A stretch of 64,000 nucleotides of DNA from an uncultured bacterium (lineage in GTDB: Bacteria > Bacillota > CAZWXO01), in assembly GCA_964637885.1 (NCBI GenBank), contig CAZWXO010000003.1, positions 5 to 64,004 on the forward strand, in the 5' to 3' direction. The notes beneath the pieces are model-generated. The model worked only from the letters and a program-made list of their open reading frames with translations, was not told the DNA's origin and made no database searches. The translations under genes were made by a program, and so were the position numbers. Below are positions 1 to 64,000 of the stretch, one piece after another. Numbering within the stretch: position 1 is the stretch's first letter; every line of letters starts with the position of its first letter.

Positions 1-4
1 GACA

Positions 5-832
5 GTGCGCTTTATGACGGTGCGCAGTGATAAAGAGCTGCACCGGGCGGTATTGTCGGGCGGGATTTTTATCCTCTTTATGACGGGAGTCGCTTTTGTT
101 GTCGGGGCGTTGGCTAATGCCCTTTTTTATGAGTCGACGGGTAAAATTGCGATTGTGGCGTCGGAAGGAATTACGGACAAGATTATTCCGATGTTCATTA
201 AGGCGTATATGCCGCCTTGGTTCGGTGCCATTTTTCTGATTTCGATGCTGGCGGCGGCGATGAGCACTCTAAGCTCGATGTTTCATACGATGGGTTCGGC
301 TGCCGGCAGAGATTTGTACGAGGAAGTGCTGAACAGAAGGGGAAATTCGGTTTTTATTACCCGCAGCGGGGTGCTAGTCGTAATTCTTATGAGTTCGACG
401 ATTGCCTGGATGACGTCGTTGCCCCAGTTTGTCGATGTCGGCGATGCGATTATCGCCAAAGGGACAGCGCTGTTTTTTGCGCTGACGGCGGCGGCCTTTT
501 TGCCGGCTTTTGTCGGGGCGTTATTCATGCCCAAGATGCCGAAAGCTGCAGCCCTTTGGGGGATGGTGGCCGGATTTTCTGTTAGTTTTTTCTGGAATTT
601 TTTCGTCCACGCCAATGCTGCCAGCTTGCAGCTAAGCATGCTGCTGACTGGCAAAATTTCGTTGGTGGAAGGGACAGCTTTCTCTAAGTGGATGGTGGTT
701 GATTCGCTTTTTATCGCCTTGCCAACTTCGATTCTTGTCACTGCCATTGTGTGGGGGTTGATGAGGTCGAGGGGTGCTTTTGATGTGGATCCGGCTCATG
801 TGGCTAGATGCTTTGAGGGGATCAAGCGATGA
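5..832 (+). CDS. Sodium:solute symporter (SSS) family transporter, C-terminal fragment. The gene begins upstream of the window.
   Basis: The ORF is open at the window edge. It encodes multiple hydrophobic TM segments with SSS-like motifs and a C-terminal cytoplasmic tail. There is no start codon context at position 5. Confidence 0.55.
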   Translation: MRFMTVRSDKELHRAVLSGGIFILFMTGVAFVVGALANALFYESTGKIAIVASEGITDKIIPMFIKAYMPPWFGAIFLISMLAAAMSTLSSMFHTMGSAAGRDLYEEVLNRRGNSVFITRSGVLVVILMSSTIAWMTSLPQFVDVGDAIIAKGTALFFALTAAAFLPAFVGALFMPKMPKAAALWGMVAGFSVSFFWNFFVHANAASLQLSMLLTGKISLVEGTAFSKWMVVDSLFIALPTSILVTAIVWGLMRSRGAFDVDPAHVARCFEGIKR

Positions 833-985
833 CGTGCCTCTGGTGATTCTTTGATTCTGGCTTCAGGAAACATTAAGCTTAAACAGGAATCTCTTTTTCG
901 GCTCGATGTAGGGCCGGGGAAGGGATTCTTTGCATTGCGGCAGATTAAGAGGAGTGGCGCGGACAATTGTGAGGCGCTGTCAAAA

Positions 986-1591
986 TTATGGGCACAAGGA
1001 TTTAATAAGCAGGGCGCCGACTAAGGATGGCAGGGTCTCCATGGCGTTGTGGGTGGTGTTGAGGCTGTGGTTGCCCCATTGCCCGCCAAGGATTTCTTGG
1101 GAGAGGTTCTTCTGGGATATTTTTGTCACAGGGAGGAAAATGCTTTGGGTGCATTGGATAAAATCTTTGCGCAGATGTGAGATCTCGAGCGGGTTGAAGT
1201 GGAGTTTCTCAAGGTAAGGTGCCAGCGCCTCAAGGTCTGTGAATGTCAGGGGATCGACTCCAGCTTCGGCAAAGATGTCGAACAGAGACTGTCCAGGCAA
1301 GGGGACTGCCGCATCGATATAAACGATGTTATTGATTCGCGTGGGACAAAGTGCTGCAGCACCCGTAATTACCAAGCCTTCGTAGCCATGGCCGATGAGG
1401 GTGATTTTCTCATTTTCGAGGGCCAGAATTGCATCAAAAACACAATCGATGTGTTCGGATAAATCACTGGTGTGCTCATCGGGAAGGTCTACCACATAGC
1501 ATAAGTGCTCACTGTGTTCGATATTTTGGCAGACTTTATCCCAGGCGCTACCATCGCAGTTGCCGCCGCGTACTAGAACAAAAGTCGCCAT
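986..1591 (-). CDS. Alpha/beta-hydrolase fold protein of the methylesterase/SABP2-like family. The nucleophile motif reads GHGYEG instead of GHSxG.
   Basis: The N-terminal FVLVRGG...DL and the EKITLIGHGYEGLVITGA block align with the VILVGHSLGG core of plant-type methylesterases. An RBS AAGGTGAGG lies upstream of the ATG at 1591. Confidence 0.6.
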   Translation of the reverse strand: MATFVLVRGGNCDGSAWDKVCQNIEHSEHLCYVVDLPDEHTSDLSEHIDCVFDAILALENEKITLIGHGYEGLVITGAAALCPTRINNIVYIDAAVPLPGQSLFDIFAEAGVDPLTFTDLEALAPYLEKLHFNPLEISHLRKDFIQCTQSIFLPVTKISQKNLSQEILGGQWGNHSLNTTHNAMETLPSLVGALLIKSLCP

Positions 1592-1679
1592 TGCCTCACC
1601 TTCTAACGCTGAAATTGCAAATAGGTAATCTTTCCTAATGGAATTATGCCACGTTAGAGGTCAGCGACGCAAGAAAATT

Positions 1680-3443
1680 TTACATGCCTGCTCTTTCTTT
1701 GACTTGCTGGACTAGCTCGGGATGCCTGTCGAGGATTTTTTTGGCGGCTTCGTCAGGGCTGGCACCACTCTTTAATAGCAGCATCATGGCGTTGGCAACC
1801 GACGTCGGCCAACTGAAAGCAGTCATGATTTTGACTAAGGTAGGGTGATCCTGTACTAGGCTGGTCCGAGCAACAGTGCGGACTCGTCTGTAGGCATTAA
1901 AGGCGCCTTTGGGGTCATCGAGAAACCGTAAATTCCATTCTTCCATCATCCAATGAGGTTCCCAGCCGATGGCGATGACCGGTTGTTGCCGAGAAATAGC
2001 ATTGCCGAGTGTTTGAAGCATGGCCTGGGTGTCGCTCTTGGTGATGGTCATGTCGATGTTGTACTTTGCAATTGCTTGCTCGGACCACATCCGCATTTTT
2101 TCGTATTCGATGCCAACGATTTGTTTGTTGAATTCGTTTTCTCTGCTCTTTAGGTCGCTGATGCTGCGGATCGAGAGGTAGGGGGGGATGACAAAACCCA
2201 TCCTGGCTTCGGTGTGATCGGCAAGAGCGACGAGTTTGTCCGGGTATTTCGCTAGCATGTCTTCGCTGAGCCCTTCAAAATAAGAAAAGGCGGCGTCGAG
2301 GTGGCCTTCAGCAATGGCATCGAATATTTCATCATCGGCCAAGGCTTCGACTTCGACGGGTTCGATCTGCTGCCCCGTAATCTGCAGATAGATGTGCTTG
2401 AAGATAAAGGTAGTGGCAATTTCTGAATCCCATGGGGGGTAAGCGATACGGATAACGCGCTGGTCGCTGATGGCTTGATAGAGTTTGTTGACGACTTTTT
2501 CAAGTCCGCCTGCTGCGTCGCTTAGCTCTTGCGCGGTGCCGGTCTGGTCTGCAGTGGTGGCACTGACTTCTTGGCTGGCAGCGGCAGCCTGGGCGGTGAT
2601 GGTGGCGACTTCAACAAGATCTTCTCGAACTTGGCTGACGCTCTTTCCTAAATCAGCTGCAGTGAGGCGAATCGATGATACGGCTGTGGCAGATTCTTCT
2701 GCTTGGTCAGTTATCTTTCCGAAAAGTTCAAAAAGTTCCCCGAGGGCTTTTTGTTGCTCGCTGGTGGCCTCCGCAGAAGCATCGGCAGAGAGGTTGGCTT
2801 TTTCCGTTTCCCGGAGGACTTCGGAAATTAATTCTTCGATGCGTTTGGAGGAGTGCATGGTGCTTTCAGCTAACTTGCGAATCTCGTCAGCGACAACGGC
2901 GAAACCACGACCTTGCTCTCCGGCACGGGCGGCTTCGATGGCAGCGTTAAGCGCGAGTAGATTAGTTTGACCGGCAATATTCCGAATTGTGTCAACGATG
3001 CTGCGGATTTCGCTGGATTTGCCGGCGAGAGTTTCCATACCTCCCCGCATTTGTGCCACGGCTGAGTCGGTGGTTTCCATCTGCAGTCGCTGGGACTGGA
3101 CGGTGGCTTCACCCGCTTTAATCATGCTCAGTACTTGGTTGGTTATTTTTTCTGTGGTATCGATGCTTGTGTCTAGTTCGGCGAGCCTCTCGCTGGCGTG
3201 GCCGATGTTTTGTCTGGAATTCTCGGCGTGGCGGGCAATTTCAGTACTTCCCGCGGCTATTTGTTGCATAGCTGCCGCGATTTGGGTGACAGCGCTGCTG
3301 ACACTTTGAGCAGAAAATTCGAAATGGCGGACTAGGGATATGATTGTTGTGGCAAGTCCGGCTACTTTGTTGCGGATCGTGGTATCCTGCGACTCATTTT
3401 TTAAAATAACTGGGTCAGGTCGGGGATTGCGGAAGAATTTCAT
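1680..3443 (-). CDS. Soluble methyl-accepting chemotaxis protein. The MCP signalling domain is N-terminal and an OpuAC-like glycine-betaine/quaternary-amine binding domain is C-terminal.
   Basis: The highly conserved MCP signalling hairpin is present ([38 protein letters not shown]). The C-terminal ~280 aa carry the OpuAC WEPHW motif ([12 protein letters not shown]). No TM helix is evident. The likely start is the ATG at 3441-3443 (MKFFRNPRP) preceded by GAGGAG, rather than the longest ORF. Confidence 0.8.
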
Positions 3444-3632
3444 AATTAATCTCCTCATTTTAAACAAATGGTAGCATTCGGTACGCATAGTATACAATTA
3501 TTCGATACAATCTTTCAACTGATAGAGAATCGCTTTTTTCGAATAAAGATTTGTTAATAATCTGTTGCTTGGATTTATTTGTGCAAAGTCCAAGCTTCTG
3601 CTATGCTTAAACGGTGATAAAGCTATGAGGAG

Positions 3633-5411
3633 TTGGATGAGCTGATGCCAGAAAAATTGCCGGAAAAATGGGACCTTACGCATTTATTTGTTTCGCCGGA
3701 GGTGTGGCAAAAAGAGTTTGACGATTTGCAAGCACTGGTTCATAAAATGGAAGCGTGGCAGGGCCGAAAATTTGAAACTGGTGGGATTTTTTTCGCATAT
3801 CTGGAGGAGAGCGAAGCTGCCGAGCTGCGCATGGAGATTTTGTACCAATATGCCCAGTTGCTTCATACTCTGGATACCGCCGATGCGACAGCGCTGGAGA
3901 TGGTGTCCAAGGTAGAGTGGTTATTTAGCTTATATAGTCAGATTACGTCCTTCTTTTTCCCGGTTTTTAAAGAGATTGCAGTTGAAACCTTGGAGCAATG
4001 GTTAGCCGAGTCAGAGGATAAAAGCTATTACCGAAGAATGATCGAAGTGATGAATCGAAGACGTCCGTATATCTTGACGGATAAGGAGGAGCGTCTCCTG
4101 GCTCAGTCTGGTGAAGCCTTGTCGGCTGTCTCATCGACGTATAATTTATTGGTCAACGCTGACATGACTTTTAAGTCGGTGACAGACGCTAAGGGCAAGC
4201 GCTATCGGGTTGATGAGGCAGTCTTTACTCTACTGGCACGGTCGAAGGACCGGGAGTTGCGCAAAAAGGCCTTTGCTTCTTTGACTGGCAGTTATTATGC
4301 CAATCGCAACACCTTTGCCCAGTTACTGACGGGAAATGCGAAAACAGACGAGTTTGTCGCCAAGGCCAGGGGCTACGAGTCAACCATTGAAGCCAAGCTG
4401 TATCAGGACGAATTGACGACGGGTTTTTATACTGATTTGCTTGAATCAGTTGAAAAACTGCTACCGCTTTCGCGGCAATATGTCGGGATGAAACGGGACG
4501 TCTTAGGGTTGGATAGTATTGCCGCTTATGATCTGTACGCTCCGATGGTAGAAGATGTTGACAAGGAAACACTTTCTTACACTGCTGCAGTGGATCTGAT
4601 TTGCCAGGCTTTGGCACCTCTCGGAGAAGACTATGTCACAGCGATGCGGGCAGGAGTAGGGCAGGGCTGGGTCGATGTTCACCCAGGCAAGAATAAGCAA
4701 AAGGGAGCTTTTATGAGCAATGTCTGGAGCAAGCATCCCTTTGTTTTGTTAAATCATACGGACAGTTTTCAGGACGTGCTGACATTAGCCCATGAGATGG
4801 GGCACGCGATGCATTCGCACTATACTAATGATGCTCAGCTGTACACATATTCCGGGCATTCGATAATTACGGCTGAGGTAGCATCGATTACCAATGAGTT
4901 GGTTGTTTTGCGTTTTCTGATTAACAAGGCCGAGAGCAAGGTTAAAAAGCAGCGCCTGATTAATCAATTGCTGGAGGGATTTCGGACAACTGTTTTTCGT
5001 CAATCACTGTTCGCCGAGTTTGAAAAGGACACCCATGCCAAGGCGGCAGACGGGGGTACATTGACATCGGATTGGTTGATGGAAGAATGGCGGATGTTGT
5101 ATAGTAAGTATTATGGAAATGATTTGGTCTTGCCCCAGGAGTTTTTGGCGGAATGGGCTAGGATTCCGCATTTCTATAGTAGTTTTTATGTCTACAAGTA
5201 TGTTTTAGGATTTTTAGCGGCATCTTTTCTTTCTGAAAAAATAGTGCAAGGCGATGTTGAGACGATCAAGAGGTATCGCAATTTTTTATCTGCCGGTAAT
5301 AGCGCTGCGCCTTTGCAGTTGCTTCAGGATGTCGGGGTGGATTTAAAGAATCCGGCGGTAGCAAAGGCTGCCGGGCGGGGATTTGAGTTGGCTTTGCAAG
5401 ACATGTTTTAA
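3633..5411 (+). CDS. pepF: Oligoendopeptidase F, M3B family.
   Basis: The 592-aa protein carries the HEMGH zinc-binding motif (LAHEMGHAMHS) and the typical PepF length and layout. Confidence 0.85.
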   Translation: MDELMPEKLPEKWDLTHLFVSPEVWQKEFDDLQALVHKMEAWQGRKFETGGIFFAYLEESEAAELRMEILYQYAQLLHTLDTADATALEMVSKVEWLFSLYSQITSFFFPVFKEIAVETLEQWLAESEDKSYYRRMIEVMNRRRPYILTDKEERLLAQSGEALSAVSSTYNLLVNADMTFKSVTDAKGKRYRVDEAVFTLLARSKDRELRKKAFASLTGSYYANRNTFAQLLTGNAKTDEFVAKARGYESTIEAKLYQDELTTGFYTDLLESVEKLLPLSRQYVGMKRDVLGLDSIAAYDLYAPMVEDVDKETLSYTAAVDLICQALAPLGEDYVTAMRAGVGQGWVDVHPGKNKQKGAFMSNVWSKHPFVLLNHTDSFQDVLTLAHEMGHAMHSHYTNDAQLYTYSGHSIITAEVASITNELVVLRFLINKAESKVKKQRLINQLLEGFRTTVFRQSLFAEFEKDTHAKAADGGTLTSDWLMEEWRMLYSKYYGNDLVLPQEFLAEWARIPHFYSSFYVYKYVLGFLAASFLSEKIVQGDVETIKRYRNFLSAGNSAAPLQLLQDVGVDLKNPAVAKAAGRGFELALQDMF

Positions 5412-5430
5412 GATTGGGAGGTAAAGACGG

Positions 5431-5733
5431 ATGGAAATTAAAATCAGTGACGCTGCTGCCGAGCGGATTGCACTCAAGGGAAATTCAGTTACTTTGGTGA
5501 TGCTGGCAAAAATGTGTTGAGGGGGCGGTACGTCTTATATTCGGTCCGTGCGACCGGGTGCGCCTTTTCGAAATAAAGAAAGTTATCAGCTTCAGGATGT
5601 AAGCGGTGTCAGCGTATATATTGCGGAGGATTTTAAATGGCCGGATGATGGGGTAATTACCATCAAACTGGCGAATTATTTAATCTTTAAGCTGCTCTAT
5701 GTTTCACCTGAGGCCGTAGGAGTGTACCGTTAG
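5431..5733 (+). CDS. HesB/IscA-like small protein with an in-frame UGA at 5518-5520. It is a candidate selenoprotein of the HesB-like selenoprotein type.
   Basis: ATG 5431 is preceded by GGGAGGTAAAG. MEIKISDAAAERIALKG...LVMLAKMC-[TGA]-GGGTSY aligns across the UGA with IscA MSITLSDSAAARV...GVRTSGCSGMAY, with Sec at the position of the conserved Cys. The frame stays open for 71 more codons to TAG 5731-5733. The track's ORF 5548..5733 is the post-UGA portion of this gene. Confidence 0.5.
5538..5560 (+). promoter_or_regulatory. Candidate bacterial SECIS-like hairpin 17 nt downstream of the in-frame UGA.
   Basis: UAUUCGGUC-CGUGC-GACCGGGUG forms a 9-bp stem including G.U pairs, with a 5-nt loop containing GU. 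Position and size fit a bSECIS. The fold was not verified computationally. Confidence 0.3.
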
Positions 5734-6342
5734 TTGATGCAAGCTGAGGAGATTTTTGGACCGATAGCAGCAATGCGCAGTCATCTTCTCGAAGCGGTGC
5801 AAGCGTCTGGCTTTCACCACGGAGGTTTTGTCTGGGGTGAAGGTCCGCTTTCGTCGCGGATTGTTTTTGTCGGTGAGGCTCCCGGAGCTAACGAGGTTAT
5901 GTCTGGAAGGCCTTTTGTCGGGCAGGCAGGGCGCAATTTGGATGACTTTTTTGGCCTGGCGGGTTTGCGCCGAGAAGATATCTACCTGACTAACGCTGTT
6001 AAGTTTCGCCCGGTGAAATTGGGCAAGCGAGGGCTGGTCAATCGCTCGCCGTCAGTGCCGGAGATGCGTCTTTGCGCTGGATTTTTAATGGAAGAAATAA
6101 AGCGGATCGGGCCGATGCTCGTTGTAACTCTGGGTAATGTCCCTCTCAAGGTATTGGCAGGAGGGGGCGTGACAATCGGCCATGTACATGGGACAACGAT
6201 ACCACTAAATGATGGGTTGGGGTCGGGGATTTTGTTTCCTCTATATCATCCGGCGAGCATCATTTACAATAAGCTTTTGGTGCAAATTTATCAGGCGGAT
6301 TTAGCCAAGCTGGCGTCATTAGTAAAAAGTCAGCTGGGCTAA
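5734..6342 (+). CDS. Uracil-DNA glycosylase superfamily protein, family-4/SPO1-polymerase-N-domain-like.
   Basis: The GEGPxxSRIVFVGEAPGANE ... FVGQAGRNLD motif block is present. It lacks the Cys cluster of canonical family-4 UDGs. The start is TTG 5734 or ATG 5737, overlapping the upstream stop. Confidence 0.65.
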   Translation: MMQAEEIFGPIAAMRSHLLEAVQASGFHHGGFVWGEGPLSSRIVFVGEAPGANEVMSGRPFVGQAGRNLDDFFGLAGLRREDIYLTNAVKFRPVKLGKRGLVNRSPSVPEMRLCAGFLMEEIKRIGPMLVVTLGNVPLKVLAGGGVTIGHVHGTTIPLNDGLGSGILFPLYHPASIIYNKLLVQIYQADLAKLASLVKSQLG

Positions 6343-6445
6343 TTTGGGTGATAAAAGTAGATTAGCTGGGTTTTTCGTGAATTGCCAAGGTTTGCGTTTA
6401 AATATCGAGGATATAAGTGGTAAAATTATTTCGAACAATCGGGAG

Positions 6446-7492
6446 ATGAGTTTGCAGATGAATTCGGCTTTACCTTCGGGAAAACTACCCGGGAAGGTGC
6501 TTCAAGAGGAAATATTGCAAAAAGTCCGAATGGCCAGTCGTCCGGAGCTGATTGTCGGGCCGGGTCTGGGTCTGGACTGTGCGGTCCTGAAGTGCGGCAG
6601 CGGGTATTGCGTTGCTTCGATGGATCCGATCACCGGGGCGACTGCGCAGGCAGGAACCTTGGCGATTCAGGTGACGGCCAATGATGTCGCCGCCTGCGGT
6701 GTGGAACCGATGGCTATTTTTATGACTATTTTGGTGCCACCTGGAACTACGACCAATCAAATCAGTGAGATAGCCCAGCAGGCGGCGACGGAAGCCCAGC
6801 GCCTGAATTTGGCTATTGCCGGAGGGCATACCGAGGTCACCAGTGCGGTGACTCGTCCTGTTGTTGTGACTACGGGAATCGGTTATACCGAAGAGATTAT
6901 GCCCGGGAGCGCTGCGGTGCGGCCTGGTGATTGTTTGTGCATGACGAAAGCGATCGCTATGGAGGGAACGGCCATCCTGGCTGCTGATTTTGCGCCAAAG
7001 TTGCGGGAATTGGGCATAAGTGAAGCGGTGATTAAGTCTGGGCAGGCTTTGGGCGAACACTTAAGCGTTGTCCGAGAAGGAATATTGGCCCGTAAATTCG
7101 GTGCGATCGCGATGCATGATGCGACTGAGGGAGGGCTTTGGGGTGCTGTCGAGGAAATGTGTGCTGCTGGTGGTTGCGGTGTACGCGTCTGGCAGGAGCG
7201 GGTGCCGCTACGCCTGGAGAGCAGTGTTATTTGCGAGGCACTAGGAGTGGATCCGTATAGTTTGCTTTCCTCGGGGTCGATGTTGGTGGTTGTCCGCCAG
7301 GATGTCGAAGGCTTTCTGGGGCAGATGCGCGAGGCGGAGATTGAGACGACGCACATTGGGGAGTTTCTCCAAGGGGAGAGCCGGGTTATAATAAAAAATG
7401 GCGAGGAATTTCCCTTAACGGGGCCGCCTCGAGATGAGATATATCGAATCCTAGAAATACTTGCAAATGAGGAGGCTGTCGAAAATGCTTGA
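6446..7492 (+). CDS. AIR-synthase-related (PurM/HypE/ThiL-like superfamily) protein.
   Basis: PurM-like N- and C-domains are present (DCAVL...[15 protein letters not shown]). There is no HypE C-terminal PRIC motif and no SelD N-terminal Cys/Sec motif. The start is ATG 6446 or 6458, and the longest ORF begins at 6344. Confidence 0.65.
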
Positions 7493-8759
7493 CATCAGGT
7501 TTGTTCGGGACAATCCGGAAAAGGTCTTGGCGGCGATGAGGTTGCGCAATGCGGAAATTAATCTGGATGATTTTTTGGCGTGGGAGTCGGACCGTCGGGA
7601 GATAATTCGCCAGGTGGAAGAGATGAAGGCGACGCGGAACCGGGAGTCGGAAGAAGTTGCCCGGATAAAAAAAGCCAAGGGTAACGCTGAGGAAATCATT
7701 CTGGAGATGCGACGCTTAGGCGAGGCTATTGCCGGGCAGGATGACAAGCTGCGAGATGTCGAAGGCAAGATGCAGAACTTTTTGATGACGCTTCCCAATC
7801 TTCCCCATGAATCTGTTCCCCACGGAATTGATGAGAGCGACAATGTCGAGCTGCGTCGCATCGGACAGGTGCCAAAGTTAAGCTTTACTCCCAAACCACA
7901 TTGGGATATTGGCGAGGCCCTGGGGATTTTTGATTTCGAGCGCGGGAGCAAGGTTTCGGGAGCGCGTTTTACTTTTTATCGTGGTCTGGGGGCTAAATTG
8001 GAGCGGGCTCTGATTAGCTTTATGTTGGACATGCATACCAAAAAACATGGCTATGTGGAGCTGATGCCTCCATACTTGGTCAACGCCACGAGCATGATGG
8101 GCACGGGGCAGCTTCCTAAGTTTGAGGATGACGCTTTTAAGTGCGAGCGAGAGGGATTGTATCTAATTCCGACGGCTGAGGTGCCGGTTACAAATTATCA
8201 CCGGGATGAGATTCTCGAAGAGGATCAGCTGACGATTAAATATTGCGCTTATAGTGCGTGTTTTCGTGCCGAGGCTGGTGCGGCGGGTCGCGATACCAGG
8301 GGCCTGATTCGGCAGCATCAGTTTAATAAAGTGGAGCTTGTTAAGTTTGCCCGCCCAGAGGATTCGTATCAAGAGCTGGAGAAATTGACGCAGGATGCGG
8401 AGAATATTCTGCAGGCTTTGGGTCTGGCTTACCGAGTTGTGGCACTATCTTCAGGCGATATGGGTTTTGCTTCGGCAAAGACCTACGATATTGAAGTGTG
8501 GCTGCCAAGTTTCGACTGTTATCGGGAGATTTCCTCTTGTTCTAATTTCGAAGATTTTCAGGCGCGCAGGGCCAATATCAGGTATCGGCGCAATGATAAC
8601 GGGAAGACAGCGTTTTTGCATACATTAAATGGCTCCGGAGTTGCAATCGGCAGAACTGTGGCTGCCATTTTGGAAAATTATCAACAGGAGGACGGTAGCG
8701 TTCTGATTCCTAAGGCATTGCAGCATTATATGGGTAATGTGGAGCGCATGACTATTTAG
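7485..8759 (+). CDS. serS: Seryl-tRNA synthetase.
   Basis: [14 protein letters not shown] is the canonical SerS N-terminus, and class II motifs are present ([21 protein letters not shown]). An RBS GAGGAGG lies 7 nt upstream. The gene overlaps the upstream gene by 8 nt, and no T-box leader is present. Confidence 0.9.
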
Positions 8760-8862
8760 TGTTAAGTCTCCGCGATGTATGGCGGGATGATAATGCAAAA
8801 TGGCGTAAAATCGGTTTTTGTGTTCGCTGGTATGATGATTCACAGAATAAGATGGAGGTGGG

Positions 8863-9396
8863 ATGATGGCTGAATATTTAGAGGTGGTTGCTGGCCTATT
8901 CATGGTTTCGAAAATGCAACCTTTCCGCATTACTCCTGGGGTGACTTTTGATTTTTTACCTTTAGGGGACTTGCCGCGCATCGATTCCATCGAGCGGGTC
9001 ATCCACAAATTTCATGCGCTTTCGCCTGGAAAGGTCGGCAAGGTAAAGCGACCGTGGTATTGCCATCATTTTCAGGACGATCATTTGGTAGTCTTGCATG
9101 GCTGCCGGCATGTGGAGTTATTCTCTAAAGAGCATGGCAAAATTGAAAAACTAACAGTTTATTCTGACTGTATCTATCGCAACAATGTCATGTTGCACAC
9201 TGGCGGGGTGATGTTGACATGGCCCCGGGGCGTCTTCCACCGCATTGTTAGCGGAGATGAGGGGTCGGCTTCGATGAATTTTGCCTCACATTACGAAGGC
9301 TATTCTGAAGCGACTAACTATGATATTTATGATGTGGATATAGAGACTGGAGAAAGCCAGATTATCCGCAAAGGTGTTGAAGATCAAGTAATTTAA
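8863..9396 (+). CDS. Hypothetical protein, possibly a cupin-fold (FdtA/WxcM-like) protein.
   Basis: The 177-aa ORF has an RBS GGAGGTGGG. The His-rich stretch WYCHHFQDDHLVVLHG..H resembles cupin metal-binding motifs. The assignment is weak. Confidence 0.35.
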   Translation: MMAEYLEVVAGLFMVSKMQPFRITPGVTFDFLPLGDLPRIDSIERVIHKFHALSPGKVGKVKRPWYCHHFQDDHLVVLHGCRHVELFSKEHGKIEKLTVYSDCIYRNNVMLHTGGVMLTWPRGVFHRIVSGDEGSASMNFASHYEGYSEATNYDIYDVDIETGESQIIRKGVEDQVI

Positions 9397-9654
9397 TTTT
9401 TTAGCAATTGACTTGACATGGGAGCTTCAAAGTAGTAGTATCGTGGCAAGGAAGATGCGTGATACCATGTGTGGGGTCTCAATCAGGCAGCTCGACAGCT
9501 ACGCATCCGGCTGTTGGTTGATATACAGACCTAGCAGTACTGGCGGAAGTCCATGGTTGGATTAGTAGTCTAAGGATCTTTCTTGGTGTTCTCTGGTTGA
9601 TCTTAGGTGGTTTTTAGAAATTTCCAGGGGTTTTTAGGTAGATTGGTTTGGATG

Positions 9655-9709
9655 TCTAAGGTAAATCTAAGGTGAATCTCAGTTAAATCTAAGGTGATTC
9701 TATTCTTGG
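9655..9709. repeat. Five tandem 11-bp iteron-like repeats (TCTAAGGTAAA / TCTAAGGTGAA / TCTCAGTTAAA / TCTAAGGTGAT / TCTATTCTTGG).
   Basis: Read directly from the sequence. The repeats are helically phased at 11 bp, with degeneracy increasing 3'. They sit inside a 517-bp noncoding island (9397-9913) that also carries scattered TAGGT/AAGGA motifs. Confidence 0.7.
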
Positions 9710-9842
9710 TAAACCCACAGGTCCTTCAAGGTTTAAATGGTGCCTCAGGTGGCCGGTTAAGCTAGGATGGTTGGTTTTCCTAATTATTTGGTGGTGGTAG
9801 ATTGGGATCTGGTCAAATTAAGTTAATGAAATGGATGCGTGA

Positions 9843-9899
9843 ATAGTCCGCTGAAAGTGTCACCCGGGTTGGAGCACAGGATCAGCGGACTATTTCATT
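9843..9899 (+). terminator. Long perfect hairpin (12-bp stem ATAGTCCGCTGA / TCAGCGGACTAT, 27-nt loop) followed by a U-rich tail. It is a candidate terminator or processing element.
   Basis: The inverted repeat is read from the sequence. The tail UUUCAUUUGUG is only moderately U-rich. Confidence 0.4.
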
Positions 9900-9912
9900 T
9901 GTGCGGATTTTA

Positions 9913-9941
9913 TTGACATCTTATTCCTAAGCAAGTAGAAT
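9913..9941 (+). promoter_or_regulatory. Near-consensus sigma-A promoter, TTGACA-17-TAGAAT.
   Basis: TTGACA sits at 9913-9918 and TAGAAT at 9936-9941. It drives the small ORF at 9979. Confidence 0.6.
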
Positions 9942-9978
9942 GACCGCAGTGATAGAATCGGAGAGGAGATGATCAGCA

Positions 9979-10203
9979 ATGCTCGAGGAAAAAGGCAAAC
10001 TGCTGGGAAAGTCCCTGAGTGACAGTGATCTTTTATTGGCTGCCGGAGGCACCCAGGGCGGGTATTTGGAAAAAACCGAAGTCTTTTGTAGCAAATGCGG
10101 AACACTTAACATCTTCTGCGAGTACGATCCGCTTCCCGGGGATGAAGTTACTCCTTCGCCAAGGAATTGCTCTAAATGCGGAGCGATAATTTATTATTGC
10201 TAA
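9979..10203 (+). CDS. Small Cys-rich protein of 74 aa. It has a double-glycine-type leader-like N-terminus (LSDSDLLLAAGG) and a C-terminal CxxC-22-CxxC zinc-ribbon-like core.
   Basis: An RBS GGAGAGGAG lies 10 nt upstream, and the promoter above precedes it. LSxxDLxxxxGG matches the class II bacteriocin leader consensus LSxxELxxIxGG. The core contains two CSKCG motifs plus a fifth Cys. Confidence 0.5.
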   Translation: MLEEKGKLLGKSLSDSDLLLAAGGTQGGYLEKTEVFCSKCGTLNIFCEYDPLPGDEVTPSPRNCSKCGAIIYYC

Positions 10204-10329
10204 CGACATTGTAAGCACCAATGTCAGGGGTGCGATGCTAGCTCGTGTAATTGTAAATTATCCTTTACAAGACTTCGAAAACATGATAACATGTGCACAT
10301 TAATTAAATAAGATTTCACCTCGTCTCGG

Positions 10330-10525
10330 AAAGAGATGAGCCAGAGGTCGCGAGAAGTAAGAGTAATATTCGCAAGGGGAGGCACCCGATGAGCGGATAT
10401 GAAAGGACTTTTCGCCGAAGCTGAGGTTTGTGCCTTCAAACCAAGGTTGGGCATGTATCGAATAGATGCATGACTGTCGCTTACACCATTCCCAAAGAGT
10501 GTAAGGGAAGCGCTGCTCATTCAAA
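10330..10525 (+). ncRNA. Lysine riboswitch (L-box) in the lysA leader.
   Basis: Conserved L-box blocks are present: AGAGGTCGCGAGAAGTAAGAGTA, GGGGAGGCACC, CGCCGAAGC, and ATGCATGACTGTCGC near the 3' end. P1 pairs GAGATGAGC with GCTCATTC. Confidence 0.7.
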
Positions 10526-10564
10526 GGGGAGAGAAGAGGAGGACCATCCGTCGACCTTTTATGG

Positions 10565-10609
10565 GGCCGCGAGGAGTTCTCTCTTCGCGGTCTTATTTTT
10601 TTATTTTTT
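10565..10609 (+). terminator. Intrinsic terminator/attenuator of the lysine riboswitch expression platform.
   Basis: The GGCCGCGAGGAG-TTCT-CTCTTCGCGGTC hairpin is followed by TTATTTTTTTATTTTTT. Confidence 0.75.
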
Positions 10610-10641
10610 AATAAAATATTACATAAAAGGGGATGTTAGGA

Positions 10642-12015
10642 ATGCATTTACGCGGAACAATGGAGATCAATGGAGCTGGAAATCTGAGTATCGGTGGCTG
10701 TGATACGGTGATGTTGGCAAAAAAGTATGGCACGCCACTGTATGTAGTTGACGAGCAAGGCATTAGGGAAAACTGTCGGCGACTTAGTTTTGCTCTGGCA
10801 AAACTACAGGTGCCGGCGCGGATTATTTATGCCGGCAAGGCGTTTTTAACCTTGGCGGTTTGCCGTATCATGCAAGAAGAGGGGATGGGGCTGGACCTAG
10901 TCTCTGGAGGCGAGCTCCACACTGCTGTGGCGGCAAAGTTTCCCATGGAAAAGGTATGTTTTCATGGGAACAACAAGAGTTATGAAGAATTGGAGCTGGC
11001 AATCGCTTCGGGAGTTGGTCGAATCGTTGTCGATAACTATTATGAACTTGAAATGCTTGGGCGGATAGCTTCACATGCTGGAGTTATGGCGGATATTTTG
11101 ATTCGTGTCACGCCGGGGGTTTCTGCGCATACCCACGAGTATATTCAGACGGGACAAGAAGATTCCAAGTTCGGGTTCGGGCTGGGGAGCAATCAGGCCC
11201 GAGAAGCGGCGCTTAAGGCATTGTCGATGCCGGCTATCCGTTTACATGGTTTTCATTGTCATATTGGCTCGCAGATATTTAATGAGGAATCCTTTGAGCT
11301 TGCTATCGATATTATGACGGATTTTATTCGCGAGATTCAAATTGAGACCGAATTTGTCACGAGAGAGCTTAATCTGGGTGGAGGCTGGGGTATCCGCTAT
11401 GTTGAGGGGGATAATCCGATGCCTTTGGAAGATTACGTCAGCTTTTTGGCGCAGGCTACTCAGATCAATTGTCAAGAGAAAGGCCTGGAGCAACCGTTGC
11501 TTATCTTCGAACCGGGGCGCGCTTTGGTTGGGGAAATGGGTACGACCTTGTATACTGTCGGGGCGATGAAGGATGTTGTCGGGCATCGGCGGTACCTTTC
11601 CGTGGATGGTGGAATGGGGGACAATCCTCGCTATGCTCTGTATCAGGCGGAGTACGAAGCCGAGCTGGTGACCAAGATTGACCAGCCCCACGATGACAGT
11701 TTTTGTATTGTGGGCAAGTGTTGCGAGTCTGGCGACGTTGTCATTAAAGAAATATCACTGCCATGCGCTGAGGCAGGGGATATCTTAGCTGTTTTTTGTA
11801 CCGGCGCCTATAATTATTCGATGTCCAGCAATTATAACCGCTTACCGCGACCCGCCGCTGTCCTTGTCGAAGGTGGCGAGGCTTCCTTGATTGTTCGGCG
11901 GGAGACCTACGATGATTTGCTGCGGAATGATATTTTACCGGAGCGCTTAGGATTTGTTCATAACCCGGATTTGGCGATTGACTGCGAGGAAGAATTGACT
12001 GAAGTTGCCTTATAA
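10642..12015 (+). CDS. lysA: Diaminopimelate decarboxylase.
   Basis: PLP fold-III decarboxylase motifs are present (NLGGGWGI, IFEPGRALVGEMG, CESGD). An RBS AAAGGGGA lies 8 nt upstream of ATG 10642. The longest ORF starts at 10633. Confidence 0.9.
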   Translation: MHLRGTMEINGAGNLSIGGCDTVMLAKKYGTPLYVVDEQGIRENCRRLSFALAKLQVPARIIYAGKAFLTLAVCRIMQEEGMGLDLVSGGELHTAVAAKFPMEKVCFHGNNKSYEELELAIASGVGRIVVDNYYELEMLGRIASHAGVMADILIRVTPGVSAHTHEYIQTGQEDSKFGFGLGSNQAREAALKALSMPAIRLHGFHCHIGSQIFNEESFELAIDIMTDFIREIQIETEFVTRELNLGGGWGIRYVEGDNPMPLEDYVSFLAQATQINCQEKGLEQPLLIFEPGRALVGEMGTTLYTVGAMKDVVGHRRYLSVDGGMGDNPRYALYQAEYEAELVTKIDQPHDDSFCIVGKCCESGDVVIKEISLPCAEAGDILAVFCTGAYNYSMSSNYNRLPRPAAVLVEGGEASLIVRRETYDDLLRNDILPERLGFVHNPDLAIDCEEELTEVAL

Positions 12016-12164
12016 GGGTAGCGAGAACGCGACGCGACAACAGATTATCAAAATGAGGATTTGTGTTAATATTTTTTTCGTAAAACTGCACACTACTTGG
12101 TCTTAAGTATCTATTGCTGCCATTTTTCGCAGCCCTGAAGAGTATGGACGCTGGATTATTTAAA

Positions 12165-12194
12165 CCGGACCTTTAAAAAGGTCCGGTTTTTTTT
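12165..12194 (+). terminator. Intrinsic terminator after lysA.
   Basis: CCGGACC-TTTAAAAA-GGTCCGG is followed by a T8 run. Confidence 0.8.
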
Positions 12195-12240
12195 GTGTCA
12201 AGAGAGATTTCTTATGGTAATATATGCAGGTAGGAGGTGG

Positions 12241-12543
12241 ATGAGTATGGTTAAATACGGGTTTATTTTGCAAGATGAAGGTTTTTCTGTTCCGCAAACG
12301 CAGTTGATGGAGTGTCCGGGTCTGGAGATGAAAATTGTCGGGGTTAATGCTTTTCCTGAGGCATGTCGGCAAGCAAAAATACTTGTCGAGGATGGCATCG
12401 ATTTTATTGAGCTTTGCGGTGCCTTCGAGGAGGGCCATTGCCAGGAGATCATCGATGCTGTCGATGGAAAGGTACCGGTGGGTTATGTAACTTATTCCGA
12501 AGCCGAAGCGGAAAAATTTGCCAAACTTTTTCCGGAGGGATAA
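12241..12543 (+). CDS. Small conserved hypothetical protein, about 100 aa.
   Basis: An RBS AGGAGGTGG lies immediately upstream of ATG 12241 (MSMVKYGF...). An extended -10 (TGgTAATAT, 12215-12223) lies upstream. I recognised no family. Confidence 0.45.
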   Translation: MSMVKYGFILQDEGFSVPQTQLMECPGLEMKIVGVNAFPEACRQAKILVEDGIDFIELCGAFEEGHCQEIIDAVDGKVPVGYVTYSEAEAEKFAKLFPEG

Positions 12544-12611
12544 CCATGCCGACAAGACCCGCGATTTGCCAGATCAAGGTGGAATGAAGATATAGTGATG
12601 GAGTGATTTAG

Positions 12612-13859
12612 CTGTTCGATGTTTTAGTAATTGGCGGTGGCCCGGCAGGGATGATGGCTGCGGTGACAGCGGCCGAAGCGGGGGCAAAGGTTGCCCTAAT
12701 CGAAAAAAATGAGCGGCTGGGTCGAAAGCTGGGGATAACTGGCAAGGGACGGTGCAATATAACTAATGTAGCCGGATTACAGGATTATATAGCTAGTTAT
12801 CTGGTAAACGGAAAGTTTATGCATGGGCCGCTGGCTGCGTTTTCACCCGAGGATACAATGGCTTGGTTCCAAAAACGCGGAGTAGAGCTGAAGGTGGAGC
12901 GTGGCGGGAGAGTTTTTCCTGCGTCGGAGCGGGCGGCTGATGTTGTCAACGCGATGCGCAATGCGCTGGCCGCCAATAATGTCCGAGTGCTAAGACCGAT
13001 GATTGTGACTAAAGTCGAGAGCCTGGAGTCGGAGGGAAATCGCAGTTTTGTCGTCAGCACTCCCTCGGAGTCAAAGTTTTCTGCTCGGAGGGTCATTGTT
13101 GCCACTGGTGGTCTCTCGTATACGGCGACTGGATGTACCGGGGACGGCTATCGCTTTGCCAGGGATTTTGGGCATCAGGTTTTGCAGCCTCGAGGGGCTT
13201 TGGTGGCCTTGATTGCGGACTGCGATGTCAAAAACTTGGCAGGGATTACGATGAAGAATATTTCTGTCCGGTTAAAGATCGATAAAAAAGTTTCGGCGGA
13301 TGAGTTCGGAGACTTGCTGTTTACCCATCAAGGTGTCAGTGGTCCGACAATCCTCACAACCAGCTCCAAAATGTCGATGCTGTTGGCTTTGCCTTTTAAG
13401 CGGGCTGAGTTGTCGATTGATTTGAAGCCAGCGTTGTCTCGGCAACAATTAATCGACCGCATTGGTCGGGAGATCGAAGAACACCCGGGCATGCATCATC
13501 AGAATTTATTAAACTTGCTGATGCCAAAAACTTTGGCTGTCTTTTGCGCTGAATTGTGGCATCTACCGATAGGGAAGAAGATTAAACAAATGCAAAGCGG
13601 AGAAATCGGCGAGTTGGCGGATTTGCTAAAGGGCTTTGTCTTGCCTATCAAGGGGACAGCTCCGGTAGAGGAAGCCATTGTGACTGCCGGGGGCGTTAGT
13701 CTTAGAGAAATTGACCCTCGCAGTATGGAATCAAAGCTGATCGAGGGGTTGTTTTTTGCTGGCGAGGTGGTTGATGTGGACGGCTTGACGGGTGGATTTA
13801 ATTTGCAAATGTGCTATTCCACTGGTTTTTTGGCGGGGCGCATGGCTGGATCTAAGTAA
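12612..13859 (+). CDS. FAD-dependent oxidoreductase, HI0933/BaiN-like flavoprotein family.
   Basis: The Rossmann motif DVLVIGGGPAGMMAA and the family-typical GRCNITN block are present. The dinucleotide-binding motif lies upstream of the first ATG (12651) and in frame after stop TAG 12609-11, with no ATG/GTG/TTG in between. A rare start (CTG 12612 or ATT 12630) is implied. Confidence 0.75.
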   Translation: MFDVLVIGGGPAGMMAAVTAAEAGAKVALIEKNERLGRKLGITGKGRCNITNVAGLQDYIASYLVNGKFMHGPLAAFSPEDTMAWFQKRGVELKVERGGRVFPASERAADVVNAMRNALAANNVRVLRPMIVTKVESLESEGNRSFVVSTPSESKFSARRVIVATGGLSYTATGCTGDGYRFARDFGHQVLQPRGALVALIADCDVKNLAGITMKNISVRLKIDKKVSADEFGDLLFTHQGVSGPTILTTSSKMSMLLALPFKRAELSIDLKPALSRQQLIDRIGREIEEHPGMHHQNLLNLLMPKTLAVFCAELWHLPIGKKIKQMQSGEIGELADLLKGFVLPIKGTAPVEEAIVTAGGVSLREIDPRSMESKLIEGLFFAGEVVDVDGLTGGFNLQMCYSTGFLAGRMAGSK

Positions 13860-13889
13860 ATAATTGAATCGAACATTCGGAGGGATTTA

Positions 13890-14336
13890 TTGATGCCGGA
13901 AAAAACAAGCAAGGATATTGCGCGAGCAGCCATGAAAATGGCCTTTTCGATTGACCGCAGTGAGGAAGATAATTACAAAACATTGCTGTTGCGCGAAGGT
14001 ATTAAAGCGGGAGCAGTGGATTGCGGGGGCGAATTTAATTCCTCTTTACAAAAATTTATTGAGCGGGCAATAGTTGCGGCTCGGCGAGAGGGCGTCATCC
14101 TCGAAACTCATGTGGAGGAGGGCGCTGTCGCTGGAGCTGCCCATGAAGCGCTGATCCAAATCTTACCTAAGGCGACTGGTCTCAATGTCGGGGGCAAAAT
14201 TGGATTTGCCAGGCAAGGCGACCACATCAGCGTGGCGGTATTTTTTGCCATCGGGATGGGGCATCTCAATGAGGTTGGAATTGGCATGGGGCATCGAGCA
14301 GTTCCTGCGCTGGCAGAAGGGATTGAGACGCGATGA
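13890..14336 (+). CDS. HutP-family protein (RNA-binding antiterminator-like).
   Basis: The 148-aa protein aligns with B. subtilis HutP, especially at its C-terminal end (GGKIGFARQGDHISVAVFFAIGMGHLNEVGIGMGH versus GDWIAVSLYGTIGAPIKGLEHETFGVGINHI). Confidence 0.65.
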   Translation: MMPEKTSKDIARAAMKMAFSIDRSEEDNYKTLLLREGIKAGAVDCGGEFNSSLQKFIERAIVAARREGVILETHVEEGAVAGAAHEALIQILPKATGLNVGGKIGFARQGDHISVAVFFAIGMGHLNEVGIGMGHRAVPALAEGIETR

Positions 14337-14716
14337 TGCGAGGAATTCGGGGTGCTATTGTTGCTCGTGGAATCGGTAAGAATGATGTCCTTGAGGCTAC
14401 CGAGGAATTATTGTGCCAGCTTGTCAGTGACAATGATCTGGCGATCGAGGATATCGGAGCGGTTCTTTTTTCGGTGACACCGGACATTCAGGTTGCGTTT
14501 CCCGCGGCGGCGGCGCGGCGGCTGGGATGGCAATATGTGCCTTTGTTTGATTGTCTAGAAATTGGAGTCGAAGATGGTCTGGCCGCTTGTATCCGTGTTT
14601 TGGTGCTGGCAGAAATGACTGTGACGCAGAGGGATGTGCGACATGTATACCTCGGGGGGGCGCAGTGCCTTCGACCCGATTTGATATCAGGAAAAATTGC
14701 TGAAGGAGAATTTTGA
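14333..14716 (+). CDS. aroH: Monofunctional chorismate mutase, AroH type.
   Basis: MMRGIRGA...TPD...AFPA...CIRV...RHVYL...LRPDL is closely collinear with B. subtilis AroH (127 aa). An ATGA overlap joins it to the HutP-like gene. Confidence 0.8.
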   Translation: MMRGIRGAIVARGIGKNDVLEATEELLCQLVSDNDLAIEDIGAVLFSVTPDIQVAFPAAAARRLGWQYVPLFDCLEIGVEDGLAACIRVLVLAEMTVTQRDVRHVYLGGAQCLRPDLISGKIAEGEF

Positions 14717-15375
14717 TGCGCATTGCAATCGACGGGCCTTCGGGGGCTGGAAAGAGTACTATCGCTAAAGGGCTTGCAAATAGCCTTGGCTTTTTGTATA
14801 TTGACACAGGTGCGATGTATCGCGCGGTGGCTTATGGTGCTGCTTGCAATGGAATTGACTGGCACGACTGCGCTGCTGTCGAAGAATATGCCAGCAAGCA
14901 TGTCGTTGATTTAGTCAATAGCGAGAGTGGGCAAGATGTTTTGCTCGACGGAGAGCAGGTTACTGATTTAATTAGGACTCCGGAAATGAGTAGCGGTGCC
15001 TCGCTGGTGTCGGCCTATCTCGGTGTACGGAAGGTATTGGTCGAGCGCCAACAGGCTATGGCTGCCGCTAAGGATGTTGTGATGGATGGCCGGGATATCG
15101 GGACGCATGTCTTGCCGGATGCCGAATTAAAAATATTTTTAACGGCTACTCCGGAAGAAAGGTCACGGAGACGATTTCTTGAGCTGCAGGATAAAGGTGT
15201 CCAAACTACTCAGGAACAAGTTTTGCAAGACTTGATGCAGAGGGACCACGACGACTCGACTCGGCAGCACTCACCCTTGCGCCAAGCAGAGGATGCGGTG
15301 GAGCTCGATTCGACGAGTATGAGTATTCTGCAAGTAATCGAGGCTGTCGAGAAACTGGCTCTTGCTAGAAGATAG
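14716..15375 (+). CDS. cmk: Cytidylate kinase.
   Basis: MRIAIDGPSGAGKSTIAK matches the P-loop and Cmk N-terminus. An RBS AAGGAG lies 7 nt upstream. Confidence 0.9.
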   Translation: MRIAIDGPSGAGKSTIAKGLANSLGFLYIDTGAMYRAVAYGAACNGIDWHDCAAVEEYASKHVVDLVNSESGQDVLLDGEQVTDLIRTPEMSSGASLVSAYLGVRKVLVERQQAMAAAKDVVMDGRDIGTHVLPDAELKIFLTATPEERSRRRFLELQDKGVQTTQEQVLQDLMQRDHDDSTRQHSPLRQAEDAVELDSTSMSILQVIEAVEKLALARR

Positions 15376-15389
15376 AGGAGGATTTATGT

Positions 15390-16565
15390 TTGCTTAGATT
15401 GATGAAGCGATATTGCATCTTTTGTCTCATCGGTTTGTTGTCAGTCACTGCCATCGCAGGTTGCGGTAGTAATGGTGAAGAGGCGGACAGTGTTTTTTCA
15501 GGCGACAGTTTAGGCATTGCCGTTTTTTATGATAATGGTGCTGACACGGATAACTCTGATGTCAATCTTGCGGTGGCGCGGGGTGCGAAGCTGGCTGCGG
15601 GTGTTTTTGCCGACGCCGGCACCTATAGTATTGCCTTAAGCTTTGCGGGGAGGCGAGATTGGGATCAAGAAAGTTGTGTCGCTCCGGCTGAAGATTGGTT
15701 ACGACGCAAGCAAATTTCCGCGGTAATTCTTGCTCCTGGGACGGAGCTTCATTCCAAACTTAAAGTTTTTTTAAGCAAGCGAATGATTCCGATTATCTAT
15801 TTGGGTGAAACTGAGATTAAGAATTACGAGGATAACGAGATTTTCATGGGCGGTGAAGCTAAGAGCTCGTCAGCGGTGATGGCGAAATTTTTAGCTAATT
15901 ATATGAAGTACGAAAATATCGTCGTTCTTGGAAGGATTAACTCGCTTCATGCTCGACAAGAAGCGACTTTTCTTCGAAAACGCTTCAATCAGGAAAATCC
16001 GAAGGGTCAGGTTGTCGAGTTGCGTTTTTCGCAGACTACGCGGCAATTTGGGGATAAGATTAAGATCATAGCAAGGATGCAGCCCCAGGCGACATGTTTG
16101 GTGGGTGACGATGCGGAGCTGTTAGGACAATTCGCTGCCGAAGCCTTGCAGTCCGGAAAACCGCAAAATCTGGTCTTGGGATCTTCGGTGGATTTGGTGA
16201 CATTTGCCGAGGCTGCCGGTCCGGCCTCGGATCAGTGTTACGTTATCCGCGCTTATGACGGGAAAATGTCCCTTACCCGGCTTTCTAATTTGTTTAACGA
16301 AAGCTATGAGATGGTTTTTGCGAGCAAGCCTGGCAAGCTCGAGGGCCTCGCTTTCGACGCATTTATGATTATTCGTGAAGGTTGCTTAACCAAGGGGAGT
16401 ATTGATTCCAAAGATTTGCTCGACTATCTCCATAATTTGGAGGGATATTCGGGGGCTTCTGGAATATATGCCAACGACGGGAAAAGCGTTTTGTTGCGCA
16501 GCATGTTGGTAATTAAGCATGTCCATGATTTGCCGGAAGAGGTTGTGGCGGTTATCGATCCTTAA
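15390..16565 (+). CDS. Lipoprotein. It is a divergent type-I periplasmic binding protein, LivJ-like.
   Basis: A lipobox (AIAGC) is present. The PBP1-like composition shows weak similarity to the downstream Liv SBP. It is the first gene of the liv cluster. Confidence 0.5.
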   Translation: MLRLMKRYCIFCLIGLLSVTAIAGCGSNGEEADSVFSGDSLGIAVFYDNGADTDNSDVNLAVARGAKLAAGVFADAGTYSIALSFAGRRDWDQESCVAPAEDWLRRKQISAVILAPGTELHSKLKVFLSKRMIPIIYLGETEIKNYEDNEIFMGGEAKSSSAVMAKFLANYMKYENIVVLGRINSLHARQEATFLRKRFNQENPKGQVVELRFSQTTRQFGDKIKIIARMQPQATCLVGDDAELLGQFAAEALQSGKPQNLVLGSSVDLVTFAEAAGPASDQCYVIRAYDGKMSLTRLSNLFNESYEMVFASKPGKLEGLAFDAFMIIREGCLTKGSIDSKDLLDYLHNLEGYSGASGIYANDGKSVLLRSMLVIKHVHDLPEEVVAVIDP

Positions 16566-16670
16566 AGAGGGACTGGCATTGTTGTTAAGCGCTATGGCGC
16601 CTGACATAGTAGACAAGGGGATGTAGCACGGTAGCAAAGCTCAAGGAAATATGCAGGAGGGAAGAAAAAA

Positions 16671-17855
16671 ATGAAAAAATTTTTAGCTCTCATGACAACA
16701 ATTGTGATGGTTTCCGGGATGTTGCTGTCCGGTTGCGGCGGCGGTGGTGGCGATGTTGAAAGTGAAACTCCGATGGGTAATCCTGAGGGGGATGTCATCG
16801 TTGTCGGCGTTTACGAGCCATTGACAGGTGACAAGGCTGCCGGTGGTCAGATGACGGTTGACGGGATGAAACTTGCCAACGAACTATATCCTACCGTGGA
16901 AGTCAATGGTGTGGAGAAAGAAGTCAAGTTAGTCATTGTCGATAACAAGAGTGACCAAGCTGAGGCGACAACGGCTGTTGCCCGACTTATCGATCAGGAA
17001 AAAGCAAATGTTATCCTTGGTTCCTATGGCAGCGCCCTTTGCATGGCAGCTGGCGATACGATTAAAAGCGCGGGTGTCCCGGCTATTGGTTGTTCACCCA
17101 CAAACCCATTGGTAACCGAGGGTAACCCTTGGTATTTCCGAGTTTGCTTTATTGATCCTTTCCAAGGGACTGTTTTAGCTAATTACGCGACTGATACGCT
17201 GCAGGCAAAAACTGCCGCGATGCTGGTCTGTAATGGCAATGCCTACTCGGTTGGATTAGCTAATTACTTCAAAGAAGCTTTCATCGCCAACGGCGGCGAA
17301 ATCGTTGAAGAGCAGGCCTATCAGACGGGTGACCAGGATTTCACAGCTCAACTCAATACTATTAAGCAAGCTGCGCCAGATGTAATTTTATGCCCTGGTG
17401 AGTATGCTGAAGTGGGACTAGCATTGAAGCAGGCTCGTGAGCTTGGCATCGAGACGCCTTTCATGGGCGGCGATACTGTCGACGTCCCCGAGTTCTTGGA
17501 GTTTGGTAAATTAGTTGAAGGGACAACTGTCAGCACGCATTTCGATGCTAATGCAACTGTGACGGAAGAGACTACTACCTTTATTAACGCCTTTAAAGCG
17601 GCCTTCCCAGACAAAGAGCCTAGTGCTTTTGCCGCACTCGGTTACGATGCGTATTTGTTGGCCCTGGATGCGATAAAGCGCGCTGGTTCTGCCGATAGTG
17701 ATAAAATCACTGGAGCCTTGGCAATGACAGAGGGCTTTATGGGAGCGACCGGTATTATTACTCTTGATTCAGAGCGCAATGCTATTAAATCCGCTGTGAT
17801 CAAACAAGTCAAAGACGGCAAGTGGGTCTTTACTGCTACTGTCGAACCAAAATAA
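16671..17855 (+). CDS. livJ: Branched-chain amino acid ABC transporter substrate-binding lipoprotein.
   Basis: It has a lipoprotein signal (LLSGCGGGGG) and LivJ/K-type PBP1 blocks (VVGVYEPLTGDKAAGG, ILGSYGSA). Confidence 0.8.
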   Translation: MKKFLALMTTIVMVSGMLLSGCGGGGGDVESETPMGNPEGDVIVVGVYEPLTGDKAAGGQMTVDGMKLANELYPTVEVNGVEKEVKLVIVDNKSDQAEATTAVARLIDQEKANVILGSYGSALCMAAGDTIKSAGVPAIGCSPTNPLVTEGNPWYFRVCFIDPFQGTVLANYATDTLQAKTAAMLVCNGNAYSVGLANYFKEAFIANGGEIVEEQAYQTGDQDFTAQLNTIKQAAPDVILCPGEYAEVGLALKQARELGIETPFMGGDTVDVPEFLEFGKLVEGTTVSTHFDANATVTEETTTFINAFKAAFPDKEPSAFAALGYDAYLLALDAIKRAGSADSDKITGALAMTEGFMGATGIITLDSERNAIKSAVIKQVKDGKWVFTATVEPK

Positions 17856-17960
17856 GCAAATTTTTCCCCTTTGTCTTTTCTGGCATTCCCCCGTTCAAGT
17901 GAGCGGGGGAATGCATTGTTATTAATGTGACGAAATATGTTTGTAGTAAGGATGGTCTAA

Positions 17961-18851
17961 ATGAATCCTGAAATGTTTTTTACGAGCCTAGCTAACGGGA
18001 TATCGCTGGGTAGTCTCTACGCCTTGGTGGCTATCGGTTATACAATGGTCTATGGAATATTGCGCCTGATCAACTTTGCTCATGGTGACTTGTTGATGAT
18101 TGCGGCCTATTCCGTCTTTTTCATGAATGCGGCACTTTTCCCCTGGTGGGCAGCGGCGATTCTCGCAGTCCTGATTACGGGCGTGCTCGGGGTGTCAATT
18201 GAGAAAATGGCCTACCGGCCGCTGCGGACCTCGCCCCGTATTTCTGTTCTTATTTCAGCTATCGGAGTCTCATTTTTCATCGAAAATTTGGGCTTGGTCA
18301 TTTTTAGTGGGGTACCAAGGCCTTTCTATACTCCGGATTTTTTTACCAGAGAAATTGTTATCGCCGGTGTTTCTGTTACCAGTCTTACTTTTTACATCAT
18401 TATTGTCACGGCAGTGATGCTGGGACTATTAGTGTATCTCCTAAAATACACGAAGACGGGCATGGCGATGCGGGCACTGTCGGTCAGTTTTGATACTGCT
18501 AGCTTGATGGCAATTAATGTCAATAGGATTATAGCGATTACCTTTGCTATCGGCAGTATTTTGGCAGCTGTGGGCGGAATTATGTGGGCACTGAAGTATC
18601 CTCAGATACACCCGCTGATGGGGATATTGCCTGGGCTTAAATGCTTTACGGCAGCAGTGCTTGGTGGAATCGGGAATGTCACGGGAGCCGTGATTGGTGG
18701 TTTCTTGCTGGGGCTGGTCGAGATCATGGCAATTACTTTTTTGCCTGCTTTGTCCGGTTATCGCGATGCCTTCGCATTTATAATTTTAATTGTGATTCTT
18801 CTGCTGAAGCCCTCGGGTATTATGGGCAAAGAAGTGACGGAGAAGGTGTGA
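17961..18851 (+). CDS. livH: Branched-chain amino acid ABC transporter permease.
   Basis: The 296-aa polytopic protein shows LivH-type conservation. Confidence 0.85.
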   Translation: MNPEMFFTSLANGISLGSLYALVAIGYTMVYGILRLINFAHGDLLMIAAYSVFFMNAALFPWWAAAILAVLITGVLGVSIEKMAYRPLRTSPRISVLISAIGVSFFIENLGLVIFSGVPRPFYTPDFFTREIVIAGVSVTSLTFYIIIVTAVMLGLLVYLLKYTKTGMAMRALSVSFDTASLMAINVNRIIAITFAIGSILAAVGGIMWALKYPQIHPLMGILPGLKCFTAAVLGGIGNVTGAVIGGFLLGLVEIMAITFLPALSGYRDAFAFIILIVILLLKPSGIMGKEVTEKV

Positions 18852-18852
18852 A

Positions 18853-19917
18853 ATGAAAAAACAAGATTATTTTTTAGCAGGCGCTGCCTTAATCTGTCTG
18901 ATTGGTTTTTTGTTTTGGTCGGGAGGCCAGCTTGATGGTTATAAAATTCGCATTCTTAATATCTGCGCGATCAATATCGTGCTCGCGTTGGGACTTAACA
19001 TAATCAACGGGTTTACGGGTTTGTTTTCCCTTGGACATGCAGGCTTCATGGCTATCGGAGCATATACTTCGGCCTTGCTGACAATGCCGGCATCGGCTAA
19101 ACAGATTAATTTCTTTATCAAGCCGATAGTGCCGTGGCTGGCGGAAGTGGAGCTGGGATTTTTGCCGGCGATGATCATTGCGGTACTTGTAACGGTCTTT
19201 TTTGCGGCCTTGATTGGGATTCCGGTTTTGCGGCTCAGGGACGATTATCTAGCAATCGCCTCGTTGGGATTTGCCGAAATTATTCGCATCGTACTGACTA
19301 ACACCCAGGGCCTGACTAATGGGGCGCTAGGACTTAAATCGATTCCCTCCTACACCAACTTGACATGGAGTTGGGGCGTCGCGGTTGCCGCGATTATCTT
19401 TACTGTTTTGCTGATTCGTAGCTCTTATGGGATGGCTTTCAAGGCGATTCGTGAAAATGAAATCGCCGCGGAGGCAATGGGGATAAATTTGTTTCGGCAT
19501 AAACTGATGGCGTTTTTGATCGGGTCGGCGATGGCAGGCCTCGGGGGCGCTTTGTACGCTAATCTTCTTACTTCGATTGAACCGGGCATCTTTAAGTTTG
19601 GATTTACCTTTCAAATATTGCTGATTGTTGTGCTGGGAGGGCTTGGGAGCATCTCGGGCTCGATTATAGCGGCGGTTGTTATCACGATTCTTTTGGAGTG
19701 GTTGCGTTTTGTCGAGTCGCCCATGGTGATTGGATCTTTTACCATCCCGGGGATTTCAGGGATGCGGATGGTTATATTTTCGGCCTTGCTGATGATGGTG
19801 ATCATCTTTTATCAGCGGGGATTTATGGGAAGTAGAGAACTGAGTTGGCAATTTTTTAAGGAGAAATATGGTCAGCTAAAAAAATTGCTCGGTGCGGCGC
19901 CAAGGGGGGAAGCATAA
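18853..19917 (+). CDS. livM: Branched-chain amino acid ABC transporter permease.
   Basis: The 354-aa polytopic protein has the LivM arrangement. Confidence 0.85.
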   Translation: MKKQDYFLAGAALICLIGFLFWSGGQLDGYKIRILNICAINIVLALGLNIINGFTGLFSLGHAGFMAIGAYTSALLTMPASAKQINFFIKPIVPWLAEVELGFLPAMIIAVLVTVFFAALIGIPVLRLRDDYLAIASLGFAEIIRIVLTNTQGLTNGALGLKSIPSYTNLTWSWGVAVAAIIFTVLLIRSSYGMAFKAIRENEIAAEAMGINLFRHKLMAFLIGSAMAGLGGALYANLLTSIEPGIFKFGFTFQILLIVVLGGLGSISGSIIAAVVITILLEWLRFVESPMVIGSFTIPGISGMRMVIFSALLMMVIIFYQRGFMGSRELSWQFFKEKYGQLKKLLGAAPRGEA

Positions 19918-19918
19918 G

Positions 19919-20704
19919 ATGTTGATGGCGATTGAACATTTGACGATTAATTTTGGAGGACTGACGGCGGTTAATCGTTTTAGCATGGGAATTAACGAGG
20001 GGGAGATTGTTGGATTGATTGGGCCCAATGGGGCTGGGAAGACGACAATCTTTAATATGTTGACGGCTGTTTATCAACCGACTTCAGGGAGTATCACTTT
20101 TAAGGATCGAAACATTTCCAATCTGCGGGGCGGACGGCGCCTGACGCCCGATAAGATTAACCGGATGGGCATTGCCCGGACTTTTCAAAATATTCGACTT
20201 TTTGGCAGGCTGTCGGTATTCGAGAATGTCTTGATTGCGCACCATGTCCACCTGCGCTCGACATATGCGGAGGCTGTCTTGCGGCTGCCCCGGTATCGGC
20301 GGGAGATGCGGCAGTTTTACGAATCTTCAGAAAAACTGTTGCAGTCCTTGGGCTTATCCGATCTAAGAGATGAGCAGGCTGATTCTTTGCCCTATGGGCA
20401 GCAAAGGCGACTGGAGATTGCCCGAGCCCTCGCTACCCGCCCTCAATTGCTGTTGCTGGATGAACCGGCGGCTGGGATGAATCCCCACGAGGGTCAGGAC
20501 CTGATGGGCTTTATCCGGCACATCCGAGATGAGTACGATCTGACTATTTTGATGATTGAGCACGATATGAAGGTTGTCATGGGTGTCTGTGAGCGGATTT
20601 ATGTCCTCGATCATGGCATCGAGATTGCCGAGGGGCTACCAGAGGAGATTAAGAAGGATAAAAAAGTCATTGCGGCTTATTTGGGGGTGAGTGAGGATGC
20701 TTAG
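19919..20704 (+). CDS. livG: Branched-chain amino acid ABC transporter ATP-binding protein.
   Basis: Walker A (GPNGAGKTT), the LSYGQQRRLEIARAL signature and Walker B (LLLDEPAAG) are present. The start is ATG 19919 after RBS AAGGGGGGA. The longest ORF begins at 19892. Confidence 0.85.
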   Translation: MLMAIEHLTINFGGLTAVNRFSMGINEGEIVGLIGPNGAGKTTIFNMLTAVYQPTSGSITFKDRNISNLRGGRRLTPDKINRMGIARTFQNIRLFGRLSVFENVLIAHHVHLRSTYAEAVLRLPRYRREMRQFYESSEKLLQSLGLSDLRDEQADSLPYGQQRRLEIARALATRPQLLLLDEPAAGMNPHEGQDLMGFIRHIRDEYDLTILMIEHDMKVVMGVCERIYVLDHGIEIAEGLPEEIKKDKKVIAAYLGVSEDA

Positions 20705-21401
20705 AGTTGAGAATCTCCACGTGCACTACGGTGGCATCCACGCTCTGCAGGGGGTTAGCTTTGAGGTGCCGTCCGGTAAGATTGTCACCTTGATTGGCGC
20801 GAATGGCGCTGGGAAGAGCACGACTTTACGCGCAATCATCGGCTTAACCAAGGCCTCGGATGGCAAGGTTTTTTTTGGTGATGCGGAAGTGACTAACGTG
20901 CCGACGGCCGAAAAAGTCAAGAGAGGCATTACAATGGTGCCTGAGGGCAGGCGGATCTTCCCGAACTTGACTGTTTTAGAGAATTTAAAGCTGGGTGCTT
21001 TTGCTCGCAATAATCATCAGGAAATTAAAAATGATCTGGGGATGGTTATGGAAATGTTTCCGCGCCTCAAGGAGCGCGAGTGGCAGGCGGGTGGTACATT
21101 GTCAGGTGGGGAGCAGCAGATGCTGGCAGTGGGACGGGCTTTGATGTCCCGGCCGAAAGTATTGATGATGGATGAGCCGTCGCTAGGGTTGGCTCCGTTA
21201 ATTGTCCAGGAGATTTTTCGCATCATTCGCCAACTGAATGAAGAGGGGATGACAATTTTGCTAATCGAGCAAAACGCTCATGCAGCCCTCAATGTTGCGG
21301 ACTATGCCTATGTTTTGGAGACGGGGAGCATCGTCCTTGAGGGTACTGGTCATGATGTTGCCAATAATGAACTGGTCAGCAAGGCGTATCTCGGCGGGTA
21401 A
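20691..21401 (+). CDS. livF: Branched-chain amino acid ABC transporter ATP-binding protein.
   Basis: Walker A (GANGAGKST), the LSGGEQQMLAVGRAL signature and the MMDEPSLGLAP block are present. Confidence 0.85.
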   Translation: MRMLRVENLHVHYGGIHALQGVSFEVPSGKIVTLIGANGAGKSTTLRAIIGLTKASDGKVFFGDAEVTNVPTAEKVKRGITMVPEGRRIFPNLTVLENLKLGAFARNNHQEIKNDLGMVMEMFPRLKEREWQAGGTLSGGEQQMLAVGRALMSRPKVLMMDEPSLGLAPLIVQEIFRIIRQLNEEGMTILLIEQNAHAALNVADYAYVLETGSIVLEGTGHDVANNELVSKAYLGG

Positions 21402-21428
21402 AGTGTCGAATTACGAGGATGTGAGATT

Positions 21429-23201
21429 ATGTCCCGATTGTGGTCGATTAGAGTGACTGCTCAGCAAGTGGCGGAAGCGATTACGGATGTGATCGGCGTC
21501 GAGACCGAAATTGTCGACGACAATTTAAAGATTGTTGCTGGCACAGGGCGCTACAAGGCAAAGGTTGGCAGCCTCGAGGAAGAGGGCAAGCTGGACTCAG
21601 GATTAATGTATGCCAATGCTCTCTGCGACGGGCAGGAGCGCATCGTCTCGGATAAAAATTTTAGTGCTGAGTGGGGCGCAGTCGAAGGTGAGATGGCTGA
21701 AGTCTGTGCACCGGTGCGACTAGGGGAAGACATTATCGGGTTGATGGGGCTGGTGGCCTTTGATGATGAGCAAAAAACACTTTTGCTGAAAAACACGGAG
21801 CAGTTGTTGAATTTTTTACGCAGGATGGCTTTTTTGCTGGCTAGTCGAGTTTCAGAGCTGGAACTGACCGGCGAGCTGCGCTCGATTCTGGAGTCGATTA
21901 GCGAGGGCATTATTGCCGTCGACGGGCATGGCCGGATTACCAGCTGCAACTTAATGGCTGAGCAGCTGCTGGGCAAACCTAGAGAATACATTGCGGGAAG
22001 AATACTAACGGACATATGGCCGGATTCGCCTGTCAGAGAAGTAATAGCCTCCGGACAGCCTTTTCATCGGCGGGAAGAGATTTATGGGGGAAAGGATGGC
22101 ACGAGTCGGCATTTCATGGCCAATATCTCTCCGATTTTTACGACTGATCCTTTGCAAAAGGAAAGCCATCATGTCATTGGCGCGGTTGTTTCTTTTAAGG
22201 GAATCGCTGAAGTGCGGGAAATGATTTATGCTTTGGCTGAGGAAAAGCATTCATCCTCTTTTGAAGATATTCTTTCAATTTCTGAAGTGATGGATAAGTT
22301 AAAGAAAACTGCCGAGACGGTGGCTAAAGGGATGTCGACCGTTTTGATTACGGGGGAAAGCGGGACAGGCAAGGAGCTTTTTGCTCGGGCGATTCACTAT
22401 GCGTCGCCACGGGCCAGACAGCCTTTTGTGACGGTCAATTGTGGTGCTATTCCCGATACATTGCTGGAAAGTGAATTGTTCGGTTATGAGTCGGGGGCTT
22501 TTACAGGTGCTAATCGAGGAGGCAAGGCCGGCAAATTCGAGCTGGCTGATGGCGGGACTGTTTTTTTGGATGAAATTGGAGATTTGCCACTCCATCTTCA
22601 GGTCAAACTTTTGCATGTTTTACAACGGCGAGAGATGGAAAGGGTGGGTGGCAACCGAATTATTCCGGTGGATGTGCGAGTTGTTGCAGCAACCAACCGA
22701 GATCTGGAAGAGATGATGCTCGATGGCGAATTTCGCGAAGATTTATATTTTCGCCTGAACGTAATACCCCTCGTGATTCCGCCATTGCGGGAGAGGCGCG
22801 ATGATATCGAATTATTGCTGCGCAGTACGTTAATAAAGCACAACCGCATCCATGGGAAATGCATTTTAGGGTTTGATGTTGCGGCTACTGCCGTGTTATT
22901 GCAGCATTCCTGGCCTGGGAATGTCCGAGAGTTAGAGAATGCAGTTGAATACGCAGTGAACATGGAGGCCGGCTCGGTCATCCGACTTGAGAGCCTGCCG
23001 CCGCGTTTTAAGCGAAGCGAAATGAATCGAGGGCACAGCCTAGGCGCTGTGGTTGATCAGACGCAACGCGAAGCTATCGTCAAGGCGCTGCAGCAATATG
23101 GCAACGACTTGTCCGGGAAGAGGCAGGCCGCTAAACATTTAGGGATTAGCGAGACGACACTCTATCGTCGTCTCAAGGCTTTGGGCATACCAACTAGATA
23201 A
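21429..23201 (+). CDS. Sigma-54-dependent transcriptional activator with an N-terminal sensor region, a PAS domain, an AAA+ sigma-54 interaction domain and a Fis-type HTH.
   Basis: [15 protein letters not shown], the GAFTGA-like ESGAFTGA motif and the C-terminal [16 protein letters not shown] are present. Confidence 0.85.
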
Positions 23202-23216
23202 AAAGAGAGGGGCAAG

Positions 23217-24011
23217 TTGATGAGTGATCGCTTCAAAGGAAAAAGAATTGTTTTGACGGGGGCTGGCAGCCCACTGGGGATCGGGTTTGCGACGGCAAAT
23301 TTGTTTGCAAAAGAGGGGGCGGATTTGTTTGTCATTTCCACCACGGATCGGATCGAAGAACGGGCTGCAACGCTACGATCCTACGGGAACAAGGCCTTCG
23401 GTTACGCGACGGATTTATCGGTTTACAGCAATGTAGCAAAGGCGATGGAGGTGGCCCAGGAGAAACTGGGGGGAATTGATGTTTTAGTCAATAATGCTGG
23501 AATGGCGACGCTTAATCGCCAGGAAACTTTTAGTGATGTGGCGACGATGGATTTGGATGATTGGCAACATCAGCTGGGTATCACGCTCAACACTTGTTTT
23601 TTTAGTATTAAAGCGGTGTTGCCGTATATGCAGGCTGCTAAATATGGTCGGATTGTCAATACTTCCTCGGTGACTGGTCCGTTGGTGAGTAATCCAGGTG
23701 AAGCCGGCTATGCTGCAGCCAAGGCGGCCATAATGGGCTTGACGCGAACTTTGGCAATCGAGGTGGCCAAGGACGGCATTACCGTCAACTCCGTGGCACC
23801 AGGCTGGATTGAAACGGGATCTTCCACCGAGGCGGAGTTAATTGCCGGGAAAAATACTCCCATTGGCCGCTGTGGGACAGCGGAGGAAGTCGGCAAGGTG
23901 ATAACATTTTTGGCCTCCGATGACGTCAGCTATGTTACCGGTCAGATGGTGGTCATCGATGGTGGTAATACTTTGCAGGAATATAAAGGCCCTAGTGAGT
24001 TTTATTATTAA
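23217..24011 (+). CDS. Short-chain dehydrogenase/reductase (SDR) family oxidoreductase.
   Basis: TGAGSPLGIG (a Gly-rich motif), NNAG and the YAAAKAA catalytic motif are present. Confidence 0.8.
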   Translation: MMSDRFKGKRIVLTGAGSPLGIGFATANLFAKEGADLFVISTTDRIEERAATLRSYGNKAFGYATDLSVYSNVAKAMEVAQEKLGGIDVLVNNAGMATLNRQETFSDVATMDLDDWQHQLGITLNTCFFSIKAVLPYMQAAKYGRIVNTSSVTGPLVSNPGEAGYAAAKAAIMGLTRTLAIEVAKDGITVNSVAPGWIETGSSTEAELIAGKNTPIGRCGTAEEVGKVITFLASDDVSYVTGQMVVIDGGNTLQEYKGPSEFYY

Positions 24012-24033
24012 GAATTCAGGAGGTAGATTGTCG

Positions 24034-25437
24034 ATGCAGAAGCAACCATTTGTTCACCCGTATATCCCAAACTCTGTGCCCCATGTCCGGGAAGAGATGC
24101 TCCGGGAAATTGGAATCAAGGATGTAGAAGAAATATATCAGGAAATCCCCGAATCATTGCGTTTTAGAGGTGAGCTCAATCTGCCCGAGGCCATGATGGC
24201 TGAGGCTGATTTAAAGCGGCATTTGCAAAAATTGCTAAAACGCAATACTACCTGCGAGGATAATCTGTGCTTTTTGGGCGGAGGCTGCGCCCGACATCAC
24301 GTACCAGCGGTCGTTGATGAAATTATTAACCGGTCGGAATTTTTAACGGCCTATTGTGGGTCGATCTACTCTGACTCCGGAAAATATCAGGCCCGCTTCG
24401 AGTTTTACAGCATGATGGGCGAGCTGTTGGAGATGGATGTTGTCAGTGAACCCACATATGACTGGGGCTCCGCGGCGGGCAGCGCGATTCGGATGGCCAG
24501 TCGCCTGACAGGTCGACGACAGGTCTTGGTGCCTGCTAACATATCACCGGAAAGACTGGCTGTCATTCGGACATTTTGTCAACCTGAAAGCATGGCAAAT
24601 GCGGTTAAGGTAGTCATTGTGAAGGTCGATCAAGCTACTGGGCAACTAGATCTGGAGGATTACACCGCCCATCTTTCAGCAGATGTGGCAGCGGTCTATT
24701 TGGAGAATCCTAATTTTTGGGGTCAGGTCGAAGGACAGGCTGAGGAAATCTTTCGCCTGGCTCGCGCCCAGGGAGCGATAGCGATTGCCGGGGTTGACCC
24801 GCTCTCCCTTGGAGTGCTGGAAGCACCGGGGCTGTATGGGGCAGACATTGCAGTAGGTGACTTGCAGTCCTTGGGAATTCACATGAGCTATGGTGGCGGT
24901 GTGTCGGGATTTTTAGCCTTTCATGATCATAAAGAGTACGCCGAGGAGTGTCCTTTGGCCCTTTACTCGATAGCCGAAACTGTCAAAGATGAATATATCT
25001 TTGGTGAAGTGATGGCTGAACGTACATCGTATGGTACCCGGGATCAGGGCAAGGACTGGGTTGGCACGGCTTCAGGCCTTTATACTATCGGCGCTGCCGT
25101 TTATCTTGCCTTGATGGGCCCCCAGGGGATGCAGGAGATCGGAGAGACGATTATTCAGCGGGCGCATTACGCAGCGCAGGCGCTTGCCGCTGTCGACAAA
25201 GTACAGGTTGCTTTTACCGACAGTTTTTTCAAAGAATTTGTTGTGGATTTTTCCGCCACGGGCAAATCTGTTGCCGAGATTAATCACGCTTTGCTCCAGA
25301 AGGGTATTTTTGGCGGCATTGATTTGGGCAAAGCTGACGCTTTGATGCAGGGTAAATCCTTGTACTGCGTCACGGAAATGTGTAGCAAAGAGGATATAGA
25401 TTGCTTGGTGAAGTCTGTGCGGGAGGTGCTGAAATGA
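24034..25437 (+). CDS. gcvPA: Glycine dehydrogenase (decarboxylating) subunit 1.
   Basis: MQKQPFVHPYIPNS... is the typical GcvPA N-terminus. An RBS AGGAGG lies 9 nt upstream. The longest ORF starts at 23920, inside the SDR gene. Confidence 0.85.
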   Translation: MQKQPFVHPYIPNSVPHVREEMLREIGIKDVEEIYQEIPESLRFRGELNLPEAMMAEADLKRHLQKLLKRNTTCEDNLCFLGGGCARHHVPAVVDEIINRSEFLTAYCGSIYSDSGKYQARFEFYSMMGELLEMDVVSEPTYDWGSAAGSAIRMASRLTGRRQVLVPANISPERLAVIRTFCQPESMANAVKVVIVKVDQATGQLDLEDYTAHLSADVAAVYLENPNFWGQVEGQAEEIFRLARAQGAIAIAGVDPLSLGVLEAPGLYGADIAVGDLQSLGIHMSYGGGVSGFLAFHDHKEYAEECPLALYSIAETVKDEYIFGEVMAERTSYGTRDQGKDWVGTASGLYTIGAAVYLALMGPQGMQEIGETIIQRAHYAAQALAAVDKVQVAFTDSFFKEFVVDFSATGKSVAEINHALLQKGIFGGIDLGKADALMQGKSLYCVTEMCSKEDIDCLVKSVREVLK

Positions 25438-27002
25438 AAGATGTCAAGCTGATGAATTACCATAGTGCCAAGTGGGATGAGCCGGTTATCATGACGTTGG
25501 GGGAAAAAGGCGAGCGGGGGATTATCCCGGCGGCTGCGGAAAAAGCGGTGCAAGAAAAAGTGGGCAATTGGCGACAATTTGTTCCTGCCGGGATGCAGCG
25601 CAAGGCGGCTCCTAAATTACCTGAGCTGTCCCAGTACCATGTCTTGAGGCATTTTCTTCGCTTATCGCAGATGACTGTAGGCATGGAGACAGGTATCGAT
25701 ATCAGTGAGGGTACTTGTACGATGAAATACAGCCCCAAACTGCATGAAGAGATGGTTCGTTCGCCGCAGATGTGTGAGCTCCACCCGTATCAGGACGAGA
25801 GCACTGTTCAGGGCATTCTTGAAATTGTCTATCGGTTTGGTGGTTTTTTGCATGAGATATCCGGGATGGATGAGTTTTCCTTCCAGCCTGGAGGTGGATC
25901 TGATGCGGTCTTTACAAATGCCTGTATTGTGCGGAAGTATCATGAAGAGCGTGGCGAGTTGGCGCAACGACGAGAGATAATTACGACTATTTTTTCCCAT
26001 CCTTGCGACTCGGCAACCCCTGCCACAGCTGGATTTGATGTTATTAACCTGATGCCCAACGAGAATGGCTATCCGGACATTGAGGCTCTTAAGACGATAG
26101 TTTCGGAGCGGACCGCGGGAATAATGATTACAAACCCGGAAGACACGGGGATTTACAACCCCCAAATCGCAGAAATAGTTAAAATGGTGCATGATGTGGG
26201 AGGACTTTGCTTTTACGATCAAGCAAATTCGAATGGAATTTTGGGGATTGCGCGGGCAAAAGAAGCTGGGTTTGATTCTTGTCACTTTAATCTGCATAAG
26301 ACTTTTTCTTCGCCTCATGGTTGCGAGGGTCCAGCAGGCGGTGTTTTGTGTGTTCGCGAGCATTTGGCGAAGTATTTGCCTGTGCCGACAGTTGGCTTTG
26401 ATGGGGAAAAGTATTTTCTGGATTATCAGCGCCCCGATTCGATCGGTAAAATCCGATCCTTCATGGGCAACTGGCAAGTGGTGATGCGGGGCTATGCCTG
26501 GGTTATGAGTATGGGGGCCGAGGGTCTGCGGATGGTTGCGGAGACCGCAGTCATTAATAATAATTATCTGACCAAAAAGCTGCTTGAAATTCCCGGGGTG
26601 ACTTTGCCTTACGCTGAGGGACATCGTCGCCTGGATCAGGGGCGGTTTTCATTGGAAAGACTAAAAGAAGCAACTGGATTTGGGACGGAAGATATCCAGC
26701 GACGCTTCGTTGATTTTGGCATTCAGAGCTATTGGCTCAGCCATCATCCGTGGGTGGTGCCCGAACCTTTTACCCCAGAGCCGTGCGAAACATATTCGCG
26801 AGAGGACTGTGATTATTGGGCAAAAGCTTTGGCACAGGCCTGTGAGGAAGCTCACAGTGCCCCAGAGATGATTGAAAACGCACCTTTTTGTCAGTCTAAA
26901 TCCAAACTCAAAGATCACGATGTCTTTGAGGTTCATGGAAAATGGTCATCGACATGGCGGTCTCATTTGCGCAAGCAAAATTTAGCGGCTGACGCTGAAT
27001 AA
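25434..27002 (+). CDS. gcvPB: Glycine dehydrogenase (decarboxylating) subunit 2.
   Basis: The PLP-lysine motif NLHKTFSSPHGCEGPAGG is present. An ATGA overlap joins it to gcvPA. Confidence 0.85.
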   Translation: MKDVKLMNYHSAKWDEPVIMTLGEKGERGIIPAAAEKAVQEKVGNWRQFVPAGMQRKAAPKLPELSQYHVLRHFLRLSQMTVGMETGIDISEGTCTMKYSPKLHEEMVRSPQMCELHPYQDESTVQGILEIVYRFGGFLHEISGMDEFSFQPGGGSDAVFTNACIVRKYHEERGELAQRREIITTIFSHPCDSATPATAGFDVINLMPNENGYPDIEALKTIVSERTAGIMITNPEDTGIYNPQIAEIVKMVHDVGGLCFYDQANSNGILGIARAKEAGFDSCHFNLHKTFSSPHGCEGPAGGVLCVREHLAKYLPVPTVGFDGEKYFLDYQRPDSIGKIRSFMGNWQVVMRGYAWVMSMGAEGLRMVAETAVINNNYLTKKLLEIPGVTLPYAEGHRRLDQGRFSLERLKEATGFGTEDIQRRFVDFGIQSYWLSHHPWVVPEPFTPEPCETYSREDCDYWAKALAQACEEAHSAPEMIENAPFCQSKSKLKDHDVFEVHGKWSSTWRSHLRKQNLAADAE

Positions 27003-27012
27003 AGGCAAGAAG

Positions 27013-28140
27013 ATGCGACGAATTGGATTAATTATCAATCCTTTGGCTGGCATCGGCGGCAGCGTCGGTTTGAAGGGGAGCGACGGAGCAGAAATTGTTT
27101 CCCAGGCGTTAGCGATGGGTGCTGTTGCGCAAGCAAGCGCAAGGGTCAGCCATTGTTTGCTTCGGTGTACCCGTTTGGCGCCCGAGTTGTGCTTTTCTAC
27201 CTTTGGCGGAGAAATGGGAGCCGACGTTTTGCAGGCGACTGAATTTGATTTTAAGACGGTCGGTCACCCAGTCAAAGCTGTGTCGACGGCTGAGGATACC
27301 AAAGCTGCTGCTGCGGCGCTGTTGCAGCAGCAGATTGAATTATTGATTTTTGCTGGAGGCGATGGCACTGCCAGGGATATCATGGATGTCGTCGGACAGA
27401 ATCTCCCGGTAATCGGGATTCCCTCCGGTGTAAAAATGCATTCGGCGGTTTACGCAACTACTCCGTCAGCCGCCGGTGACTTGCTAGTACGTTTTTTGCA
27501 GGCTGGCCAAGCATTGCCCTTACGGGAAGCCGAAGTCATGGATATCGACGAGGAGGCATTTCGCAGTAATCGATTGTCAGCCAGTCTGTACGGCTACATG
27601 CAGGTTCCGGTATATCGGAATTTGTTGCAAAGTGCGAAAGCCGGCAGTACAGCGGGAGAGCTAGCGGCCCTCGATTCACTAGCGGGCCAGATCGTTAAAA
27701 TGATGGAGCCGGATAAGTATTATTTTTTAGGGCCGGGCACGACTTTGCGCGCTGTTGCTCAGTGGCTGGGGGTTGAAAAAACTCTTTTAGGAGTGGATAT
27801 CGTTAGGGACGGACATTTGGTCTGTGCTGATGCCACCGAAAAAGATTTGTTGGCTGCCCTGGATACGGGTCCGGCTGTCGCTGTTGTGACAGTTATTGGC
27901 GGGCAAGGTCACGTCTTTGGTCGGGGTAATCAACAGCTGAGTCATCGGGTGCTCTGTCGGGTGGGGCAGGACAATATTATAGTCGCCGCAACGGAAAGCA
28001 AAATCCTATCCTTAGGAGGAAAGCCACTGACCGCCGATACAGGCGATCCCGCGATGGACGCCGCGCTCTCGGGCTATGTGCGGGTGCAAACCGCCCTTGG
28101 CCGCTCGTTGGTTTATCCTTTGGGCGAGGCATCTATTTAA
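27013..28140 (+). CDS. ATP-NAD kinase / diacylglycerol-kinase-catalytic-domain family protein.
   Basis: IINPLAGIGGSVGLKG and the FAGGDGTARD motif are typical of the NAD-kinase-like fold. Confidence 0.55.
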   Translation: MRRIGLIINPLAGIGGSVGLKGSDGAEIVSQALAMGAVAQASARVSHCLLRCTRLAPELCFSTFGGEMGADVLQATEFDFKTVGHPVKAVSTAEDTKAAAAALLQQQIELLIFAGGDGTARDIMDVVGQNLPVIGIPSGVKMHSAVYATTPSAAGDLLVRFLQAGQALPLREAEVMDIDEEAFRSNRLSASLYGYMQVPVYRNLLQSAKAGSTAGELAALDSLAGQIVKMMEPDKYYFLGPGTTLRAVAQWLGVEKTLLGVDIVRDGHLVCADATEKDLLAALDTGPAVAVVTVIGGQGHVFGRGNQQLSHRVLCRVGQDNIIVAATESKILSLGGKPLTADTGDPAMDAALSGYVRVQTALGRSLVYPLGEASI

Positions 28141-28678
28141 TGATGGCTGAAATGGTTTTAAAGCAAGGGTTGCGGGAGCTTTGCAGCAGTTCAAAGAGAA
28201 ACATTTCGCTGCTGCCGATACGACAACCCATGTGCGTCATGCTGGCAAGAGCTAGTTTGTAATCGCCTTTTGCTCTGCTGCCACAGGCATCGGCGGCCAG
28301 AAAAACTTGATAGTCGGCTGCGAGCAACTGTTGGACGGTTTGATGAACGCAGATGTGAGCTTCGATGCCGCAGACGATGATTTGCTTTTTTCCACTTTGG
28401 AATAGATGCTCCTGAAATGCGCATTCCGCCAAACACCCGAAAGATGTTTTTTCGAAGCGCGCATAGTCCCCGGCGGCTTTGATTAATACCGGGCTGGTGG
28501 GGCCAAGTCCCTTTGGGTACTGCTCAGTGATGATAACAGGAATCCCCAAACTGGCAATCCCGCCGGTTAGTTGCGTGGCTTTGTCGAGCAGACGGTTTTT
28601 GTTGGCCATGACCGACAATAGTTTCTCCTGAATATCAATAACCACCAAAAGACTTTCTTTGACTGAAAGTATATCCAT
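28133..28678 (-). CDS. Isochorismatase-family cysteine hydrolase.
   Basis: The LLVIDIQ ... IVCGIEAHICV catalytic Cys context is present. It is convergent with the upstream gene, overlapping by 8 nt. Confidence 0.8.
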   Translation of the reverse strand: MDILSVKESLLVVIDIQEKLLSVMANKNRLLDKATQLTGGIASLGIPVIITEQYPKGLGPTSPVLIKAAGDYARFEKTSFGCLAECAFQEHLFQSGKKQIIVCGIEAHICVHQTVQQLLAADYQVFLAADACGSRAKGDYKLALASMTHMGCRIGSSEMFLFELLQSSRNPCFKTISAIIK

Positions 28679-28764
28679 CTTAATCCTCTTTTCTCTTATT
28701 TTCTTCCCCTTATGATTTTAAGTTTTTTTTATCCCCGAGACAAGCGACTGCAGGAGGAAACTTA

Positions 28765-30291
28765 ATGCTAGCAAAAATAATGAGCTGTGCCTTGGAGGGT
28801 GTCGATGGATACCCGGTTCAGGTGGAAGTTAACGTTGCGGCGAACACAATGCCGGGATTTGAATTGGTTGGTTTGCCGGACATTTCTGTCAGGGAGGCTA
28901 AGGAAAGGGTGCGGGCTGCTGTCGGCAATTCCGGGTATAAGTTTCCGGCCCGACGGGTTACAGTTAATCTTGCTCCTGGAGATCGGCGCAAGGAAGGACC
29001 ACTCTATGATTTGCCGATGGCGATGGCCTTGATTTTAGCGGCTCTGGAGATCGATACACAATTCACAGAGTGTTATGTCTTTGGAGAATTAGGGCTTGAT
29101 GGCAGCGTCCGGCCGATTCGCGGTGTTTTGGCCCTGGTTTTGGCGGCACGTAATCATGGGGCCAAGATAGTGATGGTGCCGGAGGCAAATGCTGACGAAG
29201 CAGGCTTGGTTTCGGGGATCGAGATAATTCCGGTGAGCAGTCTAGCTGATAGCGTGGGTTTTCTGCTGGGGACAAATGAGATTCCACCGTATCAGCGACA
29301 GGCCTTAGCGGCAGGTTCGATAAATCAGCCAGATGAGTTGGATTTTTCCGAGGTGCGGGGTCAAGAACAAGCCAAGCGGGCAATTTTAATTGCTGCAGCC
29401 GGTTTTCACAATGTTTTGTTGATGGGACCGCCTGGTTCGGGAAAAACTATGCTGGCTAAACGCATTCCGACAGTGATGCCATTGCTGGGCGAAGACGAAC
29501 TCCTGGAAATTTCAAAAATATATAGCATCGCCGGGGAAATATCCCGTGGCGGGCTTATTCGTTCGCGTCCCTTTCGTTCGCCGCATCACAGCATCTCGCT
29601 GGCTGGAATGGTGGGAGGCGGCTCTAACCCCCGTCCTGGCGAGGTCAGCTTATCCCACAATGGTGTTTTGTTTTTAGACGAGCTGGCTGAGTATCGCCGC
29701 GATGTTTTGGAAGTGTTGCGGCAACCTCTGGAGGACCGTCACGTCACTATTTCAAGGGCAGCCGGGAGTCTGAGGTTTCCTGCGGACATAATGCTGGTGG
29801 CGGCGAGTAATCCTTGTCCTTGTGGATATTTAGGTGATAGTCGACAAAGCTGTCAGTGTACCCCCTTGATGGTCAGCCGGTACCGACGCAAATTTTCGGG
29901 ACCGGTGATGGATCGGATCGACATTCAACTAACTGTTCCGCGGACAGCCTACGAGGATTTAAATTCGTCTCGGTCGGCGCTCTCATCTGAGGAAATGCGC
30001 CGGCAGGTCGAGAGTGCTGTCGGGTTGCAAGATTTAAGATTTAAACGTTCTTTGTGCAACAGAAACGGGCGAATGAATAATCAGCAACTGAAAAAATATT
30101 GCGGCCTGTCACGGGAGAGTCAACAATTAATGGAAGCGGCTTTTAAGCAGATGAATCTTTCAGCGAGGGCTCATGACCGTATTTTAAAGGTGGCCAGGAC
30201 AATTGCAGATCTGGTAATGAGTGAAAATATCGAAGAAGAACATTTAGCGGAGGCAATTGGGTATCGGGCTCTGGATCGCTCGATTATTTAA
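28765..30291 (+). CDS. comM: YifB/ComM-family Mg-chelatase-like AAA+ ATPase.
   Basis: An N-terminal Lon-like domain is followed by MGPPGSGKTMLAKR (Walker A) and a C-terminal ChlI-like domain. Confidence 0.85.
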   Translation: MLAKIMSCALEGVDGYPVQVEVNVAANTMPGFELVGLPDISVREAKERVRAAVGNSGYKFPARRVTVNLAPGDRRKEGPLYDLPMAMALILAALEIDTQFTECYVFGELGLDGSVRPIRGVLALVLAARNHGAKIVMVPEANADEAGLVSGIEIIPVSSLADSVGFLLGTNEIPPYQRQALAAGSINQPDELDFSEVRGQEQAKRAILIAAAGFHNVLLMGPPGSGKTMLAKRIPTVMPLLGEDELLEISKIYSIAGEISRGGLIRSRPFRSPHHSISLAGMVGGGSNPRPGEVSLSHNGVLFLDELAEYRRDVLEVLRQPLEDRHVTISRAAGSLRFPADIMLVAASNPCPCGYLGDSRQSCQCTPLMVSRYRRKFSGPVMDRIDIQLTVPRTAYEDLNSSRSALSSEEMRRQVESAVGLQDLRFKRSLCNRNGRMNNQQLKKYCGLSRESQQLMEAAFKQMNLSARAHDRILKVARTIADLVMSENIEEEHLAEAIGYRALDRSII

Positions 30292-30311
30292 CTGACGATG
30301 GGAGAAAGACG

Positions 30312-31394
30312 ATGATATCTGATAAAGACGCTGCTGTTGGCCTTTCATATTTGGATTGTGTCGGACCTAAGAGTATGATGCGGATGGAATTTTTTTTTGG
30401 TTGCCTGTCTGAGGCATGGAGCGGTTCTCCGGCAGCACTTCGGGAGGCCTTAGGGGTCAAGCTAGGGGAAAAGGTTTACCAGCATTGCCGAAACTTTTCG
30501 CTGCAACAGGCCTACGAGGACATTTATAAGGCGGGAATTCGGGTCATTGAGCTAAACGAAGCGGATTACCCGGCCCGGATTCGCGCTATCTTTGATCCGC
30601 CACGCATTTTGTACCTTAAGGGGAAGGTGCCTTCAGAGGAGTTTTCAGTTGCTATCGGAATGGTCGGGGCCCGTAATTGCACAACTTATGGCCGGACTGT
30701 CGCATATAATTTGGCTAAAGAGCTGGGTGAAGCGGGTGTTTTGATTGTAAGTGGGCTTGCCCGGGGCATCGACACCGAGTCGCATAAGGGCGCTGTGGCA
30801 GGGGGGTCGACCACTTGGGCAGTGCTTGGTTGTGGGGTGGATATTTGCTATCCGGCGGAAAATAAGTTATTGTATGACCAAATTGCCTCAGCTGGTGCAA
30901 TCTGGTCGGAGTTTCCCCTGGGAAAACCGCCACTGCCTTTTAATTTTCCTCGGCGCAACCGGCTAATCAGCGGTTTGGTTGACGGAGTGGTCGTTGTGGA
31001 GGCGGCCGAGAAAAGCGGCACTTTGATTACGGTGGATTTTGCGCTGGAGCAAGGCCGGGATGTCTATGCAGTTCCAGGCAATATCACCAGCCCTGTCAGC
31101 AAGGGGACCAATCGTCTGTTGCAGCAGGGCGCCAAGCTGATGACCCGGGCCTCTGATATCTTGGAGGATTATGGGATGGCTTTTTCGATTGTTAAGCCGG
31201 GAGAGATGGCTGATTTGACAGAGATAGAGCGTAGCGTTGTCGATGGGGTGGTTGTGCAAAGTACGATTGATGATATAATTGCGACAACTGGTTTGCCAGC
31301 TGAAAGCGTCAGAGCGACTTTGGTCAGGCTAGAGTTGAAGGGTTTGTTGCGGATGGTGCCGGACGGGCATTACGTCAAAATAGCTAATATTTAG
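30312..31394 (+). CDS. dprA: DNA-processing protein A (Smf).
   Basis: GLARGIDTESHKGA and a Rossmann-like DprA core are present, and the gene sits immediately upstream of topA as in Bacillus. Confidence 0.85.
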   Translation: MISDKDAAVGLSYLDCVGPKSMMRMEFFFGCLSEAWSGSPAALREALGVKLGEKVYQHCRNFSLQQAYEDIYKAGIRVIELNEADYPARIRAIFDPPRILYLKGKVPSEEFSVAIGMVGARNCTTYGRTVAYNLAKELGEAGVLIVSGLARGIDTESHKGAVAGGSTTWAVLGCGVDICYPAENKLLYDQIASAGAIWSEFPLGKPPLPFNFPRRNRLISGLVDGVVVVEAAEKSGTLITVDFALEQGRDVYAVPGNITSPVSKGTNRLLQQGAKLMTRASDILEDYGMAFSIVKPGEMADLTEIERSVVDGVVVQSTIDDIIATTGLPAESVRATLVRLELKGLLRMVPDGHYVKIANI

Positions 31395-31409
31395 GATAGG
31401 AGAATAATC

Positions 31410-33539
31410 TTGACAAAAAACGTTGTTATTGTTGAGTCACCTGCCAAATCAAAAACAATTGGAAAATTTTTGGGCAAGAATTACGTGATTGTGGCCTCGA
31501 AAGGACATATTCGTGATCTTCCCAAGAGTCGTTTTGGTGTCGATACGGAGAATAACTTTGAACCAAAGTACATCGCTATTCGTGGAAAGGGCGATGTGAT
31601 TAAGGAGCTGCGTAAAACTGTCAAGGATGCGGATAAAATATTCCTCGCGACTGACCCTGACCGCGAAGGGGAAGCCATTTCCTGGCACATATCGCAGATG
31701 CTTAAAAGTAATCCGGAGAAAATTACCCGGGTCGAGTTTAATGAAATAACCAAACAGGCTGTCACTGACGCCATTAAAAACCCGCGACCGATCAATATGA
31801 ATCTTGTTGACGCACAGCAGGCCAGAAGAATTCTGGATCGTATTGTCGGATACAAGCTCAGCCCGTTGTTGTGGCGTAAAATCCGCAAGGGGCTTTCAGC
31901 CGGGAGAGTTCAATCAGCAGCCTTGCGTTTGATTTGCGATCGTGATGAAGCAATTCGTAATTTTGTCGAGGAAGAGTATTGGACTGTTTCGGTTGCGCTC
32001 CATAAGGATGGCAAAAAAGAAACCTTTGAGGCAAAATTGCTAAAATATGCCGGGAAAAAAGCGGAATTAAAAGATGAAAAATCGGCTGACAGTATTTTAG
32101 CTGATTGTAGTAAAAATGATTTTAAGGTGGAGCAGCTTAAATACAGCACAAAGATTCGCAATACTGCTCCGCCATTTATCACTAGCACATTGCAGCAAGA
32201 GGCTTCGAGGAAACTTAATTTTACGGCTAAGAAGACGATGTCGGTAGCGCAGCAGCTTTATGAAGGTTTAGCCGTCGGCAAGCATGGGACGATCGGTCTG
32301 ATTACGTATATGAGGACGGATTCGACCCGAATTTCGGAACTGGCAGCCGGAGAGGCGAAGGATTACATCGTCGGGAAGTATGGCGCGGAATACTATCCGG
32401 CAAAACCAAACAAGTATGCAACAAAAAAAGGGGCTCAGGATGCTCATGAAGCGATTCGGCCTTCCCTCGTCGTCATTGAACCAGGCGAAGCGGAAAAATT
32501 TCTGACGAAGGATCAGTTTCGTCTCTACAAATTGATTTGGGACCGCTATGTCGCCAGTCAAATGAAAGCAGCTGTTTTCGATACGGTTGCGGCGGATATT
32601 GTTTGCGGAAATTGTCTGTTCCGCGCCACCGGGAGCAAGGTGAAGTTTAAAGGTTTTACCATTTTGTATACAGAAGGCGCGGACGAGAAGGATGGAGAGG
32701 CGCAAAAGAAACTCCCTGTGCTGGAAGAGGGGGAGTTGCTGGTCCTGGCTGATGATGGCGTTGTCAAAAAGCAGCATTTCACTGAGCCTCCCCCGCTGTT
32801 CACCGAGGCGACTTTAGTTAAAACCTTGGAAGAGCAGGGGATAGGCCGCCCCAGTACATACGCACCTATCGTGGATACCTTGGTGCAGCGTGGCTATATC
32901 GTCAAGGCCCAAAAGCGCTTTGCATCAACTGATCTTGGTCAAATGGTCGTCAATATGCTGAAGGAATTTTTCCCGGAGATTATTGATATTACCTTTACTG
33001 CCCAGATGGAAGCGAAGCTGGATATGATCGAAGAGGGCAATCAAGTATGGACAAACGTCCTGGCGGAATTTTATGGTCCGTTTGAAACGAAAATGACTGT
33101 GGCGGAAGAAAAAATTCCCAAGCTTTCGTTGGAACCGGTGGTGACAGAAGAAATTTGTCCGAATTGCGGAAAAAATTTAATTATTCGCAGTGGCCGTTTT
33201 GGGGATTTTTTAGCCTGCCCAGGCTATCCGGAGTGCCGCTTCACAAAGCCGATAGTTAAAGAGGTGGCGGCTGAGTGCCCGATATGCAAGCGACGTATGG
33301 TTGAGAAGAAGAGTAAGCGCAAGAAAACTTTCTGGGGCTGCCAGAATTATCCCGACTGTAATTTTATTTTATGGGATCGCCCCCTTGAAGAGAACTGGAA
33401 GTGCACCCAATGCGATGATGGAATTCTCGTCCATAAATGGGGCCGCGGCAAAGAACAAGTGATTTGCAATAACGAAAATTGTCCTTCGCGCAAAAAGCCT
33501 GAAGGAAAAGAAAAGAGTCAAGAAAATGCCGGAGATTAA
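31410..33539 (+). CDS. topA: DNA topoisomerase I.
   Basis: The Toprim N-terminus VVIVESPAKSKTIGKFLG, the active-site Tyr region and C-terminal Zn-ribbon repeats (CPNCGKNL, CPICKRRM) are present. The start is TTG 31410 after RBS GGAGAATAA. Confidence 0.9.
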   Translation: MTKNVVIVESPAKSKTIGKFLGKNYVIVASKGHIRDLPKSRFGVDTENNFEPKYIAIRGKGDVIKELRKTVKDADKIFLATDPDREGEAISWHISQMLKSNPEKITRVEFNEITKQAVTDAIKNPRPINMNLVDAQQARRILDRIVGYKLSPLLWRKIRKGLSAGRVQSAALRLICDRDEAIRNFVEEEYWTVSVALHKDGKKETFEAKLLKYAGKKAELKDEKSADSILADCSKNDFKVEQLKYSTKIRNTAPPFITSTLQQEASRKLNFTAKKTMSVAQQLYEGLAVGKHGTIGLITYMRTDSTRISELAAGEAKDYIVGKYGAEYYPAKPNKYATKKGAQDAHEAIRPSLVVIEPGEAEKFLTKDQFRLYKLIWDRYVASQMKAAVFDTVAADIVCGNCLFRATGSKVKFKGFTILYTEGADEKDGEAQKKLPVLEEGELLVLADDGVVKKQHFTEPPPLFTEATLVKTLEEQGIGRPSTYAPIVDTLVQRGYIVKAQKRFASTDLGQMVVNMLKEFFPEIIDITFTAQMEAKLDMIEEGNQVWTNVLAEFYGPFETKMTVAEEKIPKLSLEPVVTEEICPNCGKNLIIRSGRFGDFLACPGYPECRFTKPIVKEVAAECPICKRRMVEKKSKRKKTFWGCQNYPDCNFILWDRPLEENWKCTQCDDGILVHKWGRGKEQVICNNENCPSRKKPEGKEKSQENAGD

Positions 33540-34830
33540 TGTTGTCGGGGCAGGTCTGGCTGGTTGCGAAGCAGCGTGGCAGCTAGCAAAGCGGGGTTGT
33601 AGTGTCAACCTATTTGAAATGCGGCCGGAGAAAATGACGCCAGCACACACCACTGGAGATTTTGCCGAACTGGTGTGTAGCAATTCTTTGCGCTCGGATC
33701 AGCTTGGCAACGCAGTCGGTGTTTTGAAAGAAGAGATGCGGATGTTGGATTCGCTGATTATGCATTGTGCCGACGCCTGTCGGGTTCCGGCCGGGAGTGC
33801 CTTGGCTGTTGACCGGGATTTATTCGCCAAAAAGGTGACTGAAATGGTTGCCGGACACCCCTTGATAAATGTGTGTCGCCAGGAGGTTGTTGATTTTTCC
33901 AGCGATGATTATTGGATTATTGCCAGTGGACCACTGACTTCCGAAGCCCTGACGCAGCGGCTTGCTGGCTTGCTTGGCGCCGAATATTTGCATTTTTATG
34001 ATGCCCTTGCTCCTATTGTCAGTTGTGACAGCATCGATATGGAGAATGCATTCTGGGGATCCCGCTACGGTAAGGGGGATGACGACTATCTCAATTGTCC
34101 GATGGATGAAGGGACGTACAATGCTTTTTGGCAGGAGCTGATCGCTGCTGAGAGGTTTGCATTGCGGGATTTTGAAAAACCAATCTACTTTGAGGGGTGC
34201 ATGCCTGTTGAAGAAATGGCCAGCCGCGGCAAGCAGACTTTGCTTTTTGGACCGCTTAAGCCTGTGGGGCTAGAAGACCCAGCTACTGGCAAGCGCTTCC
34301 ATGGTGTAGTGCAGCTGCGCAAAGAAAACCAAGCCTCGACGATGATGAATCTGGTTGGATTTCAGACGAGTCTTCTCCGCAAGGAACAGGAGCGGGTTTT
34401 TCGCATGATTCCAGCCTTGGCCCGAGCTGAGTTTTTGCGCTATGGAATGATTCATCGCAATACTTTTATCGATGCTCCTAAATTTCTCACCGAGACTTGG
34501 CAATTCAAGGATTCTCCCAAGATATTTATGGCGGGTCAGGTCGCGGGGGTCGAGGGTTATGTTGAGTCGGCGGCCTCAGGGATGATGGCAGGGATTCAGG
34601 GGGCAATGCTTGTGAGGAATCTGCCTCTGATTAAATTTCCGACCGAAACCGCGATGGGGGCCTTGGCGCGCCATATCTCGACGCCAAACAAAGACTTCCA
34701 GCCGATGAATATAAATTTTGGTTTATTTCCGGACCTTGATTGCCGTGTTAAAAGCAGTCGAGAGAAAAAAGAAATGCAAGCCAAAAGGGCAATTGAGAAT
34801 ATTCAGACAATTAAGAAAATAATCCTTTAA
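33526..34830 (+). CDS. trmFO: Methylenetetrahydrofolate--tRNA-(uracil-5-)-methyltransferase TrmFO (Gid).
   Basis: INVVGAGLAGCEAAWQLA is the FAD-binding N-terminus, and the length and synteny match TrmFO. Confidence 0.9.
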   Translation: MPEINVVGAGLAGCEAAWQLAKRGCSVNLFEMRPEKMTPAHTTGDFAELVCSNSLRSDQLGNAVGVLKEEMRMLDSLIMHCADACRVPAGSALAVDRDLFAKKVTEMVAGHPLINVCRQEVVDFSSDDYWIIASGPLTSEALTQRLAGLLGAEYLHFYDALAPIVSCDSIDMENAFWGSRYGKGDDDYLNCPMDEGTYNAFWQELIAAERFALRDFEKPIYFEGCMPVEEMASRGKQTLLFGPLKPVGLEDPATGKRFHGVVQLRKENQASTMMNLVGFQTSLLRKEQERVFRMIPALARAEFLRYGMIHRNTFIDAPKFLTETWQFKDSPKIFMAGQVAGVEGYVESAASGMMAGIQGAMLVRNLPLIKFPTETAMGALARHISTPNKDFQPMNINFGLFPDLDCRVKSSREKKEMQAKRAIENIQTIKKIIL

Positions 34831-34891
34831 ATCTATTGTTGTCCTAGAAGCTTTATGCTAACATACCCTTAGCCATCATAATTGACAGGAG

Positions 34892-35800
34892 GTGGGAAGG
34901 GTGGAGGCTGAAGTTTCTTTTTTTCGTTATTTAGAGGCAGAAAGGAATGCTTCAGTTCACACTGTGACCGCCTACCGCACGGATTTGCAGCAGTTCTTTG
35001 CTTGGGTAGCTTCGCGCCGCAGAGTCCTTAACCCGCAAGAAATCGATCCGCTGGATGTCAGGGCCTGGATGGGGCAATTACAGCGTGATGGCTATGCTCG
35101 GCGCAGTGTGGCGCGGAAGGTGGTTGCGGTACGCAGCTATTTTCGCTACCTCTGTCACGAAGGTGAGCTGGTCAGCAATCCGCTGGAGGCGGTGTCTTCA
35201 CCTAAGCTTGACAAAAAGCTGCCACGATTCTTAATGGAATCTGAAATTAATACGCTCCTGGATGCAGCGAACAAGAATACCCCGTTAGGGAAGCGTGATG
35301 CTGCCATTCTGGAGCTTTTGTATGCGACAGGCATGCGAGTCGGTGAGTTGGTCGGCCTTGACGTCGGAGACCTTAATTATATGGGTGAGTACGTCTTGGT
35401 GCACGGCAAGGGTCAAAAGGACCGGATCATTCCCCTGGGAGAGCCGGCGATCGCAGCGATTGAGGAATACTGTCGTTCGGCTCGCCTCGTTTTACTACAG
35501 CAACGTGGACAGGGCACTCCTGAGGCGGCGCTTTTTTTGAATCGTTTTGGCGGTCGATTGACGGCCCGGAGTGTGCGGCGCATGTTGGACGATGTAGTCA
35601 AGCGAGCGGCGCTGGGACGGCATGTCAGCCCCCATATGCTTCGGCATTCTTTTGCCACGCATTTACTAAATGCCGGGGCTGATCTGCGCAGCGTTCAGGA
35701 ATTGCTGGGACATGTGGAAATTTCGACGACGCAGATTTATACTCACGTATCTCACGAAAAAATGCGCCAGGTATATAATGATGCCCACCCTAGGGCTTAA
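34892..35800 (+). CDS. xerC: Tyrosine recombinase XerC (CodV).
   Basis: The R..HxxR..Y catalytic pattern is present ([18 protein letters not shown]). The start is GTG 34892 or GTG 34901 after AGGAGGTG. Confidence 0.85.
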
Positions 35801-35813
35801 GGAGGATTATCAA

Positions 35814-36350
35814 TTGGAAGCTACAACGATTGTTGCCGTTCGCAAAAACGGGCAGGCTGCTATGGCGGGCGACGGACAGGTGACTTTGGGTAACACGATT
35901 ATGAAGTCCAGTGCCAAGAAGGTCCGGCGACTCTACAAGGATCAAGTGGTGGCAGGTTTTGCCGGGTCGGTGGCCGATGCCTTTACTCTATTTGATAAGT
36001 TTGAATCGAAGCTGGAGGAATACAACGGTAATTTGGTGCGCTCTGCCGTGGAACTCGCCAAGGAATGGCGAACAAACAAAATATTACAGCGGCTTGAGGC
36101 GATGCTATTGGCGATGGACGCCGAACACACGCTTTTAATTTCGGGGAATGGTGAAGTAATCGAGCCGGACGATGAGGTAATTGCAATTGGATCGGGAGGT
36201 TCATATGCTATCGCGGCAGCCAAGGCGATGCACCGACACACAGAGATGACGGCGGCGGAAATAGCGGTGGAATCGATGCACATCGCAGCCTCAATTTGTA
36301 TCTACACTAACGATAATATTTCTCTAGAAGAATTAACAGGAGGCAAGTGA
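35814..36350 (+). CDS. hslV: ATP-dependent protease subunit HslV (ClpQ/CodW).
   Basis: [12 protein letters not shown]...GDGQVT...[13 protein letters not shown] is near-identical in pattern to B. subtilis CodW. The likely start is TTG 35814, 8 nt after GGAGG. The longest ORF (35670) begins inside xerC. Confidence 0.85.
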
Positions 36351-36351
36351 C

Positions 36352-37741
36352 GTGGAAGGATTAACACCAAGTCAGGTTGTTGCCGAGCTTGACAAGTATA
36401 TCATCGGGCAAAAACAAGCCAAAAAAGCCGTGGCGATTGCTCTCCGCAATCGGATTCGCCGCAAGATGCTGGATGAAACAATTCGGGATGAGGTCTTCCC
36501 CAAAAATATTTTGATGATCGGGCCGACAGGGGTGGGGAAGACGGAGATTGCCCGACGCTTGGCCAAGCTTGATAAGGCTCCGTTTCTCAAGATTGAAGCG
36601 ACCAAGTTTACCGAGGTTGGTTATGTCGGAAGAGACGTCGAGTCGATTGTCCGGGATTTAGTCGAGTCGGCTATTCGGGGCGTTCGTTTGGAAAAAGAGA
36701 CGGAAGTTGAGGAGCGGGCGTATCGGATGGCTGAGGAACGGGTCATCAGTCTATTGATCCGCGGTCCGAAAAAAATAGAAAAGCCGAGCAATCCTTTTGC
36801 CTCGCTTTTCGGTGGACAGGCCTCCGCACCGCCAGAAGACCATTCAGTCAAAGAAGAAAGCAGTGACGAGGGGGAGAAGAGAGAAAAGATGCTGCAGCTT
36901 CTCCGCGCGGGCAAACTGGATAACAATACGGTGGAAGTAGATATCGAGGAGAGCAGCAATCCCTTTATGGGCGCCTTTTTAGGGGCCAATGAGGAAATCG
37001 GGATGAATTTGAATGAAATGTTTGGCAGCATGATGCCTAAGAAGCATCGCCGCAAAAAAATAACAGTCAAGGATGCGATGAAGATTCTGGCTCACGAGGA
37101 AGCAGAGAAATTAATCGACATCGATGCCGTGCAGAGTGAAGCTCTGGAGCGGGTTGAGCAAACGGGCATCGTCTTTCTTGATGAGATTGATAAAATTGCC
37201 AGCCGAGGCGATATGCACGGACCGGATGTTTCCCGGGAGGGAGTGCAGCGGGACATATTGCCGCTGATCGAGGGCTCGACTGTCAATACCAAGTATGGGC
37301 CGGTCAAGACAGATCATGTTTTATTTATCGCCGCCGGAGCTTTTCACGTATCCAAGCCATCGGACCTGATTCCTGAGCTGCAGGGCAGATTTCCGATTCG
37401 CGTCCATCTGGAGAGCTTAGGTAGTAAAGAATTTAAAATGATTCTGACGCAGCCCAAAAATGCTCTGATCAAACAGTATTCCGCGCTTTTAGAAACAGAG
37501 GGCGTGGAGCTGGAGTTTACCGAGGATGCGATTGATGCCATTGCTGATTATGCCGATAAAGTAGGAGACGGAAAATATCGGAGCGCGACGGCTGCACACA
37601 ATTTTAGAGAAATTGCTGGAGGATCTTTCCTTTAGTGCTCCGGACATGGGGATGGGCCGAGTTGTAATCAACGAGGCATATGTGCGGGAGCAATTGGGAG
37701 ATATTATTTCGGACAACGATTTGAGCCGGTATATCCTCTAG
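36352..37741 (+). pseudogene. hslU: hslU (clpY/codX) disrupted by a frameshift near 37564. The in-frame product stops at 37635 (427 aa), and the conserved C-terminal 58 aa are encoded in the +1 frame up to TAG 37739-37741.
   Basis: In frame the sequence reads ...[27 protein letters not shown]. In the +1 frame from 37565 it reads [58 protein letters not shown], which is the canonical HslU C-terminus. A 1-nt insertion or 2-nt deletion sits in gtaGgagacg. Confidence 0.6.
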
Positions 37742-37745
37742 GCAG

Positions 37746-38432
37746 GTGGAGAATAATTTGATTAACGAGATGCTCGCAAAAACTAAAGAAATTGCAACCC
37801 TGGCCAAAATGAGTCCTGTTGGGACTGAGCCGCTTAGCGGTTTTTTGCAGGGGTTTTCTTCGGTGATGAATTGTCACGTTTGTCTGTGCGATTTGGACGG
37901 GAGCATTTTGTTTCAATTCGAGGAAGGTGCAATTGCTGCTGTAGTTGACCAGAAACTTGAGGCGGTAGCTGTGGATGACGATGAGCTGTCCCATGTTACC
38001 TTGCCGGTAGTGTGCAAGGGGACGCAATGTGGCACGATGCTGATGAAGAAGAAAGATGCCCTGACGGTCTGTGATGCTGTCTTGGCTGATTTGGCCACAG
38101 TTTTTATCGCTCAAGAGCTACAGCACGATAGCGAGAAAGAAAAGGAGCTGGCGGTACGACTGCGCAAGGCTGTCCACCACTCGCTGGAGTCCCTGTCCTA
38201 CTCGGAAAAAGCAGCCTTTGCCAAGGTCGCTAAAGAATTGGCAGGGAGTGAAGGAGTTCTGGTCGCTAGCAAGATTGCCGAACAAAGCGGGGTCAAGCGC
38301 TCGGCGATTGTCAATGCGATCCGAAAGCTCGAATCTGCTGGTATCATCGAATCGAGGTCACTTGGGGTCAAGGGAACTTTTATTCGCATCTTGAACCCTG
38401 AAATAGTCTTAGCACTGAAAATGGAAGCTTAG
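37746..38432 (+). CDS. codY: Global transcriptional regulator CodY.
   Basis: The C-terminal half (LSYSEKAAFAKVAKELAGSEGVLVASKIAEQSGVKRSAIVNAIRKLESAGIIESRSLGVKGTFI) is highly similar to the B. subtilis CodY wHTH region. The start is GTG 37746 or TTG 37758 (RBS AGGTGGAG). Confidence 0.8.
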   Translation: MENNLINEMLAKTKEIATLAKMSPVGTEPLSGFLQGFSSVMNCHVCLCDLDGSILFQFEEGAIAAVVDQKLEAVAVDDDELSHVTLPVVCKGTQCGTMLMKKKDALTVCDAVLADLATVFIAQELQHDSEKEKELAVRLRKAVHHSLESLSYSEKAAFAKVAKELAGSEGVLVASKIAEQSGVKRSAIVNAIRKLESAGIIESRSLGVKGTFIRILNPEIVLALKMEA

Positions 38433-38474
38433 TTCACGCAAGGATGCTCCAAACTATTTTTGGAGGTGGTTTAA

Positions 38475-38864
38475 ATGGGAGATTTTTTGTTTACCAGTCA
38501 GGTGTATAACGTTTTGCAGCGAGGGATGGATGCCTCGGCAGTTAAGCACCAGATAATCTCGAATAATGTTGCAAATGTCGACACGCCAGGCTTTAAAAGA
38601 TCTGAAGTGGTTTTTGAAGAGTTGCTGAAGGGGGCGGCTTGGCGGATTGAAAACAAGACAGCTCCGCTTCTTGAGCCGCCAGAGGATTTGCGGGCGCACG
38701 TTTATCGCGTCTACGATACCTCGCAGCGCCTCGACGGCAACAATGTGGATATCGACGCGGAAATGTCGAAACTGGCGCAAAACACGCTGTACTATCAAGG
38801 CCTGACTCAATTGCTGTCGGGTAAATTTACCGGCATGAGAAATGCTATTAGAGAAGGGAGGTAA
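38475..38864 (+). CDS. flgB: Flagellar basal-body rod protein FlgB.
   Basis: The N-terminal rod motif and the ...NNVANVDTPGFK block are present. Confidence 0.9.
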   Translation: MGDFLFTSQVYNVLQRGMDASAVKHQIISNNVANVDTPGFKRSEVVFEELLKGAAWRIENKTAPLLEPPEDLRAHVYRVYDTSQRLDGNNVDIDAEMSKLAQNTLYYQGLTQLLSGKFTGMRNAIREGR

Positions 38865-38870
38865 TGAGTA

Positions 38871-39317
38871 ATGGGTATGTTTCGCTCAATTGATATCAGT
38901 TCTTCAGGACTGACGGCGCAACGCATGCGCATGGATCTTATTGCCAATAATATCGCTAATGTTAACTCGACGCGGACTCAGGCCGGGGGAGCATATCGGA
39001 GGCAGATGCCAATATTTCAAGCGCGGGAAAATCGGGATTTTGCTTACGCGCTGCAAAACTCAACATTTGGTCGCAATACCGCAGGTGGTGGCGTCAGAGT
39101 TGCTAGAATTGTCGAGGATCCGAGTCCCTTGCTGACGGTTTACGATCCTAATCATCCGGATGCCGATGCCAACGGTTACGTGCAAATGCCGAATGTCAAC
39201 ATTGTTAACGAAATGGTGGACATGATTTCGGCAACACGGGCGTATGAGGCTAATGCGACATCCGTCGATTCGGCTAAGAAAATGTTTAGCCGTGCCTTGG
39301 AAATCGGAAGAGGTTAG
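38871..39317 (+). CDS. flgC: Flagellar basal-body rod protein FlgC.
   Basis: SGLTAQRMRMDLIANNIANVNST and the C-terminal TRAYEAN motif are present. Confidence 0.9.
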   Translation: MGMFRSIDISSSGLTAQRMRMDLIANNIANVNSTRTQAGGAYRRQMPIFQARENRDFAYALQNSTFGRNTAGGGVRVARIVEDPSPLLTVYDPNHPDADANGYVQMPNVNIVNEMVDMISATRAYEANATSVDSAKKMFSRALEIGRG

Positions 39318-39335
39318 GGCGAGGGGGTGCTTTAA

Positions 39336-39623
39336 ATGATTGAACGCTTAAGTAGCGCGGTGGGAGCGACAGGTGGTAGCAGCAATCGTTTATGGAATAA
39401 GGACGAGAGTTTCGGTAAGATAATCACCGATATGCTTAAAGATACCAATCAGCAGATGTTGGATGCGGATAAAGCTATTGAGGCTTTTGCCGCTGGCAAG
39501 ATCGAAAACGTTCATGATGTGATGATTGCCACGGAAAAAGCTTCGCTGTCGTTTCAGCTGACATTGCAGGTGCGAAATAAGGTAATCGAAGCATATCAGG
39601 AGCTGATGCGGATGCAGGTCTGA
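39336..39623 (+). CDS. fliE: Flagellar hook-basal body protein FliE.
   Basis: The 95-aa size and the position between flgC and fliF match FliE. Confidence 0.85.
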   Translation: MIERLSSAVGATGGSSNRLWNKDESFGKIITDMLKDTNQQMLDADKAIEAFAAGKIENVHDVMIATEKASLSFQLTLQVRNKVIEAYQELMRMQV

Positions 39624-39667
39624 TCTAGCTAGGATCAACATCGAATTAATTTCAGGGAGGAATCAGG

Positions 39668-41227
39668 TTGCAGCAACTGCTAAAACAATTGCTTGAAATA
39701 TGGATGAAGCTGACGCGGGTTCAGCGCGTTGTCATTATTGGTGCTCTAGTATTTTTAATGGCTGCTATTCTGATATTGGCTCGCTGGGCGAGCACTCCTG
39801 AATATGTGCCGATTGCCACGGGGCAGACAATTGAACAGGCAGCGCTGATCAGCACTCAGCTTGATGAAATGGGGATAAAGTATCAGATTAGTCAAGACGA
39901 GACCACTGTCAGCGTTCCAGAAAAAGATAAACACCAGGCCCGCATGGCATTGGTCACAGAAGGTATTCTCGGAGGGAAGAATGCTGGTTGGGAGATTTTT
40001 GATGAGAGTAAGCTTGGAACGACGGATTTTGAGCGTCGGGTCAATTATCTCCGGGCACTGCAAGGCGAGCTGGAATTGACAATCTCCCAGCTTAACGGGG
40101 TCAAAGCTGCCCGGGTGCACATTACGATTCCGGAAGAAAAATTCTTTGAAAAAGATCAGAAGCCATCCAAAGCTTCGATAACCTTGATGCTGCAACCCGG
40201 CGAGACCTTAGAAGAAGAGCAGGTCTTGGGAATCATTAACCTAATTGTGGGTGCGGTGGATGGCCTCGATGTCAGGAACGTCGTCATTATCGATACCAAC
40301 GGGAACATATTGTCGACAGATACTCTCGGAGCTGATGGATTTTCGATTGGGTCCGGGACTGTTAAGACCCTGGAGATTCAAGATGCCTTTAACAAGAAGT
40401 TAGGGGCAGAGTTACAGAGTATGCTCGAGCAGGTTTTAGGCATCGGCAAGGTGGTTGTCCGGGTCAATGCCGCCCTTGATTTTGATCAAAAGACGATTGA
40501 AAGAGATATTTATCAGCCAGTGGTCGATGGCGAGGGGATTGCACGAAGTGTGCAAAATTTGCAAGAGTTTTTTGAGGGGGCAAATTCTGGGGCTGGTGTG
40601 CCGGGGACAACGTCCAACCCACCAACGTATCCGATTGACGCGACGGGGCAGGATGTAGTCAGCGAACGCTATCAGACCTCGACAACTTACGAAATTACGA
40701 ATATCAAAGAGTATCAGGAGGTGGCCCCTGGGACCGTTAAGCGGATGACAGTTGCAGTAGTCGTCGATGATGAGTTGACACAGCCTCAGATCACAGCTAT
40801 CGAGCAAACGGTGTCGGCGGCTATCGGACTAGATGTTACCCGTGGTGATGCCGTCATCGTGCAAGGAATACCATATGATAAGACGTTTCAAGATGCTGCT
40901 GCCGAAGATTTCTTGCCAGTGGAGGATGTTCAACCATGGTACATTTATCTGATTCAAATATTGGCGATTTTGTTTGCTTTTTTCTTGATTTACCGGGGGT
41001 TATTTCGACGAAAACGTCGTAGTGATGACGAGGATGAGGGGCTGGATATCGTTGTGGGTGATGAAATGGCGATCGGCTCCGATGGGATGACCTATAAGCT
41101 CGGGAGTTTATCACCGGATGAGATGGAGAGACAAAAGATGATCGAACAGATTCAAAGTATGGCTCGTAAGCAACCCGACGATGTGGCGAATCTGATTCGC
41201 ACCTGGCTTTCAGAGGACGATGAGTGA
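39668..41227 (+). CDS. fliF: Flagellar M-ring protein FliF.
   Basis: The 519-aa protein has an N-terminal TM segment, the RBM domains, a C-terminal TM segment and a cytoplasmic tail. The start is TTG. Confidence 0.9.
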   Translation: MQQLLKQLLEIWMKLTRVQRVVIIGALVFLMAAILILARWASTPEYVPIATGQTIEQAALISTQLDEMGIKYQISQDETTVSVPEKDKHQARMALVTEGILGGKNAGWEIFDESKLGTTDFERRVNYLRALQGELELTISQLNGVKAARVHITIPEEKFFEKDQKPSKASITLMLQPGETLEEEQVLGIINLIVGAVDGLDVRNVVIIDTNGNILSTDTLGADGFSIGSGTVKTLEIQDAFNKKLGAELQSMLEQVLGIGKVVVRVNAALDFDQKTIERDIYQPVVDGEGIARSVQNLQEFFEGANSGAGVPGTTSNPPTYPIDATGQDVVSERYQTSTTYEITNIKEYQEVAPGTVKRMTVAVVVDDELTQPQITAIEQTVSAAIGLDVTRGDAVIVQGIPYDKTFQDAAAEDFLPVEDVQPWYIYLIQILAILFAFFLIYRGLFRRKRRSDDEDEGLDIVVGDEMAIGSDGMTYKLGSLSPDEMERQKMIEQIQSMARKQPDDVANLIRTWLSEDDE

Positions 41228-42237
41228 TGGCAAAACATTCTGATTTAACGGGAAAAGAAAAAGCGGCGGTATTGCTGATAGCCTTGGGGCCAGAAGTTTC
41301 ATCCCAGGTTTTTAAGCATCTTTCCGATGAAGAAATCGAGGATTTGACCCTCGAGATTGCGAATGTGCGTAAAATTGATTCGCAGATAAAAAACGATATA
41401 CTTTTTGAATTTCATCAGCTTGCCTTGGCCCAGGATTTCATTTCTCAGGGCGGAATAAATTTTGCAAAAGATATTTTGGAGAAGGCCTTGGGGCCGCAAA
41501 AGGCTGCTGAGATTATCGCCAAGCTAACTTCATCACTGCAGGTGAAGCCCTTTGATTTTGTGCGGAAAACTGATCCACAGCAATTGCTTTCTTTTATTCA
41601 AAACGAACATCCGCAAACAATTGCACTAATTTTGGCGTATTTAAAGCCGGAACAGTCGGCGATGCTGCTGTCAGGTTTGCCGGCCGACAAGCAAGCGGAA
41701 ATAACGCGCCGGATAGCTGTCATGAGTCAGACCTCGCCTGATGTTATTCGCGATGTCGAGCGGGTGCTTGAACGTAAAGTTTCGTCTTTGGTCACTCAGG
41801 ATTATACCAATGTTGGCGGCGTTGAGACGGTGGTAAAAATTATTAACCGGGTTGATCGGACCAGTGAAAAAAATATTATGGAGAATTTGGAGCTTAATTA
41901 TCCCGATCTCGCTGAAGAAATTAAGCTGAAAATGTTTGTTTTCGAGGATCTCGTTATGTTGGACGACCGCTCTGTACAGAGAGTATTGCGGGAAGTGGAT
42001 TCCAAGGATTTGGCTCTTGCTCTCAAGTCTTCCAGCGAGGAAGTGCAGGAGCTTATATTCCGCAATGTTTCCAAGCGGGCTGCTGAAACTCTCAAAGAGG
42101 ACATGGAGTATATGGGACCGGTCCGCCTGCGTGATGTTGAGGAAGCCCAGCAGAAGATTGTAAATATTGTCCGCCGTCTGGAGGACAATGGTGAAATCAT
42201 CATCAGTCGGGGTGGAGAGGATGATCTAGTTGTCTAG
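41224..42237 (+). CDS. fliG: Flagellar motor switch protein FliG.
   Basis: The 337-aa protein has the EHPQTIALIL motif. Confidence 0.9.
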   Translation: MMAKHSDLTGKEKAAVLLIALGPEVSSQVFKHLSDEEIEDLTLEIANVRKIDSQIKNDILFEFHQLALAQDFISQGGINFAKDILEKALGPQKAAEIIAKLTSSLQVKPFDFVRKTDPQQLLSFIQNEHPQTIALILAYLKPEQSAMLLSGLPADKQAEITRRIAVMSQTSPDVIRDVERVLERKVSSLVTQDYTNVGGVETVVKIINRVDRTSEKNIMENLELNYPDLAEEIKLKMFVFEDLVMLDDRSVQRVLREVDSKDLALALKSSSEEVQELIFRNVSKRAAETLKEDMEYMGPVRLRDVEEAQQKIVNIVRRLEDNGEIIISRGGEDDLVV

Positions 42238-43000
42238 GGTAATCAAATCCTTTCGGACCGAGGATGATAAGGATTATATCTTAAATCCCTTTGCCGTTAT
42301 CAGTGAGCGCGTCAAAGTAAATTCCGATGCTTTTGTTTTAGACGAGGATCGAAAAAAAGGCAAAAATGATGATCGTCACCATAAGTCTGCATCTTTGTCT
42401 GCTGTCGAAGACGCCCAATCTCAGGCTGACGCGATTCTGGCGCAAGCGCAGCAGCAAGCGGCCCAAATCGTATCCCAAGCCCAAGCCGAGGCGCAGCAGC
42501 TAAAAAGCGAAGCTGTAGCTAGCGGGCAAGTGCAGGGTGTAAGGGAAGGTACGGAAAAAGGCTTAGGCAATTTTAAGACGGCGATACAGCAGGCAGAGGA
42601 TTTAATGCAGGAAGTTCGACAAAATGTGCAGCTATTCTTTGATGAGGCCGAAGGGGCAATTTACGCGATGGCCCTAGCCATGGCTGAGCAGATTATTAAT
42701 CATAAAATTGATAGCGACAATGAGATTGTGGTGGATATAGCGAAGCGGCTCGTTGAAAAAGCCCGCAATGGCAAGCGTTTTACCTTGAAATGCAATCCTT
42801 TGGATGTGCCGATACTCACCGAATCGATGGATGTACTGACAGCTGCTACCGGAGGTAAAGAAATTGAGCTTGACGACGATCGCAATGTATCAAGGGGAGG
42901 CTGCCGCTTAGAGACGGATTACGGTGTCTTGGACGGGACGATGGAGAGCCAGCTGGAGCAATTGCGACGCTTGGTCGAGGACACATTTGATGAAGGTTGA
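42230..43000 (+). CDS. fliH: Flagellar assembly protein FliH.
   Basis: Its position and FliH-like coiled-coil N-terminal region with the Ala/Gln-rich tract fit FliH. Confidence 0.8.
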   Translation: MSRVIKSFRTEDDKDYILNPFAVISERVKVNSDAFVLDEDRKKGKNDDRHHKSASLSAVEDAQSQADAILAQAQQQAAQIVSQAQAEAQQLKSEAVASGQVQGVREGTEKGLGNFKTAIQQAEDLMQEVRQNVQLFFDEAEGAIYAMALAMAEQIINHKIDSDNEIVVDIAKRLVEKARNGKRFTLKCNPLDVPILTESMDVLTAATGGKEIELDDDRNVSRGGCRLETDYGVLDGTMESQLEQLRRLVEDTFDEG

Positions 43001-44312
43001 CATTGAGGCGCTTCAGGAGCGGTTATTGCGCCGTTTGGGAGAAAAGGATTGTATTCGCAGTATCGGCAAGGTAGAGCAGATTATCGGTCTGGCAATCGAA
43101 TCTTCAGGGCCGCCTGATGCCAATTTAGGCGAACTGTGCAAAATTGCCCGGCCTGACGGCGATTTTGTTTTAGCGGAGGTTGTCGGCTTCAGGGACAAAA
43201 AGGTTGTTTTAATGGTTCTAGGTGAGATGCGGGGGATTGGGCCCGGCTGCAATGTCATTGCCACGGGGAGGGTCTTGCGGGCCGCCGTCGGACAAGAGCT
43301 ATTGGGGCGCATTCTCGATGGATTAGGCAACCCGATTGACGGAAAAGGCATGCCTGATGATCTTGTCGCCCACAACATTTTTGCTGAACCGATCAATCCC
43401 TTAGAGCGGCCTAGAATCGATAAACCACTACCCGTTGGTGTCAAAGCGATTGATGGTTTAATTACTTTTGGCCGCGGCCAGCGTGTTGGAATTTTTGCCG
43501 GCAGTGGTGTCGGTAAGAGCACTTTGATGGGAATGATTGCTAAAAATACTGAGGCTGAGGTCAATGTTATCGCCTTGATTGGTGAGCGTGGCCGGGAAGT
43601 CAAGGAGTTTATCGAGAGGGATCTTGGCCCCGAGGGCCTGGAGCGCTCAGTGGTAATTGTGGCGACATCCGATCAGCCGGCACTGGTTCGTATTCGAGGA
43701 GCTTTTGTCGCCACGGCGATAGCAGAGTATTTTCGCGATTGCGGCAACGACGTTTTATTGATGATGGATTCATTAACACGATTTTCCATGGCCCAGCGTG
43801 AGGTCGGATTGTCAGCCGGGGAACCTCCGACCACTAAGGGCTATACACCTTCGGTTTTTGCGTTGATGCCTAAATTACTGGAGCGATGTGGCCGCACTAA
43901 TCAAGGTTCAATTACTGGCATATATACGGTCTTGGTGGATGGTGATGATTTGGATGAGCCAATTGCTGACGCGGCTCGTGGGATTCTCGATGGGCACGTT
44001 GTTTTGTCGAGAAAGCTGGCCAACCGCAATCATTTCCCTTCACTGGATATTTTGGCGTCGATTAGTCGGGTTATGCCCCAGGTTGTCGAGAAGGATCATG
44101 CGGAATTGATTCAAAAATGTAAAAATTTAATGGCGGTTTATCGTGATTCGGAGGATTTGATTAACATCGGCGCTTATGTTAGCGGGAGCAATCGCAATAT
44201 CGATGAAGCAATCGATTATATGCCTCGGATTAACGCGTTCTTGCGCCAGAGCGTCGACGATCATTTTGATTATGCCCGGGTTATCAAAGAATTGGCGGGG
44301 GTATTTTCATGA
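42990..44312 (+). CDS. fliI: Flagellum-specific ATP synthase FliI.
   Basis: The Walker A motif GIFAGSGVGKSTLMGMI and an F1-ATPase-like core are present. The start at ATG 42990 overlaps the fliH stop. The longest ORF begins at 42924. Confidence 0.9.
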   Translation: MKVDIEALQERLLRRLGEKDCIRSIGKVEQIIGLAIESSGPPDANLGELCKIARPDGDFVLAEVVGFRDKKVVLMVLGEMRGIGPGCNVIATGRVLRAAVGQELLGRILDGLGNPIDGKGMPDDLVAHNIFAEPINPLERPRIDKPLPVGVKAIDGLITFGRGQRVGIFAGSGVGKSTLMGMIAKNTEAEVNVIALIGERGREVKEFIERDLGPEGLERSVVIVATSDQPALVRIRGAFVATAIAEYFRDCGNDVLLMMDSLTRFSMAQREVGLSAGEPPTTKGYTPSVFALMPKLLERCGRTNQGSITGIYTVLVDGDDLDEPIADAARGILDGHVVLSRKLANRNHFPSLDILASISRVMPQVVEKDHAELIQKCKNLMAVYRDSEDLINIGAYVSGSNRNIDEAIDYMPRINAFLRQSVDDHFDYARVIKELAGVFS

Positions 44313-44327
44313 AAAAGGTAGGATGGG

Positions 44328-44777
44328 ATGAAAAAATTTATTTTTCGACCGCAAGTATTGATAGATATCCAGAAAAGCAAGGTTGAGCAGTTGCAGGGCG
44401 ACTTGGCTGACGCACTAAGGCATCGCCAGGGAATACTGGGCGAGATTTCGAAAATACTAGGGAAAATGGCAGATAACTTAAAAGCGAGAAATCACAAGAT
44501 GGAGGAAGGGATGTCCGTCTTTGACCTGCTGATGTTTAATGAATTTGAGGATTTCTTAACTATTAAGCGGGTTGAAAAGGAAGCTGAGCTAGTTGAAGTG
44601 GAAAGCTTGATAGAAAAAATCCGGAGTGATTTGGCTATCGCTTTCAAGAGACAGAAAACTTTAGAAAAGTTTAAGGAAATCCGATATAACGAGTATAAGT
44701 TTGAAAAAAATCGCATCGATAATCGACGCATGGATGAGATTGGTATTGGTGGGTTTGTTCGGAACACACAGTTGTAG
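44328..44777 (+). CDS. fliJ: Flagellar export chaperone FliJ.
   Basis: The 149-aa coiled-coil protein sits between fliI and ylxF-like/fliK. Confidence 0.8.
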   Translation: MKKFIFRPQVLIDIQKSKVEQLQGDLADALRHRQGILGEISKILGKMADNLKARNHKMEEGMSVFDLLMFNEFEDFLTIKRVEKEAELVEVESLIEKIRSDLAIAFKRQKTLEKFKEIRYNEYKFEKNRIDNRRMDEIGIGGFVRNTQL

Positions 44778-44791
44778 TTCAGGAGAGATAG

Positions 44792-45376
44792 ATGGCTGAT
44801 AGGAAAGATTCGACGGGGAGTAGGGAAAGTAACGATGCTCAGGAAAGCAGCGTTAAAAAATCTCCCGCAAAAAAAGGTAATAAAAGTAAAGTTAATCGCG
44901 GCAAAGAGCAGAAAAAGCGCAAGAAAGCAGGCCCTAATACTTTTCTGCTGTTGATTGCCGTTATTCTCTTAGCTGTTGTCATGCTTTGGGTGACAGGGGC
45001 AATCAATTTTGCCACGCTGCTCGGACAGGATGCTCCAGAGCAAGAAACCGAAGACATTGCCAATGCTCAGCCTACCGGTAGCGCACCGGTAACTTTTGCC
45101 GCAATTCAGCCGGATGAGATCGTATATACCGCTAACCCTGATGCCGTCAAGCTAGCCAAGATTTATTCGGAGATGCGCCCGGAGAAAGCTGCTGAAGCTT
45201 TGTCCCAGATGCCGGTTGAGGAAGCGATGCCAATCATGGCCGCAATGGATGAGTGGCGGGCGGGCATCATTATGAGCAAGATGGAAGCCGCAAAAGCGGT
45301 AGAGATAAGTCAGTTAATGGCCGAAACCTATCGGACGGGTGAGGCTGATGCTGGCGAAGTGCAAGTGCTTCCATAG
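44792..45376 (+). CDS. YlxF-like flagellar operon protein. It has a Lys-rich N-terminus, one TM helix and a MgtE-N-like domain.
   Basis: Position is the main argument: it sits between fliJ and fliK, as ylxF does in Bacillus. It has a basic disordered N-terminus followed by a hydrophobic helix. Confidence 0.5.
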   Translation: MADRKDSTGSRESNDAQESSVKKSPAKKGNKSKVNRGKEQKKRKKAGPNTFLLLIAVILLAVVMLWVTGAINFATLLGQDAPEQETEDIANAQPTGSAPVTFAAIQPDEIVYTANPDAVKLAKIYSEMRPEKAAEALSQMPVEEAMPIMAAMDEWRAGIIMSKMEAAKAVEISQLMAETYRTGEADAGEVQVLP

Positions 45377-45435
45377 TAAGATTGAAGGGAGGATAGCAGT
45401 CGTTCTCTGAAAAGTTGACATAAGGAGGTGAGGCA

Positions 45436-46884
45436 ATGGATCTTTTCGTGTCATTTTCTGCTCCTAACACCTCTGAAGGCCCGAAAAGTTTTCTTCAACC
45501 TGCCAGGAAGGTGGGTAGTGGCGATGCTTTTCGTAAGTCCTTGGATGACTCGGTGCAAAATGGTTTGCAAGCTAAAGATTCGCGGGATCTAGCAACCGAG
45601 GGAGGACTAGCTTCAGAAAGAAAGGGTCAGAATGGCATGGAGGCCGAAAAAAACAAAAACACGGATGTCAAAGCGAAGGCGACCGAAAAGAAAGACGAGG
45701 AAAGCCAGGCAATTCAGGGTGAAGAGCCAGGCGAAAACCCGGAAAAGGAACTGGAGCTACAAGAAGAGACACAAGGGACGGATGCGCAGGCAATGTCTAG
45801 TGTGGTCGTCTTGGTAGCCGAGCAGGCAGCGGTCATTAATGAAACCGCTGGAGTCGCATCCGCTGTTCAGGCAGGTGTTAATGTGACTCAGGCGACATCA
45901 GTTGCGTCGGCCACTCAGGAAATTGACCCGGAGCTGATTAAATTGATGGAACAAAAACTCGCCAGCATGGCGGATCTCAAGTCGGAAGCAGAGGGGAAAG
46001 CGACCAAGCAACAGATAGAGATTAGCGTCAAGGGACAGGTCGTGACAACAAGCGAAGGAGAAGCCTTTGCGATTGAAAAACTCAAAGAAGGTAAAATTTT
46101 TCACGATCTCAAGGTGGTGGATAATACAGATACCAAGACTCCCAAGACCGATATTGAGCTAAAGAACGGCAAATTGCTTTGGGACGGAGATTCAGATGGT
46201 GAGGCACTCAAGGTTGACGGCCTTAAAAAATCAGCCGGACAACAGGATGCAAATTTATCGGAGCACAAAGGCAACAAGGATGAGGGACTGAAGCTGGTGG
46301 ATACACTACAATCTAAAGAAGTGGAAAAACCGGTGGCACCTCGTTCGTTTTCGGAGCATTTGAATCTATTGAGTAACGAGAGGCAAGGGATTGCTGAAAA
46401 GGGAGCACCACTGGCGGCGAAGGTTAGTGTCAGTGAATTCATCAATATGAAAAACCCCTTTGAACAAATTGCCGAGAAACTTGATTTCAAATTAAGTAAT
46501 GGGCGTCACGAAGTACTGATGCAGCTCAAACCAGAAAATCTTGGGCAGGTCAGAGTAATGCTGCAGGTGCACGAGGGTAAACTCGAGGGTAAATTCCTCG
46601 CCGAAAACCAGCAAGTCAAGCAGACCCTTGAGGGAAACATGGACCAATTGAAACGACAATTTGAAGAGCAAGGTTTGCAGGTGAGCAAACTCAGTGTCAG
46701 TATCGGAGGCTCGATGGATCAGCAACAGTGGGCCGGGCAAAGTGACGACGAGGCGCAAAGATTGCGCAATCGCAATTTCATGCAGGATGGGATTGACGGG
46801 ATTGATGAAATGGATGCTGTGATTAGCAAGGATCGCGATGACTTGCATCGAGAAGCCGGCGGCAACGTCAGCTACGCAATTTAG
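45436..46884 (+). CDS. fliK: Flagellar hook-length control protein FliK.
   Basis: It is acidic and low-complexity. The C-terminal Flg_hook domain reads LKPENLGQVRVMLQVHEGKLEGKFLAENQQVKQTLEGNMDQLKRQFEEQGLQV. Confidence 0.75.
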   Translation: MDLFVSFSAPNTSEGPKSFLQPARKVGSGDAFRKSLDDSVQNGLQAKDSRDLATEGGLASERKGQNGMEAEKNKNTDVKAKATEKKDEESQAIQGEEPGENPEKELELQEETQGTDAQAMSSVVVLVAEQAAVINETAGVASAVQAGVNVTQATSVASATQEIDPELIKLMEQKLASMADLKSEAEGKATKQQIEISVKGQVVTTSEGEAFAIEKLKEGKIFHDLKVVDNTDTKTPKTDIELKNGKLLWDGDSDGEALKVDGLKKSAGQQDANLSEHKGNKDEGLKLVDTLQSKEVEKPVAPRSFSEHLNLLSNERQGIAEKGAPLAAKVSVSEFINMKNPFEQIAEKLDFKLSNGRHEVLMQLKPENLGQVRVMLQVHEGKLEGKFLAENQQVKQTLEGNMDQLKRQFEEQGLQVSKLSVSIGGSMDQQQWAGQSDDEAQRLRNRNFMQDGIDGIDEMDAVISKDRDDLHREAGGNVSYAI

Positions 46885-46901
46885 CGAGGGGAGGGACAGT
46901 A

Positions 46902-47369
46902 ATGGAGGCTTCAGGTATTAACGCCGCGACTAATTCGACTGCGGTTACCGCTGCGGTGAAAAAAGAATTGGACAAAGATGCATTTGTTAAGCTTTTATTG
47001 GCGGAACTGAAGTACCAGGATCCGATGGAACCGATGAAGGACAAGGATTTCATCGCTCAGATGGCGCAGTTTTCGGCGCTGGAACAGACGCAAAATTTGG
47101 CGACTAGCATGAATGGTTTTATCACACAACAAAAAAATCTGCTGGAAGTAATCTATGAATCATCGATGATTTCTCAGGCAGGTACTTTTCTCGGAAAAAT
47201 GGTTGAAGCTAAGATTGATGGAGACGTGGTTACAGGTAGGGTTGATGCGATTAGCATCGAGAATGGTGTGCCGACACTTAGCATTATGGGTCGGAAGGTT
47301 GCTATCGTCGATGTATCGACAATTTTAGCGGACACTTTGCCCGCAAATGAAGAAGCCACCGATATTTAG
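46902..47369 (+). CDS. flgD: Flagellar hook capping/assembly protein FlgD.
   Basis: FVKLLLAELKYQDPMEPMKDKDFIAQMAQFSALEQ is the canonical FlgD motif. Confidence 0.85.
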   Translation: MEASGINAATNSTAVTAAVKKELDKDAFVKLLLAELKYQDPMEPMKDKDFIAQMAQFSALEQTQNLATSMNGFITQQKNLLEVIYESSMISQAGTFLGKMVEAKIDGDVVTGRVDAISIENGVPTLSIMGRKVAIVDVSTILADTLPANEEATDI

Positions 47370-47387
47370 TCGGGAAGAGGGGATACG

Positions 47388-47789
47388 ATGAACGCAGGCA
47401 ATTTCGAAATCGGGCGTCCTCTACAGCCTGCTGGAAGCAGACCACTGAGCCCAGCTACTAAAGATCGTCTTCAGCAAGACAAGGTCGGATCTGAAAGTTT
47501 TCAACAGGCCCTGATTAAGGCGTCAGATAGTAATGGATTGAAATTTTCCAAGCATGCGATGGAGCGCATTGAAGCACGGAAGCTAAGCCTAAGTGATCAG
47601 CGACTCAGCTCGATCAGTGAGGCTGTTGCCAAGGCAGATGCTAAAGGATCTCGAGAATCGTTAATCATTATGAAGGATATGGCCTTAGTGGTCAGTGTCC
47701 GCAACAGAACAGTGATTACAGCGATGGATCCTGAAGGCATGAAAGGCAATATATTTACTAACATCGACAGTGCGGTAGTCATGGATTGA
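47388..47789 (+). CDS. Small flagellar-operon protein of unknown function, of the type found between flgD and flgE in Firmicutes and Spirochaetes.
   Basis: The call rests on position and size (133 aa). My recollection of a TIGR02530-like family is uncertain. Confidence 0.45.
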   Translation: MNAGNFEIGRPLQPAGSRPLSPATKDRLQQDKVGSESFQQALIKASDSNGLKFSKHAMERIEARKLSLSDQRLSSISEAVAKADAKGSRESLIIMKDMALVVSVRNRTVITAMDPEGMKGNIFTNIDSAVVMD

Positions 47790-47879
47790 CTCCGAGGCCG
47801 GACCTCATGGAGGAAGCCTCAAGAACGTGGACTGACAGAAGCGTTCTTACGAATTTGCACCATAAGGAGGTCATGAGCT

Positions 47880-49481
47880 ATGATGCGCTCACTTTTTTCC
47901 GGTGTCTCTGGACTCCGGAATCATCAAACGCGGATGGACGTTATCGGCAACAATATTGCCAACGTCAATACCGTTGGTTTTAAACGCTCAAGAGTTAATT
48001 TTCAGGATATGCTTTCCCAGAATTTTCGCAGCGCTACCCGACCCCAGGACAATCGGGGTGGCACCAATCCAATGCAGGTAGGTCTGGGGATGAGCGTTGC
48101 CAGTATCGATACAATTCATACACCAGGTAGTGCCCAGAACACAGGGAAGGAAACGGATTTAACGATTCAGGGGGATGGCTTTTTCGTCGTTAAGAACGGC
48201 AACACCCCATACTACACCCGTAACGGAGCCTTTGACTTTGATACGGATGGCAATCTGGTTTCCACGTCTAACGGGTTTTTTGTCCAGGGATGGATGAAGG
48301 ATGCCGCTGGGGTTATCGACACCACCCAGCCGACTAACAACCTCAAACTCGTGGTCGGGCAGCCGATGCCTGCCCAGAAGACAACCGAGTTCAATCTGGA
48401 GAAGAATCTGCAGGTGTGGAACAACGATATGTTGACGATGGAGGAAATAGGCGTTGATGGAACTACGCCTCCAACTACGCCCGATTCTTCGATAAAATTG
48501 GTCCCCACTGGGACTGCAAACCAATTTAGAGTTGTTTTCACGAATACTGGTGCACAAACAGATGGCCCAGATGGACCTCTATTGATTACATTACGTGAAA
48601 ATGGGCGTATTGCCTCAATTACTAACTCAACTATTGTTGGAGGGAGTACGATAGAAATTAATCCTGCATTCGATCCCGATGATGATACTGACCCTTTATA
48701 TGATTTGACAATCGCTCAATTAAATTTTAGTCAAATTTTAGAATCGTCTAATGATGCTGCTGTCACATTATCTACCTCAACAGACATGATAGCTGTTACT
48801 CACCCTTATTCTGTCAAGCAACGGATTTTTGACTCGTTAGGGCGGGATTATGACGCGGTTTTGACTTTTACGCCGGTCAATGATACAACATGGACGACAT
48901 CAATGACGATTGATGGATTGCCTCCAAATGAACCAGCGACTCCTGCGGACTTCCCCGCTCTGACTTTTACTAGCAATGGTTTGTACAGTTCGGGCAATTT
49001 TAGTGTTGAATTTCGCGTTGGGCCGACGACTAACGATGTTATCACCTTTGATGTCAACTTTGATAAAGTCACCCAGTACAACACCGACTTCACTATTTAT
49101 GCCAACCAGGACGGTTATGAGCCAGGCTCGCTGGACAGCTTCAATATCGATGGCAACGGCCTGATCACCGGGGAGTTTTCTAACGGCGTCAATACTCCCA
49201 TTGGGAAAATTGCGATGTCGGTCTTTAATAACCCGGGGGGTCTCCGCAAAGAAGGTGACTCGCTGTACTACCCCTCAAATAATTCCGGCGATCCCCAGGT
49301 GGGGACGGCGGGGACCGGGGGCCGGGGGCTGATGATTTCCAGCTCCCTGGAGATGTCCAATGTGGATTTGTCGGAAGAATTCACGAACATGATTATTACA
49401 CAGAGAGGTTTTCAGGCTAATTCGAGAATCATTACCACCTCCGATGAAATGTTACAAGAACTTGTCAATTTGAAACGGTAA
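47880..49481 (+). CDS. flgE: Flagellar hook protein FlgE.
   Basis: The N-terminal FSGVSGL..H....DVIGNNIANVNTVGFK and the C-terminal GFQANSRIITTSDEMLQELVNLKR motif are present. Confidence 0.9.
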   Translation: MMRSLFSGVSGLRNHQTRMDVIGNNIANVNTVGFKRSRVNFQDMLSQNFRSATRPQDNRGGTNPMQVGLGMSVASIDTIHTPGSAQNTGKETDLTIQGDGFFVVKNGNTPYYTRNGAFDFDTDGNLVSTSNGFFVQGWMKDAAGVIDTTQPTNNLKLVVGQPMPAQKTTEFNLEKNLQVWNNDMLTMEEIGVDGTTPPTTPDSSIKLVPTGTANQFRVVFTNTGAQTDGPDGPLLITLRENGRIASITNSTIVGGSTIEINPAFDPDDDTDPLYDLTIAQLNFSQILESSNDAAVTLSTSTDMIAVTHPYSVKQRIFDSLGRDYDAVLTFTPVNDTTWTTSMTIDGLPPNEPATPADFPALTFTSNGLYSSGNFSVEFRVGPTTNDVITFDVNFDKVTQYNTDFTIYANQDGYEPGSLDSFNIDGNGLITGEFSNGVNTPIGKIAMSVFNNPGGLRKEGDSLYYPSNNSGDPQVGTAGTGGRGLMISSSLEMSNVDLSEEFTNMIITQRGFQANSRIITTSDEMLQELVNLKR

Positions 49482-49493
49482 TTAAATAATCAC

Positions 49494-49541
49494 CCCGGGT
49501 GTGGCGCTCGAATAATTTTTCAAGCCATGCCCGGGATTTTG
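49494..49541 (+). terminator. Stem-loop plus U-tract directly after flgE. It is a candidate intra-operon attenuator.
   Basis: CCCGGGTGTGGC ... GCCATGCCCGGG forms a 12-bp stem with two G.U pairs and an 18-nt loop, followed by AUUUUGUG. Confidence 0.35.
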
Positions 49542-49641
49542 TGCTAAAAAAGATGCAGGAATTTCCGTAAAATTAGGAGTATAATAGTAGCGAGCTATGC
49601 CGCCTTGGCTAGCAACAATATCAGCAAAGGAGAATCCAAGG

Positions 49642-50094
49642 ATGGATAATAGAGGCTTCGCCAAAATTTTAATAATAGTCATCATTGTGTTGGTGCTTCT
49701 AATCGTTATTGGAGGAGCAGCGGCGGTTTATTTTCTCTTTTTTCGGTCGGGAGAAGAATCACCGATTGAGAAAAGACCCGATCCGATGATAGTTCATCAA
49801 CTAAGGAAGGGTAGCAATTTCCGTGTCAATGTCGCGGAATCAAACTATTCTGTATTTCTTTTAGCATCTGTCAGCCTTGGTTATTCGGAGAAAAAGCTGG
49901 GCAAAGAACTTGTCAGCCGTCAGGTGCAAATCGAAGACATTGTTGAAAGCGTCCTTTCATCATGGACTTTAGAAGAGTTTGCTGAGGATGCGGAGCGGAG
50001 CAATTTAAAAAAAGAAATAGTGGATAAGGTGAACGGGGTCTTGAAAAAGGGAGAAATAGAGGATGTCTATATAACTGAATTTATCATACAATAG
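49642..50094 (+). CDS. fliL: Flagellar basal body-associated protein FliL.
   Basis: It has a single N-terminal TM helix (ILIIVIIVLVLLIVIGGAAAVYFLFF) and the FliL size. The start is ATG 49642 after AAGGAGAAT. The longest ORF begins at 49597. Confidence 0.8.
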   Translation: MDNRGFAKILIIVIIVLVLLIVIGGAAAVYFLFFRSGEESPIEKRPDPMIVHQLRKGSNFRVNVAESNYSVFLLASVSLGYSEKKLGKELVSRQVQIEDIVESVLSSWTLEEFAEDAERSNLKKEIVDKVNGVLKKGEIEDVYITEFIIQ

Positions 50095-50131
50095 TGCTTA
50101 GAAGTATTGACACACAAGGAGGTGATGCCGG

Positions 50132-51139
50132 TTGGCCGAAATTCTGACCCAGGAAGAGATTGATACTCTATTACAAGCTCTGTCCAGTGGTGAAATCATG
50201 GCAGAGACGATGCAGCAGGAAGAAGAGGAGCGGCGGGTCAAGAGTTACGATTTCCGGCGTCCTGATAAGTTTTCTAAAGAGCAGATCCGCACTTTGAGTA
50301 TGATTCATGATAATTTCTCTCGCAGCGTCAGCACGACCTTGGCGACGAAATTGCGTTCGATGGTGGAAGCCAGGGTGGCGTCTGTCGACCAGATGCCTTA
50401 TGCTGAATTTACGCGCTCGATGCCTAATCCGACAAGTCTGTGTATCTTTGAGGTACCACCGCTTGAAGGTAATGCGGCGATTGAGTTAAACCCGAACCTT
50501 GTCTTTACGATTATTGATCGTTTACTTGGGGGAACAGGGTCGTCAGCTATTAAGAATCGTCCGCTGACTGAAATCGAGCTTTCAGTTATTGAGAAGATAG
50601 TGCAAAGTTTTCTTGGTAGCTTGAAAGATGCATGGGAAAACGTTGTTTCATTTAAACCGAAGCTAAAAATGGTCGAGGCCAATCCCTTGTTTGCTCAGCT
50701 AGTGCCTCCCAATGACATGGTTGTTTTGATCACTATCATTTCCCGGATCGGGGATGTCGAGGGCATGATTAACGTCTGTATTCCCTATAGTGTTCTCGAG
50801 CCTGTTATCAATAAGTTGACGGCGCAGTTTTGGTTTTCCACGGATGTTAAAGAATCTTCGCCGGAGCATCTTTTAAAGATCCAAAAACGGCTGGAGAAAG
50901 CGCAGGTCCCTGTTATTGTGCATCTAGGAAATGCGCGGATAACTGTGCGAGAGCTCATTGAGTTACAGCCTAAGGATGTCATTCAGCTGGAAAAAACTGC
51001 CGAAGATGACTTGGATGTTATGGTTGGAACTCACGTCAAATTTAGGGGACGACCTGGTGTTTTTGGTAATAAAATGTCTGTCCAGATAACGGAAAACTAT
51101 CTGGAAGAGGTTATGGGAAAGGAGGAAGATGATGGGTAA
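50132..51139 (+). CDS. fliM: Flagellar motor switch protein FliM.
   Basis: The N-terminal CheY-P binding peptide LTQEEIDTLL and a CheC-like middle domain are present. The start is TTG 50132 after AAGGAGGTG. Confidence 0.9.
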   Translation: MAEILTQEEIDTLLQALSSGEIMAETMQQEEEERRVKSYDFRRPDKFSKEQIRTLSMIHDNFSRSVSTTLATKLRSMVEARVASVDQMPYAEFTRSMPNPTSLCIFEVPPLEGNAAIELNPNLVFTIIDRLLGGTGSSAIKNRPLTEIELSVIEKIVQSFLGSLKDAWENVVSFKPKLKMVEANPLFAQLVPPNDMVVLITIISRIGDVEGMINVCIPYSVLEPVINKLTAQFWFSTDVKESSPEHLLKIQKRLEKAQVPVIVHLGNARITVRELIELQPKDVIQLEKTAEDDLDVMVGTHVKFRGRPGVFGNKMSVQITENYLEEVMGKEEDDG

Positions 51140-52388
51140 GGGCATGCTTTCGCAAGAAGAAATAGATGCTTTATTAAATCCTGATTCGGCAGCGGATAAT
51201 ACAACCTTTCCCGAAGCTGAGATCCCGATGGATTTGATGACGGAGAATTTACCCGGATCTGGTGGAGGTGGAGGTGGATCTTCGTCTGACGTTTTAACTC
51301 CACAAGAGATCGATGTTTTGGGCGAGATTGGCAATATGTCAATGGGGAGCTCAGCAACGGTGCTTTCCCAGTTAGTTAACGACAAGGTGCAGATTACAAC
51401 GCCCCAGGTAAGTACGATTACCATGGGTGAATTGCGCGAAATGTACTCAACTCCTTATCTAGCTGTGGTCGTCGAGTACGTTCATGGCCTTGAAGGTCAA
51501 AATTTGCTAATCATGGATATGACCGATGCTGCCAGGATTGTTGACTTACTGATGGGTGGGGACGGTCAAGACGTTTCTATCGAGTTTGACGAAGTCAGGA
51601 CAAGCGCAATTAGTGAGATTATGAATCAGATGATGGGGTCGGCGGCTACCTCGATGTCAACTTTGTTTTCGAGGCGCATCGATATCTCACCACCTTATGT
51701 GCGGGTTTTTAATTTCGGTAGCGAAGATATCAACGAGCTTCTCAAGGATCCGCAGGAAATTGTCGCCCGGATTAAATTTGACATGCATGTCGGTGATTTG
51801 GTGCATAATGATATCATGCTTTTATTGCCGATTCATTTTGCCAAAGATATGGTGCAGTACTTTGTCCAGGGTAGTCAGCCAGCTCCACAGGCAGCAGCGC
51901 CTCCGCCAACTGCTCCGGCGGTTCCGCCGCCGGCTCCGCCTCAGGCTGCAGCCCCACCTCAGGCTGCGATACCGCAGCAGCAGGCACCACCTCCGGGTAT
52001 GCCTCCACCTGGAGCTTATCAGCAGCAGCCCCAGGCTTATGGCGCACCCTCCGGCTATTACGATGCCAGTGTGCCAGTGCAACCGGTGCAGTTTCAAAAT
52101 TTGCAGGTTTCTGGAGGAGTCGCTCTTCCGAAGAATATCGACATGATTTTAGATGTCCCGATGCAAGTGACGGTTGAACTTGGGAGAACCAGAAAATATA
52201 TTCGAGAAATACTTGAGTTTAACAAGGGTTCTATAATAGAATTAGATAAGCTTGCTGGCGAGCCGGTAGATATTTTAGTAAACGGCAAACTTATCGCCAA
52301 GGGTGAGGTTGTTGTCATTGATGAGAACTTTGGCGTCAGAGTAACTGAAATCATCAGTACGGTTGAACGGGTGGCAAATTTGCAATGA
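51129..52388 (+). CDS. fliY: Flagellar motor switch phosphatase FliY (a CheC-like plus FliN fusion).
   Basis: It has an N-terminal LSQEEIDALL peptide, CheC-like repeats and the C-terminal FliN SpoA domain (VELGRTRKYIREILEFNKGSIIELDKLAGEPVDILVNGKLIAKGEVVVIDENFGVRV). A Pro/Ala/Gln-rich linker of about 75 aa joins the domains. Confidence 0.85.
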   Translation: MMGKGMLSQEEIDALLNPDSAADNTTFPEAEIPMDLMTENLPGSGGGGGGSSSDVLTPQEIDVLGEIGNMSMGSSATVLSQLVNDKVQITTPQVSTITMGELREMYSTPYLAVVVEYVHGLEGQNLLIMDMTDAARIVDLLMGGDGQDVSIEFDEVRTSAISEIMNQMMGSAATSMSTLFSRRIDISPPYVRVFNFGSEDINELLKDPQEIVARIKFDMHVGDLVHNDIMLLLPIHFAKDMVQYFVQGSQPAPQAAAPPPTAPAVPPPAPPQAAAPPQAAIPQQQAPPPGMPPPGAYQQQPQAYGAPSGYYDASVPVQPVQFQNLQVSGGVALPKNIDMILDVPMQVTVELGRTRKYIREILEFNKGSIIELDKLAGEPVDILVNGKLIAKGEVVVIDENFGVRVTEIISTVERVANLQ

Positions 52389-52406
52389 TAGACAGGAGGT
52401 CATAGA

Positions 52407-52772
52407 ATGGCATCTAAAATCCTTATCACAGATGATGCAGCCTTTATGAGGATGATGCTCAAGGACATTCTATCCAAGAATGGATACGAGATTGTCGGGG
52501 AGGCGGCGAATGGTTCAGAAGCCGTCTTAAAGTATCAAGAATTAGCGCCGGATTTAGTCACAATGGACATCACAATGCCTGAAATGGATGGAATCAGCGC
52601 CGTAAAGGAGATTAAAAAACAGGATCCTAAGGCAGTGATAGTGATGTGTTCGGCGATGGGGCAGCAGTCAATGGTTATTGAGGCAATTCAATCAGGAGCG
52701 AAGGACTTTATTGTTAAGCCATTTCAGCCAGAACGGGTAATAGATGCTGTGCAAAGGGCGTTGACGTCGTGA
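52407..52772 (+). CDS. cheY: Chemotaxis response regulator CheY.
   Basis: The 121-aa receiver domain carries the DD...D...T...K pattern (ILITDDAAFMR, VTMDITMP). Confidence 0.9.
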   Translation: MASKILITDDAAFMRMMLKDILSKNGYEIVGEAANGSEAVLKYQELAPDLVTMDITMPEMDGISAVKEIKKQDPKAVIVMCSAMGQQSMVIEAIQSGAKDFIVKPFQPERVIDAVQRALTS

Positions 52773-53410
52773 GTTCCGACGGGAAGACCTGGCAGCGGGT
52801 TTTTCTGTTGGGGGCGTTATTTTTTGTTTTTTGTTTGTTTATGGCTCCAGAGTTATGTTGGGCGGTTCCTGGTGAGGCAACTCCCGGGGCGGTTATAGTA
52901 TCTGAATACGAAAATCCGGTTTCTAATCGTCCCAGCTTGTTCATGGACTTTGTCAAGCTGGTTTTTTCGTTGGTTATTGTTATTTTGCTGGCATACATTT
53001 TAGTTCGCGTCTTGGGAAAAAAGATTAAAAGAATACAGCAGGGAGATCATATTGAGATTATTGACTCGATGCCCCTCGGTGTCAACCGTGGCATCCATAT
53101 TATTTATGCTGCTAATAAATATCTGATTGTCGGAATAACAGAGCATAGCATCAACTTGCTGGGGGAAGTCGAGGATGAGGAGCAGCTAGAAGAATTGGCG
53201 GGGAAACGAATGATGGCACAGGGGGAAATGGATTTTCGTTTATCTCCTATCAATTGGCAGCGTTTTTATCCTTTAAACCAAAAAGGTTTGAGCGCAGACA
53301 AAAAAGAAGAGGGGGACATCGTGGAAGAAATGGAATCCACCTTTAATCAGCAGTACAATAGTTTGCAGTCAATTCGAAAACGTATCGGTAAGGGGGATCG
53401 TCATGAGTAA
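52769..53410 (+). CDS. fliO: Flagellar biosynthesis protein FliO (FliZ in Bacillus nomenclature).
   Basis: Position is the main argument: it lies between cheY and fliP. It has TM helices and a FliO-like core. Confidence 0.65.
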   Translation: MSSDGKTWQRVFLLGALFFVFCLFMAPELCWAVPGEATPGAVIVSEYENPVSNRPSLFMDFVKLVFSLVIVILLAYILVRVLGKKIKRIQQGDHIEIIDSMPLGVNRGIHIIYAANKYLIVGITEHSINLLGEVEDEEQLEELAGKRMMAQGEMDFRLSPINWQRFYPLNQKGLSADKKEEGDIVEEMESTFNQQYNSLQSIRKRIGKGDRHE

Positions 53411-54170
53411 GGTGTACATGCGCAGCCTTACCGTGCTGATTGTAGGTGCGGTTTTTTTTATTACAATCCATGTCGCGGAGGCCGCCCCATTTGTTTTTCC
53501 GCAGATAACAGTGGGTGCAGAGCAAGTCGATTCCCCAACAGAGACTGCGACCTCGATGCAAATTTTATTTCTTTTGACAATTTTATCTCTCGCTCCGGCC
53601 ATAATGATTATGGTGACCTCTTTCACACGAATTATTATTGTCTTGTCGTTTGTCCGAAGTGGTCTCGCTACACAACAGATGCCACCGAATCAAGTTTTAG
53701 TAGGCTTGGCATTGTTTATGACCTTCTTTATCATGATGCCTGTTTATCAGGAGGTGGACGAGACCGCTATCAAGCCCTATATGGCAGGTGAGATTGCCCA
53801 GGCGGAAGCCTTTGAAAAAGGGATCAAGCCGCTCCGGGATTTTATGTATCTGCAGACCCGGGAAAAAGACATTGCGCTTTTTGCAAGTTTTGCTAATATA
53901 ACCAATCCTGAATCTATCGATGATATTCCAACTCACGTATTAATTCCATCCTTTATTATCAGTGAGCTGAAGACAGCTTTTGAAATGGGTTTTTTAATTT
54001 TTATCCCCTTTATTGTTGTGGATATGGTCGTCGCCAGTGTATTGATGTCGATGGGGATGATGATGTTGCCGCCTGTCATGATATCGTTGCCCTTTAAAAT
54101 TTTACTTTTTATCATGGTCGATGGATGGCATTTGGTTGTGCGCGCTTTGCTGATGAGTTTCGGGATGTGA
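53403..54170 (+). CDS. fliP: Flagellar export apparatus protein FliP.
   Basis: The conserved FliP block ILSLAPAIMIMVTSFTRIIIVLSFVR is present. Confidence 0.9.
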   Translation: MSKVYMRSLTVLIVGAVFFITIHVAEAAPFVFPQITVGAEQVDSPTETATSMQILFLLTILSLAPAIMIMVTSFTRIIIVLSFVRSGLATQQMPPNQVLVGLALFMTFFIMMPVYQEVDETAIKPYMAGEIAQAEAFEKGIKPLRDFMYLQTREKDIALFASFANITNPESIDDIPTHVLIPSFIISELKTAFEMGFLIFIPFIVVDMVVASVLMSMGMMMLPPVMISLPFKILLFIMVDGWHLVVRALLMSFGM

Positions 54171-54174
54171 TGAG

Positions 54175-54444
54175 ATGACACAAGAATTTGTACTTTCCCT
54201 GGGGCGAGATGCTTTGCTGACCGTACTGCTGGTGTCTGCTCCGATGCTAGGACTAGGCTTGGTTGTTGGGTTAGCAGTCAGCATTTTTCAAGCGACGACG
54301 CAAATACAGGAGCAAACCCTATCTTTCATTCCCAAGATAATCGCGATTCTCTTTGCTATTATTTTTTTCGGTGCCTGGATGCTAAATATTTTAACGGATT
54401 TTACCAGTTATTTGCTGATAAATTTGCCTTCCTTTATCAGTTAG
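54175..54444 (+). CDS. fliQ: Flagellar export apparatus protein FliQ.
   Basis: It is an 89-aa protein with two TM helices. Confidence 0.9.
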   Translation: MTQEFVLSLGRDALLTVLLVSAPMLGLGLVVGLAVSIFQATTQIQEQTLSFIPKIIAILFAIIFFGAWMLNILTDFTSYLLINLPSFIS

Positions 54445-54453
54445 GAGGCAGGA

Positions 54454-55239
54454 ATGAATGCAGAATCTGCTTTAAATTTGTTTGCTTATTTGCCATTTTT
54501 CTTACTTATTTTTGGGCGTTTGATGGGCCTTTTGTATGCCGCCCCTTTCTTTGGAAGCAGAAATATTCCTAATATGGCTCGCATCGGGTTGGCTTTTTTG
54601 GCAGCTTTCATTTTTATCCCGGTATTGATGCCATTCCGTGCTGAGCCGCCTGATATTTTCACGTGGGTCTTTTTGTTTTTGTTAGAGATTTTAGTTGGTC
54701 TGGCGATGGGATTTGTCAGCAGTCTGCTATTTTACGCAATTCAGGTAGCGGGCCAGTTTATTGATATGCAGCTAGGCTTTGGTTTTGCCAATGTTGTCGA
54801 TCCACAGTCAGGGATACAAGTGCCGGTTTTGGGTAACTATCTGCAAATCATCGCCATGCTGATTTTTTTGCTGATCAATGGCCATCACTGGCTGATTGAA
54901 GCGGTTTTTTATAGTTACCAGGCCGTGCCTTTGGGAGGAGCAACCGTTAATGGTTCGATGCCGGAAGTTATCAGTTATCTGTTTATAAATTTTTTTATTA
55001 TGGCTATTCGTATTAGCATTCCAGTAATCGGAGCGGTGATGCTGGCTGATGTCTCCTTGGGAATAATATCGCGGACAGTTCCTCAAATGAATGTTTTTAT
55101 GGTTGGGATGCCACTAAAAATAATCGTCGGTTTTTTTGTGGTGGCCCTCTCAATTCCCTTGTTTGGGCAAATCATTATCATTGGCTTTGAAGGAGTGATA
55201 GAGGATGTGTTCAGGATTTTGGGGGCACTGTCCCGATAG
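54454..55239 (+). CDS. fliR: Flagellar export apparatus protein FliR.
   Basis: The 261-aa polytopic protein has FliR-like conservation. Confidence 0.9.
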   Translation: MNAESALNLFAYLPFFLLIFGRLMGLLYAAPFFGSRNIPNMARIGLAFLAAFIFIPVLMPFRAEPPDIFTWVFLFLLEILVGLAMGFVSSLLFYAIQVAGQFIDMQLGFGFANVVDPQSGIQVPVLGNYLQIIAMLIFLLINGHHWLIEAVFYSYQAVPLGGATVNGSMPEVISYLFINFFIMAIRISIPVIGAVMLADVSLGIISRTVPQMNVFMVGMPLKIIVGFFVVALSIPLFGQIIIIGFEGVIEDVFRILGALSR

Positions 55240-55240
55240 C

Positions 55241-56365
55241 ATGGCCGCCAATGAGATTAATATAACTAGAAAATTTGTTTTTTCCTTTGATTTACAGCTT
55301 TTCGGTGGTGGCGGCGGTGAGAAAACTGAGCTTCCGACTCCAAAGCGCAAACAGGAGGCTCGCAAAAAGGGCCAAGTCCCCCACAGCAAGGAGATTAACA
55401 GCGCCGTAGTATTATTGGCAGCCTTTTTTACGTTGCGGTTTTATGGTCCTACGATGTTTGCCAATTTAAAAGACCTTTTTTATCTTTTTTATGCTGAGGC
55501 GAGTCATCCGGATGTGGCTGGGTCGTTGTGGGTGATAGTTCGAGAAGTCGTCTATTCTTTTTTAATTATTATATTGCCATTGTTAGTAGTAGTCGCCATC
55601 ACTGGTGTTTTAGTCAATGTCTTGCAGGTGGGCCCAATATTTTCAACTGAGTCACTGAGCCCCAAATTGAGTAAACTGAATCCCTTGGAGGGTTTTAAAA
55701 GGATATTTTCCAAACGCACATTAGTTGAATTGGTCAAGTCCTTGTTGAAAATTTCGATGATAATTTATATGCTTTATACTAGCATCAGGGATGAGTACCG
55801 TCTTTTTCCGGATTTGATGTTGATGGATGTTCCAACTGCAGTTTCGACTTTGGCGATGTTTATTTTCACATTGGCGGTCAAGGTAGCTGTCATGCTTTTA
55901 ATCTTGGCTGTTTTTGATCTTTTCTTCCAACGTTGGCAACACACCCAGGATTTAAAAATGTCCAAAAAGGAAATCAAGGATGAGTACAAACAAATGGAAG
56001 GCGATCCGCAGATTAAATCAAAAATAAGAGAAAAGCAGCGGCAGCTTGCTATGGGACGGATGATGCAAAATGTGCCAGGTGCAGACGTTGTTATTACCAA
56101 TCCGACCCATCTGGCGATAGCATTGTTGTTTCAGAATAAAAAGATGTCGGCTCCAATGGTTGTGGCAAAGGGTCAGGATCGAACTGCTCTCAGGATAAAA
56201 GAAATTGCCAAGGAAAACGATGTTCCCATAGTGGAAAACAAACCTTTGGCTCAAGCACTCTATAAAACCACAGAACTTGGGCAAATGATTCCGACTGAGT
56301 TATATAACGCCGTGGCTGAGGTTTTGGCTTTTGTTTACCGCTTGAAAAAGAAAAATGTAGGATGA
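55241..56365 (+). CDS. flhB: Flagellar export apparatus switch protein FlhB.
   Basis: The N-terminal EKTE.PTPKR motif and the NPTH autocleavage site (VVITNPTHLAIAL) are present. The start is ATG 55241. The longest ORF begins at 55205. Confidence 0.9.
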   Translation: MAANEINITRKFVFSFDLQLFGGGGGEKTELPTPKRKQEARKKGQVPHSKEINSAVVLLAAFFTLRFYGPTMFANLKDLFYLFYAEASHPDVAGSLWVIVREVVYSFLIIILPLLVVVAITGVLVNVLQVGPIFSTESLSPKLSKLNPLEGFKRIFSKRTLVELVKSLLKISMIIYMLYTSIRDEYRLFPDLMLMDVPTAVSTLAMFIFTLAVKVAVMLLILAVFDLFFQRWQHTQDLKMSKKEIKDEYKQMEGDPQIKSKIREKQRQLAMGRMMQNVPGADVVITNPTHLAIALLFQNKKMSAPMVVAKGQDRTALRIKEIAKENDVPIVENKPLAQALYKTTELGQMIPTELYNAVAEVLAFVYRLKKKNVG

Positions 56366-56382
56366 GAAGAGGATAATCATTA

Positions 56383-58464
56383 ATGGCGCCAGCTAAGAGA
56401 ACCGGAATAATCGATCGCATTATGGATAATAGAGAAGTAATATTGATTATGGCTGTTATTGCGATAGTGTTCATGATGGTTATTCCATTGCCTACTTTCG
56501 TATTGGATGTTTTGCTAGCACTTAATCTGAGTGTTGCTTTAATTATATTAGTTTTGGCAATCTATACAGAGGATACTCTAAGCTTTTCTACTTTTCCGTC
56601 TCTGTTGTTGGTGGTGACTTTGTTCCGACTTGCTCTAAACATTTCGGGGACAAGGCTCATTTTGCTCCATGGTTTTGCAGGGCATGTCATTGAAGCTTTT
56701 GGTAATTTTGTCATCGGCGGGAACGCTGTTGTCGGATTCATTGTCTTTTTTATCCTAGTGATAGTTCAATTCATCGTTATCACCAAAGGGGCCGAGCGCG
56801 TCGCGGAGGTTGCTGCTAGATTTACCTTGGACGCGATGCCTGGGAAGCAGATGAGCATTGATGCTGATCTCAATGCCGGTATCATCACAGATTTAGAAGC
56901 CAAAGAGCGCCGGCAAAAGATTCAGCGGGAAGCTGATTTTTACGGTGCGATGGATGGTGCTAGTAAGTTTGTCAAGGGTGATGCGATTGCCAGCATCGTA
57001 ATTGTATTTATCAATGTCACCGGCGGTTTTATTGTAGGGATGTTGCAATTGGGAATGTCTGCCGGAGAAGCATTGAGTCGCTTTACCCTCCTTACTGTTG
57101 GGGAGGGACTTGTGAATCAGATGCCTGCTCTGTTAATCAGTACGGCGACGGGCTTGATTGTGACGCGGGCGGCATCAGATTCTAATCTTGGTAAAGATTT
57201 GATTCGCCAGATTTTTTCCCGACCTAAGCCTCTTATCATCGCTGCGATTGTTTTGACAGCGATGGCTTTTTTGCCGGGAATGCCTACCTTCTCTTTTCTT
57301 GGTTTAGCAGGATTTTTTGCCGGAGTTGTGGTGATTATGCGCAGGATGCCGCAAATTGCCTTGGAGGACGAGGGGGAAGACGAAGAACCGGATTACGAAA
57401 AGGAGGCCGAAGAACTGAAAAAACCTGAAAACGTCTTAGGGCTGTTGCAGGTAGAACCGATTGAATTTGAGTTTGGTTACGGCTTGTTGCCTTTTGCTGA
57501 TCCGGCTCAAGGAGGTCCTTTAATGGATCGCATCGTCATGATTCGTCGGCAGTGCGCTCTGGAACTTGGAGTTGTGGTCCCGACTGTGCGGATTCGCGAC
57601 AATATGCAACTAAAACCTAATATATATGTATTAAAAATCAAGGGAATTGAGGTCGCGCAATACGAACTGCTTTTAGGTCATTATCTCGCACTCGATACAG
57701 GTGGAACCAGCGGTCCCCTGAATGGGTTGGAGACGGTAGAGCCGGCGTTTAACCTTAAAGCGTTTTGGATTACCGAGGAAGAGAGGGAAATGGCAGAAAC
57801 GACGGGCTATACTGTTGTCGACATTCCTACTGTCGTTAGCACTCACATCACTGAAATTATCAAAAAATATGCCCACGAATTAATCGGTCGTCAAGAAGTA
57901 AAAAAATTGTTGGATAATGTTCAAAAAGAGTATCCGGCGGTCGTCGATGATTTGGTGCCCAATGTTTTGAGTTTAGGAGAGCTGCAGAAAGTAATGCAAA
58001 ATCTTTTAAAGGAGCGCATCTCGATTAGAGATCTCGTTTCGATTTTAGAAACTCTTGCTGACTATGGTAATATGACTAGGGATACCGATGTTTTAACAGA
58101 ATATGTCCGGCAGACTTTGGCCCGACAAATAACACAGCAATTTAGCCAGGGCCAGCGTAAAATATCGGTGATTACCATCGATGCATCGGTTGAATCAGCA
58201 ATTAATGATGCGATTCGTCGCACTGACCAAGGCGCGTATTTGTCGATAGATCCACAATTAGCAGCCAAAATTGTGCAAAACCTCTCTTCATTGGCAGAAA
58301 AAACTTTGTCGCAGGGGATATCGCCGATTGTTATATGTGCACCAGTTGTCCGGGTTTGGTTCCGGAGATTAATTGAAAGGTCATTACCACATGTGACGGT
58401 TTTATCATATAATGAGATAGATCAGGATGTAGAAGTACAGTCGATTGGGACGGTGAGTATGTAA
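56383..58464 (+). CDS. flhA: Flagellar export apparatus protein FlhA.
   Basis: The 693-aa protein has an N-terminal TM domain, the FHIPEP motif region and a large cytoplasmic domain. Confidence 0.9.
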   Translation: MAPAKRTGIIDRIMDNREVILIMAVIAIVFMMVIPLPTFVLDVLLALNLSVALIILVLAIYTEDTLSFSTFPSLLLVVTLFRLALNISGTRLILLHGFAGHVIEAFGNFVIGGNAVVGFIVFFILVIVQFIVITKGAERVAEVAARFTLDAMPGKQMSIDADLNAGIITDLEAKERRQKIQREADFYGAMDGASKFVKGDAIASIVIVFINVTGGFIVGMLQLGMSAGEALSRFTLLTVGEGLVNQMPALLISTATGLIVTRAASDSNLGKDLIRQIFSRPKPLIIAAIVLTAMAFLPGMPTFSFLGLAGFFAGVVVIMRRMPQIALEDEGEDEEPDYEKEAEELKKPENVLGLLQVEPIEFEFGYGLLPFADPAQGGPLMDRIVMIRRQCALELGVVVPTVRIRDNMQLKPNIYVLKIKGIEVAQYELLLGHYLALDTGGTSGPLNGLETVEPAFNLKAFWITEEEREMAETTGYTVVDIPTVVSTHITEIIKKYAHELIGRQEVKKLLDNVQKEYPAVVDDLVPNVLSLGELQKVMQNLLKERISIRDLVSILETLADYGNMTRDTDVLTEYVRQTLARQITQQFSQGQRKISVITIDASVESAINDAIRRTDQGAYLSIDPQLAAKIVQNLSSLAEKTLSQGISPIVICAPVVRVWFRRLIERSLPHVTVLSYNEIDQDVEVQSIGTVSM

Positions 58465-59588
58465 TGCTGACAAAGAAATACAGGGCGACATCGTCGCATG
58501 AAGCGATTAAAATGGCACGCAAAGAGCTGGGGGCAGAGGCTATCATCATGCATGAGAAAAAAGTTCGCCCCAAGGGATTTTTGGGTGTTTTTCGCAAACC
58601 AGTTGTCGAGGTTCTTGTTGGAATCGAAGAAAAAAGTGAGCGGCGTGGTAGGCCTTCTTTAAATGAATTGAAGGGACAAGACGAGTCCCTCGGCAAAATT
58701 CTCAGCGAGTTAAATCAGATGAAGGAATTTATGCTGCAACTTTCACAGAACAATGACAAAGTTGCCGGAAGTGTTTCAAAAGAATTGGAAATGGCATATG
58801 TTGAGCTGAGTCGTATCCAAGAGGGCCTGATTGGGCAAGATGTCGGCAATGATATTGTCAAGAAAGTCATCAAATCATTGCTGGAAAGCTTGAGTGAAGC
58901 TGAATTGCACGATTCAGAGTGTATTGCAATGGCGGCAGAGCGCGAGCTGGCAAATATGTTAGGCAATGCGAGTCCGATATCCCGCAAAGATCATTCAGGG
59001 CCAAAGGTTGTCGCTTTGGTTGGGCCCACAGGAGTCGGAAAGACAACGACGATTGCAAAACTGGCCGCCAATTTTGCCCTGGTAGAGAAGCTAAATGTGA
59101 TGCTAGTCACAGCTGATACATATCGCATCGCTGCTCCAGAGCAACTCAGGACCTATGCTGGAATCATGAATGTGCCTCTTGAGGTAGTATTGTCTCCTCA
59201 GGAACTGGCCCATGTTGTGGAAGAAAATAAGCATATGGACATTATTTTCCTCGATACTGCTGGGAGAAGCCAGCGCAACATGATGCAAGTCAACGAGATT
59301 AAAAATTTTCTTGATGCAGTTCCAGACGTTGAAACATACTTATGCATCAGTATGAACACGAAGCCCAGCGACATCGAAGAGATTCTGGCAAATTTCAGGC
59401 AGACCAAATACTCAAAGTATATTTTGACAAAACTAGATGAGACTAATTCCTTTGGAACAGCCCTAAATATGGTGATTAGAACCGATAAGCCTCTATCTTA
59501 TATCACTAACGGGCAAGACGTACCGGACTTCATTGAAGTTGCGGACGCACGAAAGTTGGCAAAAATGATGCTCAGGGGTACAGAATAA
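58464..59588 (+). CDS. flhF: Flagellar biosynthesis SRP-type GTPase FlhF.
   Basis: The G1 motif [16 protein letters not shown] and the DTAGR G3 motif are present. Confidence 0.9.
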   Translation: MLTKKYRATSSHEAIKMARKELGAEAIIMHEKKVRPKGFLGVFRKPVVEVLVGIEEKSERRGRPSLNELKGQDESLGKILSELNQMKEFMLQLSQNNDKVAGSVSKELEMAYVELSRIQEGLIGQDVGNDIVKKVIKSLLESLSEAELHDSECIAMAAERELANMLGNASPISRKDHSGPKVVALVGPTGVGKTTTIAKLAANFALVEKLNVMLVTADTYRIAAPEQLRTYAGIMNVPLEVVLSPQELAHVVEENKHMDIIFLDTAGRSQRNMMQVNEIKNFLDAVPDVETYLCISMNTKPSDIEEILANFRQTKYSKYILTKLDETNSFGTALNMVIRTDKPLSYITNGQDVPDFIEVADARKLAKMMLRGTE

Positions 59589-60457
59589 TGATTGATCAGG
59601 CAGATAAATTGAGGCGTTTATCCGGGAGTAGCGTTTTTCGGAGTGCTGCATCAGTTGATCGCAAGGCGAGAGTTGTTGCCATAACCAGTGGCAAGGGCGG
59701 GGTCGGCAAGACAAATATTGCTGTTAATATAACGATGGCCTTGGCAGCAAAAGGGAAACGGGCAATTATTATCGATGCCGATATTGGTCTGGCTAACGTC
59801 GATGTAATTATGGGTGTTTCGCCTAAATTCGATTTGAGTACTGTTTTAAGAGGAGAAAAAAGCATTCATGATATTATAACCAGAGGCCCTGGTGGAGTCG
59901 GTTTCATCGCGGGTGGAGTGGTGAACAAGGATTTATTAGACATTAGAGACTGGCAAATCGATAAGCTGGCGGCTGGTTTTGCTGAGCTTGACAATATGTA
60001 CGATGTTATAATAATTGACACAGGAGCAGGTGTTTCTCAACATGTCATGTCGTTTGTTTTGGCAGCTCCGGAAGTAATAGTCGTTACGACACAAGAGCCG
60101 ACTTCCATTGCCGATGCCTATCGAATGTTAAAAGCAATTTCGCTTAAAGAGTCGGGTAGCATCAACCGTTTGGTTGTTAACCGTGCGTCGTCGGCCCAGG
60201 ATGCGAAAAATACTTTCAACAGGCTAAATCGCGTTTCAAATCAGTACTTAGGGATGCCTCTAAACTATTTGGGTTATATTCGGGATGACACTGCTGTCTC
60301 AACATCTGTGATGCGGCAGGCACCCTTCATTATAGAATTCCCCGAATCAATGGCTGCGGTTGACATTCAGCGTTTGGCGGACAACTTATCGATGGGCGCA
60401 CCTGATGGCGGTGGGTTTAGGGGTTTTTTCAGTAAAATGACCAAAATGTTTAATTAA
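59588..60457 (+). CDS. flhG: MinD-type ATPase FlhG (YlxH/FleN).
   Basis: The N-terminal activator motif DQADKLRRL (DQAxxLR) and the deviant Walker A SGKGGVGKT are present. Confidence 0.85.
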   Translation: MIDQADKLRRLSGSSVFRSAASVDRKARVVAITSGKGGVGKTNIAVNITMALAAKGKRAIIIDADIGLANVDVIMGVSPKFDLSTVLRGEKSIHDIITRGPGGVGFIAGGVVNKDLLDIRDWQIDKLAAGFAELDNMYDVIIIDTGAGVSQHVMSFVLAAPEVIVVTTQEPTSIADAYRMLKAISLKESGSINRLVVNRASSAQDAKNTFNRLNRVSNQYLGMPLNYLGYIRDDTAVSTSVMRQAPFIIEFPESMAAVDIQRLADNLSMGAPDGGGFRGFFSKMTKMFN

Positions 60458-60478
60458 TTTTCAACATTAGAAGGGAGG

Positions 60479-61606
60479 ATGTACTTGAATAGCGAATTAG
60501 ATATTAGCGACAACTCCCGCAACTTGATAATCGATGTGTTAAATGGTTTCCATCATGGGCGCTATCAGTGCGTCGTCTTATCAACTGATGCAAATTCTGT
60601 CCGCGTAGCGATGCCCAGTAAGAATGGACTGCCTTTACCGCTGGCAGTTGGACAGCAAGTCAGGGTGACTTCACCCCAGGATGGTGGTTTTTCTTTCACT
60701 AGTTCGGTTGTCGCCCGAAGTATGGCTGATGTGCCCTATATTGAGATTTCCAAGCCTAATAATGGACAGGGAGTGCAAAAATTCGCCCGGATAATTGCCG
60801 TCACCAGCGGCAAAGGCGGAGTTGGTAAAACCAATTTTACCGTTGCGCTGGCCATGGCACTGGCAGATATGGGGAAAAGTGTTTTGATTATCGATGCCGA
60901 CATGGGGTTGGCTAATGTGGACGTGTTGCTAGGGGTGCGACCGAAATACGACCTGACCGATGTTTTTTCAGGGGAGAAACAGTTCCATGAAATTTTGAGT
61001 GACGGCCCTGGCGGGATTAAATTTATTGCTGGAGGAAGTGGAATTGAGGACCTGGCAAATTTAGATGAGAAGCAGTTATTAAAAATTATTGAGAGCTTTG
61101 ACGATTTAGAAAAATTAGCTGATATCATTTTGATCGATACAGGTGCGGGCATTGCAAAAAATGTGACAAGTTTTGTCCTCGCTTCTGATTCAGCACTTTT
61201 GATTACTACTCCAGAACGGACGTCCGTCGCTGATGCGTATGCGATGGTGAAGGTAGTGCTCCTCAGCAATAAGAAAGCAAAGGTCTCGTTAGTGGTTAAT
61301 CGCGCTGAAACTACCGGCGAGGCCGAGGGTGCATATAGGCGCCTTGCAGGTGTTTCTAAAAATTATCTAGATTATGAGCTTGGGTTTGCCGGGCTTGTTC
61401 ACGACGATAGTAATGTTACTCACTCGGTAAAAAAACAGATGTCTTTTTATCGCTGTTATCCTGGCAGTGTGGCTAGCAGGTGTGTTCGGAAAATTGCTAT
61501 TAAAATATGCGAGGACACGAATCCGACGCAAGACCAGAATAACACTGGAGTGAAGGGGTTCTTGGCAAAGCTGAGAAATCATTTTGGCGTTACTTCATCG
61601 AGGTAA
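60479..61606 (+). CDS. Second MinD/FlhG-family P-loop ATPase. It has an N-terminal extension of about 100 aa of unknown, possibly beta-rich, fold.
   Basis: The deviant Walker A TSGKGGVGKTNF, IIDADMGLANVD and ILIDTGAG are present. It lacks the DQAxxLR motif. Residues 1-100 are VVLSTDANSVRVAMPSKNGLPLPLAVGQQVRVTSP.... Confidence 0.7.
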   Translation: MYLNSELDISDNSRNLIIDVLNGFHHGRYQCVVLSTDANSVRVAMPSKNGLPLPLAVGQQVRVTSPQDGGFSFTSSVVARSMADVPYIEISKPNNGQGVQKFARIIAVTSGKGGVGKTNFTVALAMALADMGKSVLIIDADMGLANVDVLLGVRPKYDLTDVFSGEKQFHEILSDGPGGIKFIAGGSGIEDLANLDEKQLLKIIESFDDLEKLADIILIDTGAGIAKNVTSFVLASDSALLITTPERTSVADAYAMVKVVLLSNKKAKVSLVVNRAETTGEAEGAYRRLAGVSKNYLDYELGFAGLVHDDSNVTHSVKKQMSFYRCYPGSVASRCVRKIAIKICEDTNPTQDQNNTGVKGFLAKLRNHFGVTSSR

Positions 61607-61609
61607 GAA

Positions 61610-62290
61610 ATGAATTTAAAAATAAATCAAAGAGTTGAAATAATTGTCCATGATGAACCATACAAGGGTTCTTACCTTAGTCGCGTGGAGAATTATGATA
61701 AAAAGCAGATTGTCTTAGCAATGCCGATGAGCCATGGTGGCTTAGTGCCCGTTCGTTCGGGTACGCTGGTATCAGTTGTTTTCTTTGATGAATTGGCCGT
61801 ATACGAATTTCAGGCTCCTGTCGTGCGGTTGCAGCAGGATAATATTGCTCTTCTCAAGTTAAATCTGCCTGAAAACATTAAAAGGATTCAACGTCGAGCG
61901 TATGTGCGGCTTGAAGTCAGTTTGCCGGTCAACATTTTTATTGAAATGGAAAATGAAACGCAGATGTCGTTAAGTGGGGAAACTGCGGACATCAGCGGTG
62001 GTGGAATTAGGATTGTTTTGAACCGAATGGATTTTGCTAAGATGGCGGAAAAACTTCAATTAGAAAATATGGCTGGAATGAAATTAAAGATGGCGATACA
62101 TTTGCAGCCGTATTCACACGACAAAACGGAGATGGTGGATTTTATTGGAGAAATTATTCGTCACGGGGAGAGTGGAACTTCATTTTGGCTTGCGGTAAAT
62201 TTTGCGGTAGTTAGTGAAAAAAACCGTGATAAAATTGTTAGTTTTATCTTTCGAAAACAACTTGAACTTCGTAATAAAGGCTTGATGTGA
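61610..62290 (+). CDS. PilZ-domain protein, a YcgR/MotI-like c-di-GMP-dependent flagellar brake.
   Basis: The PilZ signature motifs RxxxR (QRRAYVRLEV) and D/NxSxGG (DISGGGIRIV) are present, with an N-terminal PilZN-like beta domain. Confidence 0.75.
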   Translation: MNLKINQRVEIIVHDEPYKGSYLSRVENYDKKQIVLAMPMSHGGLVPVRSGTLVSVVFFDELAVYEFQAPVVRLQQDNIALLKLNLPENIKRIQRRAYVRLEVSLPVNIFIEMENETQMSLSGETADISGGGIRIVLNRMDFAKMAEKLQLENMAGMKLKMAIHLQPYSHDKTEMVDFIGEIIRHGESGTSFWLAVNFAVVSEKNRDKIVSFIFRKQLELRNKGLM

Positions 62291-62300
62291 GGTTGATGCG

Positions 62301-63365
62301 ATGATGGCAGAGAAAATTAAAGTACTTGTAGTGGATGATTCTGCTTTTATGCGCCGTGTGATCAGCGATATGGTGGCAACGGATAGTGGTATGGAAGTGG
62401 TCGGGATTGCTAGGGATGGCTTAGATGCAATTGATAAAGCCAAAAAACTTCATCCGGATGTAATTACACTCGATATCGAGATGCCACGCATGAATGGGCT
62501 TGAAGCCTTGGAGATTTTAACCGGCCAAATGAGGATACCAACGATAATGTTCAGCAGCCATACCAAGGAGGGCGCTGAAATAACATTGACTGCATTAGAA
62601 AAGGGTGCTTTTGATTTTCTGCCGAAGCCAGATAACGCATATTTTGCGCCGCTTGACCAAGTTCAGCGTGATCTAATTGACCGAATTCGCGGGATTAAAA
62701 AAGTAAACCTTGGCAATCTTGTCGCTCATAAGCCGATGGAGAGGAAGATTGTCCATGAAGATTTCAAGAGAGATGTTTTCACTGCTCCTAAAAACTTTAA
62801 AAAATTAGTCGCGATAGGAACCTCCACGGGAGGGCCACGAGCCTTGCAGGAAGTTGTGCCCTACATAAGTGGCAATATTGACGCATCGTTTTTAATTGTG
62901 CAGCACATGCCGCCTAATTTTACTAAATCTCTAGCGGAGCGTTTGAACGGCTTATCATCTCTTCAGGTAAAAGAAGCAGAGGATGGAGACGATATTATCC
63001 GAGGGAGAGTCTTGATTGCGCCAGGAAATTATCATATGCTAGCCGTAAAGAAATCTGATGGAGTGTACCAAGTTCGACTGGAGCAATCGCCCACGGTGGA
63101 AGGCCACCGTCCGTCGGCAACGGTAATGATGGATTCTGTCGCCAGGACTTTTGGTCCGGCAGCCATAGGAGTTATTCTGACCGGAATGGGTGGAGACGGC
63201 TCCGATGGCATGGTCAGCATCAAGAAAGCCGGCGGGCAAACTATCGCCGAGGATGAGTCGACGTGCGTAGTATTTGGTATGCCAGAAGTAGCAATTAAAA
63301 AGCAGGCTGTAGATTATATTGTTCCATTGCCCAAGGTTTCAGAAAAAATCAGCGGACTCGTATAG
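62301..63365 (+). CDS. cheB: Chemotaxis response regulator protein-glutamate methylesterase CheB.
   Basis: The receiver domain (VLVVDDSAFMRR) is followed by the methylesterase domain (GTSTGGPRAL, the catalytic Ser context). Confidence 0.9.
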   Translation: MMAEKIKVLVVDDSAFMRRVISDMVATDSGMEVVGIARDGLDAIDKAKKLHPDVITLDIEMPRMNGLEALEILTGQMRIPTIMFSSHTKEGAEITLTALEKGAFDFLPKPDNAYFAPLDQVQRDLIDRIRGIKKVNLGNLVAHKPMERKIVHEDFKRDVFTAPKNFKKLVAIGTSTGGPRALQEVVPYISGNIDASFLIVQHMPPNFTKSLAERLNGLSSLQVKEAEDGDDIIRGRVLIAPGNYHMLAVKKSDGVYQVRLEQSPTVEGHRPSATVMMDSVARTFGPAAIGVILTGMGGDGSDGMVSIKKAGGQTIAEDESTCVVFGMPEVAIKKQAVDYIVPLPKVSEKISGLV

Positions 63366-63382
63366 TATGCGGAGGTGGATTC

Positions 63383-64000
63383 ATGGACTTATCACAATAC
63401 ATTGGCGTTTTTTTGGAAGAATCTGAGGAACATTTGCAATCCTTGAACGAGCATTTGTTAGAGCTGGAGAAATCTCCATCTTTGGAGACATTAGACGAAA
63501 TTTTTCGGTCAGCACATACTTTAAAAGGGATGGCTGCCACAATGGGCTTTGACGATGTCGCTAAGTTGACGCATCAGATGGAAAATGTTTTGCAAAAATT
63601 AAAAACCGGTGAAGTCGTCGTTACTTCTCAAGTTGTCGACGTTCTCTTTAAGTGTTTGGATAACTTGGAGAGCATGGTTCAACTAATCGCAAGTGGGTCT
63701 GAGGAAAAGACTGATATTAAAAGCTTAATGGATGCTTTGGCACTGATCGAAACCAACCAATCTCCAGCGGGTGTCGCGGTGGAAGTTGAGGAGGTGTCTG
63801 CTGGCGTTGCTCGCAATGAAGGTATTGACGAAAATCCTGCAACAGATGAGGCATTTGAGATTGATACAGCGGTGCTGGTTCTGAATCAGTATGAAGAGAA
63901 CATTATCTTTAAGGCTAAGCACAAGGGATTTAGAGCTTATCAGATAGCTGTTCGCCTGCAAGAAGGCTGTCTTTTAAAACAAGCTCGCGCTTTTATGGTG
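63383..64000 (+). CDS. cheA: Chemotaxis histidine kinase CheA, N-terminal part. It continues past the window end.
   Basis: The HPt domain carries the phosphorylatable His context FRSAHTLKGMAATMGF. An RBS GGAGGTGG lies 6 nt upstream. The frame is open to the window end. Confidence 0.85.
   Translation, partial: MDLSQYIGVFLEESEEHLQSLNEHLLELEKSPSLETLDEIFRSAHTLKGMAATMGFDDVAKLTHQMENVLQKLKTGEVVVTSQVVDVLFKCLDNLESMVQLIASGSEEKTDIKSLMDALALIETNQSPAGVAVEVEEVSAGVARNEGIDENPATDEAFEIDTAVLVLNQYEENIIFKAKHKGFRAYQIAVRLQEGCLLKQARAFMV

What the first reader, a model, noticed from the sequence alone, without database searches (positions are those of the whole stretch)
59588..62290. Expanded flagellar placement/brake module: flhF - flhG - flhG-like ATPase with novel N-domain - PilZ protein, inserted before cheB
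In Bacillus the order is flhF-flhG(ylxH)-cheB. Here two extra genes sit between flhG and cheB. The first is a second MinD/FlhG-family ATPase with an intact deviant Walker A. It lacks the DQAxxLR FlhF-activating helix and instead carries an N-terminal extension of about 100 aa. The second is a canonical PilZ protein with RxxxR and DxSxGG motifs. This juxtaposition suggests a c-di-GMP-responsive layer acting on flagellar number, placement or rotation, with the PilZ reader possibly partnering the paralogous ATPase. I am not aware of a characterised system with this exact architecture.
Basis: partly seen in the sequence, partly recalled or inferred. Interest (0 to 1): 0.6.

Follow-up and report, generated by a model that had tools for sequence, protein, structure and literature searches.

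The report
FlhG paralog with YcgR-like N-domain
In the flagellar operon of an uncultured Firmicute, the usual flagellar-number ATPase FlhG and the usual c-di-GMP "brake" protein are joined by a second FlhG whose extra N-terminal domain is the barrel found in brake proteins; this fusion recurs in other bacteria, I found no description of it, and its function is untested.

Summary
The genes run flhF, flhG, a second FlhG-type ATPase (373-375 aa), a PilZ protein (226 aa), cheB. They are tightly packed on the + strand.

Two parts of the interpretation need correcting.
- A PilZ gene between flhG and cheB is not an insertion. It is the usual order in Clostridia and Negativicutes (19 of 80 sampled flhG loci). 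Only Paenibacillus-type Bacilli go straight from flhG to cheB. The protein resembles MotI/YcgR brakes.
- The "novel" N-domain is a PilZNR (YcgR_2, PF12945) barrel. It matches the N-terminal half of the neighbouring PilZ protein and lacks c-di-GMP motifs.

What remains is a PilZNR-FlhG fusion. At least 39 clusters at 50% identity carry it. It occurs in three settings: in tandem after a canonical flhG (here and four other contigs), as the only flhG with the DQAxxLR helix kept, or as an orphan gene. It is under purifying selection. I found no description of it.

The likeliest role is a membrane-cycling FlhG-type ATPase docked at the flagellar motor by its PilZNR barrel. That is inferred, not shown. 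It is a new variant of a known kind, of moderate interest.

The parts
58464..59588 (+). flhF, SRP-type GTPase (374 aa)
   Evidence: TIGR03499 FlhF at 202 bits against a cut-off of 174; PF00448 SRP54 at E 3e-41.
59588..60457 (+). Canonical flhG (289 aa): N-terminal DQADKLR helix, deviant Walker A, C-terminal amphipathic tail GFRGFFSKMTKMF
   Evidence: Its 90% cluster is named FlhG by JGI. dN/dS against L092 is 0.021.
60479..61606 (+). PilZNR-FlhG paralog (375 aa from ATG 60479; probably 373 aa from TTG 60485)
   Evidence: Pfam PF12945 plus ParA/CbiA/AAA_31. 44% identical to flhG. AlphaFold model pLDDT 85.7. Best solved-structure matches are FlhG 4RZ2 and FleN 5J1J. dN/dS 0.057.
60524..60757 (+). 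PilZNR (YcgR_2) beta-barrel domain of the paralog, residues 16-93, with no RxxxR or [D/N]xSxxG
   Evidence: PF12945 at E 7.5e-10. hhalign to the N-half of the operon PilZ family: probability 99.5%, E 2.8e-23. Domain-only model pLDDT 85; Foldseek top hits are MotI 5VX6, VCA0042 and YcgR-N 5Y6H. Motif scan negative. dN/dS 0.18.
60803..60832 (+). Deviant Walker A, TSGKGGVGKT (residues 109-118)
   Evidence: S110 to G114, G116 and K117 are invariant in both fusion alignments (32 and 43 sequences). T109, V115 and T118 vary slightly.
60785..61513 (+). FlhG-type ATPase core (residues 103-345), with invariant D139, D141, D220, D252 and K258
   Evidence: The family profile scores FleN 290 bits, FlhG 258 bits and MinD at most 161 bits.
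61547..61594 (+). C-terminal amphipathic helix (GVKGFLAKLRNHF), a putative membrane-targeting sequence
   Evidence: Predicted helix at residues 357-374. F361 is invariant in the 32-sequence alignment and nearly invariant in the 43-sequence one.
61610..62290 (+). MotI/YcgR-like c-di-GMP receptor (226 aa): PilZNR plus PilZ
   Evidence: PF12945 at E 6.5e-19 and PF07238 at E 4.3e-12. Best solved relative is B. subtilis MotI/YpfA 5VX6. JGI names the 84%-identical orthologue 'c-di-GMP-binding flagellar brake protein YcgR'.
61883..61897 (+). RxxxR motif (RIQRR, residues 92-96) in the interdomain linker
61988..62005 (+). [D/N]xSxxG motif (DISGGG, residues 127-132)
62301..63365 (+). cheB methylesterase (354 aa), the start of the che block
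   Evidence: PF01339 plus PF00072; NF001965 at 419 bits.

Best explanation
SHOWN. This is the distal part of a clostridial-type fla/che operon from a deep-branching uncultured Bacillota organism. Three of its genes are standard for that operon type: flhF, a canonical flhG, and a MotI/YcgR-like PilZNR-PilZ c-di-GMP receptor.

The one unusual gene is a second FlhG-type ATPase. Its N-terminal FlhF-activating helix is replaced by a PilZNR barrel. That barrel is homologous to the N-terminal half of the flagellar brake proteins. The ATPase machinery and the C-terminal amphipathic helix are intact. The gene belongs to a recurrent family of PilZNR-FlhG fusions.

INFERRED MECHANISM. The paralog behaves like a MinD/FlhG switch. 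With ATP bound it dimerises and binds the membrane through its C-terminal helix. It cannot stimulate FlhF. Instead its PilZNR barrel docks it on a flagellar motor component, with FliG or the C-ring or MotA as candidates by analogy with YcgR-N and MotI. This would split FlhG's jobs between two genes: the canonical copy regulates FlhF, and the paralog acts at the basal body or motor, in C-ring assembly, spacing or stator access.

The adjacent PilZ protein most likely works as an ordinary c-di-GMP-dependent clutch or brake. Any c-di-GMP input to the paralog would be indirect, for example through competition or pairing with the brake at the same docking site.
For: Domain identity:
- Pfam PF12945 above threshold.
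- hhalign between the fusion N-domains and the operon PilZ family gives 99.5% probability, with the alignment running into the linker that carries RxxxR in PilZ proteins.
- The closest solved folds to the N-domain model are MotI, VCA0042 and YcgR-N.

FlhG type rather than MinD type:
- The profile scores FleN 290 bits, FlhG 258 bits and MinD at most 161 bits.
- Foldseek's top hit is FlhG 4RZ2 with TMt 0.92.
- TIGR01968 MinD falls below its cut-off.

Catalytic and dimer residues and the C-terminal Phe are conserved across 32 and 43 fusions.

Recurrence:
- 39 of 43 full-length representatives at 50% identity carry PF12945 and none carries PF07238.
- The tandem flhF-flhG-fusion-PilZ order is also found in L092, L088 and L094, and flhG-fusion in L002.
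- In L089 and L090 the only flhG has DQAxxLR, then PilZNR, then the ATPase. This shows the barrel is compatible with a working FlhG.

Selection: dN/dS is 0.057 overall, 0.18 for the N-domain and 0.03 for the ATPase.

PilZ after flhG is the norm, seen in 19 loci.

Literature:
- YcgR-N is implicated in FliG contact (PMC12713396; PMC8203827).
- DQAxxLR activates FlhF (bioRxiv 10.1101/2022.03.19.484964).
- The only cultured carrier, Natranaerofaba carboxydovora, is flagellated (PMC8359318).
Against: - No interaction was tested. No multimer prediction was available.
- The motor-docking role of PilZN-type domains comes from E. coli YcgR, which has PF07317 rather than PF12945, and is still debated.
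- For MotI, the papers I could read report binding to MotA but do not say which domain is responsible.
- Five of the 12 distinct fusion genes whose context I examined are orphans in non-flagellar neighbourhoods. The family may therefore not be tied to flagella.
- The ATPase-domain tree is unresolved: fusion monophyly got 0 of 100 bootstraps and the orphan clade 33 of 100. Single versus multiple origin, and the subfunctionalisation scenario, remain open.
Confidence: 0.5

Rival explanations
1. The PilZ protein and the paralogous ATPase form a dedicated pair. The c-di-GMP-bound PilZ protein binds or regulates the paralog, possibly through their matching PilZNR barrels, and so makes flagellar number or placement respond to c-di-GMP.
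For: - The two genes are 3 nt apart, and a Shine-Dalgarno sequence lies inside the end of the upstream gene.
- The pair is kept in L092, L088 and L094, and next to the single-copy fusions in L089 and L090.
- Many fusions keep a remnant of the PilZ linker (P..ISRxGR), which points to descent from a PilZNR-PilZ protein.
Against: - PilZ follows flhG in 19 loci that have no paralog, so adjacency is inherited from the operon layout and is not specific.
- L002 has the tandem without PilZ.
- Orphan fusions have no PilZ neighbour.
- The fusion lacks RxxxR and [D/N]xSxxG, and the window protein has even lost the linker remnant.
Confidence: 0.2
2. The PilZNR-FlhG family is a general MinD/ParA-type positioning ATPase for a non-flagellar cargo such as chemoreceptor arrays, division or sporulation structures. 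Its presence in this flagellar operon is secondary.
For: - Five of the 12 distinct fusion genes whose context I examined sit in unrelated contexts, near dnaE, RNR, lexA and others.
- NCBI labels them only 'AAA family ATPase'.
Against: - The ATPase core is FlhG/FleN-like rather than MinD- or ParA-like.
- Seven of the 12 contexts are inside fla/che operons.
- In the single-copy form the fusion is the operon's only FlhG and keeps DQAxxLR.
- In characterised proteins the PilZNR domain is known from flagellar brake proteins.
- The cultured carrier is flagellated, and L007 has che genes 7 kb away.
Confidence: 0.15
3. The paralog modulates FlhG itself. It forms mixed ATP-sandwich dimers with canonical FlhG that carry only one FlhF-activating helix. 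This would tune FlhF GTPase stimulation. The PilZNR barrel would act as an intramolecular or regulatory lid rather than a docking module.
For: - The two are 44% identical, with all dimer and catalytic residues shared.
- They sit in tandem in one operon, which suggests similar expression.
- The paralog lacks DQAxxLR.
Against: - Orphan and single-copy forms exist without a second FlhG next to them.
- The N-domain and ATPase core are joined by a low-confidence linker (residues 95-99, pLDDT below 50), which gives no sign of a fixed lid.
Confidence: 0.1
4. The paralog is a recent, redundant or decaying duplicate of flhG with a passenger domain and no function of its own.
For: None beyond the fact that it is a paralog.
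Against: - dN/dS is 0.057 overall and 0.18 for the N-domain.
- The same architecture is kept between lineages only about 42% identical.
- The active-site residues are invariant.
Confidence: 0.03

Closest known systems
FlhG (YlxH) of Bacillus subtilis and Geobacillus thermodenitrificans (PDB 4RZ2/4RZ3)
   Same: MinD-like fold (TMt 0.92), deviant Walker A, C-terminal amphipathic helix, and a position directly after flhF/flhG in the fla/che operon.
   Different: The paralog lacks the DQAxxLR helix that activates FlhF and has a 90-aa PilZNR barrel instead. It coexists with a canonical FlhG.
FleN of Pseudomonas aeruginosa (PDB 5J1J, 8PB9)
   Same: It is the best sequence match of the family profile (290 bits). 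It is the one FlhG-type ATPase already known to work inside a c-di-GMP-responsive complex, FleQ-FleN (entry titles).
   Different: FleN is linked to c-di-GMP through the transcription factor FleQ, not through a PilZ-type domain. It has no N-terminal barrel. No FleQ is evident here.
MotI (DgrA/YpfA) of B. subtilis (PDB 5VX6)
   Same: It is the best solved relative of the 226-aa PilZ protein and the best fold match of the paralog's N-domain. It has the same PilZNR-PilZ architecture and the same motifs.
   Different: As I recall, motI in B. subtilis is not in the fla/che operon; I did not check this. Here, and in most Clostridia sampled, the homologue sits between flhG and cheB. The paralog has only the N-half, fused to an ATPase.
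[quoted passage not shown]
   Same: It is a two-barrel brake whose N-domain is implicated in rotor (FliG) contact (PMC12713396). The isolated YcgR-N structure matches the paralog's N-domain fold (TMq 0.64).
   Different: Its N-domain belongs to a different Pfam family (PilZN, PF07317). The NCBIfam YcgR equivalog is not met by the window PilZ protein (31 bits against a cut-off of 400).
BcsQ, the MinD-like ATPase of enterobacterial cellulose secretion
   Same: A MinD/ParA-family ATPase working within a c-di-GMP-controlled machine. Weak Pfam similarity (PF06564).
   Different: It is a separate subfamily, unrelated to flagella, with no PilZ-type domain fused to it.

Membership tests
FlhG/FleN subfamily of MinD-like ATPases (for the 375-aa paralog) | Deviant Walker A with a signature lysine (xKGGxGK[ST]) | tested here: met
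   TSGKGGVGKT at residues 109-118. S110 to G114, G116 and K117 are invariant in both fusion alignments of 32 and 43 sequences.
FlhG/FleN subfamily of MinD-like ATPases (for the 375-aa paralog) | Closer to FlhG/FleN than to MinD or ParA in sequence and fold | tested here: met
   Profile against PDB sequences: FleN 290 bits, FlhG 258 bits, MinD at most 161 bits. Foldseek top 10 are all FlhG or FleN.
FlhG/FleN subfamily of MinD-like ATPases (for the 375-aa paralog) | N-terminal DQAxxLR helix that stimulates the FlhF GTPase | tested here: not met
   The N-terminus reads MYLNSELDISDNSRN and the motif occurs nowhere in the protein. It is present in the neighbouring flhG and in nearly all canonical FlhG hits. 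It is kept ahead of the barrel in about 9 single-copy fusions.
FlhG/FleN subfamily of MinD-like ATPases (for the 375-aa paralog) | C-terminal amphipathic membrane-targeting helix | tested here: met
   GVKGFLAKLRNHF; predicted helix at 357-374; F361 conserved. Membrane binding itself was not tested.
FlhG/FleN subfamily of MinD-like ATPases (for the 375-aa paralog) | Encoded with flhF in a flagellar gene cluster | tested here: met
   Order flhA-flhF-flhG-paralog. The same order is found in L092, L088 and L094. Five other family members are orphans.
FlhG/FleN subfamily of MinD-like ATPases (for the 375-aa paralog) | Controls flagellar number or placement; binds FliM/FliY or FlhF | not testable with these tools
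   This needs genetics or biochemistry.
MinD, septum site-determining protein | Reaches the NCBIfam TIGR01968 equivalog cut-off | tested here: not met
   126 bits against a cut-off of 212.9.
PilZNR / YcgR_2 domain (PF12945), for residues 16-93 of the paralog | Matches the Pfam model above its gathering score | tested here: met
   39.2 bits against 23, E 7.5e-10. 39 of 43 family representatives also match.
PilZNR / YcgR_2 domain (PF12945), for residues 16-93 of the paralog | PilZ-like beta-barrel without the C-terminal helix, resembling the N-domains of MotI and VCA0042 | tested here: met
   The domain model (pLDDT 85) has six strands and no helix. Top Foldseek hits are 5VX6, 2RDE and 5Y6H.
PilZNR / YcgR_2 domain (PF12945), for residues 16-93 of the paralog | Followed by a canonical PilZ domain, as in all characterised members | tested here: not met
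   It is followed by an FlhG ATPase. None of the 43 representatives hits PF07238.
Canonical c-di-GMP-binding PilZ receptor (as applied to the paralog) | RxxxR and [D/N]xSxxG motifs | tested here: not met
   Neither motif is in the protein. Other fusions keep only an RxxR remnant in the linker.
MotI/YcgR-like flagellar brake (for the 226-aa protein) | PilZNR or PilZN domain followed by a PilZ domain | tested here: met
   PF12945 at E 6.5e-19 and PF07238 at E 4.3e-12.
MotI/YcgR-like flagellar brake (for the 226-aa protein) | RxxxR in the linker and [D/N]xSxxG in the barrel | tested here: met
   RIQRR at 92-96 and DISGGG at 127-132.
MotI/YcgR-like flagellar brake (for the 226-aa protein) | Orthology to enterobacterial YcgR (NCBIfam NF047947) | tested here: not met
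   31 bits against a cut-off of 400. The closest solved relative is MotI, E 2.7e-6.
MotI/YcgR-like flagellar brake (for the 226-aa protein) | Binds c-di-GMP and inhibits the motor through MotA or FliG | not testable with these tools
   This needs DRaCALA or ITC and motility assays.

The most novel reading that the evidence does not exclude
PilZNR-FlhG proteins would be a distinct, previously unrecognised class of flagellar MinD-type ATPases. They would dock on the rotor or stator through a brake-protein barrel. In tandem operons like this one, FlhG's functions would be split between an FlhF-regulating copy and a motor-docking copy. The motor-docking copy would share or compete for its docking site with the adjacent c-di-GMP-bound MotI-like protein. 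c-di-GMP would then gate flagellar assembly or spacing as well as rotation.
Probability: 0.2. Interest if true: 0.7.

Novelty: new variant of a known kind. Interest (0 to 1): 0.45.

Why it matters
FlhG sets the number and position of flagella. YcgR/MotI-type proteins stop flagella when c-di-GMP rises. The two systems have been studied separately in Firmicutes.

A natural fusion of the brake proteins' N-terminal barrel to an FlhG ATPase recurs in dozens of lineages. In some of them it is the only FlhG. This argues that both modules act at the same place on the flagellar basal body.

If so, it gives a concrete handle on two open points: what the PilZN/PilZNR barrel binds, and how FlhG engages the assembling motor in peritrichous or laterally flagellated Firmicutes. 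It also offers a test organism, Natranaerofaba carboxydovora.

If the barrel proves to be only a passive appendage, the finding is just an unannotated domain architecture.

Tried and rejected
1. Genome-collection scan with the fusion alignment. The back-translated patterns were the Walker A and switch motifs, so it returned only generic flhG loci and no fusions. It was still useful as a sample of flhG neighbourhoods.
2. Metagenome scan with the N-domain alignment.
3. NJ tree of ATPase cores with 100 bootstraps. The first attempt timed out. The second gave an unresolved backbone: fusion monophyly 0 of 100, orphan clade 33 of 100. I draw no conclusion about single or multiple origin. Domain identities are equally flat: the window fusion averages 46.5% to other fusions and 48.5% to canonical FlhGs.
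4. I looked for a functional RxxxR in the fusion linkers. Only an RxxR remnant is present, and it is absent from the window protein.
5. I looked for GGDEF or HD-GYP genes in the window and found none.
6. The homologue search with the PilZ protein returned only 5 hits because of the word index.
7. The MotI (PMC5754805) and FlhG (PMC4364217) primary papers are not held. Statements about them rest on citing papers and on my own knowledge.
8. Taxon names for the source contig: none are on record.

Full report
**What is in the sequence**

The region lies at the end of a long co-directional flagellar operon: fliP, fliQ, fliR, flhB and flhA, then the genes of interest.
- flhF, 58464-59588
- flhG, 59588-60457
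- a second MinD-like ATPase, 60479-61606
- a PilZ protein, 61610-62290
- cheB, 62301-63365

Family scans confirm each assignment. The canonical flhG has the N-terminal DQADKLR helix, the deviant Walker A and a C-terminal amphipathic tail.

The second ATPase is 44% identical to flhG over the ATPase core. It keeps the Walker A (TSGKGGVGKT) and lacks DQAxxLR. It has an N-terminal extension of about 100 residues.

The PilZ protein carries RIQRR (92-96) and DISGGG (127-132).

The gaps between genes are 21, 3 and 10 nt. The Shine-Dalgarno sequence GGGAGG ends directly before ATG 60479. TTG 60485 is therefore the likelier start, giving 373 aa, the length of the gene model recorded for P0001 in the protein collection. 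The factual part of the finding is confirmed.

**Source organism**

The window's FlhA is identical to a protein on a 103.6-kb NCBI/JGI contig. The next best FlhA is only 61% identical, from Thermosediminibacterales, Sporomusa, Carboxydocellales and Thermincola. No taxon name is on record. This is an uncultured, deep-branching member of the Bacillota.

**The PilZ gene is ordinary**

I ran the window proteins against the ORFs of 80 flhG loci drawn from the species-representative genome collection.
- The order flhA-flhF-flhG-PilZ, usually followed by cheB, appears in 19 loci. They include Oscillospiraceae, Thermohalobacter, Ruminiclostridium, Brassicibacter, Caldicoprobacter, Selenomonadaceae, Lachnospiraceae, Alkaliphilus, Mitsuokella, Desulfotomaculum and Schwartzia.
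- The seven Paenibacillus-type loci go straight from flhG to cheB.
- None of the 80 loci has a second ATPase.

The protein's best solved relative is B. subtilis MotI/YpfA (5VX6). JGI names its 84%-identical orthologue "c-di-GMP-binding flagellar brake protein YcgR". It does not reach the NCBIfam YcgR equivalog cut-off (31 bits against 400). I file it as MotI-like, a new member of a known kind.

**The "novel" N-domain is PilZNR**

- Pfam assigns residues 16-93 of the second ATPase to PF12945 (PilZNR/YcgR_2), with 39 bits against a cut-off of 23.
- A profile of 32 fusion N-domains aligns to the N-terminal half of the operon PilZ proteins with 99.5% probability and E 2.8e-23. The alignment runs into the linker where PilZ proteins carry RxxxR.
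- An AlphaFold model of the domain alone (pLDDT 85) is a six-stranded barrel. Its best PDB matches are MotI, V. cholerae VCA0042 and the isolated YcgR-N domain.
- The domain has neither RxxxR nor [D/N]xSxxG.
- Many relatives keep a P..ISRxGR remnant of the PilZ linker. The window protein has lost it through a short deletion.

The paralog is therefore unlikely to bind c-di-GMP itself.

**The ATPase half is FlhG-type and looks active**

- The full-length model (pLDDT 85.7) has a disordered linker at residues 95-99, a MinD-like core and a C-terminal helix at 357-374.
- Its best structural matches are G. thermodenitrificans FlhG (4RZ2, TMt 0.92) and FleN. MinD and Soj rank lower.
- The family profile scores FleN 290 bits, FlhG 258 bits and MinD at most 161 bits.
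- The Walker A lysines, D139, D141, D220, D252 and K258 are invariant. The C-terminal Phe is conserved.

**A recurrent family in three settings**

A profile search of 1.84 billion cluster representatives returned about 45 full-length fusions among the best 150 hits. Of the 43 scanned, 39 hit PF12945 and none hit the canonical PilZ domain.

I examined the gene context of 12 distinct fusion genes.
- **Tandem after a canonical flhG.** The window, its relative L092, L088 and L094 all show flhF-flhG-fusion-PilZ; in the first three the next gene is cheB, while in L094 the next gene is cut off and unidentified. Except between the window and L092 (84%), the fusions are only about 42% identical. L002 is a variant: fliY-flhG-fusion, followed by a 178-aa ORF with no Pfam hit.
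- **The only flhG in the operon.** In L089 and L090/L091 the protein reads DQADKLR helix, then PilZNR, then ATPase, and is again followed by PilZ. About nine cluster representatives have this layout.
- **Orphans in unrelated neighbourhoods.** These are L001 (Natranaerofaba carboxydovora), L003, L005, L007 and L095.

Against L092 the fusion gene has dN/dS of 0.057, with 0.18 for the N-domain and 0.03 for the ATPase. dS is saturated, so these values are approximate, but the constraint is clear.

An NJ tree of the ATPase cores does not resolve whether the fusions share one origin. The N-domains match each other far better than they match PilZ-protein N-domains (E 5e-14 to 2e-7 against 2e-5 to 6e-4). 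This favours common descent of the barrel.

**How it probably works**

The components are shown; the mechanism is inferred.
- An intact MinD/FlhG engine with a membrane-targeting helix predicts ATP-dependent dimerisation and membrane cycling.
- Loss of DQAxxLR predicts no stimulation of FlhF. That motif is the FlhF activator in Bacillus, Campylobacter and Vibrio (bioRxiv 10.1101/2022.03.19.484964).
- In its place is a barrel whose relatives sit in proteins that act on the motor. YcgR-N has been implicated in contacting FliG (PMC12713396; PMC8203827), and MotI binds MotA (PMC8203827).

The most economical reading is that the barrel tethers an FlhG-type switch to the basal body or motor. From my own knowledge of Schuhmacher et al. 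2015, which I could not read here, FlhG is reported to bind FliM/FliY during C-ring assembly. That fits a motor-side role.

The single-copy form shows that barrel and FlhG function can coexist in one protein. The tandem form then looks like a division of labour between two copies.

The adjacent PilZ protein most likely acts as an ordinary c-di-GMP clutch or brake. A direct partnership with the paralog is possible, but adjacency does not specifically support it.

**Rival explanations**

I considered four rivals. The evidence for and against each is given in the Rival explanations section.
- A non-flagellar positioning role, suggested by the orphan copies.
- Heterodimer titration of FlhG.
- A decaying duplicate, which the selection data exclude.

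**Novelty**

Full-text searches found no mention of a PilZNR-MinD/FlhG fusion. I searched for PilZNR, YcgR_2, FlhG with PilZ, and FlhG with YcgR. I also checked the two large PilZ-architecture surveys. Public annotations read only "AAA family ATPase" or "FlhG".

The PilZ gene and its position are already known. The fusion is an undescribed variant of a known kind. [quoted passage not shown] It is an obvious test organism.

**Verdict**

Interest is moderate at 0.45. A specialist in flagellar placement would find the fusion noteworthy and testable. No function has been shown, and half of the originally claimed novelty was ordinary: the inserted PilZ gene and the unknown domain.

Noticed in passing
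window 60473-60487: The ATG at 60479 follows the Shine-Dalgarno sequence GGGAGG with no spacer. TTG at 60485, with a 6-nt spacer, is the likelier start of the paralog. It gives 373 aa, matching the length of P0001 in the protein collection.
   Followed up: partly
proteins P0165, P0193, P0210, P0236, P0241, P0254, P0262, P0170: Other FlhG-like ATPases carry N-terminal extensions of 100-230 aa with no Pfam match. One (P0170) has an HU-type DNA-binding domain in front of the ATPase. N-terminal elaboration of FlhG may be more varied than the PilZNR case.
   Followed up: partly
L001 (Natranaerofaba carboxydovora CP054394.1, 2190492-2207601): The only cultured organism found with a PilZNR-FlhG (P0076, an orphan gene) is described as motile, with a few flagella on the concave side of a bean-shaped cell (PMC8359318). 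That placement is unusual and worth relating to this protein.
   Followed up: partly
L088:4866-5552: The PilZ protein next to the fusion in this lineage has EISGGG instead of the [D/N]xSxxG motif, while RIQRR is kept. Whether it binds c-di-GMP is uncertain.
   Followed up: no
L002:130-3954: Variant tandem. flhG (P0101) lacks DQAxxLR and follows a FliY-like gene directly, with no flhF. After the fusion comes a 178-aa ORF with no Pfam hit, then rpsB. There is no PilZ gene.
   Followed up: partly
L001 and L095/L096: Two orphan fusions from different lineages both lie a few genes upstream of dnaE (PHP-DNA_pol3_alpha). This may be conserved synteny or may be chance.
   Followed up: no
P0005 and L007: NCBI labels one fusion as coming from a Chloroflexota MAG. 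A close relative's contig (L007) carries a small acid-soluble spore protein gene and che genes, which points to Bacillota. The label may be a binning error.
   Followed up: no
window 55205-56365: The flhB ORF as listed begins with about 35 residues (MCSGFWGHCPDS...) that overlap the end of fliR. They are probably not translated, and the true start is likely further downstream.
   Followed up: no
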